64,000 nucleotides of DNA from contig JBLDXI010000042.1 of the NCBI GenBank assembly GCA_047495785.1, positions 2,790,001 to 2,854,000 on the forward strand, read 5' to 3'. Shown piece by piece: positions 1 through 64,000 of the stretch. The translations under genes and the position numbers were made by a program. Source of the DNA: Lepidodermella squamata (Eukaryota; Animalia; Gastrotricha). Below the pieces are notes generated by a model. That model did no database searches and was not told the DNA's origin. It saw nothing but the letters and a program-made list of their open reading frames with translations. How positions within the stretch are numbered: the stretch's first letter is position 1; the number at the start of each line of letters is the position of its first letter.

Positions 1-596
1 TGAAATAATTTTTTTCGAAAAATCTTACAAGAATGAGAGCTTTATTAAACCACGATTTGTTCGAATGCTATAATATAATTACCTACTTGATTTGTATATG
101 ACTCACCCGAAAAAAACTGCGTGTTTCACAGCCACTTTGAAATGCATTTTTCATTCATCAAATAAAGGACCATTTAGACACGAAATGGTTGGAAAAATCG
201 ACCAAACTCAAGGTCAGTCAGTCGCCACCGAGCTTTTTTCGCTGTGTATAACCGCCAATCTTCGTCGTTTTTTTTATCATATCCAATATAAAATAATGAT
301 AAAATAATACCGTTTTATTTGGTTTCGTCTTGACGTTTTACACACATATTATTGCCCTTTTACCTCTAATAATAGCAAAACTTTGACCCAATGTTGTTGA
401 AATGAGTCGAAATTATAAACTGGTGTAAAATTAGCGGAACCCCAGACCGTGTCGTGTGTTATTTATTTGCACTTGAGTTTTACCTGTTGTGTTGCTTTAT
501 CACAATAATTGTAAAAAAAATCCCCTACAATTTACTGTGGGAATATGATAACAATTCTGCTTGAAATTTAATTTGATTTTTACTGTGATTTTCCAG

Positions 597-3500
597 CGCG
601 AAATGCATACGAATGTCGCTGCGTTGAAAGAAGCCAACGTCATTAGCGTTGAGCTGCAAAAGCTGGTCGAGTTTCAGTACACAATTCTGACTGATACGAC
701 CTACTATCCGATTCCGCCTGACCTCATTCCAAACGCCTTGGAGGAAAAGCTGGTTTTAAATCAGGCAGCCAATCAAATTTTGTCTCCTGGTAAGCTTTTT
801 CAAATAAAAAAATTTGGAACAATTTAGGAAGATTTGCACCACTAAAATTCAAGTTCAAGTGTTTTGAGAATTCGGGGATTTCGAAATAATTTAATGTTTT
901 TTAAATTTTTTAAAATTTAATTTTTTTCCAATTTTATTATCAAATTGTAAGATTAAATTCTAACTGGTTCGTATTCAATAAAATTTCGAATTTTGAATTT
1001 TAGTGAGCACCTATGGTGGAAGCGGAGCTGGAAGTGGTCAAACTACTCCAATTGTGGCCTCTGTGACGAATCGACCCCCGGTCAGCGTAGTCGCCGTTGA
1101 AGTTAAGGACATGAAAAATCAATCCCGGCACTTCTGGCCGCTTCAAAAGCTGCGCGAGCGGTTGTCTCGCATGCGAGAACTGTACGAACGCGAGACAGAA
1201 ATAGGCATCGGCTTATCGATGGAACCTATCACAGGGTCAGACCCCTTTTACGACCGCTTCCACTGGTTCCAGCTCATAGGCCGCGGGCTGGTTTTTATCA
1301 GTAATCTACTGCTTCGAGTCAGCCTGATGCAACGAGTCACCCTAGTCGACCACCATGGCCAAGCTATTGGCACTGTAACGGTGGCTCTTCAACCTCTAGA
1401 TCCTTCCGAAGTTTCAAAAAATCCCTTTGTTCTCTCGTTCCAGCCTAAATCCGGTTCTAATAAGGTAAAAAAATCGATTGTGTTCGGTAATTCTAGAGAT
1501 TTCAAACTAATTTCTAGTCTGCTTCGAATTCACCGTCCAACTCGCCTATGACGACGGATGTTGTCGCGACGTTCCAGCCTCAGCAGGACCCGGCTTCGGC
1601 GGCTAAAAGTGCGCTTCCCGTCAAAAGCTACTTCCGCATCACTATTGTGACGCTGTGCGGTCTTTCGCCCGATTTCGCCGACGTGTTTTGCCAGTTCGGC
1701 TTCATGGGCCTTCCCGAAGCCACGTTCATGACCGATCCGCTGCGCAACGAGGAAAAAGGAGGATCGCTTGGATACTACCACAGCCAAGACGTACATTTAT
1801 TTTTCGAATTTTCAGTTATTTTTTTAGTTGGTAGAAAAATCAAAGACAATTCTTGGAGATTTTCAAATAAGTTAAATTTTGTTGGTAAATTTTTTCTGAA
1901 AATTCGAAACGCACCATTTTTGGCTAATTTTTGAAATTTGAAATTTGAAATTTGAAATTTGAATATTTTTTGAAAAATCAAATTTTAAGGTGGATTTTTT
2001 AATTTTTCAGATTGAAGTGATTTTGGACGCTGATTTTGCTGATTACGCGCGAACTAAGCCGCTAGTCATCGAAGCTTACGGGCATTACCAGGGCGCGGCA
2101 ATGTCGCCCAGCAGTGAGCTGTTCGGCTCCTATGCAAGCATCCTGCGTCAAAATAACAGCTCATCAAGCCGATTGCGAAAAGCCTCACCCGGCCAGCAAT
2201 CAGGCTCATCATTGAACAAACCGCCTATTCGCCACGGTGGGCCGGGTAAGCCTGGTTCGGGTAACAAACTACTTGCAGTGCCGCCATCGAAATCCGGCGT
2301 GAAATCGCCAAGTGGTCAGGGGAAGTCGACAAGTGGCGGGAATCCTATTCTAAGGATGGATTTGCTCGTCTGGTTTCAGATCAAAGAATTATCACCAGAT
2401 GGGTCGTATACACCGACGCCTATTGATCAAACTGAGGTGATTGCGACGCCGGCGGGTGCTGGCGGCGCTGATCCGGGTTCGTGCGGCAGCCCGGCTTCGG
2501 TTAGTTTCGGAGCTTTCATCCTACGCCACGGCATGCAACGCCGGCTATCGATCACCATCTGCCAAGAACCCGGCAGCGAGCTGGTGTTCAAAAACGTGAA
2601 AGAGCTAAGGGTGTGCCGGATCCGCAATACCCCGGACCTTGTCTCAACCAGCTCAACCGGGGACGATCACCATTTCGGGGCGAGTGATGAAAACGAAGAT
2701 CCTGAGGCGTTGTCGCTCAAAGTGTTCGCGCAGCACTACATAGCGAAGGATGAAAGCCACGGCGGGCAGAATTTGTTTCTCATTGAAGCCAACTGGGATA
2801 GCTCGATGCATAACTCGCCACTGCTCAACCGGCTGAGCCACAGCCGGGAAAATATCTACATTACGGTTGTTTGCTATCTCGAAGTTGACAAATGCGTGTA
2901 TCCGATATGCCTGCACAAAGATCTTTGCGTCACCATTCAAGCTCGCGATAAATTGTAAGTCTATATTGAATAAATTTTAAATTTTCTGAAATTCGAAAAT
3001 CAATTATATGCAAATTTGATTGATTTATATTACATTTTCTGATTTTTTCAATTATTTTAAAATTCCCAAAATTGTTGAAGGGCGAGCCATGTGAACACCC
3101 TAAATCTAGGGTTCTAGAACTGGATTTTTCGAGTTGGTCCTCCCTATATTCAATTATATTGCTATCATGCAATTTTATTGTTATCATGCCCAACTCTTAA
3201 TATTACGTAATCAATAGCAATTATCGAAATCGATATCGATTCCAATTATCGATTTTACAAATCAGTGATTTTCCGATATTGGCTGCCCTGGAAGCTAACA
3301 TTAAAAATATTCCTGCATAACTGAGGGAACCAGTAGCTAAAATACAAAATCACAGAGTCATAAGGGACATCACACAAATAAAAGACCGAAATCGGAAAAT
3401 TTAGCGCTGGAACCTCAATTTTTTGGAGCAAATATTAGGCATCATTTTGAAAAATTGAATTTTATTCAAATTTTTTATTTTTATTTCTAGATTCAATCTG

Positions 3501-5554
3501 AGATCGATAAAGAGCTGGTTTTCGAACAGCACAACTGGCATTAAAATCGAGGAGGCCAACAAAATATCTGGCGTTTTCCAGCTGAATCTATACTCGAAAG
3601 ACCAAGTACGGCGGCATTGCGTTCGGCACCGGCAAAGCGTGAAAATGGCCGAATCACCTGTGACGGCCGCCTCCGAAAAGGACCCTTACGTTAGAGGCGA
3701 GGAAAATCTCGGCGGCTGGCGGCCGAGGCGCTACTCGTTGATACTGGAGCACTTGCAGGAGGTTGAAAAGTTGAATCGGTTGGAAATGGTTGAAAAAGCG
3801 CGGCATGTTCTATTGGTTCGGGAGGCTCTATCTGATAGCAGTCGATTGGACGATATTCAAAAGCTAACCTGCCATTTGGCATGCACTTTGGCCATGTGCG
3901 CTGGCAGTAAAGAAAGCCCTCAGTAAGTTCGAATAATAAATTCAAATTTTTTTAAATTTTCTAGAAATTTGATTTAAATCTTGAAATTTCAAATTTCAAA
4001 TTTTTTAATTCAAATTCAAAGCCATATTCAAATTTCAATTCAACTTTCAAAAAGAAATTCTAATTTGTTAAAAAAATACTTTTTTTAAATTTCGAAATTT
4101 CAAAAAAAATTTAAATTAATTTTTTCACTTTGCGATAATTAATTTTGTGATTTTCGCCCTTCCAGTGCTCTCCTTGCTGCCGAAAGTGCGTCGCATCTAA
4201 TGACGACTTCAATGTCGCTAGCGTCTCTGAAAGGCCGCAAGGGCGTTTCGAACGTTTCTTTAACCGACAGCCTCATCTCCGGCGATTCAGACAGCGGGCC
4301 AGACCGCGAGAAAGAAATAGCCGCTAAATGCCTAATGGTTCTAATGCAGGGCCACTGGTCTCGGACGAAAATCAAAGAATTTATCGCGTCTAGCAATGCG
4401 ATTTGCTGGGGCAGTGGCGTCATCGAAAGCGGCCGAGATTCTTACCAAGGCTCATCAGCCGCGCCTAGTGTTGGGCCAGAAATCGCGGTGGAGGGCCGGA
4501 AACAGTCGCTAACAACCATGGAGAAGTCGAATTCGAAAGTTTTTTCCGCAAGCTCGCCGTCTCCCTCCGTCGAAGACCTGGCGATGGCTAATGACCTTGA
4601 GCAAATAGGCGCAGGGGTTCCGCCGAGAATGACAACTAGCATGACGTCTGAAGGTTTAGCCAAGGTCCTGTTTCAACGAAATAACCGGCCAACCTCCTTG
4701 ATTACCGACCCATCGTCGATGAAACCACTCAAGCCGTTTTTAGAAGCTGCCGACGATTCGATGCTGAATCCGATGAAAAAATCACGATCTTGGAATTCGT
4801 TAGCGTCGACCTTATCGCCATCTGTCAGCATGCAGGATTTGAGCATGTTAGGTCATAGATCCCGCGAGGGCTCGATAACCGGTGCCGACCGTAACAACAC
4901 CGGAATTTACGTGGCTGAACTTGAGGAAATCGCCTTGAACCCTGTTGTAGCGAAGCGAGGTGTTGTCAACGTAATCGCCTCCCAAGGCCGAGCGTGGCAG
5001 AGGTTTTGGGTAGTTGTCAGACGGCCTTATGTGTTCTTTCACCTATTGGAAACCGGCGGTAGTGAGGAATTTGTCGTCAATTTATCCCGCTGTCAAATCG
5101 AATGCGCCGAAGACCAGAAAACGAAAAATGAAAACGTTTTCGCGATGAACAACTCTTACCGGCGAGTTCTGGTTCAAACGCTGAGCGCTGAGGAGTTCTA
5201 CGACTGGCTCTACGCTGTCAGCCCGTTGCTAGCCGGGAAACTTCGGTGAGTTGAGCCGGCGTTTAGTACTTGGCCTAGATTTTTTATACCCCGTCCATTT
5301 TACAGCGAGCTTGACGCGTTTTCGGTGCCTTATAAACCCCAAAAACATGTCAGGTTTTCGTCCCAGTCTTAAGGTGACGCGTTATAGGCATTGTAGAATT
5401 TCAGTTGTCACGTTTTATCGATTTGACAACGTTTAAAGCTATTTAGGCACGTTAGCGCAGGCACTGACTTGCATTTTTTGAATTATTTTGAATAGTCTTC
5501 CTTAATTTTAATTTTTTATTTTTTTCTAGGTGTGCGAGCACTTCGTCGAGTTGA
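597..5554 (+). CDS. unc-104: Kinesin-3 KIF1A/UNC-104-like, C-terminal part (stalk, DUF3694-like region, PH domain); multi-exon, motor domain lies upstream of the window
   Basis: ORF pieces carry KIF1 signatures: [93 protein letters not shown] and the PH end [14 protein letters not shown]. Exons approx 597-789, 1003-1463, ~1518-1790, 2011-2954, 3491-3922, 4166-5245, 5530-5554 with GT-AG junctions. Confidence 0.88.
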
Positions 5555-6029
5555 TTCACAGCACGTCTAAGCTTTCTGAAAATTTTCTAAATAATCAATT
5601 TTTCTCGGTGAATCTCTGGTTGCAAAATCGAATTCCATTCAACTGAAACCGAACTACTTTTTATTGCAAACGGCAAGCCGGACTGAAAACAATAGCCAAA
5701 CACTAGCCATCCGATTGTTATTATTATGACTAAAACATAATTATTCATTGTTTTGATCTGTCATTATATTATTATTATTGCCTTATGATCTCATCGATTT
5801 GTATAATGAATCTCCTTCGTGTTTAGAGTAACAAAACTGGACCGTAAAATATTGTTTTTATAATAACCTCATTGTCTTGGTTTCATGTGCAATTTTGTCG
5901 CTAGTTTTATGATGACAAAAATATGAAAAATATCAATACGAATAAAAATGATTTATCAACAATTCATTGTTTATTTGCTTCGACTTTCGTGGTGAGAAAT
6001 ATAGACAAAATTGTAAATACTAACAAGAT

Positions 6030-6637
6030 TCAATTTGAAAGCGAGGGTTTTCCTGAGGCAATTGAGTCAAGAGATTGCTTTAGCAATTGCCCGGACAAAG
6101 CAAGAGAGGTGAAACTGACGTAACCCGAAGTTTCAACTTGAGGTTTTGAGTTCGATTCACAGCTTTCATTTTCAGGTAATACTGGAGCCGCAATTTGCCT
6201 TGACGCATCGTTGTTGAAAGTAGTGTCGATCATGGAAGGGCAAGGTTTCGGCCGAACGGCAGCTATTAGAAAACTAAAATAAAAAAAATTGGAAATAAAA
6301 TAAGTTCTTACAATTGCTAAGTTGAGGCATCTGGACAACGACTGGTTCGATTTTCGATCTTTGAGGGCATATTGTCAAATGTTCTTTGAGCTCTTCTTTC
6401 CTGAGGCAGTGTTTTGCGTTATACGGGCAGTGCGTAACTTCAACGCCAGGATAACTCTGAAATAAGCAAAACTTTTCAAATGGCCACGGCAAATCATGAA
6501 TTCTCTCATACCTCCTTGCATTTTACGAAATGGTAAGGAAAACGCTGGGCTAGAATCACGTGACTGGAATTGAAAGGACATCGGATGAACGTACCATCAT
6601 CGATGATATTTCCTCCGCCTCCAACAACGTAGCTCAT
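6030..6637 (-). CDS. GTSF1: GTSF1/Asterix-like protein with two CHHC (U11-48K-type) zinc fingers, 3 exons
   Basis: Spliced translation MSYVVGGGGNIIDDGTFIR-CPFNSSHVILAQRFPYHFVKC-KE|SYPGVEVTH-CPYNAKHCLRKEELKEHLTIC-PQR gives two tandem C-P-x-N-x-x-H-x9-H-x3-C motifs; ATG at 6637, short GT-AG introns. Confidence 0.8.
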
Positions 6638-6787
6638 TTAGAAAATAAATGCTTTTACTATTGAATGAAATGTAATAGTCCAAATTTATTCGTTCCTTTT
6701 GAACCGATTTTACTAACAAATAACCGTTCGAATAATGAAGAGGTTCAAGGTATAATAAATACATCTTTTCGAGCTATTGTGAAAGTG

Positions 6788-7724
6788 TTATTTAGCATCA
6801 CTATTGTTTGATGGCTTATTTTTCTTTGTGCCTTCGGTGAAATGCCGAATAGTTTTTTGAATCGAATCGCGCATAATGTGACTGCAAAATGAGTCGCACT
6901 CTTCGGCACGTGTCGCTTGAAAACGATCAATTGCTGACTTGCGCAGCGACATTTTGATGATTTCGTGCGAATGGCTCGGCGATTTCATCCATTCTGTAGC
7001 AACTTCGTTGGCTCTTTGAAGGACTAAATCCGGGGTGGCGACGACCTCATCAACAATACCAATTTTAGCGGCTTCCTCAGAAGTGAAACTTCTTGCAGAT
7101 TGCAACATCAATTCAGCTTGTCGAGGTCCGACCTGAAATGTTGAATGCTTGAAATTTAACATCAGAAAAGAGGCAGCAGCTCACATTGTGAATCAAAGTA
7201 TCCAGAACCCATGGAGGTGTTAACAAGCCGATTCTGCCCGCCGCTATGCCAAAAGATTTATCCATCGGGGTAGCAATGCGATAATCGCAACATAACGCTG
7301 TAACGCAGCCACCAGCCACAGCACGACCAGTAATCGCTGCGATGGTAATTTTTGGCGAGCCGTATAATTTCAACCACAGCTCTTGAAAGTTTTTGTAAAA
7401 TTCTCGTAGTCGCTCTTCTTTTGGGCTGTTCAATTCGGCCATATCAATGCCGGCACAGAATATTCCCTTTAGGGAAGACGCCAAGATGACAGAACGGATA
7501 TTTTTCGCATTCTCCAAGCGATCCCATTGAATGAGAAAATCGGTTAGGAATGGAAGGCTGAAGCTATTAGCCGGGGCATGGTTCATAGTGAAAGTTGCGA
7601 TCCCGGCTTGCTCGTTGACATCGATACTAAAATGTTGGGTTCGCACTTTGGACGAAAAATGCCGTAAATTCGCTCCATGACGCAGCAACCCAGTGAACGA
7701 GAATCGATGTAGCGCTGAATACAT
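6788..7724 (-). CDS. ECI1: Mitochondrial enoyl-CoA delta-isomerase 1-like (crotonase fold), 2 exons (7724-7185, 7132-6788)
   Basis: N-terminal presequence-like segment, then FCAGIDM, FQELWLKLYGS, AITGRAVAGGCVTALCCDYR, EEAAKIGIVDEVV. Confidence 0.85.
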
Positions 7725-8369
7725 TGAGCAAACTAAATCAACTAGTAAAGCAGAAGTATATGAAGTATGACAAGTTAAGTCTTCAATAATGATGCAGGTC
7801 GAGCCGCGTTAATAGATTGATTACAATAGAAAACAATAGCACATCGAGACAAAATAAGACTGCAAAAGTTATAAACTTTGTAAAGTACAACGCACCTTGC
7901 TTGTTGTTTACGTTGCTAAATCTGATAACTACTAAACAGGTAGGTCACCCATAATCCAGAAGGGGTCAAATCTCAAATCTCGCAATCCTAAATAGGATGG
8001 CAACTGAGCGCAGATGTCAACAGAGGAAATACAGTTTAAGCTTGAAAGGAAAGGCAAAGAAGTCGCGCTTTTGGTGACGTTTCTGCCGTGTGGATTTCTA
8101 AATCACCGCATTACCTATCACCGCATAACAGCAGGAGAGTAGGATTGAGATTCAGCATCACACAGCAATGGGGAAACAACGAAACTTGAGAGTTGAGAGT
8201 TTGAAGTGAGACTTTAATGATACACCGAAACCTGAGCAAAACACAGGTAAACGACCCTCGACCCTCGTGGAAATCGGACTAGAGGATTGCGGATTAACTA
8301 GCCTTAACCCAGCTTACAGGGACAGGCCGACAAGGCTCAAAGGTGTGCGGGACCCCCCAAGGAAAAAAA

Positions 8370-8655
8370 GCCGGATTTATGTAGGTTTGAAGTAGATTAA
8401 ATGTAGATGTGATCTACATCGAGAGAAGATTCATCTTATATGCGCCGTACATGATGCGAAGATGATGCCGACATGTTAAGAGCTTCATGTAACATGAATG
8501 TAAACATCATGTAAACATGATGTCGACATCGCACCTACATCCCTGAAGCATTCAATGCTTTTGCAACTTCATATCATCAACATGATGTTTACATGACATC
8601 TACATAGCATCTCCATGTTACCTACACGAGGTGCTGATGATAACTACATGTGATA
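8370..8655. repeat. Left subterminal repeat array of the CACTA element
   Basis: Many degenerate copies, in both orientations, of ATGTAGATG / CATCTACAT / TGTAAACATG motifs. Confidence 0.75.
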
Positions 8656-8969
8656 AAGTTCAATCTCCCGGGCGTTATGAGCTGTTGTTCCTTCACTCGT
8701 CCTGCACCTATTCCTATTACCGCCACTGGCTACTCCTTCCTACCGAGCGACCAGATACATTGTTTACCAGAAGCACGGCTTTCATAAAAAGATCTAAGTG
8801 AAATAGAAAGAAAGGAACTGTCAATGAGCAATTCTTTGATTATTTAATTCATTGGCACAAGGAAATCATACGGAAAATAAAAAAGAGATCAGAAAAAAAA
8901 CAAAAAATAATCACATAAATAAATCATGAATGAATCAACTGAGCAGTTCGGTTCTGGCAGGTTTACCCA

Positions 8970-10069
8970 TCAATTCGTGTCTTTATCGTCGTCTTCATCG
9001 ATCTCGACGAACTTGATCTTTCTTGCTCGAGCGAGACGCATGACTTTAGCTCCTTCCGTCCGATCTTTGTTAGCAGCCGAGCGGGACGCAGCAACGTTCA
9101 CGGCCTTGATGCAACGCCGCAACTGATCTGGACCGATGCCTTTGTAGATCTTTTCGATGGTAACTGAAAAACATAAGACATAGACAGAAAACGAATCATT
9201 TTCATTTCATTCGAGCGATAACAAAATCAAGCAACAAATTATTTACAATTACTTACTTTGCCAAATATCTGGTCGCTTATCGTCGGCGGGGAAAGGCGGG
9301 CGATCTGCAGACCTTTCGGCATAAGCCGGAAACAATAAAAAGCGGCCGAAATCGGTCCCGAATATAATCTTTGCTGTCTCTACGGACACCTTCGCCCAGT
9401 CGTTAGCCGTCGTAACCAGTCGGCGCAATAGGAAAAAGATGTCGACCTTTTGACCACTTGGCATAGTGATGATCTAATAATTGCAACGATGATGATTCGA
9501 TAACATTATTGATTTCTAACTCACGTAAGGACCCACGATTTCGCCTTTCATTTTCTGTAAAGAAAAAAACATAAAGATGGAACTAAGAGTGCAATCAACT
9601 TCGGAAATCACCTTAGCAGACGACGGAGGCTGTTGCTGCTCCTGTTGATGCTGCGGTTGCTGTTGCTGCTGCGGTTGATCGTCAGGTAAGTCTAAATTTG
9701 CGCCAGCAGGCTGCTAAAAGAAAACGAAAAGAGAATCTATTTCACTCAGTTAAACTTCAATACATACTTCGTCACTGGCTTCATGTTGCATCACAATCTA
9801 CATAACGATATTAAAGATTGATCACAGATCCTTAACAAAGCTTACTTCAATAAACGACGCCGATGATGAAGAGGGTTGATCCAATCTGGACTGATGCTGA
9901 GTGTTGCTCACCTAGATGCGGACAAAAATGAAAATAAACAACGCTACAAAAAGCGTCAGGTCAGACAAACGTTTTCAATAGTACGCCCACCAACTTTTCG
10001 CGTCTTCCTTTTCAGTAGCTCAGAGATATTCTCAACTTCGATAATTTTATGACTGCTCTTATTTGCCAT
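8970..10069 (-). CDS. Transposon ORF2: 7-exon accessory protein with a Q-rich linker and a possible C-terminal BEN-like DNA-binding domain
   Basis: Manual splicing gives an open frame MANKSSHKIIEVEN...|VSNTQH...|IVMQHEASDE|QPAGA...QQQQ...AK|KMKGEIVGPY|IITMPSGQKVDIFFLLRRL...IIFGTDFGRF...RPPFPADD...IWQ|ITIEKIYKG...LRRCIKAVNVAASRS...*, with ~50-90 nt GT-AG introns. The BEN call is pattern resemblance only. Confidence 0.65.
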
Positions 10070-10899
10070 GGCCACTACAATTTGCGTGAAAAAAGCAAAT
10101 CACCTATATGTGACAGGTAAACAACAAATAGACTAAGAGAAAAATCTCTATTAATAATACGAATAATGCCACCAAGGCTCAAAGAAATAGAAACATGTTC
10201 GCACAGAGTTTTATATAATGGGAAATCGAAAATTCAAAGGTCGAAGTTCGTTGAAACACGTCAATGGCTAGCCAGTATAGCAAAAAATAGGTGGCCTACA
10301 ACTGACAAGACAACTGATAGGGTGTCACATTTCCTCAACCAAAACAAATCATGTATGAAAAATGAGAAATAAAAATTTATCATTGAGCAGGATCAACAAG
10401 GAACACGTTTTAACTTTTAACTATAGGAACACAACATGCCTGATAGCTGTTTCTGAAAGCAATTTCAACAATGAATACCGAAACCATATCGAATATTGCG
10501 CAATAAAAAATTCTAAAAAATTCTGAGCAAGTTCGAGTATCAGATTGAGTCGTTCAAGTATAATCGTTATGATTGTTATTATTTCATCAGAGCGCTGCTG
10601 AGAATTGGCGCGTCCCGCTTGTTACCCCGGTCTCACGCCGCAATTTTCCTGTGACAGCTGAAGTGACAATTAGCGAGGTGCTGTTTCTTTTGAAACTGGC
10701 GAGGTTTGTTTAAGAATTACAGCACCTTGCAGGCCGATGTATATTTATATATAGGCATCACAGTAATGACAAACTCAAGAAATCTATCACAAATTGAGAT
10801 TGAATTCAAGAGATGAAGTCGTTCGATGTCAAAACAAAACTAGAGAAGACAGAGCTTGGTAAGAGCAGAGAAAAGTTCATTTCAAAATAGCGAAATTTA

Positions 10900-13800
10900 T
10901 CAATTTTCCTCATCAAGATGCCAAGGTATTGCGTAGCATTGGTTTTGGTTGACATGCGACGATGGCAGGAAAACCACTCGTTCCTTTGTGATATTAACAT
11001 CCAAGTCGACACGCAGGGCAAAGTAAGGCTGGTCGCGATTTGCTGCGATATTGCCCACAAGGTAACAGCGGGCAGCTCGGCGAGCTCGAGCGTTATTCGC
11101 AAACTCGTTCAAAAGGCCGTGTAGCAGCTCGTCATGCTCGTGACTTTGATGTTCAGGAAACTGCATCACGCGATTGAGCATTACATCGGCCTGCAAGATG
11201 CTGTAATTCTTAAACAAGGCGTAAACCTCGCCAGCTTCACCGTAAAAGAAACACAGCACCTCGCCAATTGTCACTTCAGCTGTCACAGGATGGTCGAAAA
11301 TTACGGCGTGAGACCGGGGTAACAAGCGGGGCGCGCCAATTCGCAGCATGCGACCATCATAACGCTGATGGAATAATTGCGCCGTGCCGAAAAATCCAAA
11401 AATCGCTGGCAACGCGTTAATGTTCAACGCCAATAACACAGCTTCGATCGCTGGATCATCCAGCATGTACAAAGGGACAGTGTTCGTCAGCGTACCATGG
11501 CGTTCAGTAGCGTAAGGGCGATTGATTAGCTGGAAATAAGCGAATCGCGTCATAATTTGAGACGCCTGGCCACGCGTCCCGTTAAATGCGCGTGTAAACC
11601 ATGACAACGCACCTTCACTGAAAAACAGTGAGAGCCAACCAATCGAACCGTGTCGAGCAGCAGCCCTTGCCAGGTGACCCAGGGAATGCAAAAGGTAAGT
11701 TTCAAGGCGAAGGCCGCCGCAGAGGCGAGGGAAGCAGTAGCGGAACCTTTCGATAAGAGACGATGCAGAGGAAATGTCAGCGAGTCGTTGAGCCTCGTTA
11801 TCCTCAACCTCATCGATGTCCAGCAAAAGTCGCATGGCAACTTGAAAAGTTAAAAACAGCATTACGTAGGCGGGCGTCATTTGATCGAGAAGCAAACTCG
11901 GACTAAGCGTGACACCAAAATATTTGTAGTGTTTCGCGTGGAAATTTTTAGCCACGTATTTCTCCTCGATCGATTCGATGCGCGTACCGGTTAGCTGTAA
12001 CGGCACGTGCGTGTTGAGTAATCGCCTTTTCATTTGCCGGTGTTGAACAGGTGAAATAAGATCCTGGTTATGAACCACGCATAATAGCAGAGACTTAGCT
12101 GAACCTTCCCAGCCGATGTGCATCGGATCACCTGGTGTATCATAAGGCGCCTGAACACCTTTTTCGGCCAAAGCTAACGGCTGCGGAGACGGCTTAACAC
12201 CGTGGTTGGGTGGATCACCGGGTTGCATAGTTGCAGCAACTTCAACAATTTCGTTATCGCCTCTCAGCGGGTATGTACCCGCGACTTCGTATGGCATTTT
12301 AAATGCACGGAATTCGTTCATATAAATAGCAGGCTGATGACAATCAGGGCAGGGATGCTCTGAATTATGTGGAGTCATATTCAGAGCATCAGACCTAGCC
12401 GGAGTATCGCCGACAAAAATGTCGAGGCTAACCGTAACACGAAACACAGCGTGCTCATCAAACCGCATGATTTGGCCTTGGCCCCGAAATCTGTCCAATT
12501 GTCGAAGACACTGACGCAAAAATAACTGCATGTCGGGCTTTGATGTTCCTTGCCACAGGCCAAGCACGACGAGACATGCAGGGTTCGCACGGCAGTACTT
12601 TGGTAGGCACTGCACTGAGGCGGTAGAAGGCCAAATGCTTACGTTGCCGCGCTTGCCGATCGGAGCACCGTCAGCATTCAATCGCAGGGCTACGTCTTGA
12701 TGGATGATAGTGCCTGGTGGTCTCGGCTCTGCAGTGTTCACATCAAGTAAGAATTCACGTAATACAACAAAAATCTGCCAGGCGAGCGATGGAAGTATTA
12801 TGTAAGCAACTCGCCCAGGGCGCGGGTTGGGGTCGGGGCAGCCTTGAGCTTCTCTCGGACAACGACCATTGGCCAACGGGTAACAGCAGTGAGCGCACAT
12901 TTTAGTCTTCGTCATGCGAGCATCGCCGAACATTTCTTTGATGCGCTTGTGGAGTAAGTAATAAGAGCCAGGTACATCAGCACCAGCAGGAGCATGACGA
13001 CGTACCATGTCGATAGCCATGTTCATTTGACGCTTGGACAACCCAGTTTGCTCCAGCTCCCATAGATCGAGATAAGCATTTGGTTGGCGTTCAGCGCCGT
13101 CGGGTGGATGAATGTGGATCCAAGAGCGAACGGTTTCGTGAAAATCGAAATCGACACGAATGCCATCACCGTTATTGTTATTGTTAGGATTCGGAGCTCC
13201 ATCGCCACCATCATCATCATCCTCATCATCACCACCACTCTCCTCGTCCGCGTCATCTTGGTCATCATCATCATAGCCACCGTCACCACCACCGCCAGCT
13301 CCAGGAGCAAGCGCTTGGTGGAATTCGAGCTCGTCATCGCTGCTCATTGAGCGTCCTTCGTCGTCGTCACCATTATCGCTATCGCCAAGTCCAGCCGGGT
13401 CGTGACCGGCAACGTTTTGACCCAGCGGAGAGGACTCTTCATAGCTGGACTCGAAACAAAATTCACCTGGGAGATCAACAAAAACATGGGATGCATGAGA
13501 TGAAAGTCTAACTAATGCATACCATTATCAAGCAGCGCTGAAGAATTGTTAGCTTGAGTTGGCGGCAATGAGGCACGACTGTTTGGTTCTACACAGATTG
13601 AGAAATAAATGAATAAACCATAGAGAATAGAGTTACCAGAGATGAAACTCCTATTGGAAACTTGAAGTTTTAATTCTTTTGGCGATTTTCGTAAATTTTA
13701 ATTATGGCGGATCTTTTTGAAACTGGCGCATACATGTTTACATGTAAAACAAGGGTGTTTTCCGCGCGCTATCCCCAAAATAGCTCATCTTGGAATTCCG

Positions 13801-15279
13801 ATTTTTTTATTGTAATTGATGGGGATTGGTTTCAACTACAACCAGTTCAAAGGATTTCGTACGGAAATGAACGGTTTTGACGCCACAGCGATTTCCGCGA
13901 AAGTCACTTTTTTGGGGGTTCATAAATGGGTGTTTTTGCCTTGACTCTACGGCCACATTCTTGATCGGACTATCACTTTCTTTATTGGAAATGATAGAAC
14001 TGAGTCCATGTTATAAGCGTGTGAAATTTCTTGTTTACGAAAGCCACCGTTCAAAAATTATTCATGGTTTTCGGATGCATTTTTTCGGCATTCTGCTTTT
14101 GAATATTGCTACTTGCAAAGGCTGAAATCGTTGTTATGTTTTTTTCAATTTATTTCAGAGCAGCCTACAGAATTTCCCTAATTTCGAGCATTTGATCATA
14201 CGAGGCACGAACAGGTTTTGTTATCCGGAATGACGGCCATGGGTGGTATAGGTATGGAGCATGTAAACTAAGAAAAAAATGCATCCGAAAACCATGAATA
14301 ATTTTTGAACGGTGGCTTTCGTAAACAAGAAATTTCACACGCTTATAACATGGACTCAGTTCTATCATTTCCAATAAAGAAAGTGATAGTCCGATCAAGA
14401 ATGTGGCCGTAGAGTCAAGGCAAAAACACCCATTTTTGAACCCCCAAAAAAGTGACCTTCGCGGAAATCGCTGTGGCGTCAAAACCGTTCATTTCCGTAC
14501 GAAATCCTTTGAACTGGTTGTAGTTGAAACCAATCCCCATCAATTACAATAAAAAAATCGGAATTCCAAGATGAGCTATTTTGGGGATAGCGCGCGGAAA
14601 ACACCCTTGTTTTACATGTAAACATGTATGCGCCAGTTTCAAAAAGATCCGCCATAATTAAAATTTACGAAAATCGCCAAAAGAATTAAAACTTCAAGTT
14701 TCCAATTGGAGTTTCATCTCTGGTAACTCTATTCTCTATGGAATAAACGAAAGAGCCAAACAATGAAAACACACCGAAAAGAGGCACAGATTGATTCACC
14801 TGGGCCGTCACGTTAGGGACAGCACTATGCGTGCCAATTGCTGTCGGGCTCAGAGCTGAAACGTTGTTGATAGGACCTCCATCAGCACTTTGATCGACAA
14901 AACTTGATGCGACCGTACCTGATGCACTGGTAACGTTCACACTTGGCTGAGCAAAGTCGACCACAACGTCCATGAAATCCTCACTCATCAATGCCTGTCT
15001 GTTGCTGTCGCTTTCAACGGAGGCAGTCTGTGATTCTTCGATTTCTGTTGACAAGACTTCGACGACTTCGTTTTTATCGCCTTCCTCTGAAGAAGAAGAT
15101 TGATCGGGTAACAGTCTAAGATTAGGACCATATCCACGAGTATATCGATTGTCAAGTTCGAAAGGATTTGAACCAGAATCGTCTTCTTCGCATTCTTCGT
15201 CAGAACTGTTTGAGTAAGACCGCTTACGGTTACCGACGTCGTCGAATAAGCTAGATTCGTCGGAAGACGAAGAAAACAT
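10900..15279 (-). CDS. EnSpm/CACTA-type DDE transposase, 3 exons (15279-14775, 13588-13523, 13466-10900), ~1045 aa
   Basis: Motifs LRLNADGAP...SIWP, GDTPARSDALN...HN...CPDC, DPMHIGWEG, HSLGHL...HGS...SLFFSE, plus an upstream CxxC...C...C. The exons join in phase 1/1 into 3138 nt with no internal stop; acidic low-complexity N-terminus. Confidence 0.88.
13619..14740. mobile_element. Non-autonomous foldback element, probably P-element superfamily, nested in transposase intron 1
   Basis: ~467-bp inverted arms (13619-~14086 and ~14272-14740, about 3 substitutions seen) beginning CATAGAGAATAGAGTTACC; ~185-bp spacer; exact 8-bp TSD GAATAAAC (13611-13618, 14741-14748). Confidence 0.9.
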
Positions 15280-15470
15280 TATAATCCACTCGGATTGTGA
15301 ACAGATGTCACAATAAATAAGCAATCTAACAAACAAATATAAAAATAAGCTGCAGGTTAAACAGCTGGAATGGAAATGAGGTGTTCAAGCATAAAACCAA
15401 TACTGATTTGGCAGTTCTAGCTTCAATCAGCACTACAAGAGAACTAACAAACAGTTTTTTAAACGATACG

Positions 15471-15521
15471 CATAGAGAATAGAGTTACCTATATAGAGAA
15501 TAGGTAACTCTATTCTCTATG
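15471..15521. mobile_element. 51-bp remnant or excision footprint of the same foldback family
   Basis: CATAGAGAATAGAGTTACC + TATATAGAGAATA + GGTAACTCTATTCTCTATG, flanked by the 8-bp TSD ACGATACG (15463-15470, 15522-15529). Confidence 0.88.
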
Positions 15522-16004
15522 ACGATACGTTCATAAAAAGCTTTACTGCTTGGAGAATAAAGAAACACTTTTAAAGTAAAAATTTAAGGTGGAATTTTCA
15601 CTATCGAATTTTCGTATAATAAACATTGCAGATGTCTGGAAATATAAATTTGAAATGTTTGCGAATGACGTGGTGCCAAAATGACTTTAGGAACAGGCCA
15701 ACAAAAAAACAAAAAACATAAACTTTAAAATTCGCGCGAAAATATCGACAAAATTGCCACGTCAGCGGTCTAGGCTGCAAATAAAAATTTCATATTTAAA
15801 ACAAATTATATTATTAATATTGTTAGCTGGTTATTTTTACAATTTCGCTCAATAATAATTGCTTTTATTTTGCCGCATGACTTTACGCAACTTTCGGGTT
15901 ACGCAACGAAGATCAAGCTACGGATGTGGCTAGCGTTTTGCTCCCGGAGATGACTACTGGGGATTCGACCTTGCAGTCATGATCAGCGTTGAAATTGATA
16001 TCGT

Positions 16005-16307
16005 CCATGCATGATGCATTAAAGATGCATCACCACATCAAGAAGGAAGAATCTCTTATCAGAGTAAGATGCATCAAACTATAATGTAAGACACATCTTT
16101 GATTCATGTAAAGCACGAGTAAGACAAATCTACGTATCATGTACCATTCATCTTTTATGAGTCTTACATTACGGAGTAGGCATGTAAGATACATGTTGTC
16201 ATCATCTTTACCACTTGTCCGACATGCATCTTACATGGTGCAAAGATGAATCTTACATGATGTGACTACATCTACATGGCATCTACATGTTGTTAAGATT
16301 AGGACAG
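16005..16307. repeat. Right subterminal repeat array of the CACTA element
   Basis: Repeated GATGCATC, GTAAGA, TCTTACAT and CATCTACATG motifs mirroring the left end. Confidence 0.75.
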
Positions 16308-17075
16308 TTTTTTTCCTTGGGCCGCAAAACCGCGGACGGAGACGCGCGCGCAAACTTGCTCGGTCAGGGAAACTTGCTTTTTTGAAAATGCCAAATATTA
16401 GATGCGAGATTATTTATTGAGCTGGAATTATGAATACCTGATATTTTTATTAATAAAATTTCTGAAGGACAAATGAAGAAAGCCCGCTCATGTATTACGT
16501 AATCTGGTGGAAGTTCCAACATCAAAGAAGACAGGGAAACCGCAACGCTTCAAGGGACTTCAGGTAATATTCAGCTGCATTGCACGGTAAGATGATGCCA
16601 ATCACTTTGATCGCTTGCAGCTTTGGATTATTACAATTTACAATCGAATTATTTTTGACACTGAAACGAACAACAGAAACGAAACTTGCGAACCACTGAT
16701 TGCTCGTCTTGATCATATCAAAATCTTTTAAATTGTGGTTACACCACTTATGATGTCAAGACTTGTTTATGAGGCTTCTAGCCTGATTGATGACATGCTC
16801 GACGGTTCGTTACTATGTATAAATTCCCAGCAAAACTTTGCTCTTCCTTCTCTTTCTTCTCTTCCTTTGCATAATCCTGCCAACATCTAACGTACCTATA
16901 ACATGTTTCAGATGTCTCTCGGAATTATGATTTTGGAGCTGAAGCTTTCAAAGCTTAGAACCAATGTGAATCCGTGTGAAAACCAAATGTATATCTCAAT
17001 TTTATTCAGAATTATTCATGAAAATCACAGGAGAATGCCATGCGTTGAATTTTATTCAAAAATTATTATTCGGGC

Positions 17076-18131
17076 TCAAGCAGATGGTAAATGTTTTTTC
17101 ACAAGATCAGTGCTGTACAGCCATAGCCGCTCAGCCATAACTTCGTCGCGAGCACGAGACGGTGTGCTGATCTCCTTGGAGTTTCTAAAAAAATGAAAAA
17201 AAAAATGAAAAATGAGTGCAATTCAATAATTAAATTTACTGGAAAAATCGACCAGATTGGCCTTCCAGGCCAGGCTTTGTTGCGCAATAAACAAGCGGCT
17301 CAGCGCCTTGATCGAAAGTCTTGAACAGAAACTTTGGCAACGCTGACAGCAATGTCTTGAAGGCCGGGACTGTATTCCGACCTTTTGACGGGTCCATAAC
17401 ACCGGGATCAACAGAAAACGTGGAAATCTTGGCGTTTTCTCGCTTCATCCTCAAATGAACAGCTAACGTGTTAGCGAGAGTGATTGCCAATTTAGAGCGA
17501 ACGTAAGCTTGCAAGGGATTGTAACCCTGCGAGGGATCGTGAAATTGCATGCCATAAGGCGGCCAGCACAAATAGAAAGCTTTCGGATCCGCTACCGTGT
17601 TCACTATGCGACCACCGCCGGGTGATTTCTTCAGATTTTCAAGCAACAGATTTGTCAGCAAAAAATGGCCGAGGAAATTACTCTGGAAGGTAACTTCATA
17701 CCCATCTTCAGTTGTCAGCGCCTTCATTGGAGGCAAAATGCCGGCATTGTTGATAAGAACATCGACTTGAATAGAGGACTGATTGATTCCATCTGCGAAT
17801 TTTCGAACTGAGGAAAGCGAGGTGAGATCCATTTTACGGCACTCGAGCCGGCCGTTTTTAGCCGCATCTGGGTCGTTGATTTTCTGACTGATTTCAGCAA
17901 TAGCACGTTCTCCAGCGTTCAAATCTCGCACAGCTAAAATCACCTTCTTAGCACCGCGACGAGCAAGCTCAGTGGCCGTAGCTTTGCCTATACCACTACC
18001 GTTGCAAAAAAGAAATGACTAATAGAAACGGGAATATTCATGCTAATTTACCTATTCGATCCAGTAACGATAAATGTCCCAAGGCATCTCCGTCCAGTAG
18101 GCAAAATTACCGAGATTTTAGCAGAAAACAT
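17076..18131 (-). CDS. Short-chain dehydrogenase/reductase, RDH11/12/13-like (copy 1), 3 exons
   Basis: IVTGSNSGIGKATA (split by an intron), LINNAGI, FQSNFLGHFLLTNLLL, catalytic YVRSK, VDPG, C-terminal AERLW. Start codon is uncertain. Confidence 0.85.
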
Positions 18132-18341
18132 TCTAATAGTTGAAAATGAAGCCGAATGAATAAAATTTGGCAACTCGTTTTATCTGCGCACGCGATTGAA
18201 GAACCAAGCGGAACCAGATTTTTTTCTCATACAAAAATGAACCAGAAAAAGAGGACAGGATCACGTTGCGCACGTGAAATGTATTCAGGTTAAAAGAGAA
18301 CACAAAAATTGGCCTAGATTATATCGGAAATTGTGTAAAAA

Positions 18342-19584
18342 TTAGTGAAAGAAGTGAGGATAATGAGCCATAGATGAAGGATAATGGCCGTGTTTTTCCG
18401 TCAGTTCCTTGCTCAATTGCCACAACTGTTCAGCCATTTCATCATTGACCATCCGACCAGGGTTACATGCTCGGCTATTCCTAATTAAAATCAATGATAA
18501 AAATCACGATTTTTTACGATTGAAAAATTAATTACTGAATATAACTGCCCGAAAGATGTTCAATTTGCGGTTGATTGGCACAATAGACAACCTGCTCGCC
18601 TGGGAGCTTGAAAGCTGCTTTCAGTAATGGCTCAGCCACATTTTGGATAGGAAAGGGCAAGCGGTTAAACACATCGGGCCGAACAACACCCGGATCTACG
18701 GCGAAAGTGCTGATTTTTGAGCTGTTATTCGATTGGCTTATCGGTGATAACTTTTCGAGGCGTTTATTCAACGCATGCGTAAAAAGCATCATAGCTAATT
18801 TCGATTGAGCAAAAGCTTTTAAAGGCCCGTATTGCCCTTGCCCGAATTCGAAATTCGGGTCTGAAATTCGAAATCCAACCGGACAGATCATTTTTGTTGT
18901 AACATGAGAAGCGACGACATTGACAATTCGGCTCGGCGAAGATCGTGATAACAACTCTAACAAATTAATTGTCAGCAAAAAATGGCCCAGATAATTCGTC
19001 TGGAAAATCAATTCGTTCCCGTCGATTGTTGTAGAACGCCGAACTGTACCCATTGTCGAGGCGTTGTTAATTAAAACGTGAAGTTCGGGCTCATTTTTTG
19101 CGATTGCCTCGGAAAAGTCCCAAACTGAGTCGAGCGAGGCTAAATCGAGGCGTCTGACCGAAAATTGAGTCGCTGAATTTTCGTCATCCTGATTTAAATT
19201 CGACGAGGCTGTATCGAATTGTTCGAGATCGTAATGATCGATTTTAACGTAATTTCCTTCCTTGGCTTCTTCAGCGACGCGTTGGTGGTATAATCTCAGT
19301 TTCTCGCTCAGCTCCTGAGCCGCCCATTCACCTGAGTCGAGATTTCGGCAAGCTAAGATGATGCGCTTGGCGCCATTTTTCGCAAGTTCGAATGCTATTG
19401 CTTTAGCCTGGCCGCTATTACCGCCAGTTATTAGCACGGTTTTGCCATCGATGAATGGAGCAGCCGGGCCTCGTGGATGGCTGATTTTATTGGCGTTTTT
19501 AACGCGCTGTGACGCAGCTAATATGACCGATGAAACCTTTTTGTCGAGTAATTTTAGCGCCCGTGACAATGAAGATGAAGACAT
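18342..19584 (-). CDS. Short-chain dehydrogenase/reductase, RDH11/12/13-like (copy 2, atypical active site), 2 exons
   Basis: ITGGNSGQAKA, LINNAS, FQTNYLGHFLLT, FAQSK at the YxxxK position, VDPG; last exon ...MAEQLWQLS. Confidence 0.85.
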
Positions 19585-20564
19585 GCTGAAAAAAGTTCCT
19601 AAAATTTAGATTTTTGTAGTTTTAGGAGAAATTTGGAATAAAACCGCAAATAGAGCAATGATAGTAGAGCAATGAATTGCAAAATTAGGCGAATAATGTT
19701 AGCCTCGATTCAGACACAAAATATCTCTCCATTATGTAAACAAGTAAATAAAAATTGAGGAGAAAGGTGTTGACTATTACCTGGATTCGGACAAAATGAG
19801 CTTCGTTCTTAGGCGACTATCATTAAAAATTAATGCTATTTTTCAGAAAAATTGAGTAGAAATAGAGGAAGTGGGTTATGCGAAAATTGCTCCTTATCTC
19901 TTATCACTGATTAGTTAGGAAAAGAGCAGTGTTATGAATGGATGGATATATCGCAATGGGGTATAGAAGCACGCTGTAGGACGAATATACTGTACGTATA
20001 TAGAATATGTTTACTACCAGCTAGTATAATATACTATTGCCGTTCAGCGTTTTCATCCAGCAGAATAAACAAGCAAAAACATAAAAAGCATCGCGGCGTA
20101 ATTAAACACGCTGAAAGTTGCGGTACTGAATAAGGTGCCTAATTTGTGGGAGCGTGCTTGAAAATATATTCATCTCCGCCAGTGAGTAACTAATTAGGGC
20201 GTAAATTGAGCGTGAAGGACCAAAAATCAAGCAACATTGGAGAAGCTTTAGAAATATTTTTAAGGCATGTGAAGTATCTAAAGCATTATTGTGTAACAAA
20301 TTGTTAGGCTTCTCATGTGGTAACACCTGTTTTTAAGTTTTGGTACAATAGAATTGGTGTTATGGTTCGTGTCCATTTTATTAATATTATTGAGATAAGC
20401 TGTAACATTCGGCTGTAGTATCTTTCTAGGTATATCAAATTGATTTTAAATTCCTTTTAGAAGTGAGGATTTTTCAGTGACATTACACCGGCCTTATCAT
20501 TAGCATCCAGATTGTTTTCAGGATAACCCATAGTCTGTCAAAAATTTCTTAAGAATATAAAAAT

Positions 20565-22762
20565 TCAGTTTTTGGGCGATTCACTGGCTGCTAAGAGATC
20601 CAAAACAGCCTCTTGATTGCCACCTCTTGCTCTGTGGTAAGGTGTATGCCCATTCTTGTTCTGAATCGTGATCAACTCAGGCTTCGCTGTGATTAAAAAA
20701 TTGACGACTTTAACATGGCCATAAAACGAGGCGACATGAACAGCCATGTCTCCGAAAATACTGTCAGCCGCGTATAGATCCACTTCTTTCTTCGTGACTA
20801 GGAACTCTGTAACCGCTAGATTGCCTCGAACAGCGGCGTGAAGTAACGGGGTTCGGCTATATTTGGTACATTTCGCTTCCAGCCATTCAGGCTTGACATC
20901 CAATAAATAGTTGACAATTTCAACATTCCCAAAAGTCGCAGCTAAATGAATCGCCTTTGACCCTTGATCGCTGTCCCTGGCGTCCATGTTGACCTTCTTT
21001 TCCTTGACTAGAAAATCAACAACGGCCATTCGACTTTTCTGACAGGCTCGCATGAACGCAGTTCTCTCGAATCGCCCCCGCATTTCAGGATTAGCCCCGC
21101 ATTCATTGATGAGGTACTTCACGATGTTCAACTGACCATGAAAAGCTGCTGCGGTTAGGACTGTATCGTCATCTTTGTTCTTACGCTCTATCAGTAATTT
21201 TCGACCGTTTGGCGGTAAGTTCTCCGAGGCGAAAATCTCTTTGATGAACGGTAGATTTCCCGAAATAGCTGCGGCATGTAGGTGTTGGGCCAAGGTCGGG
21301 AGCTAAAACATTGATAATCACAAATCCAGGATATTATTTATCAAAAACAACCGTGGAACACTTCCAGCTTTCGTAGATGCCATTTCGCCAGTCGAGCACG
21401 GCTTTTTGAACTTGCTCCTCATGGAAAAATGACTTAATGCGTTCCTCATAAGGATCGTACAAAACCTTTTTCGCAGGGATCTGTTCAACTGAAAAAGAGA
21501 AAATTTGATTCCAGCAGTGAAATAATAAGCACTTACAGATTAGGACATCTATTATCGGGTCTTTGAGGTGACTAGGTATTCCTGTGTCGAATCTTATTAA
21601 ATCGACGTTGAACTTGTTCATTGACAGAAATTTATCCTCAATGAGAAGCTGATTCAGGGTGATGCGTTCATCGGGATTTTTCGGTGTTATCAGCCGCAAA
21701 ACTAAGGTTCGAAGCTCCATAGAATATTCGTTACTTGTTGAAACTGCGAGAGGGTAGTCCCTTAAAAGTATGAGCGAGATGTAACAAGCTAACATCAATG
21801 TCCAGAAAACTCACATTATTATGGCTGTCACCGAAGGAAACTGTAAATAACCTTAGCATTAGCAGATGGGTAGAGATTAACACCTAACTTACCGGAAGCC
21901 GAAGTTCCATAACATGGTACAAGGTTGCCCCAACTGCCCAAATATCTGATTTCGTACTGTGTTTCTCCCCGTTGAAAAGCTCAGGCGCCCAGTACATCAA
22001 ACTGTTAGCAGCTATCGAACCAGATCCTTCAACAACAATATCGCCCAATTTGATTACGCGTCGATTAGCAACCAGAAGAATGTTCTTAAAAAAATTGTTT
22101 CAGCTTTGAAAAAGTTCGAGGAAAGATCACTCACCCCTGGACGAATGTCTCGGTGTATCAAATCATGATCGTGGAGAAACTTGACGGCAGAAATTAGCTG
22201 CCGCATCCACAGTTGAATGTAGCGTTCGGCGAAGTGAGAGTTGGACATTTTTACTTCAGCTATCGCACTTTCCAGCGTGTGCAATCCATCGGCGTACTCG
22301 GTTAAGTGATAGTGAACCAGAGTGTTCAATCGGTCGATATCGATGCCTCCATAAGGCTCTGTAAAACGGTTTCAAAGAATGGTCCTGAGACACATGATTA
22401 AAAGCTACCTTCAAATGATTCGACGACTTTGAAGAGGTATGGATGGTTCAAAGCTTTGAGTTTGGCATGCTGAAAGAATCTGTGTGGCAAATTATAGCAA
22501 ATATAGAGCTAAGGCTAACCTGAATCTTGTACATTTCAGCTAGGGAAGCGTCAAGTTTTGCTAGGGATGACAAGTTAGCTTGCTTCAGCATGTAAATCTT
22601 CTCGTTAGTCACTGATCTCAATTGAACGATTGAGACCCCGAAAGACCCTGGTGGTAGTGGGGCAACTTGCCGCAGATCATCGACGAACAATGCCGATGAT
22701 ACGGGATGTTTATCCGGACTCTGTGGTCGCTTGATAATGTTAGGTTTAGATTTTCGGACCAT
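20565..22762 (-). CDS. Protein kinase (NEK-like) domain fused to C-terminal ankyrin repeats, multi-exon
   Basis: Spliced motifs PPGSFG, YMLK, LNHPYL, HRDIRPG|NILL, KLGDIV, YWAPE, KSDIWAVG, PDERIT; the last exon 20565-21302 has about 6 ankyrin repeats (TPLLHAA, AIHLAATFGN). Confidence 0.75.
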
Positions 22763-23329
22763 GTCTCTAGAATTTTTCTGCGAATGATCCAATCTGGGTT
22801 GACTTCATCGTTTTGTATGCAGGTAAATAGCACCCAAGAGAGTCTTGAATTATACGTCATGCGATTTAGTGTGCCCAGAGCTCAATGCGCATGTATATAT
22901 TTAAGGATTGAGTAGACATAACGATTGCAATGTCGGGGTAATACTTACACATCAGCGGACGAAGAATCAACGTAAGCTGGTGAACATTTTGGATTTTTTT
23001 GGTGCATGTGGACATTATTTAGAAACTTTTACCTTTAACCTTGTAAATGCGCTCGTGACATTTATTCCCGATTGAGTTTCATGACGAAAACCGTGACGTC
23101 GGGGCTGACGTAACAGGAGCCGTATCGAATATCGAGTATCGCCGAGCGGCTGTTTGAAGATCAAGATTGGTGATCTGCTGCCGCATGGAGGTCTAGGCGT
23201 CTTCTCGAAATTGTCCGCCTTTAGGTCCAATTTTGGCCCGGGCTGATCTAAATCCGGTTAGACTATCCATGCTGCACCAACAATTGTCGACTTAGGACCA
23301 GGCCGGGGTTCTTCGCAGATGAGTGCCTA

Positions 23330-23907
23330 TTTCGGCCTATTTCGAAACCAAGACTTTGCTAAACCTGAAGGTAAAGTCTCGCCACTGGTGACAACTAACC
23401 GCAAAGATGCTAATTTTGCGCCTGCATCGGGAAGATCAAGAAGAGCTTTGATCAGCGATGGTACCAGGGTAAGACTAGAAGAGCTTTGATCAGCGATGGT
23501 ACCAGGGTAAGACGCGTAGCTTGATGAGTCTGAACGGCACTAGCTATCAAATCGGCGACGCTTGTGTGCTTGCCGCCACTATTAACATCTAGGATCACAA
23601 CGCGCTGCAGACGAAGGGCGGCAGTCAGTACTTCAGTGTAGCTCTCAACCCAAAGCGTGTTCGTCCTCGCTAGGCACACGTCGGAGCCATATTCTCGGCG
23701 AACGGCAGCTCAGCCCATTGCCACCAGAAGATTCGCGTTTGATAAGGCGACTCCCTTCGGCATTCCGGTGCTGCCACTTGTGTACAACGTCAAAGCTGGC
23801 CGCTTGTCATTGGTGTTTGAAACCGCTGCTTCTTGATGGCCAGAAGAGAAAAATTCACCGCAATTGGACGTGACGACACAATCGCTATCAATAACCACAG
23901 TTGCCAA
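23330..23907 (-). pseudogene. Decayed ebony/NRPS-like adenylation-domain gene fragment
   Basis: LYTSGSTGMPKGV, then an in-frame TGA at 23710-23712, then ARTNTLWVESYTEVL, TRLTLVPSLIKALL, a frameshifting 38-bp tandem duplication (23439-23513), then LRLVVTSGETLPSGLA. Confidence 0.75.
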
Positions 23908-25724
23908 TTCCCAACCAGTTTCCTCCAGGAAACCTTGCTTACGATCTTCGCCCTATATTGTTTTGAAATTTTTGATACTTCTTCTGTGTCTTATAATACT
24001 TGCCGTAATAACCATTTTAGCTTTACAATGCTCTGGGATGTACTTTTTCACATCCAACGGTAGGGTCTCATCGAGTGGAACTTTCGAATGATAAGAACGT
24101 GGCGATTCTGGCAGTGCTTGGCCGAAGAAAAACAGCGACAGATTGATTTGATCGAGGCACGCCTAGCCTTTCGAATGCGGCCGCTAATCCGTGGATCATT
24201 TCTCTGTCAGCTGTTTGTAGCTGCGATCGTTAGGCTCGGTGATTTGTGGATTTTCGACAAGTGATCGATTTTCTGGCTTCGACATCTGCTGTTCGAACTC
24301 ACCATAACAAGTATGACTGGGAGATCTTGTCCATAAATGGATGATTCGACGCGAAAGCCATTGAGGTAGCTTTTCTCTACCTCTTTTCTCTTTTCTCTGC
24401 GAACGTAAGAAATAAAAAAAGAAACAAGATACAGACAGGGGAAATGAAAGGCTAATGTAGGTGGCATGTAGAATTTAAATTTTGTTCATAATTACTACGC
24501 TTCAATGCAATTTCGAAGCACAAAAAAATAGTGAAGTCTGAAATGAATATTACCTATATGACTCCGGTTTAGCCCCATCCATGGGATGGTTCGATTGGTT
24601 GGGAACGTGTAAAACTAGGCAATAAAAACTACGGGTCATTCTTTAACCCCAACCGCGTAACCTCGAATGACGATATATTTATACCTATAACATTTTTTTA
24701 AAGGAAATTCAGGGTGCAACCTGAGTGCAACTGACTGGTTGGATCTCGTCCGAAATTAGATCAAAATAGGGATTCAATCCTAGTCGCAGTTCCTATTATA
24801 ACAGGAATAAATCGGAATAAATAATTTTTAAACTCATAATAATTAATAATTATTCAAATATCATCAATCCGAAAAGTAGGTCAACGAAATCTTCCTTCGA
24901 AGTATAATCGGCCTATAGCTGGACTTTAACAATATTGGTGAGGTTTTCTGATGTGGGCCAATCCTCAATTCGATCTGACCGATTTATGATTCTGACTTTT
25001 AGCTAAAATCGGATACCCTTATATTTATTTCTTTCAAACAGGTTCCTTTTCATGCTTCTTTTTTTCTTAGCAGACTGGTTTTCATGGAAGTCAGCATTCA
25101 GCCATAAACCTACAAGAACCGACCCGAGTGGTTTTTTTTTTAATTTCCCATATTTTGACATAATAAATCAGAAGACAGTCACTGGCTTGAATAATTTTAC
25201 TTCGGCGATGTGAAAACTATTAGGCATGCGGTTTATGGGCGTTTCAATCAAGTTTATTTTTCGGCTTTTTCCCAGCCCAATCTATCGCTCCACGCAAACT
25301 GCAAATTTAGCGCAACCCGTGCGCTCGTTTAAAAGCATTCAACTCGGTGAAAAATAATAAAAATAATAATTGTCTCTCCGATAAAACTGCAGCCCTGAAA
25401 ACAGCTTACTGTCACGATATACGATATAAAGCCGGCTGGAATTATATCACACTTTTATACCTATTTTCCCGTCAAAACTTTGAGGAATAGCTGCGATGTT
25501 ATGGCTATGATACATCAGGAAGATGATGACGATCTTAAACCCGTGCCAAGTTTTATCCTTCAGCTTATCTTACGTACCGGTATAATACCAACAAAGCGTA
25601 ACCTATCCTATTGTATTTCAATTTTCAGAGTTGCGGAAGTGGTTGTAGTATTTTTTTAATTTACTAAAAAAAATTGAATTTTTGTCGCACTCGAGGTTTT
25701 TATAAACTGTGAGTACTTCTTCTT

Positions 25725-28700
25725 ATGTTTCGCTCGGAATACACGGTGACCGTGCGCCGCGGAGTGGTAGCTGTAACTAGCAATAACAACGTGACAAATA
25801 GCACCCAGGCGCAGCAGGGCCCGGCTGCCGCATTAACACCAGCCCATCAGTCCAGTTTTTTGTCACCCGACGCTAATAACTTGAGTCAATTATCGCCAAC
25901 CAGTGATAACGCCAGCAGCTGCAATAAAATGCCGACAGGCAGGTCAGTAGCCGCGACCAGGGTGTCCACGCGGCGATCGGCGATCGAGAATAACGGCGCC
26001 GCTTCTTCATCACCGTCACCCCGCCGAACGTCATGCACTGTGTGTACGCCTAATAATAGCAGCACTGCTTCAGGTAATCCAAGTAACAACGGCGTGACGC
26101 TGTCAATAAACGCGCGAAACACTGCTAACCGGTTGTCGAAACGCCAGCAACAGCTATTACCGGTGCCAGCAGCCGCCAAAGCCATGTCACTAACAACTAA
26201 GCGGTTAGTTCTTCTTCATGTCAATAATTACAAGTGTTTAGCATGACATCAGCGACGTGCTACCTGTCTATCTCGGCCGCTCGAGTTAATTATAAATGTC
26301 TTGCGACCTCGAGAGTCGCATTATTTATCACAACAAAGCGCGCACGGGTTCCAACTTGGAACCGCGCGCAAATACACAGGACAGGAGAAAAAAAACACAC
26401 ACAGAAATTATTATTATCATCAGCCGTGATGTATCTTGTTGTTTATTTGTTGTTTCAAAATCTTTTTCGGTCACCTGCGCGCGCGCTAAAAAAACGCGGC
26501 TAGAAGTGCTTTTTCGCCTCGCAATAACAAGCAGCGACGCACAGCGTCTTTTTTAAGGAGGCGCGGCCGCCCTCTCAAAAACGCGCCGCTATGAAGCTAT
26601 TTGTTAATAACGTGAAACGCCGATCTTGCCCTGTTATTTACCCGCTAACACGTGCCGTTAGCGGACGTTTATCCTAGAAATGACTACCTATGTGTCCATA
26701 TAGCCTGCCGGCTGCTAAGAGGCGAGGCTGGGCCGCGGCCAGGAAATTTGCTTTCAGCAACTATTTTGTCGCGAAGGGGTGAAAAAATCATCGCCTGTCA
26801 TTTCGCAAAAAGCACTGATTCAGTACGCACCGGCTACAATTTCTTTTGTCCTTGTTTTCTTTTCCTTTATCTACAGGAAATAATTTTTTTACACATCACG
26901 CAAGTCTCAATTTTTCAATTTTATTGTGTAAACTCAATAATATGCATAACGCAAAGTAATAAAAATTTATTTATGACGGATATTTTCTCAATTGTTTGCC
27001 ATGCTATAGCAAATATAATCTGATTTAGCTATTTATTCCGCGATTTTATAGAGAAAACAGCATTTTTACGATTCAATATATTATTTATTTACGGCCGGCA
27101 GCGCTATAGCCAGCAACATCAAAGCTGTTTTAGATTATTAGCTTAAAAATTCAAGATTTATGCGTTTTTCAATTATTATTCCCCCGAATTATATATAATA
27201 CGACGGCGCCGTCTTATAAAAATTAATCTGCTGCCTTTAACCTCCACAAAATTTTCACCAATATTCTGACCAGTATACACCTTTTTATCTCGTAATTTTT
27301 CACGTTATAAATTAGTCATCTCTAATATGCACAATTCAGCTAGATCGAGGTAAGGGTGTCTTCAATATAATATATTATACGCTTGTTTTATTTACCCTGG
27401 CGCGCGTTCGCAAATTCCTAGCCAGTGACAATGTGCCTCGCCAAGTCATCTCGCGTTTTGTCTCGAGATGCGAAAACTTCTTTTTAATGTTGAAAATTAA
27501 ATTACAACACCAAAAACACGCGTGCGGTGTTATGTACACTTAGATGCGATATATATATTTCTTGACCGGTCAAATATACAGCGCCCAATTTGCTGTTTGT
27601 TGTTGTTATATATATATATAATGTGGGCATAGGAAAAATATATCTGGCGCTGTTGTTGTTGTTTTCAGTTGGCAGCAGGCGGCATCATCATCTTTATTTA
27701 GGGTTCGTGTCACCAACCACCAAGTTGATGATGATGAAGATGAAGAAGATGTCTTTTGTACACAAAATGAAGCGCGCGCTTATCATGTACTCCCGTTAAT
27801 TTGCCTCGCGTATAGGTAGGTATAAAAGACATCAAGATATACTATATATCAGGCCGTTTTGTCCGGTTGGTTGTCATGAACCCCGAGAACAATAGGCTAT
27901 CATTTTAATATAACATCTTAGATATATATTTCTGATGTTATTATTTATGTTTTGTTTTTGTTTATATCGCCGCTCCGTTTTTCCATTACCTCTCTACTTA
28001 CATGATTTAGGTGCATACAACACGGAGTATCGTTTTGTTGCCGTGCGATGCTGATGATGATGACGATGATGATGCCTCAAAACAACAATGAGCCGGCTTG
28101 TTCGCGTCATTATTAGACGCGCGCGAGCACTAGTTTTTATTACATGCGCGCGCGATATTTTGTTGTACAAAAATGTGCGCGTATATACAACGCGCTCGTG
28201 ACAAATTTCACGCTCGCGCTCTTTTGATCTTTTTTTTCGCGCTTGAAATTTTCGCGCATTTCAACACGTCCAACCGGGCCGTGAAATTGCCGCCTCAAGT
28301 CACGTCTTGTTTATCGATTATTATTTAAAACACCACTCAATTTTTCTTCGTTCTAGAAGGCACTCAGAAAAATTTGGCCGCAAATTATGTTTTAAGCTGG
28401 ATTTTTTTTTTACAAAACATGATTACAGACGACTTCCCGGCTATTGACGCCGATTCGCTATCAAGCGATGACGACGTTCAGCCGGTTCTTAATAAAGAAC
28501 CGAAAGTCGTTGAAACGCCTAACTTGGATTACGCAGCGGATGCTGAAAATAACGCAAATTCAAGTTCAAATTCAAGCTCAAGCGGCGAGATAGAGCACGA
28601 TCGCGATGAAATTATGATAACCGCTTTGGAGTTGATTAACAATAACCATGATATGTTTAGCTCGAGCTCTGGCGTCGACTCGAAGCACGACAGTACGACA

Positions 28701-31700
28701 GATTCGGGCAGCAATAATACGAGTCGAAACAAAAGTCCAACTGAAATTTTGGTTGAAATCGCGCCAACAAAAGCCGAAAACAGCGCAAATGTCGAGACGA
28801 ATGAGATTAACCAGGAATTATTAAATGAAATAACCACGCCGACACCAACATTGCAAGCCGATGATGTGCCGCCGCCGCCGCCGCATGAGTCATCTCACGA
28901 TGAGTCATCATCGCCAACTCACCTCAACGTTGAGGCGTTAGAAGAAGTTGTCGAAATTGAAGCGCCGCGAATTGGCTTCTTAGGCAAAACTGTCACTTCG
29001 CCTCGGCCGCCGTCCTACTCGCCAACAATTAGCAGTGGCCGAACTTTGAACAGCCGCCAATCTGACAGCATGCCAAGTGAACCGGAACCACCTCGGCCTG
29101 TGCTAACAATCGAGACACTGAACTGCAACAGCCCGTCGCCGGCTAAAATTAACGTTTTCACCGAGTCGCGGAATAATTCCGAAGATGACCAGTTGAAGCG
29201 GCATTTGGAGAAACTTCACAAGGTCCCATTTGGCCGATCTCGGGCTGAAATATGCCGAAATTGCACGAGTTTCGACGAGGCCGTGGCGCGAACGCAACGA
29301 GATGCTGTTTTAAGTGATCAGCAAATGTGGCGAAATTTGCAGTTTGTAATTCGAGAAAAATACACGGCTTTCGCGAAGCTGGAGGCAATTTCTAGGATTC
29401 AGGAGAAAGTTCAGGAGCTCGTCGGCTTCGTTGATTCGTCAATTTTAACGAATAGCTGCTGGTCGTCAGGCGCGAATAAGCTTCATTCAAGTGTGACGAA
29501 GACGCAACGTGGCTCAGCCTCGCCGGCTTCTGCGACGAAAGAACTGCCTGATGATCTGGAAATTATGCTACAGCTGATAGGAAACGAGATTGATGCTTCT
29601 CAAGCGTTGTCAAGTTGGCTCATGCAGAGCGTAGAAAGTGCTTGCCTGCATTTGGAAAATGCCTCAAAATTCTACCAGGTAAGCCATCGGATCGAATTTT
29701 CGGGAAAATGTCCAAAATTAGGTCAAGATTCGAAAATTCGGAAAGCCGAGGAAACAAGAGAAAATTTGTATAACACTGCCCTGGAACCTTTGAACCCCAA
29801 TTCCAATTTAAATTACCGAAATTATGAATTTTCGTGACTTGGGCATTTTCTGGAAGTAATTTTCCATCTTTGAGGATTTTTAAAGGAATTTTCTTGAATT
29901 TTCTAAATTTTTTATTCTTTCTTAGTTCGAATCTGAACTCGGCCATTGTTACAGCTGGATGGCTAGTTCTCTCGAGGCAGCTAGCCAAAAGCTGGATCAT
30001 CTCGTTGGTACCGGCTATTGCAACTGGGAGAAGAGCAAATTTAACGAGGCCCCATCTTGGCTAGCCGCTTGCCATCAGGAGATCGACGTAAGTCTTAACA
30101 TTTTCCTGCTATCTATTTAATGAAACTCGGATTATAATTCACGTTATTTAATCTTATTTGTTTTACATGATAATCGTTTTAGCAATGCACGCGACTGTTG
30201 TACTTTTGGCAAGAGAAAGTCGACCGGCTGTTGGCGGCGGCGCGGCGCCTCAGCCCCGTCAACAAACGCTCGCCGACACAACGTGGCATTTACACGCCGG
30301 GCGATTCGGGCAAAACGAGCGGCACATCCTTCACGGTATCGCCATCCTCAACCAGCAGTGGTATCATTAGCGGTGGTGGTAGTAGCAATAACAACGCCGC
30401 GAATAGTTCGGTGCCAGCTCGTTTACTGCTCGACTACTTTACGGGCGCCGACCTGGCGACACCTTCACTGGGCCGAGGCGCGAAAGTCAACGTCAGCCAT
30501 ATGAACAGCGCGCGTAGTGCCGAGCTGCCCAACTACTGGCAGGTCGAGAAAGCTTCGCCGACTTCACCGTCAACTTTCCAGCCCAGCTACGACGTGCCTA
30601 ACTACGCTTGCGAACTTACGCTCACCGAACAGGAAATGCACGATCGACTCGAAGTCGTCAATGAGTAAGTTTTTTTCGATGCACCCTGTCCCAATAAAAA
30701 ACATCTCACTTTATCACCGTATTTAACCAGGGAAAATATTTTCATTAAGGAATGGATCAGATACTTTGGGAAAAGCTGGTCATCGAATCCTATCGAATCT
30801 TTTTTCTTAATCCTATTACGTGATACTTTGGGATAAGCTGGTCATCGAATCCTATCGAATCTTTTTTCTTAATCCTATTACGTGACCCATTTGGCTCTGT
30901 TATTTTTGCGACATTACATGACGAAAAAAGCAGCATATTTTCCTCATAATGAAAGCTGATAGCTTCCATTTCATATATTTCTTTCGGGCAGTTAAATTCG
31001 GTAAAATCCTAATGGTAAAATCCATTAGGCCAGATTCGGGAAATATTTCGATTAGCAATTTGATTAAATTAAACTATGACCCAATTTAAATTACGTGCAA
31101 TAATTCGAGTTATACTTATTCAGAACGTCAAAACTAGGCAGAATAGGATCGATTTGGACCTAAACTTGAGGTTTATTTAATTTCGGTACATTCCGACAAA
31201 AATCAACATCAGAACCTTTAAGTATCAAATGGACAGTAGCTGGTAACATAATTATGTCTAAGTAAAATGCAGCTGTTTAAACCATAAATCTTGGGGTCCG
31301 TAAATTTTTGGTATTTATTAGGAAATCGAGTTCTAGCGGAATGCCTTTGCATTTTTATAGTATTTTTAGCCATGATTATTTGACAAGATTTTTCCCACTT
31401 TTATTATTGAATTTTTCGAAAAAACAAGAATTCCTAGTGAATTTGTTTTGAATTTTTTCTGCTCAAATCTGGGCCATACAATTTTGAGCCTATGTTGATG
31501 CTTCTGACTTATGTGACCAACAGAGTCGCTGGAATGCTGATAACGTCCGGCCGCGATTTGCTGCAATCACTGCACAACTTCGTGTACGCGTTCATCCGCG
31601 CCAATTTCCCGCCAATCGACGACCACCGCGCGCAGCTGCTGATGAGTCTGGAACTTCGCGAGAAGCTCGATTCGTTAAACGTCATCGACGCTACGATCGA

Positions 31701-33408
31701 TTTCGTCTCGCGAACCTCCAACGAATCGAGCGAAAAATCGCACCTTTTAGACTTGCTACACGCCTATCGAGGCGCGTTACTCAACGAGCGGAAAACCAAT
31801 GGTGTGGAACCGGCGCTTGCCGGCTCCGGCGTTCAGGTTTTCACCAACGTCGAGCTGCTTAAGGAACTACTCATCAAAGCCACGAGTTTGGACTCGTACT
31901 GGGAGGCCTTCGCTCAACGAGCGATCAGCCTCCGAGATTTCGACTACGAGCCCGAATTGAATGGCGGTGATGATTCATCATCAGGCCAACGATTCTTCCG
32001 CAACACAGTGAATTGGCAGAAAGTTATCGACCTGGAAGAGCCACAGCCAAGTCGCGGCATCATGTTGCCGATTCTAGTTGACATGGCTGTTCAAACCGAG
32101 GGTGGCTTCTCGCCGCGGCCGATCAGCCCTCCGACTGTCGTGACAGAGTCATTTGTTGAACATTCAGTATCAGCTGAGGTGATATCGAAAGAAAGGCCGT
32201 CGAGCACGGGCACGAATGCGTCATCGGACGACGCGGCATCGACGGCCGAAAGTGATATGGTTGTTCAGTCGGAAGTTGCCGAGGAACGTCGCCGGTTCAC
32301 GATCAAGGGCGTGGTGCGATCGGGTGCTAAAAATAATGGGTCACGTGACCTTATGTCTTGGCGCGAGGTAAGTTATTAAAAATAGGTCAAATTTTTTATT
32401 TTTTTTTCAATAATTTTTATTTAATAGGCAATTTCACTGGGCATCGTCGATCCTAATGCTGGTACGTGTAAAGACTTGGAGAATCCTTACTCTCGTGAGC
32501 GCATTCCTATACCCGTGGCCATCGCTCGTGGTCTAATCGTAGTCGAACACCAAAGCGAGACTGAAGTGTTGCGCCGCGAGCAAAAAACCGAACATGTCGT
32601 TGTGTCGCGACCCGGCTCGCGGCGCTACAAAGACCGGCCTGTTATCACAGTGTCGCAAGCCAACAACACTAATAATTCCTTCGACGAAGTGACGACACCA
32701 AAGCCGCGAGCTACAACAATCTTCGTGCCAGACAACGACAACACGCCGCCTATAATTAGCAACCAAATAGCTGCGAGAGTAGATGACGATAAAAAATCGA
32801 TTGACTGCTCGTCGTCGTCATCGTCGTCGTGCAGCCGGCCGCTATCTATTTCGCCATCAGGCGCCTCGACGTACCACAACATCCCGCCGCCGCCATCTGT
32901 CGACGATCACCATCATCCGCCGAGACCGGCAGTTATCCAGCCTAAACAGCAACAAACATCGCCGCCGGGTGCGATGAAACCACGCACTACAGTTCTCATT
33001 AGCCGCGAGAAATTGGCGTCGGGCGCCGCCGCTGCAGCGACCCGGGCGTCAAATACTCAGCCGCCGCTGCAGCAACAACAGCCACCAACAACTTACATCG
33101 CATCGGCGTTTGTCGATGAAAACAGCGGCAATAATATTAGCAATAACGCGGTTGTGAACAAAACGCGAACTGTCATGTCGCTGATTCACGCGCAGTTGGA
33201 AAAAGATTTGAAATTTAGAACAGCCCCGTCACCTTCGCCGACTGAAAGCCGCCGAAGCGTAACCACCCCCGTCACCCCGAATAAATCATCCGTCACGGAT
33301 ATTGAGCCGCTCAGCCCTGTCGACGCAGCACCTAAAGCGCCGGTTCGATCAAATGTCGGCGCTCGAGGCTCGGTTCGAAAAATGGCTAAATTTTTCGAGC
33401 AAAAATGA
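25725..33408 (+). CDS. Large multi-exon protein with low-complexity regions and plectin/plakin-repeat-like motifs
   Basis: Collinear + strand ORFs (25725, ~28429-29678, ~29929-30087, ~30202-30664, ~31523-32367, ~32429-33408) with splice signals; RFTIKGV...MSWRE|AISLGIVDPNAGTCKD...RIPIPVAIARGLIVVE resembles plectin repeats. The link to the first exon is uncertain. Confidence 0.55.
30760..30883. repeat. 62-bp tandem duplication in an intron
   Basis: GATACTTTGGGA(A/T)AAGCTGGTCATCGAATCCTATCGAATCTTTTTTCTTAATCCTATTACGT twice, 1 mismatch. Confidence 0.9.
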
Positions 33409-33953
33409 TTGAAAAAAATCGCAATTTAATTTATTATTTAATAACTGCAGGGAAAAGCTTGTAGCTAAAAATACTGTGCCTTTCGTTACCCGAAAAAAAT
33501 GTCGATTTTAGGCTGGAAATAAAAGTATCTTTATCCACCTGAATATTGTTGCGTAAAACCGTCTCATTCAGCAGCTAAATAATTCCTGCCTCAGCTTTTC
33601 TTTTGTTAATATTTCAAGGTGGATATTATAATATTCGTTTCAAAATATTCTGTAAATTATTATTATATCACGAAAAATAAATAAAATTATTCAATTGACA
33701 ACTATTCCGACTTGTTTAATTGTACAGCGACACGTACGATTTTATTTGAATGTTTCTCCATGTTGTAAATATCCAGGTAAATATATTTATATTTTTGTAG
33801 TACACAATAATGCAAAGCAACTTTCCATTTTTTTTTCATCTCACAAATACACAAAAGTGAAGATTATTTATCAATTGTCGTAGACATCCGCCGGACCGAC
33901 TCTTCCATTTCACGTTCGTTTTTCCGCGCTATCTTTCCAATACAGGCAATACA

Positions 33954-33984
<31 letters not shown>
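33954..33984. repeat. (GA)n microsatellite
   Basis: AGAGAGAGATAGAGAGAGAGAGAGAGAGAGA read directly. Confidence 0.85.
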
Positions 33985-35167
33985 ATTTGTTTATTGTACA
34001 CAGCAAGAACAAAATTTCTCGAATAATGTTATCGCATCCTCAATGATAACAATGATATAACAATATTTTTTATTTATTCATCATTTTAATTTACATAGCA
34101 AACAGAAAAACGTGTGAATTGATTGAATGAAGCACTCGATCTACCACCACGAGATATCCAGTGGTCACCGGCACCTATAAAGTGCCACTGCGTCGCGTGT
34201 GAAATAAGTATCATAAATCCGGGGCTTGTCGCGTCGAAATGTAACAAAAACTTCGACACAGTGTCTCATGGTTAAATTAAGCGCGATGTAAACAAAAAGA
34301 GGACTACATACAGAACCACATGGCAGCCGCTGTAACCTATTCAATATAGATATGCAGTTTTTATCAACAAAATTTCGCCACAAAAATCCCGATACCGCGA
34401 TATACTGACTGACTATCAAAAATTTCAGTTTTCATAATGCACTTTGCCATCTCAAAATCGATACGCCGCTTTCAAGGTGTAGTAGAGTTTTGTTGCCGAT
34501 TATCGCAGGAAATTTTGGCGTAGATTATCACGCGATGAGATGGTAATGATAATAATATGAATGACAAACAAAAAGAGACTGGATATAGCTTTTGTCGCCA
34601 GCAATGTCGCACTTCAAAAATGCGAGCTATGATGCTTAAAGCCTGCTAATCATTCATCTAGACCACATTACGCGCTGCTATAATAACGATATTGCTATCA
34701 TTATTACATCAATGGTTAAATATATAGATAAAAAGAAGCGTCGAATATTTGTTTTATGAATGCGATTTTAGTTAAAAACGGCGAGATATTTCTCAAGTTA
34801 GCACAAATACTCATTGAAATGATTGATTATTCCGTGGCATTTTTCGATATCTCACCAAATATATTATTCATAATGCTAATAAAAGCCGCATATATCAATT
34901 ATTTTTCAACTAGAGTGCGGGAGATATGTGTTTGTTTTGTCAGTTCGAGATGAATCATTTAGGAATAGAATAATAATTTCTTCAAGTATGAATGAATGAT
35001 GAAAAAAAAGAATCAGAAGTGTATTGAGGAATACGGGAACAGCCATTTTTTGTACACATTTTCGTTTGCCGATAATTTTTTTTATACGAAAGTTGTTAGT
35101 TCTTGTTAGTTCAACCTATATAGCGAATTTGAAGTACAAGGCAGGCCTAGCAAACGGGGCGGTTGGA

Positions 35168-37276
35168 TCAACGCCCTCCGCCGGCTTGCTCCTCGTTTCC
35201 GCCTTCGTCTTCGACGCCTTCTTGACCGGGTGCTGCGGCTGCCGGACCGCCTGCCGCCGGTTCCATTGGCGCCGCGGGTTGAGGCATCATCATCGGTTGC
35301 ATGTATTGCGGTTGTTCTTGCTTTTGACCGGTCATTACGTACACTAGAATTCAGGGGAAAAATAACAGGCACAAATTAGCGAAGTCGAATTTGGTGAATA
35401 AATAATAAAAATTGATTGGCTGTGTTCACAATCGATTATTTTTCGCCTCATTATAAAATTTTAAAACAAATTCAAACAGAAATTTATGGACTAACGATCA
35501 GCTTGTTCTACCGTAATTTTCTTTGAGAATTTCTTTTAGAAAAAATGGGAAAAAAAGGAAATTTTTTAAATTTAAACTTGAGTAGGAAAAAATTTGGCTA
35601 AAAATAAATTCCAAATAAATTTGAATCAATTTTACTAAAAAAAATTTTATAATAATAAAATAATAAAATAATAAAAATCCGTATTTAATTCCCTTCAATA
35701 ATTTTTTTGAAATGTTCTCGAAATTTCTTTACCCAAATTAATGATTCTAGACTCAATTTTTTAAAAACTGTAAGTAATTATTAGTGAACGCGTATGCCAA
35801 TCAATTTTTATAAATAACTTCATGTTTAAGTTTTGGCCCTTGAATTCAACTAAAATAGTTCTATGCAGGAAGCAGATCGACGATAGCATAGGGTAGATTG
35901 CCTTGTCTAGGAAATCAGGCGATCTTCTTACCGATAATGATAACGATGACTACGACCAAGACACCGCCTAATATCAGCCACATCTGCCGGGCGGAAATTA
36001 AGGTTCCAGGTAGGTAGATGATAGGTAGTCAAAGCGCGGCGGACGACAACAACGCAAATACGTGAGAAGCGAACATAAAATTGAAAAAAGGAAAAACAAA
36101 ACATAGTAAAACAGACGCCATATGATTTTAAAATTAAGGTAGAATATGAAACTCAAAGTTAGACCACAGCGCCTTTTGACGATCTAACAAAAGGCGCAAC
36201 TAAGGAAAATTGATCAAAAACCCAAAATGCAACACGACGACATTGATAAAGGTAATTTAAGCAGGAATCAAGGGCCAAATTATTTTTTTTCAAAATAAAA
36301 ACCAGGCTGATTTTCAGCGTCATTTCTGCTTACCGACGACAGCAATAATCACGACGGCAACAACGCCGACCAGAATGAGGGTCATCTGATTTTTTTAATT
36401 TTCAAATGTTTTTTTTTAATATTTTCGGATTATTTCGATCGAGACTAATGCACTCTATAAATAAACCTACCTGAAATCGATATTAAATTAAAAAAATACA
36501 CAACATGAAAAACAACACAGATGGGCCGCCCCGGGAGATAATCCCTCTAAGCTATGATGAAAATAGAAAAAATAAGGGTACCTTCAAATTCTCCCACCAA
36601 AATTTCCGCTTCAACCGCACTGCACTTCTTTCAAAATGTTGAGCCGATGTTTGGAGATGCTCTAAATAAAAATAACGGAAAACAATAACAAAACAACACA
36701 AGACAACAACAAAATAGTTATATTAAAGCTTCCTTAATTTTTGGGACTGGTGGGTGGTTCATTTTTGACACAGACAAATGAACAAAACGAAAAACAAACA
36801 AACGAGACGACATTTAAAAGATCGAATAGCACACCTTCATATTTTGCCACCAGAATTTGTTCTTAAGTTTACCGGCACTTTGTTCGAAGCGCGATGCGCC
36901 GACCTGTAGGGCCTCTTTAAATCGAATAGAATTTCAGGTTAAAAATTCGAAATTTCGTAAACTGGGGATTTTTCGCGGATAGACTAAATTCGGGGTACTT
37001 ACCTGCCCTGTTGTCGAGTTCTGAGAGTTTCTGATCACGTTCGAGCACTTTTTCGACGTTGACACGCATAATATCGACAACCTCATCAACTTGAGCCTGC
37101 GTTTGCTGAAGACGTTTGCTGGGCATGTATGTACGAGGGGGTTCGCCGCGACCTCCTGCGCCGCCTGTCGACGCACCCTCAGCGGCACCAGCATTAGCTG
37201 GCGGGGCACCACCTTTTGCTGCCCTAAAATATGCCAAAATAGTTTCGACGCAACATTTTCGAAGTGAAACTTACAT
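35168..37276 (-). CDS. VAMP: Synaptobrevin/VAMP (neuronal-type R-SNARE) with alternative exons 3A/3B and 4A/4B and a long luminal tail
   Basis: Exon 1 ends in AT|gtaag (start codon split); exon 2 [39 protein letters not shown]; exons 36914-36835 and 36661-36582 (both ...FWW.N.K); TM exons 36385-36334 and 35983-35932; last exon 35343-35168. Confidence 0.93.
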
Positions 37277-39354
37277 TTAGCAGAACAGCGAGTAATGAAA
37301 TGATAAAAAAGGAGGATTAAATGGTCTCTAAATCAACAGAAATTCACGATGTATAGAAATGCACTTGCCGACAAATCTTCAAGACACACAAAAGTTCTAA
37401 TATTTAGCTGGGAGGTGAATTGTGCGCTAATAATGATTTCTTTAAAAAGCTGCCGTCATGTTTATGCCCCGTTGTAACAATTTATAAATAAGTACAACAG
37501 GGGGAATAGCCGTCATCATCGACATATATATCGTCTACTACATCACTGTAAAATCTATCCTTATATATTTTCTAATAATGCCCACATTTATTCTCGTGTG
37601 TGTGGCACGCAGTTATAAAACTCTGTGTATATTTGGATGTACAAAGGGTACATTTTCGATTGATCACGACGAAAAAGCGCGCATAAATATACAATATATA
37701 TGTATACACATAGACGAGCGAGTGTGAGCGAAGTATAAATGCAAAGCGCGTCGTCTCCTCTCGCCGCGCGCGATGTGCCACGGCGAATCTGCAGTAAAAT
37801 ACAAGCTCAAAAAACTGGAAATGCGAAATCGATAAAAATTGATGGAAATATTTTGGGCGCCTTCGTCGTCTGCCGTCGTCGATTTCACAGCAGAGCCTTA
37901 TTATTATACACCTAATACGATGAGGCATATATTCGTGAACACACACGACGGCAGAGCGGAAAAAATCGATCGCTCTTGAGAGCGAGAAGCGAGGGTCTAC
38001 GAAGATGTGGCCGTGTGTGAAACATCAGCCGAAACAATACAACACTACTCGCCAGTGCATTCATCGGCAGCCTAAATCACAATATTGCGCAAAAATCGAA
38101 AAATCATAGGGACGATGCAATGAGTAATGCAAACAAAAAATGACGTTAGCGAACTTTGAATGCCGCTGACCGGGCAAGAGCATTTATTGGGTCAGGATAT
38201 AATGTCAGATTTCTATTCGCCGCTGCGCTGAGAGAGTACTTTGTAATTTGTAATGCGTTAAAACACATCGAGACAAAAAAGAGTATTCTTAATCCTTCCA
38301 CAATCTAATCATCATTCGGTGAAAATTTACATTATCCTAATAAAAGAATGACGTAAATGATGGGAGGATATTCTGAAAATAATGATTGAAGCGGCCTGAA
38401 ACAGCTGATTCCCATTAATTTCAGCCTGGAACGAATTACCGAGGAAATATGCACAAGCTTATTCAAGACGAAACTACATGCATAATAGTTAAGTGACGTC
38501 ATGTTAATTTCATTGTACGAAAAGCAAAGCTAAAAGACGTCGTTGGTAAGATGTCAGAATTGAACAAGTAATGAAACGTTTCAGTGTGTTGAAATAAACA
38601 TTTGCGTAGAATGACTTATGCACCTTGCAATCATTAGCTCCACGATAAGCCTTTTCTGCGAGGCAAATGAAGCATCCCACAAATCAAACCATGTGCAATG
38701 TTCGAAATGTTACAAGGCAATTAATTTATGATCTATGACTTGTTCCAATCTTGATGATTTTGATGAAAGAATCTCAGATCATGGCTAATCAGCAGGGTGC
38801 CGTGCAAATTCAATACTCCAGTTCACGACTCGGCGTAACACGCTGGATATCATGGAAGAATTTCATATTGAAAGGAAACCCATAAATTTGCCAATCGGCC
38901 AGGTCAGACTTAAATAATTACAAATGCTCGGAGCATACAGCCAATAAGGAGTTTCTTATCTAAATCTGTAAATATGTGAAGGGCGTGTCAAGCAATTAAC
39001 GCAACGAACTGCAGAACGAGGAAGGCAAGTAACTGGACAAATACTTACTTGTATCCATGACCACAGAGCCCTGATCCCTGCACGCCTCAACTCCAGGTAA
39101 CTCCCTCTTTCTACCTTTATGTAAAATGTCATCTCTCCCCGTCATATTTCTCCATAATATGAAGAGGCCGAATAAATTTCGGAGAACGATTTCCAGTGTT
39201 CACGGTCCATGATTTGATGCAATGCTACGAAGAAGTCAGATCATTGTCAAAATTCAGACTATAATGTAAGCATGTCACACAATCGCTTATCGCTTGAACA
39301 CTTTGAAACCTAAGATCATCATCATCATCATTTTATTGTTTTCCTTCTGATTGC

Positions 39355-39910
39355 ACCATTTTTTTTTTTAATTTTATAAAAGAATAACAGTATTTAGGAA
39401 TGGATTTATAAATGGGCAAAAAGAGGATCGAGCGCAGAAGTAAGGCGACCGTACACAGCATATAAGAATGTTTATATAGGATGATGCGCGCAAGGCACGC
39501 ATACATTAGATAAGGTGATTAAAATAATAATTAGTTTTATTTAACTAAGGCCAAATTTGTAAGGACAGGCCATTCTTCCAATATAAATTTTTTGCACGCG
39601 TTAACAAAAAGATTTATCGAAGTAATGTTAGTGATAGAGGCAGGTAGAAGGTTCCATAATTTGGCAGTTCTAATAGCAAAGCTAAAGCCCCTAGGGCAAA
39701 GTGAATGTTGAGGAATTGTTAATTTGTTATTAGAATGATGTCGAGTAGTAGAGAGATTAGGTTTGAGAAAGAAAGTATCGAATTCTAGAGGATGAGACAT
39801 ATTGTTAATTATTTTGAACGCCATCGTAAGATCGCGGACTAACCATCTTTGGTTTAAGGATAGCAATTCAAACTTAGCCAGCCTCTGAATATAAAGATAA
39901 ATTAACCTCA
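39355..39910 (-). mobile_element. 5'-truncated non-LTR retrotransposon (CR1/Jockey-group-like) 3' end
   Basis: RLAKFELLSLNQRWLVRDLTMAFKIIN...FSFAIRTAKLWNLLPASI...F is a typical post-RT C-terminus; it is followed by a 3' UTR and an A-run (T-run near 39359-39369 on +). Confidence 0.75.
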
Positions 39911-40515
39911 TCCTGGTCTCATTCAGCGCACTGCCGAGGCGAGTGCGTTTAAGAAAAGCCTTTTCAGTTTTCAGTTTCAACATATGTTTCCTATTAATGC
40001 GATTATTTTTTAAAGATGAAGACAGTAAAGTGATTAAATGATAGTGGGAAGTGGGAAGCGCTCAAAAGTGTTCCTCAAGATGTTAAAGAAACGGAAAATA
40101 AATTCAGATAAATGGACTGCCAATACCAAGACCTCTCAAGATATACTGGCAAATGAACCCAACTTGAAAACACAATCCACAATCCGAAGAGATGAACTCT
40201 ATTGTGAACTGTTCTTCCGCGATTATTCACCCGCCGCGTCCAAACAAAAAAGCGATCGACACTTTATCGGCGGAAAAATGATTTTCACAATTAATAAGAA
40301 ATGAATATTTTGAAATACCAAAATTTATGATAAATACTTATGTATTATTCTATTTCCAACATTTTCATGACATTTTAATAATTTTATGTGAAATCTAAAA
40401 ATCCATACATTTATCGAACCGGCAAAAACATCTGGACAAAAACCGAATCAACCTACGCAAAAAGCACGCTTTTAGGAAGGTCTACCTTACTACCTTACCC
40501 AACTGAAGTATCCAT

Positions 40516-42100
40516 CCCACTGAAAACAGCTCCGCGAAGGATTTCAGACGAAGAATGAAGAGGTCCGAAACCTGTTCTGGCCCAACTATACAACGGCATC
40601 AAATCCCGGATGGCGCTGACGCGCCCATCCTCATACCACTCGCCATTCTGAGCGGCGATTATGCTAATCCTTTTTCGGTAGCTCGAAGTAACTGAATCCT
40701 GAACTCTTTTGAAGTGAAATTATTTAAAGACTTATATAGTACTTCAGTCCTTCAGGAAGGATTCACGAGTCATGACTCCCGCATAGCATGAAATGTCTTG
40801 GCACACAGGGATAACCGAATATCATGTTCTTGCCGAATGAGTAATTATTTTATTTATACCTATCGTGAATAGTTTTATATTCAAGGTACTTACTTAATTT
40901 AATTTTCTCAGGTTTTCTCATTCTCCAACATTTCTTCTGCTAAACAGTGAATTCGTCTCTCACGGCGAACGTCGGCAGAAAGAAAAGTCAGTGTTTCATT
41001 CAAGTTGAATCAATGTACGCTAATTGACCCTACGTTAACTAACTCTTCATTCTTCGACTGAAAGCCTTCGTGGAGCTGTTTTTATTGGAATACGTATGAT
41101 GTAGTTTTATGACTCCATAGTTCAGTCGCAAGTTTTCACCAGGTTTACTGAAGTACCGAAATATAAACTAAGCCATCAATTACCAAGGATTGGGCAAAGC
41201 TGGTTGATGATATTATTATATGAGGAGGGTGTCCGAAATCACAACTACTCCTACCATTATATTTCGAAATGCAACTAAATCAGTCCATACTTTAAACGTT
41301 TATTTATTATTTATTTATTTATTTATAAGCTTTAACGCCCAGAAGAGGGCAGCTTGACAAGAGGTAATTTGAAAGTGAAACATTTAATTGCAGGACAGTT
41401 TACAGATGAATAGGACATTGGCATTCTTAACCGTAACATTGACATTCTTAACCGTAACATTGAAATATGGAATAATCTTCACCCCAGTGTTTTCAACCTC
41501 TTTGAATCTCTCCCTGATGAATTACGAAATCAAAATTTTAAAAATAATATTTTCCGCGTGGATCTTAAATCCTATATAAAACGTAAACTGTTATTGTAAT
41601 CGGGTTAGTGTTAGTCGCCTGCCCTTTTAATCGTGAAAGTACATTCGAAATTATGATTATATTGATTTGAGAAAGTCATTACTTCTGTGCAATACGGTGC
41701 GCTTTATTCCGAAGTTGAACGATCCTCATACCACTGATAAAGATCATGGTATAGAATTTGCTTCTATTCATAGTATTTGCTTGAGTTTACTAAACTATTG
41801 TAGGAGACACCCTCTTATAATAGAATAGAGAATAGAGACTTTTGAAAACTTAGACAATTTTGAAGGTCCGACTGGCATTCCAACCTGCCGTAGAGTGCCG
41901 GGAAGAATAATTAAGTCATATTCATCATCATGGTAGAGTATTTCTCCTTGGCATTAATCGCCGCTCAGAATGGCGAGTGGTATGAGGATGGGCGCGTCAG
42001 CGCCATCCGGGATTTGATGCCGTTGTATAGTTGGGCCAGAACAGGTTTCGGACCTCTTCATTCTTCGTCTGAAATCCTTCGCGGAGCTGTTTTCAGTGGG
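40516..42100. mobile_element. Non-autonomous DNA element with ~146-bp TIRs (CCC termini, probable 2-bp TSD; CMC/CACTA-like)
   Basis: 40516-40661 is the reverse complement of 41955-42100 (CCCACTGAAAACAGCTCC...); flanked by AT/AT; a degenerate third TIR copy lies at ~41043-41110. Confidence 0.75.
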
Positions 42101-42439
42101 ATATGATGCAGTTTTCGGAAGCTCAACTTTGCTAACAATTTTTTTCCTTTAGTAGAGGCACGGGAGATTTAGAACACGGTACAAACTATCGCGGGAAAAG
42201 TCTGTCAAAAGACCTGTTGACACGATGTGAAGTAATACGTTCGACGATTCAGGAAAAGATACTGTTGACTTGCTAGTTGACGAGTTGCAATAGATTTTCT
42301 CAACTGTTCGCTTTTCGTGCTTTAACCTGAGGGTTTATTAATAAATCTGTTGACTGTTGAGTTTGGCCATTTCTTTTTGATTGATAGTTCCCCGAAAAAT
42401 ATTAAGCGTAAAAATGAAGTGTCTTCGAGGTACAGTAGA

Positions 42440-42740
42440 ACCGGTTGCGAAATTTGGGGGTGGAAATTGGACGATGGCAGCCAGGAAGAACGGCGACTGA
42501 ACGTATGTCAGATGCGGTGCCTACGTAGCATTTGCGGTGTCACTCTGAGGGACGGAATTAGGAATGATTATATTAGAGAAAATTGTGATAGCCGATAGTA
42601 GCAAGACATCAACTTAGGTGGTACGGCCATGTTGCTCGCATGGACCCCGAACGGCTAACCCACCGAGTACGGTATTGGAACGTGCCGGAGGGTTGGAAAC
42701 GGCCTACAGGCAGGCCTAAGCTAAGGTGACTCGACTTTAT
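42440..42740 (+). mobile_element. Degenerate RTE-clade LINE fragment
   Basis: GCEIW...ERRLNVCQMRCLRSICGVTLRDGIRNDYIR, then after a frameshift LRWYGHVARMDPERL...GWKRPTGRPK. Confidence 0.85.
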
Positions 42741-44427
42741 TAAGAAAATTTTGGGGCGGGTGGGAATTCAAAATTTAGAGGATGCAGGTGATCTAGCGAA
42801 GGACAGAAATGAGTGGAGGCTGAAAATTCACAGTCTGGGTGATGAATCTGATACTTCTCGTGGGATTTTGTATATTTTGTTTCATTGATGGAAAATGATT
42901 TCGGTTTGACCAGGATCGGTCCCCTAGACTGGTCCTCCTCCGACACGCGCTCTACTTGCCAGGTCACCACCGTGACCTGTCCGGCAGGGTGTGTACACCG
43001 GAGTGATTTTTATTCTCAGCACGCCTATTTTGTTGTTTTTCTACTGTTGTTTTTACTGTTCTTTTAATCTTAAAAGTGCTGACGAATAAAGAAAATGTTA
43101 TGTTATGTTATGTCGTAGCCTCAAAATATAGCCTATATCTGCGGGATTTTTCTTTATGTGATTGATGGTATGCTTCGCAAACAACAGACATGCCTATAAG
43201 TTCCGTGTAAGGCCAGCTTCCAGCTAACATGTATGACGTGTAAGATGTTCGAAGAAGATCGAAAGTGAGATGTACGTTGCGCGGTCAGCTATATAACACT
43301 GAAATCTCCTTCGGTTCACCTCGATCAACGTTGAAATTGCGTAATTCAGCAAATAACAGATATCATGATCGTTATAGGTCCAAGCAACACGAGACGTGTG
43401 GCGAATGTCTTGACCAGTCACAAAAAGGGGAATGAGGGTACTTCCATCCAATGTTCAAGTTCGAATGTATATTGAAGTTGGCTAGTATCAACTTGAAAAA
43501 TCGTTTTTGCCTCAAATTCGTGTTCCATACGGCCAACGAGCCATCAAATATTTGAACATAACGCTGGAATTTTGCTGGAACACCAAATCCACGGTGGCAA
43601 GCGCGGCTAAGTAAACACACGACTCCGTTTCGCTCGGTTCTCCCTCGGCCCTCGGGTCTAAATCTCCCGCGGGTCCCCCTAAAAATAAATACCGCCAAAA
43701 TCATTTTTATAATTTATGGAATTTTTTAAATTTAACAATTTTAATATTTAAACAATTAATTTTTTCAAATAAATGTGAAAATCGACTCCTCACCGATCAG
43801 CTCTGAGCGCTTTAAGAGAGCGAAATACAAAACGGCAGGGGGGGTACCTTCATTTTTAGAAAACCATGGAAAAGTGTCCTTTGCGCCGTAGCCCAAAAGT
43901 ACAAGTTACCTGTGGAATTTCCTCAAATAAATTATACCATTAGATAGCTGAGATCATTAGCTAGCTGATGGTATAATATTTTTCCGATATATCTCATTCT
44001 AAGGTCATGGTCCTCGAGCCCAAAGTTGGGTAATTTTCGGCCAAAAAATTTCTACCTGGCCCAAGTGTATATATAGGGGGCAAACGGTGTGCCTCTTTTC
44101 TTTCATCCTGGGCTATGTCCCTTTCGCCGCTGTCCTTTCCAGACCCTCTTCATTCTTCGGAGGGCACTACCGTGCCCCCACAATCATCCTTAGAGGTTTT
44201 ATCAGGCGAAGATTTTAGAATTTAATTTACAACACGTCTGCCGTATGTTCCTAATGATCACTGCGTGACTCTCCGCTGATAAACGCCTTATAGGTTCAAA
44301 GTTGGAAAATGCATGTGCTTTATTGGAATGCATTTTTTCTTAACCTTTGCCTTCCTCCTTTATTTTTAGTGCTTAATGTTTTCTTTGACTCGAGGTTGCC
44401 ACCTGTGATTTCTGCTACCCGGAAAGA

Positions 44428-45083
44428 ATGACTTCAGAAAACTACACAATCAAATGCGTTGTTGTAGGGGATGGCGCCGTGGGCAAAACATGTCTCTTGA
44501 TATCATACACGACGAATAAGTTCCCATCCGAATATGTGCCGACCGTGTTTGATAATTATGCGGTGACTGTGATGGTGGGAGGGCATCCCTATAGTCTCGG
44601 TCTATTCGACACTGCGGGTCAAGAGGACTATGATCGATTGAGGCCGCTAAGCTATCCTGGAACTGATGTCTTTTTAGTTTGCTTTAGCGTCGTCCATCCT
44701 GCATCGTATGAAAACGTCCGAGAAAAAGTAACCCATAATGACCAATATTAATAGCTTATTCGTGATTATTAATCTCTTGATTCCAGTGGATCGCTGAAAT
44801 TCAAATGCACTGTCGGAATGTCCCGTTCCTTATTGTTGGTACTCAAGTAGATCTGCGCGATGACCCTACCACACTCGACAAATTGTCACGCCAAAAGCAG
44901 CGCCCTATAACTCCGGATATGGGCGAGAGATTGGCCAAAGAATTCAAGGCAGTAAAATATGTGGAATGTTCGGCGTTAACTCAGAAAGGTTTAAAAAACG
45001 TTTTTGACGAAGCCATCATAGCTGCACTCGCCCCCAAGAAGCCGGCTACTACTGAGAAGAAGAGCTCTTGCAGGTGTTTTTGA
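44428..45083 (+). CDS. CDC42: Cdc42 GTPase, 2 exons (44428-44727, 44787-45083)
   Basis: [82 protein letters not shown]-terminal CRCF. Confidence 0.95.
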
Positions 45084-45411
45084 GGCTTATATTTTCGCCA
45101 AAAATTGTTACTGCGGCTGATGCGGCCTGCTCTATTTCTACTTCAAAGCTGGCTATTTGCTATATTTTCCTTTTTGCTAGTCTTTACGGCATTTTTGTGC
45201 CAAAGTCTGCTGTTTTCATTCCAGAACAACGATTGATTTCGCATGAATGCTTGCGACTTATAATTGGTGCTAATATTTCCAGACTGTCTATTTTATCCAA
45301 ATCAAACAAATTTTCGCAACTGCTGATTTTTGCTAGCTTTCATTTATACAAATAAACTTAATTTATACCTACCTGGCACGCTTCCTAGAGATGTTAATCA
45401 ATCGTTAATTG

Positions 45412-46103
45412 ATGGCAAATGTGATCAAGTGCGTCGTTATCGGAGACGGTGCTGTCGGAAAAACGTGTATGCTCATTTCTTACACAACAAACCGGTTTCC
45501 TTCCGAGTATGTTCCGACCGTCTTCGATAATTACTCTGCTCAAATTTCAATCGACAACGAATTGTACACATTTGGTATTTTGTGAAATATACCATGGCAT
45601 TCAACTTTTTGACAATTGTGTGATTTTCAGCCCTATACGATACTGCCGGTCAAGAAGAGTTTTCGGACCTACGAAAACTAGGATACAAAGAGACCGATGT
45701 GTTTCTAGTCTGTTTTAGTGTTATGAACAAAGACTCATTTACAAATGTTAAAGCTAGGGTAAGGAATTGTGCATTTTATTTTCAATTCGCGAAAAATTTG
45801 AAAATTTCTGTCCAGTGGCTTCCTGAATTGAGGCGTCACTGCCCTGATACGCCATTCATCGTCGTGGGTACTCAAATCGATTTGAGGACAAACGCTGCAG
45901 AAATCGCGAGAATCGCTCAAAAGAAATGGCAGCCGATCCAGGCGGAAGCCGGAATAGCTCTTGCTAAAGATATTAAGGCCGTTCGTTACGTGGAATGCTC
46001 AGCGAAAACGCAAATGGGACTGAAAAGCGTATTTGACGAGGCAATCAAAGTTGCGTTATCAAAGTCGAAAAAATCTAAAAAGCGCAAATGTTTGGTGCAG
46101 TGA
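45412..46103 (+). CDS. Divergent Cdc42-like tandem paralog, 3 exons
   Basis: [41 protein letters not shown]...|[30 protein letters not shown]...|[10 protein letters not shown]...GTQIDLR...YVECSAKTQ...KKRKCLVQ. Confidence 0.9.
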
Positions 46104-48099
46104 ACTTCACATAGGCAAGCTATGAAAATTGAGGAACTACCTTAAATTGCTCCATGACCACCGTTATTTTAATTTGATACCATCAAGCTTTACCCGTTGT
46201 GCTTGACACGATTTTATCTGCTATCAAAAACTATGCACACCAGCGGACCATCAGATTTGATTGTTGCTTTTTTTGTCTGAAAAATTACCGTTTGTTTTAA
46301 TTTTAAACTTTGAGGTGGACAATTTTTTTACCTGGCATGAGTATATTTTGAATACGGAATAAAAAGGAAATTCATATGGGTATCTTCACGCTTAACGTCA
46401 TTTTATAATATTTTTCAATGCCATTTTTAGATCTTTTTACTATTGATATTTGCGTGTGCCGTAATTGAATTACGTCGTGCTGTTGGCAGCTGATAACATC
46501 TGCTGTTTTCACAAGCGTATTTCGGTCGCTTATCTGATGTAAGTGTCCACCCCGCTTTATTGTTCAATAATGCCACGTGGGAGCGACCCAATATCTCTAT
46601 CTAGCCGTGGTGTAACGCCTTGCTTGATTGTCGCATAGGTGGTGGTACAAGTGCGTTATATATACGTCCAGCTAGCTGTGCCGAGGCCAAAGTGTTGCCT
46701 TAGAATAGCGAGCACATCATTATCATGTTTGCTTAAGCACTAGCTCTGAAAAACATGCACACGAGGCCAACACTTTGGCTAATAGTGAGTGTGTTCGTGC
46801 TATTCAACCTAGTATCAAGGTAGCTAATTTTCTAACTATTTGTAGTTTTTTCCTCTACTCGAAGCGTGTTTTTGCATTTCTAGAATATGCAACTATCCTA
46901 TAGGTGACTCATTCCAAGGGTCAAATTCTTCATCGTCCACAATTTACGATTATTCATGCAAATTCGAAATTAGCATACGCGGAGTAGGTGAGTTTGCCAA
47001 ATTCTACGAAATTTAAGAGCCACTAGTTGTTAGGCTGTGAGTCGATCGAGATGAATCAACCCCATTGCAATGCGCTCAGATTTGCGGGAAAAGAACTGCG
47101 TAAGTGATCGGTGAAATGCCGGATACTTGGACAATAATCTCACGTCCCACCCACGACTTCAGATCTACACCTAGGGGATTACTACGAGGTGGAAGGACTC
47201 GAAACGTGAAAGCCCTTGCATTTTTATTCGCAGAAAAATCCATTCTGAAAATAAAATTTAGATTTTTGGCAAAGTTTAATTGGCTTCTCGAGTACCCAGA
47301 AAAATTGAGAAAACGCCGAGAATTTATTTTGTTTAGCTCTTCAGAAAAAGAAATGCAAGCACTTACCCTAATTTTGTAACGTAACGCGTTAAGACTTCAT
47401 AGAATTTCAAGAAATGAGGCTTTTTTTACCGAACGAGCAAGAGTAAGCTCCACAAAAAATATAAAATGAAAATAGGGGCTAGCTTTTATCGAACCCCATT
47501 GAACCAATATGCTAGATGTTGACATTTAGCGTCGATTTAAGAATTATTTTGAGATTTGAGAACAATAAATTGATGGGAAATGAAGAACTTCGTGGCGAAT
47601 TGCACTTCTTTTAATTTACTTCATATTTGTCTAGCCTAAAGAGATGAGGAAAAAATTTAAGGGTTATTACATACATTTTTCGACCCAGACTTGATTATAG
47701 GGCTAGAGCTGTCGTTAGGTCAGATTATTTGGATATTCATGTAGGAATTGTAGCTATTAAGAATCCGTCGATCGAAATCCGTATCTCAATCATTTGTTGA
47801 CATTATCACCTGATTTTTCACGGTCATAAGTGGTTCAGCGGCCGGCTTTCGTTTTAGAGCAGAAAATTCTGATGATGATGAATATAAATATTTGCGGAGC
47901 TCTTTTCTGCTATGGAACTTACCTCATCTGGGCTGTTGCGAAATTGCGACGTAACCAACAATGTACGGCATTCAGTTGTTGCGTCTTAATTTTCTGTGAA
48001 CCAGTTATAAGCTTGAGAAATTTCCCTTTTATAGAAATTTTTCATTTGTTATTGTTTTTATTCTCTAGATTTATTATTTTTTCCTAATAAATCGATAAA

Positions 48100-49978
48100 A
48101 TGGACCATCACGCTGGCCATAACATGGCCCAGATGTCGATGACGTCAACAGACGCGACTACAAAAATGGACCACTCTAAACACATGTCGATGATGGCCTC
48201 GACTTCAAACTCGGCCGCCAGCAGTAAGCCCATGTCAGCCCATGATATGATGTCTATGCCTATGACGTTCAACGCCGATTTCTCCGGCTTCAAGGTGCTT
48301 TTCCATGTTTGGACCGTTGACGATCCTTGGCGTAAGTCTTCGATGAATTCAACTTGAGGTTCAATGATTTTGTTCTTTCTCCAGAATTCGTCGTCACTGT
48401 TATTGCCTGTTTTGTTATCGCTTTTATGTACGAATTACTGCGAATTTACCGGCATAATCACTTTATTCGCGACTGCAAATCTCGGAAACGTTTCATGTGC
48501 TTCGGCGGTGCTGCGTCCTTGCCGAACTCGCCCCGTCCTACTGTAACACAACAGTCACCAGGTTGGTTTTTCTACTATTTTTGACTTCGCTATTTTTCTA
48601 ATTCGTCTGAAAAACAATGAATACTACCTGGATTGCGAATTTCAGTCAGAAAATTGTATTTATTTGCCATTTGGGAAATTGTAATCGAATGAAATCGAAT
48701 TCAAACACTTAAAGGGTTTAAGTAGTCTATAATGACATGCTGTGTCATGGCTCATGGTCAACTCCGAAGCTGTTTTGCAAGAATGAAAAAATCGGGATTG
48801 GTCCGACCGGTCAAAATACGATTTAGTGTAAGTTCGTCCGGAAAATTCATATCGTGGTCATTTCGCTCTAAATTTTTTAAGCGAATTAATCTAATTTTTG
48901 GAAATTGAGCTCGATTGAGAGAACCTTCAATCCTTTATCCACGATTTTGCCGAAGAAATTAACAATTTACCGGAGAAAACCCTGAATAGCTCGATGGTAA
49001 CTTTTTCGGTAATTTTCGGTTTTTACCTGGTTGGATCAGATTTCTTCGGATTTTTTTAATCCCATTCACAAGAGCCATAATTCATTGCTATTCTTATGAC
49101 ATTCAATATTATATTACGATTTTTCTGACCATGATATATGACTTCATTTTAGAGTTTCTGATCCCTTTTCCTGGCATTTCCTTTGCTTTTGTTACTTATG
49201 AGACACGCTGTAAAGAAAACTTAATAATTCGTTATTTACCAAAATAAATTTCCTGCTTCAGAATAGATCAAAACTGACATTTGTCTCTTTTTGGGTTTCC
49301 AAAATCCTCCTCAATGCGCGAAAGAAGCCTTGATTAACCTGTTCTGGTGGCAAACAACCTATGAATTGATGCTCGATCCTGTTATCCGAAACTCCTGATG
49401 TTACTACATGAAAATCAACCCCAAGCATTAGGTACCTTATTCCAAATGGCTTCATTTTTGGATTGAAGTTAAGGCGCTATTTGCGCTTATTTCAGTAGAA
49501 ACTGAAAGTTTTGTTACGTCTCTCGAATTTTTAATAAATCTGATTTTTCCTTAATTTTGCAGAACCTAAATCAAGCTGTTGCCAAGAAGAGGTGGCCGTA
49601 GTGCCGGAAAAGCCAGTCGGCAGCTGTTGCCAATCGGCGAACGGTCTGAATGGCTCACACGCGAACGACCGAACCGCCGCCGAGTCGACCGTAGTATTGC
49701 TGAACAACTCGGCCACGCCTAACAAAACCGGTACAACAACTGCAACAGCGCGTCGCTCGTGTGCGAGCACGCGACCGGCGTCGATGTTGAGCCGGGTGCA
49801 TTTGATTCAAACGATTCTCCACGTTATATTGACAGCCCTCGGCTTTCTCATTATGCTGGCTGTTATGACGTTCAACGTCTGGGTGTTCGTGTCTATCTGT
49901 CTGGGCGTGGCGACCGGCTATTTTATCGCCGGGCACCTGCTCGAGTCGCCGGTTGACGCCAATTCTTGCTGTTTATAA
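48100..49978 (+). CDS. CTR1: High-affinity copper transporter CTR1 (SLC31), 3 coding exons
   Basis: His/Met-rich N-terminus MDHHAGHNMAQMSM, MPMTF...VLFHVWTV, TM1 IAFMYELLR, TM2 MLAVM (MxxxM) TFN, TM3 GVATG, C-terminal CCL. Confidence 0.92.
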
Positions 49979-52787
49979 TACAAAAAAATGTGAGAATAAA
50001 TAGTAATAAATAAATTATGTGCCAACATTTTTTCCGAATTTTCGGCGATAATTTCGTGTTAGGGCGGATTTTACCTCAAAATTGATGCAATAATAATTTG
50101 AAATTCTCGGCGAAAATTGTTGAATCTATGTTGACGCATGTTAAACTGTCAATCACTCTTGTTTTCTATGTTCGAATAATATGTGAAAAGTATTCTTATT
50201 TCGTAAAAAAAATACAATAACGGGCGATGATGATGATACGAACCGCCTGAAATGATGCCAAAAATGTTCGGCAATTTTTTTTGTGTCGATTTCAAACAAG
50301 TGAGGAGGTGCTGTTTGTAAAAAAGTGTCTGGTACTAGATGTCTCAGCTACCTTGAAATATAACTACGAATAATACTAACCGTTGTTCTCATTTGATGAG
50401 TTGTCGATTTAATATGGGCACTCTAAACCACCTTATATCAAGTTCTTTCACGCATTTACACCAAAAAACAATGTAATAGTTACTGTTGATTTTTTTCGAA
50501 GTATATGAATTCGTATTAAATTTATGAAAACATTCGATAAGATACAAAAAAACACTGCTGATTGTTTTCCTTTAGTTTTTTCGAATTAATTAATTAATGC
50601 GGTTGGCAGACTGAAAGTCTTGCAGATCTGTGTATTTTTCGCTTCTTCCGAGGTCTGATTTTTGTGTTAATTTCAGACCTGATACTTGGAAATATATAAA
50701 TTATAATCGGCTGAATTGTTGTTACAGACGTATCTTTTTTGCGGATTTTTTTCTGTGAATTCGATATGAGTGATCATTTTATTCCCTCGCTTATTGAACT
50801 TTGCTAATATTGGTATTTTGTAAAAATGAACAGAAAATTACCTAGTTAATTAATTACTTATAGTCCTCAGATATTGATAGTATACGCCTTTGATAAACGT
50901 TAACGATGTTGTGATGATGAAAGAAAATCATGTAATTAAATTGATAATTGGTGTTCTCTCCTTATTTCCTATACTCGATTTGCAAAGGATGATGTACGTG
51001 TGAATCATCTTGATAACAATATTACACCTAAAATGCTTAAATAAATGCATAATATTTGGATAAAAACCTGAGTTTTTCGGTGGAAGCCAGGAGGCATAAT
51101 AAAAAATCTGAAGGAATTTTATGTCCGTCTCGGCACGTGCTGCAGGGCAATTTTCTTCACAGAGTGCCATAAAAGCGAGCAGCGGAAAAAATGCCGGCAC
51201 TTGCCGAGTTCAAGCTAGCGGATATGCGGTTAAACGCCAAATAAAACCACTCGAGTTCTCGCCCTATGAAGTGCGGCAGAAATAACCTTGTTTTATTTGA
51301 TTAGTTACCAGCAATAAATCACGCTAAGGTGGGTGTTTACAAAAAACGTAGCTAATATGGCGCGGGTGGTATAAAAACACTGTATATTTATTACCTTGCG
51401 TTTTTTTTTGTTTTCTCACATTTTTCATAACAAATATAACAATCAGTAGAATCGCCCATTTGTTGTTGATTAGATACTGGCGGCGGTTTCTGATGCGTTT
51501 GCGTGACGTTACCTCCTTAACGCTACTAAGGAAGAGGTGTGGCAATAAAATGCGCGTGTTTCGTCTCAAGTGCGCACGTCGTCGCGTGTCAAGAAGCGAT
51601 GCGCGCGCGCTCTCGCTCAAAGTCAGTGCGGCGCGGTCTTTGATCGCTGATTAGAGCCAGCTGAAAGATGAAACAGGCAACGCCTTGGAAACGTGTCGAA
51701 CTCGACGTTTTACTGCGCGCCGCGACCACTCATAAAACACCGCCGCTATAGTTCTGCTAAATTAATTTAAAACGCGCGCATGTCTACGGCAACATCTGCG
51801 GCGGGCATACAGGTTCCAAAACGTTCCCATAGCCGAGCCGTCGCATCATGCTAATAGCCTGAAATCCATCTTTTAACTCGGCAACTTTTCTTCCGCAACG
51901 CGCGCGCACTTTCGCGGCCATAAAATATGGCTTTCCATTAAGGTGGACGTTTTAGTAATTTCAACTTTTGCCTCGCGCGCGCATCCATTAAACTTTCACG
52001 CTGTTTTATTTCAACTACGGTCGTTTGCGCGTGTAATACACCGTGTAATTGATATGGCCGGTCTCGGTTATGCTGTTTTACTTTGTAAATACAAGTTTAT
52101 TCCGGAACCCCGGTTTGTTGGTATTGTTGTTACTATTATTACATAAATTCATTAATAGACGTAGAACCAATGAGAGAGCGCGCGTTTTGTCGGCGGCAAA
52201 AGGTGTTTCTTCGAATATTTTAGCGTGCCGCCATGGGCAACAAATGCCGGCGCTTGTCCTTGGCCAGACGTTTTGACAAAAACGCGCCTTAATGACTGGC
52301 TCAACGCGGCACGAGACGATCGCGCCAAGGTGTCAATTGCGTGCGCTCGTGCGCGCTCACATTCTTGCTTTATTACTTCTTCATTTTGTACATATTAGGG
52401 ACCAAAATCGGTCGCAGTATCGTTTAACTGCAATTTGGCTTGTGTACGCTATTGGTACCAGTGTGTGTGTTTTCATCGCCAGATGTCGCAAAATAGCAAT
52501 ATAATGTCGACAGCGTGCGGTCTCGCGACCTTTCGCGACTAGGTGCGAGCGAGGCCCGACTCACTGTCTCGCTTTTTGCCTCGCTCATCTTAGTAACCCG
52601 TAAACGTAATCCGCACCTCCGACGTTAAGCTCTCACTAGGTACTCACGAATCCTGTCTTGTTTACCTAATTAACCTACCCACACCTAGACGGCCAATTCT
52701 TAAATACCCGATAATTTGTTATTTCTCATCCAAAAGCAGTGATTTTAAACGCAAGATTTAATACCGATTTTTAACACATCAACTGAT

Positions 52788-54377
52788 ATGAAGACATTCG
52801 TCGACGTTGTTTCGGCAACGGCTGTTGGTTTCCTCTTCATGGCGATTCTATACGGCGATCGAGCCAGCGTCTTTCTCCGGCCTTTCATGCCTTCTCCCGC
52901 CTTTATCAGCCTAAAGGGCGTTACAACGGGCCCGATTTTCGGCAAAGGCTTGGGCAAAGTTAACACTCGCGATTCGAAAGAACCCGACGGCGATATGCGC
53001 AACTCGTTATCGTGGATGCAGCTCGGCCGCCTCCCGCCCGGTTTCATTCAGAAGAAGAAGGACTGCGATCGATTGAAGACCGAACTGCGGTTGCCGATCA
53101 GCCAAGTTCGAAACTGCAAACGCTTCTGGAACCTGATGGCCGGCGTTGAAATGGCGGCGAATCTGTCGATGATGGCCTGTGTCGGTGTTACTAAGCAGCA
53201 GCGGTGGAACTGTTCGTCGTTGCTAGCGACGCCTCACGTTGGCAACGAGCTACGCAAGCCGACGAAGGAGCAGGCGTTCGTTCACGCGTTGTCTTCGGCC
53301 GCTCTCGTTTGGGTCATTTCGAAGTATTGCGCGAGTGGTCAAAGCGCGAACTGCTCTTGCGCTCCGCAGCAAGCCCCTGCCTCGGCTGAACCGCTCGACC
53401 ATGACAAGCAGTTCCAAGAACTTCAACGTCGCCAGAGGAACGTTGATCGTAAGTTTAACAATGATTTTTATGAGATGAATAGGTTGATATTATTGTGATT
53501 TTCCTAGATCAATTTCACCAGTCGGGTTGCAGTGAAGACATCTCGTTCGCGGCCAATTTCGCTCAGCGATGGACCGATTTAATCGCGCCTGGTAACCGTG
53601 CGAAACGCCTCGTTCGCGGCGAAGAAGAACTCGTCAAAATGCACAACAACGCCGTTGGTCGAGAGGTAAATTATTAACTTTTTTCATATCTTCAATTTTT
53701 TGATAATCCTCCTTGAATTAAAATTTTTCCTGTCAATTTGAAATTATTCTGTCGATTTAAAAATTTAAAAATTTCAATTTCATTTTTCAATTTTAAAATT
53801 TTAAATTAAAAATTAATGGAAATCATTTGAAAATATTTATGTGGAAGTATCATTTGATTCATTTGATTTACCTTTTTTTTTACCTTTTTTCAAGGTTGCC
53901 CAAGCGCTTTACAAGCACAATTGCAAGTGTCACGGCATGTCGGCTTCGTGTGCGACTCAAACGTGCTGGTACTCGCTGCCGAACTCGTTCACGCCACTCG
54001 CCGAGCGTATCAAGGACATGTGGATCAACGAAGCGCAGTACTTGCCTCAGATCATCCAACTACCGTCCGCGGCGGCACTCGCAGCCGGCGAAGCGCCGTC
54101 TCTCGCGAATTTCCGGAAACTCGTCTTCAACCAAGCCTCGCCCGACTACTGCGCCTACAACCCGTCCGCTGGTACCACCGGCACCCACGGCCGGCAATGC
54201 CACGTCGATCACGCGAACCGTAACGCGTCTCACTGCGACAATTTGTGCTGCGGTCGCGGTTACAACGAAATTCTCGAGCATACGCTGGAGCCGTGCAACT
54301 GCAAGATGGCGTGTTGTTGGAAGGTCGAGTGTTCCGGCAACTGCCGGCGGACAACTTCGAAATATTATTGCCGTTGA
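52788..54377 (+). CDS. Wnt ligand, most similar to Wnt11 by recalled motifs, 3 exons (~52788-53449, 53508-53665, 53896-54377)
   Basis: QQRWNCSS, TKEQAFVHALSSAA, CASG...CSC, GCSED, HNNAVGR, CKCHGMSASCATQTCW, SPDYC, GTHGRQC, CCGRGY, Cys-rich C-terminus. The subfamily call is tentative. Confidence 0.92.
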
Positions 54378-57300
54378 TCAACAAATTCACATGTCTTTGT
54401 TTTTTATACCTACGCACACTTCATCGCACTGAGTCACGACATTCCGAGCTGAGAAATCTCTGCTGTTTTGTATAATCATTCATTTCTCATCGCTGTTGTT
54501 TATTAACTGATGATATTCTATATTTATTTCGCTAGATGATGAGAACTGCGAAAATTCATTATTATTCCCGGATTTTATCAATTGTAAATAATTCTACGCA
54601 ATGTATAATTTTTTAATTTTAGTGTCCGTAGAACGAAACGGGTAACAAAAAATGCCGTCATTGTTGTAAATAGGCGTCTCAGTTATAGCCTTCAAATGAA
54701 ATGAAAAATTTCAAAAAAATTGAAAATAAACTTGAACGTGATATTTCTGGGTTTTTATTTTATGCTTGATGAGTGATTAAGCCTGGTAAAATGTATCCAT
54801 TGTGATAGGGCGTTACTTTCAAGGGTCACTACTTCACGGTCGACTGCTCAGCAATGTTTACCGGGTCGCGCAAACACAAAAAAAGGCGTATTATATTGTA
54901 GGAAAAAAAATCGCAAATACAAGGCGCGAAAATAAAACGCAAACTTTTGTTACACTCAAGTGCTTGCGCGTTTTTTTTCCGCTTAACAAACTTATCGGAG
55001 GTCTGCTCACTTTTTATTGTTTTATTTGCCCACAGGCGGTATAATACACGCGTGTGGCATTTTTTTCTTCCTAGTATGATGATGACAAGGTGAGAGAGAA
55101 TGTGCGCGCATCTCCACCTAGGTGACACACAAAAAGGTATTACTGCTTGCGTAAATAATATAATGATACCTGCCTTGTATCATCATGCTACGTTGCCGAG
55201 AAACTGTCGAGGGATAGGTACCGCTCTTCTGATGTAACAGCCACGTTTATTTTTTTCTCATTTACTCGTACTTACTTGTTCGGCTAACACGTACGTACGC
55301 CTGTTTTTGTTGTTTTTGTTAGCGCGATGCTAATGCATGACAGCATCAGGTTTTGCAGGTGTACACTGACCACCGGTGCGTTTCTCTCGCCGCGCCTGTT
55401 AACGCCGCAAACACCTTGCCCTTTTTCTGTTTGAATTAATTATTTTTATTACCTCCGCACATTCCCTCGAGATGACAGCCGATGGGCTCGAGTGAAAACA
55501 AGACAACACAGGTGTTGATAGAAAAAAAATCGCAGGCTAATAATCACGTAAGGTGGGTCTTTTTATATAAGTCACTTTGCGTGTTGTTTTTCGTCACCTT
55601 TATATCACTGTCATTATGGCGACTCGCAGTCACACCGGGCCGAAATTTTATTATAGGATTGATAAAGAATTAAAATTTATCGAATCGCCCAATCGACAGT
55701 CAAGACAATCCACTGTCACTATCGTATCCAGGAAAAAGAAATCCAGGTAAGCCACCTTAATTATAATTTTATAAAAAAAGCGAAAATTGAGTTGAAATTC
55801 CACCGGTTTTAAAAAGTCCTGAATATCAGTAAGGAAAAGCAGTGTTTTCGCTAGTTCCGACCCGATGGACGAAAGTGGACTGAGTGTAACGGAGCCGCGC
55901 TATGATAGTTGACTCGAAACCGGCATTTTAGCACGACAAGTTACGGCCTAATAATAATAGGCAACCTCGGCCCCGAGACTGTCCTCTAGTTGGTTATTAT
56001 TTATTGTTTCGCAGTGGTTGCGCGCTATCCGGCTTCGCGACTACGCCCGCGTCCGGTGTTGTTATTATTTAAACCAAAAGTATTTATAGCAACGGGCTAC
56101 TATCCAACTATACGCTGGCAAGTGTAGTTTCCCGACTCGACGAGCGCTAATGATGAGTATCATATACGGCCACACATGTAAGATAGCAGCCTACCTAATA
56201 CACACGGGTATTTCCCTCTCAAGTATATCAATAACAAGCTCGGACGATGGACTGATGGCAAATCGTAATTATTATGAGCAAGAGGGAGGGGTCCTTGAAA
56301 AATACAACCGCGTAAACTTGCGACCCAAAAGGGTGCGCCAGCGCTTGTTTTTTTCGGATGAGCAATTTTTTATTGCGCGCATTTCAATTTTTTCTACAGC
56401 CCAGCTTAATTATAACTAAACAATTTCCTTGTAGACATATACTTTTATTATTACAACCTCTGTCACGAGGTAGTGAAATAATTTCGGCTTTTATGCTTTT
56501 GAAAAAATGTCTTTTCCAGATTAACTTCGTTGAAATGAGACGAGACGAGAATTATATGTTGTCGCGCGCGCACTTTCGTCTCGTTTTTGCGGCAGTAAAT
56601 AGCTGTTTTACCAACTTTATTATTATCATCACCGTAAAAATTATTTTAAGGGGGTCACGCGATGTTCCGTTATAATCAAGCTTGTAATTTTATATTATGA
56701 AACAGCTAAAAAATATATATACATACGTGGTGGTGGATTTATGCTTCTCGCCATTATATGGCAATAAATATATACTTTTGGTGTAATATCAAGTTCGCGC
56801 GAGCGATAAATAAAAACAATTAGATTTTCGCGTAATTTAGTGTCTTACCTTGACAACGCGCGTTGATACTACCCAGGTGTACAAAGCTTAAAATAAGGCT
56901 CACGAGTTTCAGCTGTTTTAATGACCAAGTGATAACGCGCTTTATCAAGATTTTTCAAGCTAATAACACATCATCTTGATTGTTTTCTTATTTTTTCCTC
57001 TGTCGAGCTTCTTGTATAGGATACGCCGCTATATGGTGTTGACTTATACATTTGACGTTACGAAGAACGAAGCACGTAGATTTTCTTTACACGGAAAACA
57101 AAAATTTGAAAATGTTGAGAAGTCGTTATTTCTTTTTAGATTTTACCCTTTGAATTTATTTCCAACCTAGTAATTGAAATTTTAAATTTTGTCGAAAATT
57201 TAGAATTTTTTCAAATTTTCATCACAAAAAGATCAGTAATTTTATTTACTTATCTTTTCACTTTTCAAATTTTGTATAATTTCTTTAATAAAAATTATCA

Positions 57301-58534
57301 AAGTTTTTTTCAATTTTCTGTCTTTCACTTTGATTTGCGGTCATTTCTCGCTTTTTATTCTTTTTTTTCTATACGAAGTTCGAGTTTTTTCTCACTGTAA
57401 GGTTGACAAGTGCGGCATTGTAAGGCTGATATGAGTATGATACACTCTGTAAATTAAATCTCGATCCATCATCATAGAGCAGTGCCAACAAGGCGGCTAA
57501 ACTCACGTCTCACTTGCACGCGAAATTCGTGCCAAGAAAAACACGGCTCTATTAGCATAGATAGGCAGGCGACAGATAAACTGCATATGCATATACGTAT
57601 CGGCGTATCTAAATAACACACGCGCACAATTTTTTTGTTAACCCTCCACCTTAAAACACATCGTGTCGCCTGTTGATTTAACAACGCGATATACAAGCGC
57701 GCGCGAGCGAGAAAAAACTCGTATCAATATTATCATTACAATTTCGTTCATGAGAAGGATCAACAAGGGCTTTAACGTGCATTTTTCTTGTCTTGTTAAC
57801 AACATAATGCTACACATCATATACCTAAACATGTAGCCGTGGCGATCATCTTCAAACACATCGCTTATATATGATATATCATAGGTGCGAATGTTGCAAA
57901 CAATAAATACTAGTTAAAGTGCTGCCCATTTTTGATATATTATGTAATACACGGCTCAAAATTGTTATGTACTTCAAGTGGATAGCTGTTGAAGCAGGCG
58001 ACGCGAAAAAAATCCCGCCTTTTAACAACTTATTATTATGTACACAGAGGGCCGCGTAGTAATTGTTAATGCGAATTTTTATTACTCGCCCAGAGAGATT
58101 ATATAATATCTACCTTTTACCTGATGATATTCTATCCACGCCGTTTCGTCGCCCCTTATAATATCAAAGGCGTTATACCAGGCGTGACGTTATATTATAA
58201 TTGTTTTTTACAACGAGCCTTTAATGGTATAAATGACGAAATAACGTGGCGCCGTACTAAAGCCACCACTCATCTCTCATCTTGTCGCGAGTTTAAGATC
58301 ATATAATATTATTACTCGTAGTTGCCGCGGTAAAAAAGTTTCTTGGTGCGTTCAAGCTAAAAAAGCCACCTTAAAAAAAAGTTGCGGTTTTTTTTATTCA
58401 ATTGATTCAACACCCTGTTTTGTTCACCCAGGATCATGTAATTATTATATTATTAACGGAGAAAATGTATCATCTCACCCATGTTCGAGGTGATGTAACG
58501 ACTTGAGTAGCTATTAAATTCAAATTAAAAAACT

Positions 58535-61500
58535 ATGGCTGAGCCTGCGGTGAATCATCCTCATCAAGGTGATTCAGTGCCACCACCACAACCGCAACAA
58601 ACGACGGAGCCTAATAATAATGTAAATATCATTCAGCCTTCATCCGAGCCAACTAACTCATCGCGCCTTATTCGATCCTACCCGGTTGGGACGACGCGTA
58701 AAAAACAGTCGACGTCTATTATTGACACGTTATTTCGCGGCTGCTGCGCGTCCAAGTCGGGTCGTTCGCGCAGTTTTATGATCGTTGCCGAAGAGCCGGC
58801 TGCTGGCATGTCGGGGCAACCTTCGACCACGAATTCAACCGCCGCGAATGTTCTAGTTAATACGACTGAAAATAATGGTGCTAATGATTTATCGGCGAAT
58901 AGACACGGCGGTTCCAACTTGATACTGACCGAACAGGACGGCCAGGCGGTGATAGCCGATCAACGCCAATTAGCTACTGGGCGAAAATTACAGCCGAAAA
59001 CGAATGGCATCCTTAAGACAACTTCGGCGTTCCAGAAAAATCCTAATCGACACTCGCGCGGGTCCTTGTACTATAACAGCCGATTAAATACGACTACGGC
59101 AGCGACAGGCCAGTCAGTGAGGGTCGAGTCGAATAGCTTCGAAGCTAATACCGTACCGAGGCTTATTCGTAATAGATCAAGGTTCGAAATATCGTCGTAT
59201 TCATACTACTGCGGCTCCGTTGCACCATTTAAGATTTATTTTTTTGCCCTGGATTTATTGTCCACCTTAAAAAAATTAAATTAAATTATTTGTAATTTAT
59301 CCAAAATAACTTTGACCCATTTTTCCAGAATTTTGAATTTTCTTGATTTAATTTAATTTAATTTATTAATTATTAATTTATTTTATTTTATTTTGAAATT
59401 TAGTTTTTCAAATTTTCAATCTAAATTCAAAATTTTAAATTCAAAATTCTTTGCTTTGACCTAAATATAAATTCATTTTTGCCTGATTTTTCAGGTCGAC
59501 TGAACGGCTAGGGGTATCAGCAACAAATCAAACCCGTCAAGTTTCGGCCACACTTCAACGAGTGCCGTCACCCTCGTGTGAACAAATTCCAATAGTTGTC
59601 GCAGGCAACGCGCAGCAAGTTCCCGGTTCCGCTATTAAAACGCTGCCCGCGCGCCTCAGCACCACCCGCCAGTCGATCCGCTCGACCGCCTCGAAGCAAG
59701 TACTACGCCCGGTTGAAGTTCACGAAATCGACACAACCCCGCCCAGCCTCGACCCTCGCGTTATTACTGGCACGCGGCGGAGAAGTGACGATATGGCGTA
59801 CTCGTATCGGCATAATGTCGACTATTCAACCAGCAGTTACTACCAACAACGGTCGGGTAGAAGCAGGTCACGTGACCGGTTAAACTGCCAAGACCCGCCG
59901 CCGCCGCCTATTACAGCTTCGGCCACCGTTTCAGGCGTTATGCGGAACAGCAGCAGTAGTAATCTCCAGCGAAGTCGTAGTGTCCACTATGGCCGCACTT
60001 CATCTCGGTCACCGACTCGCTGCTACGACCAAGGCCCAGTCGGCGCCACCTTAACAGCCGCGAATCCAACCGCGGTGACTATTACCGCGAATTCGGCGAG
60101 AAGCGGCAGTCGTACGTTAGATAGACAAGTCAGACACCGCTCGCCGAGCTGGGACCCTCAGCCTGACGGCGCGAGGATCCAAGTTGGAGGCGGATCCAGG
60201 TCAGGCTCGAAAACAGGCCCGAGAAACGTGTCTGGAACTGCGAAAATGTTGACGTATTCGCACATTCCGGCGTGTAATATCCCGCATCATAATACTGGCG
60301 AGACAATCGGTACTGCCGGACGGGGTCGATCACCTGGTGCTGGCAGGGTGTCCTATCAGGTAAGCATTTTTTCAATAATCCGCCTTAATTTTATATTAAA
60401 TTAAAAATTAAAGTAAATCAAATTAAATTTATTAGAATTTTTAAATTTATGAAATTTTCGATTTTCATTTTTTAGGCCCCACCTCTTACGCCTCAACGAG
60501 TCGATGATCGTCAAGTACCTGCCATACCTGTTGGTAGTAAGATCGACGTTAGAATGCGCAGTAACGGAGTCTCAGAGCCGGTTCCACCTAAACGAACTTC
60601 ATCAGTCCGTTACACCTACGAGACCGAGTTCGAAGATAGCTGTGACAACTGCGAGGAATGCAACTACTACCGGCAGAAAGAGTTGCAAAAACAGCAGAAA
60701 AAACAGCAGCAGCAAATCGAATATCAGAAACCGGCGAGAAAAAGCCGACATGAGCAGTACGTATCCACGTCGAATATTTCGGTTTCAAGCTCGAGACAGC
60801 ACCAGAGCCAAAGTTACCAGCCTAGCAGTAGCTATCAATCGAACCAGCAATTCGGCGCGACCCGAGTTCAAGTCGGTGATATGGGCGATAATTATCGTGG
60901 AAATTACAGGCCGCCAGTCGCGCAACCGGTACCTGTGCAATTTAACAACTGCGAAGATCAGACGCCGATGCGTGGCAAAACTGTTGTTGTCACGAAGCAG
61001 GTGACGAATAACAAACGAGTGTTAGAGGCTCTTGCATCGAGCCGGCGAAAACTCGACCAGTTAGACGATGATTTGGACGCGGCTTTGAAGCGGCTTCAAG
61101 ACCGTAATAACAGACTCGACGCGCCCCCGCCGCCGGTTCGACAACGGCCGGATAATCCGAAATTTGCGCCAACCCAGGCCAGGACGCCACCGACTAGCCG
61201 GAAAACCCCGGCCGCTTTTGTACCGATTGCGACTGAGTATCCGATTTTTACGGAGCCTGTCAACCAGCGGCGAGCGCCGGGTAATAACGAGTCGGTACCT
61301 CGAGGCCAATCGCGGCCGTCCAACGCCCCACCTGCTGGCTACAATCCAAGCAGCTTACCGATGGGTAGCAACATCGTCTTGATTACAATAGCTGACGACG
61401 GTCATGGTAATTTAAAAAAATTAAAATTAATTACAGTACCGTAAAACGTAAAAGCTCTAATTTCTGGACAACAATATGTTTATCGGGTCTAGAAAATCAG

Positions 61501-62944
61501 GAAAAATTTATAAAATTGTGAAATTTCTAGGGCATAAGGGGTTACTAATTTCCAAGTACTGTGAAAATTTTGGGAATTTTTACATTCAAGCCTGATTTTA
61601 TAGAAATTGTTGAATGAATGGATAAATTTAGACACAAAACGTGCGCACCTCATTAGCATATGCACAGTTTTATTAATGCGCGCATGAAATTATTGCGCAC
61701 TAACATTTTTTCGCTCAACGCATTTATAAGGTTCAAAAATAGGAGCAAATCAGTTGCGAAACTTATGGAATTAAATGTTATTTACCTGATTCAAATTAAT
61801 AATTTTTCAGAGGAACGGTTTGAAGAGAACGAGCAAATAATTTATAGCCGATCGCCCCCGGTTCGCGAGGTCATGGTGCGTCAGCCTCCTCGCCGCGTTG
61901 AAGTTTGCCCGCCGCGGCCTCCGCCGAAACCCGACACCCCGCCCGTCCGCGAAGAAGTCATTCCGTGCAACAGGCGGCCGAACGAAAGCGAAGGCCTACG
62001 CCAGCCTGACGACACCGAAATTCCAGTCACTCGACATCCCGACCAATTTGGTTAGAAATTAATTTTTATTGAAATTGAAATTTTATTTTTTATTTTTAGA
62101 TTTCACAGATAAAAATGTTGCTGTCGTATCGCCACACGGGCCCATCGGCAATATCTTTCATCAGCTGACGCATGGCAAACTGCCAGATTTCGTCAATCAA
62201 CGCTTCAACGTTGAGCACAGCGAGGAGGAAATTCACAACGACGACGTTGATTTGTGCCACGCCGATGGTACGAACATCGGCCGACTCGAGGACTTCCAAA
62301 ACCTCGACACCATCTACGAGCTTATCAACATGGGCATTGAAAACGCCCAGGCCAAGGTCTGCTTCAAGGTCACGTGCCAACGCATTGAACCAGTCAATCC
62401 ACGGGCTGGCATTTGGAAACGCAAATCGGTTACCGCAAGTCGCGTTCTTAACATCGATTTGAGCCAGAACAACGAATTACGACGTGTCCTTGAAGATGTA
62501 AAAAAATTCCAAAATTTTCTTAAATTATTTTTCAAAATTTTACAATTTTTTTAGATTCAATCGGCTCCTGGTGAAAGTGTGAGAATGATAATGTCCCACG
62601 ATGTTGATTCGTCGCAAAATGTGACAACCCGCGAGAAAAATCTCGACACCCCTACAACGGCCTGGGCCGTGGCTGAAATTCTCGGCAAAACTGTTGACCA
62701 ACAGGGCGGAAAGCCGATATCACCGCGGTCTGTAGAAGGCAACCCTATGAAATTCTTGAGCCCGTCGAAATTCGCCGAGGAAGTCTACAACACTGACATA
62801 TTAGGACAGAATGGCAAAGAATTAGCCGCTGTTCCGTTTTCGACCCGGCGCGGAGCTTCAGGTGGGCCTTTCAACAACAACCGGCCATGGACAACTCAGC
62901 CTCCCCCTGCCTATCGACCAGCTGGAGTGCCAGCGAGAAATTAA
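58535..62944 (+). CDS. Large multi-exon, mostly disordered Ser/Pro/Arg-rich protein of unknown function with a folded-looking C-terminal region
   Basis: Collinear long + strand ORFs (58535, 59562, 60554, ~61811, ~62100, ~62556) separated by AT-rich GT-AG introns; no family recognised. Confidence 0.65.
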
Positions 62945-63367
62945 TTCATCTTCTCCTTTTATATCAAAAATCACAATATTTAATTGCTTAGATTTTTTGG
63001 CGATTATATATAAATTGTCTCCAATTTTTTTTGGCTTTTCTCAAGAGTTTCATCTCTCCTCATAATTCTGAGAGAAATAAGATGCATGATGCTTTGAAAA
63101 TCTCAATTTTTTGTAAAGCTTTAAAATCCAATTTTTCTGAATATTTTTTTTTGCATATTAATTATCATAATTAACCTTTCTCGCTATTCTTTATTGATCC
63201 CAATTTTAGTCCTCAAAATATTATATTATTTGAAGATCTTCTGTATTTATACTTCCGCATAATACTTTGTTTTATTCAAAACTGCGTTGATTTCGCTGCG
63301 AACCGCGACAAGGATAAGAGAGATAAAAATAAAAAGGAGTTGCGTTAATATTTTTTACCAGCTGATT

Positions 63368-64000
63368 TTATGACGATGCGATTGTTGACGGAGTGATAGC
63401 TCTCTCAACGAGATTTCCTGACCCACTTTGATGAACCTGGAAGAGAAACGATTAAGTAAAAATTGAAGCTCAACAAACTGAAATTATACTTGTAATAGCT
63501 GTAAGGTGAGATTGATTAGGCTCATGGCGATTACTACACAGCTGATAGCTACGTGAACATTCGCGAAACTCGAATCGAGAGCAAGAGCCAGGACAACTGC
63601 CGCCCCGATAAGTATAAATTGAGCGTAAACGGCTGTCCTCAGCAGAGCAATCTCGGGAAACGAAGTTTTCGTTGCCTATTAAACAAAGAAAAAATAATAG
63701 TTCTAGAATTGCGAAGTTTCTGTGATAAGAACTCACTGATCTCAGAGCTATGGAAAGGAAGATCAGTCTACCTAGAAGTAGGCCAATCCAAGCGATTGAT
63801 GCTCCAAGGAGACCTAGCGAGACTTCGGATGATGGCATGTGACAAGCGAACCAAACTTGGCGAATGTTAGTGCTGACTTCAGTTGGGGACGGAAAAAGGT
63901 CCCCATAAACTCTCTCAACTTTCAAGCCATCAATGGATAGCCAGAGAACAAAGAGGATTACCAGAACCACAACCCATACTAAGCCAGCTGTTGCGTATTT
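63368..64000 (-). CDS. 3' end of a divergent class-C (GABA-B-like) 7TM receptor; continues beyond the window
   Basis: VILFVLWLSIDGL...C...LGLLGASIAWIGLLLGRLIFLSIALRS| matches the GABA-B TM4-ECL2-TM5 pattern (W..vDPL...C...KGLLL..G.FLA). The next exon, after splicing, gives two more hydrophobic helices. The last exon phase is uncertain. Confidence 0.5.

What the first reader, a model, noticed from the sequence alone, without database searches (positions are those of the whole stretch)
35932..36914. Synaptobrevin with two consecutive pairs of duplicated, apparently mutually exclusive exons (combinatorial v-SNARE)
Seen: after the shared N-terminal SNARE exon there are two homologous 80-nt exons, 3A (36914-36835, [27 protein letters not shown]) and 3B (36661-36582, [27 protein letters not shown]). 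Two homologous 52-nt TM exons follow, 4A (36385-36334, [17 protein letters not shown]) and 4B (35983-35932, [17 protein letters not shown]). All have intact AG/GT sites, phases match within each pair, and there is one shared last exon. Including both members of a pair shifts the frame. The introns between them are UG/U-rich. Known: these segments form the C-terminal zippering layers, the juxtamembrane WW/basic motif and the fusion-pore-lining helix; SNAP-25 uses mutually exclusive exons 5a/5b. Inference: one gene makes up to 4 VAMP isoforms that tune fusion, doing the job of separate VAMP paralogs. I do not know a described VAMP gene with this layout.
Basis: partly seen in the sequence, partly recalled or inferred. 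Interest (0 to 1): 0.88.

Follow-up and report, generated by a model that had tools for sequence, protein, structure and literature searches.

The report
Synaptobrevin gene with two linked exon switches
One synaptobrevin (VAMP) gene of a small unidentified invertebrate carries two neighbouring pairs of alternative exons, and its RNA shows them used in fixed partnership, giving two vesicle-fusion proteins rather than four; similar layouts are already annotated, apparently undescribed, in a brachiopod and in molluscs.

Summary
On the minus strand lie exon 2 (37223-37003), 3A/3B (80 nt each), 4A/4B (52 nt each) and one last exon. All have AG/GT sites, and only one-of-each combinations keep the frame.

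An RNA-like run of the same species (X1) has contigs for 2-3A, 2-3B, 3A-4A, 3B-4B, 4A-5 and 4B-5. None carries 3A-4B, 3B-4A, double inclusion or skipping. So both pairs are real mutually exclusive exons, but the evidence points to two linked isoforms (A-A and B-B), not four.

3B keeps all SNARE core layers (+4 to +8) and changes surface and linker residues. 4B is the "MW" membrane-helix type that NCBI labels VAMP3-like in molluscs.

The layout is not unique. The Lingula anatina VAMP gene has 3 x 2 x 3 tandem alternative exons, including an exon-3 pair and an MW exon. Molluscs have the membrane-helix pair. I found no paper describing any of this.

The linkage is most simply explained by shared regulation: A exons have weak acceptors, and UGUUGU-rich tracts sit between the alternative exons. 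A U12-like 3B-4B intron and RNA pairings remain weak alternatives. A relative's transcript joins a 3A-type to a 4B-type exon, so linkage may not be absolute.

Verdict: real, moderately interesting, a new member of a known kind.

The parts
37275..37327 (-). Exon 1: 5' UTR plus the first two bases (AT) of the split start codon. Its 5' end is an acceptor (tag|AGACC) joined in RNA to a leader that is absent from the window.
   Evidence: Joint 37222/37274 in X1 (depth 203) and in X2. Loose end at 37329 carrying the same 24 letters in X1 and 15 of them in X2. The leader is not found in the window with up to 3 mismatches.
37003..37223 (-). Exon 2 (221 nt): variable N-terminus plus the N-terminal half of the SNARE motif, including the zero-layer Arg. 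Donor is CAG|GTAAGT.
   Evidence: Pfam PF00957 E 3.9e-11. Joined to both 3A and 3B in X1.
36835..36914 (-). Exon 3A (80 nt): [27 protein letters not shown], canonical type. Weak acceptor (AAG) and weak donor (GTGTGC).
   Evidence: Joints 2-3A (depth 396) and 3A-4A (303) in X1. A 2-3A-4A-5 contig in relative organism C. 27/27 aa and 64/80 nt identical to the relative's transcript L001, so all changes are synonymous.
36582..36661 (-). Exon 3B (80 nt): [27 protein letters not shown]. The core layers L, A, F, A, L are kept and 11 surface or linker residues change. Strong acceptor (T-rich tract, TAG). The donor GTACCC is very poor for U1.
   Evidence: Joints 2-3B and 3B-4B lie in one X1 contig of depth 375. 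A 2-3B joint is also seen in organism C, with 4 differences in 72 nt. The one difference listed, at 36618, is a synonymous third-position change.
36334..36385 (-). Exon 4A (52 nt): [17 protein letters not shown], first part of the membrane helix. Its acceptor is preceded by an A-rich tract (pyrimidine fraction 0.32).
   Evidence: Joints 3A-4A and 4A-5 (depth 208) in X1, and the same path in organism C.
35932..35983 (-). Exon 4B (52 nt): [17 protein letters not shown], the 'MW' type of membrane helix.
   Evidence: 11-12/17 identical to Lingula and Physella MW exons, 8-10/17 to MM exons. Joints 3B-4B (depth 375) and 4B-5 (394) in X1. 39/52 nt identical to the membrane-helix exon of relative L001, against 26/52 for 4A.
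35168..35343 (-). Shared last coding exon (end of the membrane helix, a Pro/Gln-rich luminal tail, and the stop). The 3' UTR continues to lower coordinates.
   Evidence: Joined to both 4A and 4B.
36662..36834 (-). Intron between 3A and 3B. It is U/UG-rich (T 49%, UGUU 5.2 per 100 nt) and contains GTTGTTGTC at 36709-36701, about 40 nt before the 3B acceptor.
36028..36145 (-). Intronic stretch 45-160 nt upstream of 4B. It is UG-rich, contains GTTGTTGTC (36053-36045), and was the only intron piece laid from the relative organism C at 85% likeness or better.
   Evidence: X4 record 19: 118 nt with 4 substitutions and 6 gap letters..
36573..36581 (-). The 3B donor GTACCCTTA, one mismatch from the U12-type consensus GTATCCTT. 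This is a speculative signal.
   Evidence: Read. Weakened.
35997..36003 (-). CCTTAAT, a U12-branch-site-like motif whose branch A lies 14 nt before the 4B acceptor. This is a speculative signal.
   Evidence: Read. Weakened.
36259..36278 (-). Arm of the best local RNA duplex (-23 kcal/mol, 12-bp core UUUGGCCCUUGA/UCAAGGGCCAAA). It would pair with 35832-35852 and loop out exon 4B. Not significant against shuffles.

Best explanation
This is a single synaptobrevin/VAMP (R-SNARE) gene. Its C-terminal working part is encoded twice over, as two adjacent clusters of tandem-duplicated, mutually exclusive exons in the interleaved order 3A, 3B, 4A, 4B. Shown: all four exons are spliced into mRNA at comparable levels. 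Shown: in the one RNA-like run of this species, 3A is joined only to 4A and 3B only to 4B. The gene therefore makes two main v-SNAREs. A-A has a canonical +4 to +8 surface and an 'MT' membrane helix. B-B has the same hydrophobic core layers but 11 changed surface or linker residues, and an 'MW' helix with a third Trp at the membrane interface. Shown: any other exon number breaks the frame, and 3A+3B creates a stop inside 3B. Inferred mechanism of choice: B is the default path, because 3B and 4B have the better acceptors. The A path needs a cell-type-specific factor that acts on the UGUUGU-rich tracts. These lie only in the three introns between the alternative exons, that is downstream of the A exons and upstream of the B exons. 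One regulator, CELF/UNC-75-like by analogy, that represses both B acceptors and helps the weak A sites would flip both clusters together and so produce the linkage. Mis-spliced products would be removed or be non-functional. Inferred function: a neuronal-type and a general or specialised exocytic v-SNARE from one gene, with the zippering end, linker and membrane helix co-adapted as one module.
For: Exon anatomy, phases and frames.
RNA use: in X1 exon depth is 160-570 and intron depth is 3-20. Six exon-exon joints are present at depth 208-396. 3B sits in a single contig that runs from exon 2 into all of 4B. There are no joints for 3A-4B, 3B-4A, 3A-3B, 4A-4B or skipping, although intron contigs of depth 3-17 were laid.
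Relative organism C has a 2-3A-4A-5 contig and a 2-3B joint.
Purifying selection: 3A has 16 nt changes and no aa change against L001. 3B keeps L/A/F/A/L at layers +4 to +8 (alignment).
Family: PF00957.
A 'B-type' exon 3 travels with an MW helix elsewhere: P0164 from Lingula and five unnamed transcripts.
Splice-site asymmetry: pyrimidine fraction 0.59 with AAG (3A) and 0.32 (4A), against 0.77 with TAG (3B) and 0.59 with CAG (4B).
Motifs: TGTTGT occurs 6 times in 1.66 kb of these introns against 0.55 per kb in the window. Two of the window's five minus-strand GTTGTTGT lie upstream of 3B and of 4B. The one before 4B is inside the only intron stretch laid from organism C.
Against: The linkage rests on assembled contigs of one run of unknown tissue. 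Contigs drop rare variants and give no phasing beyond their own length, so minor 3A-4B or 3B-4A forms cannot be excluded.
A transcript of a more distant relative (L001/P0002) joins a 3A-type exon to a 4B-type helix. Either cross forms exist, or that species lacks 3B.
No tissue data exist, so 'neuronal versus general' is only an analogy.
The regulator model is built on motif density and site strength in one sequence. The shared 9-mer has roughly a 0.2 chance expectation between two introns of these sizes, before allowing for their U/G-rich composition.
No exact (G/U)UGUUGUG lies in the intra-pair introns. The only TRTTGTG is at 36505, in the 3B-4A intron.
The affinity of 4A to the mollusc MM type is not supported (5-8/17 identical).
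Confidence: 0.68

Rival explanations
1. The system is truly combinatorial. The two clusters are chosen independently and all four isoforms are made. The run examined happens to be dominated by cells or stages that make A-A and B-B, or its assembly lost the cross junctions.
For: All four combinations are in frame. A relative's mRNA contig is 3A-type plus 4B-type. Contigs show presence, not absence (tool note).
Against: With independent choice at roughly 50:50 in each cluster, cross junctions would have depths in the hundreds. 3B runs straight into 4B in a single contig. Elsewhere a B-type exon 3 is seen with MW helices only.
Confidence: 0.17
2. The linkage is hard-wired by spliceosome incompatibility. 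The 3B-4B intron is removed by the minor (U12-type) spliceosome and the 3A-4A intron by the major one. The 3B donor then cannot use the 4A acceptor, and the 3A donor cannot use the 4B acceptor. This is the principle proposed for the JNK exon 6a/6b pair (from my own knowledge).
For: The 3B donor is GTACCCTTA: 7 of 8 matches to GTATCCTT, but only 5 of 9 to the U1 consensus, and it is still used efficiently. CCTTAAT fits the branch consensus TCCTTRAY, with the branch A 14 nt before the 4B acceptor and no good pyrimidine tract there. By my rough estimate, the joint chance for one intron is about 1e-5.
Against: Position +4 of the donor is C, where U12-type donors almost always have T. The homologous Lingula sites are ordinary U2-type (donor GTTCAA, long pyrimidine tract before the MW exon). 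Unchecked notes on this genome describe AT-AC introns with major-type donors at classic minor-intron sites, which hints that the minor spliceosome was lost. No RTATCCTT occurs in the 64-kb window. A U-rich run directly after the 3B donor fits a U1-helper (TIA-type) site equally well.
Confidence: 0.07
3. The linkage is set by competing long-range RNA pairings. Two nested helices between the 3B-4A intron (about 36546 and 36476) and the region just upstream of 4B (about 36025-35975) would loop out 4A. A helix between 36278 and 35852 would loop out 4B. The two arrangements cross each other and so cannot both form.
For: Local duplexes of -20.2 to -23.0 kcal/mol lie in exactly these positions. There are 11 duplexes at or below -20 in the real sequence against 0-8 in 13 shuffles. 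Another agent's note reports a conserved exon-selecting pairing in a different gene of this genome.
Against: The best energy (-23.0) is matched or beaten in 4 of 13 dinucleotide shuffles. No comparative sequence is available, so there is no covariation test. The only intron stretch laid from organism C (36028-36145) does not contain the full arms.
Confidence: 0.08

Closest known systems
VAMP/synaptobrevin gene of the brachiopod Lingula anatina (RefSeq isoforms X1-X10, XP_013393957 to XP_013393968; locus L046)
   Same: It has the same 80-nt exon 3 and 52-nt membrane-helix exon. Exon 3 is present twice in tandem: a canonical copy, then a copy with AQ.FE..RLKRK..WWQN, which is 18/27 identical to window 3B. 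The membrane-helix exons are in tandem with the MW type last. The one model that holds the second exon-3 copy joins it to the MW exon.
   Different: Lingula has three membrane-helix exons, three copies of an extra split SNARE exon, and two alternative last exons. I did not check its RNA. The RefSeq isoforms I retrieved combine the other clusters freely. I could not decide whether the exon-3 pairs are homologous or convergent. I found no paper on it.
Mollusc VAMP genes (Physella acuta, Biomphalaria glabrata, the chiton Liolophura sinensis) with MM/MW alternative membrane-helix exons
   Same: One gene carries two tandem 52-nt membrane-helix exons with the MW type second. RefSeq isoforms differ only in that exon and are named 'synaptobrevin-like' (MM) or 'VAMP3-like' (MW).
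   Different: Exon 3 is single in those loci. Window 4A is not clearly the MM type.
SNAP-25 exons 5a/5b (PMC2581893)
   Same: A tandem-duplicated, mutually exclusive exon pair in a core exocytic SNARE changes a handful of residues near the membrane-anchoring region.
   Different: It is a Q-SNARE, it has one pair only, and it is restricted to vertebrates.
C. elegans unc-64 syntaxin exons 8a/8b and the two exon sets of unc-32, both controlled by UNC-75/CELF (PMC4946901 and Kuroyanagi 2013 as cited there)
   Same: Alternative exons encode alternative SNARE membrane helices. One UGUUGUG-binding factor sets two exclusive-exon clusters of one gene in neurons. This is the model I propose for the linkage here.
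   Different: The genes differ. unc-64 uses alternative last exons rather than internal pairs. No factor has been identified here.
Separate paralogs: vertebrate VAMP1/2 versus VAMP3 (cellubrevin), and Drosophila nSyb versus Syb (my own knowledge)
   Same: Two closely related brevins differ mainly in the linker, the membrane helix and the termini. Vertebrate VAMP3 has an MW helix start and VAMP1/2 an MM start.
   Different: Those are different genes with their own promoters. Vertebrate VAMP3 keeps a canonical exon-3 sequence, whereas the B isoform here also remodels the +4 to +8 surface.
Arthropod N-cadherin, three pairs of mutually exclusive exons with tissue-specific use (PMC2655722)
   Same: One gene has several exclusive-exon pairs, and it produces 'neural' and 'mesodermal' variants.
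   Different: The pairs are far apart rather than adjacent and interleaved. The protein is unrelated.

Membership tests
Synaptobrevin/VAMP (brevin-type R-SNARE) | Match to the Synaptobrevin domain model PF00957 above its curated cut-off | tested here: met
   Exon 2 alone scores 43.1 bits against a cut-off of 26.4, E 3.9e-11. The relative P0002, which carries an identical 3A peptide, scores 110.8 bits over model positions 3-88.
Synaptobrevin/VAMP (brevin-type R-SNARE) | Arginine at the zero layer, and hydrophobic heptad layers through +8 in every isoform | tested here: met
   The alignment places VLERDQKL on the conserved column. Both 3A and 3B keep L, A, F, A, L at the positions that are +4 to +8 in VAMP2 numbering. 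The numbering itself comes from my own knowledge.
Synaptobrevin/VAMP (brevin-type R-SNARE) | Basic/Trp-Trp juxtamembrane linker followed by a single C-terminal membrane helix, with no longin domain | tested here: met
   The linkers are [12 protein letters not shown] and [12 protein letters not shown]. They are followed by 17 hydrophobic residues from exon 4A or 4B plus VYV from exon 5. Only about 35 residues precede the SNARE motif.
Tandem-duplicated mutually exclusive exons | Neighbouring exons of equal length and phase with recognisable homology and their own splice sites | tested here: met
   Lengths are 80/80 nt and 52/52 nt, and all sites are AG/GT. 3A/3B are 16/27 aa identical, tblastn E about 2e-7 to 6e-7. 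4A/4B are 9/17 aa identical, which is weak on its own.
Tandem-duplicated mutually exclusive exons | Mature RNA holds exactly one member of each cluster | tested here: met
   X1 contigs give 2-3A, 2-3B, 3A-4A, 3B-4B, 4A-5 and 4B-5. None gives 3A-3B, 4A-4B or skipping. This is contig-level evidence only.
Combinatorial (independent) multi-cluster exon choice, Dscam-like | All cross-combinations between clusters occur | tested here: not met
   No 3A-4B or 3B-4A joint appears in X1, although low-depth contigs were laid. A relative's 3A-type/4B-type transcript keeps the question open.
Exclusivity by U2/U12 spliceosome incompatibility (JNK type) | U12-type donor RTATCCTT, and a branch site TCCTTRAY 10-15 nt before the acceptor | tested here: inconclusive
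   The donor GTACCCTT has one mismatch, at the near-invariant +4. The branch-like CCTTAAT lies 14 nt before the 4B acceptor.
Exclusivity by U2/U12 spliceosome incompatibility (JNK type) | The organism has a minor spliceosome, and the intron type is conserved in relatives | tested here: not met
   The homologous Lingula sites are U2-type. Presence of the minor spliceosome in this organism could not be tested. Unchecked notes on this genome hint that it was lost.
Docking-site/selector RNA pairing (Dscam exon 6 type) | Conserved complementary intron elements, stronger than chance, with covariation | tested here: inconclusive
   Candidate helices exist, but the best energy is within the shuffle range. 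No relatives' intron sequence was available.

The most novel reading that the evidence does not exclude
The two interleaved clusters act as one hard-wired, two-exon module switch. 3B can only be spliced to 4B, and 3A only to 4A, because of a cis-encoded incompatibility: a U12-like 3B-4B intron, or mutually exclusive looping structures. The cell would then make a single decision, and the SNARE zippering end, linker and membrane helix would always be exchanged together. This would be an ancient 'B module' shared with brachiopods.
Probability: 0.15. Interest if true: 0.75.

Novelty: new member of a known kind. Interest (0 to 1): 0.52.

Why it matters
SNARE researchers compare VAMP2, VAMP3 and fly nSyb/Syb to ask how the last zippering layers, the Trp-rich linker and the membrane helix shape fusion. 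Here evolution has packaged those three parts into two alternative exon pairs of one gene and, in the data available, exchanges them only together. That argues they are co-adapted. It also supplies four natural constructs (A-A, B-B and the two unused chimeras) for fusion assays.

The finding also points to an unreported pattern. Many invertebrate VAMP genes encode 'synaptobrevin-like' and 'cellubrevin-like' membrane helices as alternative exons. This bears on how the vertebrate VAMP1/2/3 paralogs divided their roles.

For splicing research, the gene is a compact case (under 1.7 kb) of two adjacent, interleaved exclusive-exon clusters with coupled choice, in which the ordinary intron between 3B and 4A is never removed on its own.

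Tried and rejected
1. Extra exon copies or a second VAMP gene in the window: none found (tblastn).
2. Assembly artefact: rejected. The copies are only about 56% identical at the DNA level, and all four are spliced in RNA.
3. Finding 3B-type isoforms in protein databases. The window's own proteins are not in the collection. The closest entry is an unnamed metatranscriptome protein, P0002. A region-restricted search with a B-type module returned 17 hits and no new named B-type protein.
4. Two degenerate DNA scans of metagenome contigs for 3B-like coding sequence. The first found nothing. The second found 43 hits, none of them VAMP-related (all carry a recurring KFWWENLKE.. motif).
5. Identifying the organism. 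A dehydrogenase ORF gave at most 42% identity, and under 40% for hits covering most of the ORF, to anything named. A kinesin fragment in the protein atlas was uninformative. There are no Rfam or tRNA hits in the window. Another agent's guess of 'gastrotrich' is unverified.
6. Whole-intron duplex folding gave meaningless long duplexes with non-significant z-scores. The windowed scan gave candidates that do not beat shuffles in best energy.
7. Orthology of 4A with the mollusc MM exons: not supported by identity counts.
8. Look-ups of amphioxus, Priapulus and tick loci failed, because only the longest isoform of a gene is indexed. How deep the MM/MW switch goes in deuterostomes and ecdysozoans was therefore not checked at the genome level.
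9. Literature: seven searches and one paper check found no description of mutually exclusive exons in a VAMP gene. The library excludes most subscription journals.
Full report
**Observation**

I read 35000-39000 on the minus strand and rebuilt the exons by script.

| Exon | Coordinates | Length | Peptide |
|---|---|---|---|
| 3A | 36914-36835 | 80 nt | [27 protein letters not shown] |
| 3B | 36661-36582 | 80 nt | [27 protein letters not shown] |
| 4A | 36385-36334 | 52 nt | [17 protein letters not shown] |
| 4B | 35983-35932 | 52 nt | [17 protein letters not shown] |

- The four alternative exons lie between exon 2 (37223-37003) and one last coding exon (35343-35168).
- Every exon has AG and GT at its borders.
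- The four one-of-each combinations give open 176-residue proteins. Any other number of exons shifts the frame, and 3A+3B puts a stop inside 3B.
- 3A/3B are 45/80 nt and 16/27 aa identical. 4A/4B are 29/52 nt and 9/17 aa identical.
- A low-stringency tblastn of the isoforms against the whole window found no further copies.
- The start codon is split AT|G by a 51-nt intron (37274-37224).

**RNA evidence**

The look-up of sequencing runs gave five runs. I laid X1 to X4 on 34300-38300 at 85% likeness.

X1 is the same species: 144 of 169 contigs are at least 99% alike. It behaves as RNA, with exon depth 160-570 and intron depth 3-20.

| Joint in X1 | Depth |
|---|---|
| exon 1 - exon 2 | 203 |
| 2 - 3A | 396 |
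| 2 - 3B | 375 |
| 3A - 4A | 303 |
| 3B - 4B | 375 |
| 4A - 5 | 208 |
| 4B - 5 | 394 |

- The 2-3B and 3B-4B joints lie in one contig that runs from exon 2 through 3B into all of 4B.
- There is no joint for 3A-3B, 4A-4B, exon skipping, 3A-4B or 3B-4A.
- Low-depth intron contigs were assembled and laid, so cross junctions at more than a few percent should have appeared. Contigs cannot prove absence.
- In the related organism C (X3, X4; 90-95% alike) one contig reads 2-3A-4A-5 and another joins exon 2 to 3B.
- The one listed 3B difference in organism C (36618) is a synonymous third-position change.

Both pairs are therefore genuine mutually exclusive exons. The data show two linked isoforms, A-A and B-B, at similar levels.

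**What the protein is**

- Exon 2 matches Pfam Synaptobrevin.
- An exhaustive profile search with exon 2 found its closest relative, P0002. A word-based search with P0002 as query then placed the gene among invertebrate synaptobrevin/VAMP proteins.
- In the alignment, exon 3 covers what in VAMP2 numbering are layers +4 to +8 plus the basic/Trp-Trp linker. Exon 4 starts the membrane helix.
- 3B keeps L, A, F, A, L at the five layer positions and changes 11 surface or linker residues. That is the pattern expected of a functional alternative, not a decaying copy.

**Relatives**

- The nearest database entry, P0002, comes from a 1,313-nt JGI contig that carries the whole uninterrupted 570-nt reading frame, so I take it for a transcript (L001).
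- Its exon-3 region is 27/27 aa and 64/80 nt identical to 3A, so all 16 changes are synonymous.
- Its membrane-helix exon is 4B-like: 39/52 nt identical, against 26/52 for 4A.
- That transcript is therefore a 3A-type/4B-type combination. Either cross forms occur in that species, or it lacks a 3B exon. This is the main evidence against strict linkage.

**The layout is not unique**

RefSeq isoforms of molluscs differ only in the membrane-helix exon. The MW type is named 'VAMP3-like' and the MM type 'synaptobrevin-like'.

| Locus | Exon 3 | Membrane-helix exons | Other |
|---|---|---|---|
| Physella acuta (L002) | single, 80 nt | MM then MW, 52 nt each | two alternative last exons |
| Liolophura sinensis, a chiton (L047) | single | MM then MW | none noted |
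| Lingula anatina (L046) | two copies | MM, SM, MW | three copies of the VVDIMR...RA exon; two alternative last exons |

- The two Lingula exon-3 copies are [27 protein letters not shown], then [27 protein letters not shown].
- RefSeq lists at least ten Lingula isoforms. The seven I retrieved (X1-X6 and X10) all carry the first exon-3 copy.
- The only Lingula model I retrieved with the second exon-3 copy (P0164) joins it to the MW exon.
- Five unnamed transcripts with the same 'AQ/AR.FE..RLKRK' exon-3 type also carry MW helices.
- Window 3B is 18/27 identical to the second Lingula copy and 14/27 to the first.
- Window 4B is 11-12/17 identical to MW exons and 8-10/17 to MM exons.
- Window 4A has no clear affinity to MM exons.
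- Homology of the pairs between phyla is therefore possible but unproven.
- Seven literature searches and one paper check found no description of exclusive exons in any VAMP gene.

**How the choice may work**

- The intra-pair introns are 173 and 350 nt long, so steric exclusion is unlikely.
- The frame rules, together with mRNA surveillance (inferred), explain exclusivity within a pair.
- Linkage needs more explanation, because the ordinary 196-nt intron between 3B and 4A is never removed on its own.
- The A exons have poor acceptors and the B exons have better ones. 3A has AAG with pyrimidine fraction 0.59, and 4A has 0.32. 3B has TAG with 0.77, and 4B has CAG with 0.59.
- UG-rich tracts lie only in the three introns between the alternative exons. 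UGUU density is 5.2 per 100 nt in the 3A-3B intron against 0.62 in the window. TGTTGT is 6.6-fold enriched. GTTGTTGTC lies about 40 nt before 3B and 61 nt before 4B.
- The tract before 4B lies inside the only intron piece laid from organism C.
- In C. elegans, UNC-75/CELF binds (G/U)UGUUGUG. It controls two sets of exclusive exons in unc-32 and the alternative membrane-helix exons of syntaxin unc-64 (PMC4946901).
- My best model is therefore a default B path and a factor-dependent A path. One regulator would flip both clusters. This is inference.

**Alternatives for the linkage**

1. The 3B donor GTACCCTTA, and a CCTTAAT motif 14 nt before the 4B acceptor, resemble U12-type signals. Such signals would forbid 3B-4A and 3A-4B.
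   - The donor deviates at the near-invariant +4 position.
   - The Lingula counterparts are U2-type.
   - Unchecked notes on this genome suggest the minor spliceosome was lost.
   - RTATCCTT is absent from the window.
2. Local RNA duplexes could loop out 4A or 4B.
   - Their best energy is within the range of dinucleotide shuffles.
   - No comparative intron sequence was available.

**Comparison and verdict**

- The gene is a member of the brevin family. Its two clusters meet the tests for tandem-duplicated exclusive exons.
- It fails the test for combinatorial use in the data at hand.
- It is closest to the annotated but apparently undescribed Lingula and mollusc VAMP genes.
- By mechanism it is closest to SNAP-25 5a/5b (PMC2581893), to unc-64 and unc-32 under CELF control, and to multi-pair genes such as N-cadherin (PMC2655722).
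- I rate it a new member of a known kind.
- New here: RNA evidence that two interleaved clusters are used as one bipartite module, and the link between a remodelled +4 to +8 surface and the MW helix.
- The organism remains unidentified. Another agent's note guesses a gastrotrich.

Noticed in passing
window 37327-37329 (minus strand), also 37177; L001:1-50: The VAMP mRNA does not start in the window. At the acceptor tag|AGACC, contigs of X1 and of organism B continue with a leader (mRNA sense ...ATCTGCGAATTTGATTTGTGTCTA) that is absent from the 26 kb upstream. The same letters, preceded by GGGAACC, also hang on a contig at 37177. The relative's transcript L001 begins with a similar 33-nt stretch ending in ...AATTTGAG. 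This looks like spliced-leader trans-splicing, or else a very distant first exon.
   Followed up: partly
L046 (Lingula anatina LFEI02000111.1) 11225-17989: The brachiopod VAMP gene has three consecutive clusters of tandem alternative exons: 3 copies of the VVDIMR...RA exon, 2 of exon 3 and 3 membrane-helix exons, plus two alternative last exons. I found no paper on this.
   Followed up: partly
proteins P0003 (Ephemera danica), P0004, P0005, P0177 (Orchesella cincta): These gene models (two named, from hexapods; two unnamed) read through two tandem copies of the (Q)VVDIM(R/K)TNV(E/Q)KVLERD(Q/E)KLS(E/Q)LD(D/N)RA exon. This suggests an unrecognised exclusive-exon pair for the N-terminal half of the SNARE motif in hexapod synaptobrevin genes.
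   Followed up: no
proteins P0262 (Branchiostoma floridae X8), P0239 (Glandiceps), P0244/P0256 (ticks), P0230 (Priapulus): MW-type and MI/MM-type membrane helices occur among numbered isoforms in deuterostome and ecdysozoan invertebrates too. The helix switch that mirrors vertebrate VAMP3 versus VAMP1/2 may therefore predate the vertebrate paralogs. The loci could not be fetched.
   Followed up: partly
window 34300-35100: The summed RNA contig depth in X1 is about 1,700-3,500 here, several times that of the VAMP coding exons (about 600), with loose ends at 34373 and 34376. This may be a long 3' UTR counted in overlapping contigs, or another abundant transcript.
   Followed up: no
window 35405-35420 and 35796-35811: A perfect 16-nt inverted repeat (ATAAAAATTGATTGGC / GCCAATCAATTTTTAT) lies inside the 588-nt intron between 4B and exon 5. 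X1 has 'opposite strands' joints in the same intron (35493/35586 and 35756/35861).
   Followed up: no
window 1990-5249 (+) and 18532-19584 (-): Neighbouring genes: a KIF1/unc-104-type kinesin tail (DUF3694 and PH domains), and a short-chain dehydrogenase of the retinol-dehydrogenase 11-13 type. The latter is at most 42% identical, and under 40% for hits covering most of the ORF, to any named protein.
   Followed up: partly
whole window: The U12-type donor word RTATCCTT does not occur on either strand, against 3.7 expected from shuffles.
   Followed up: no
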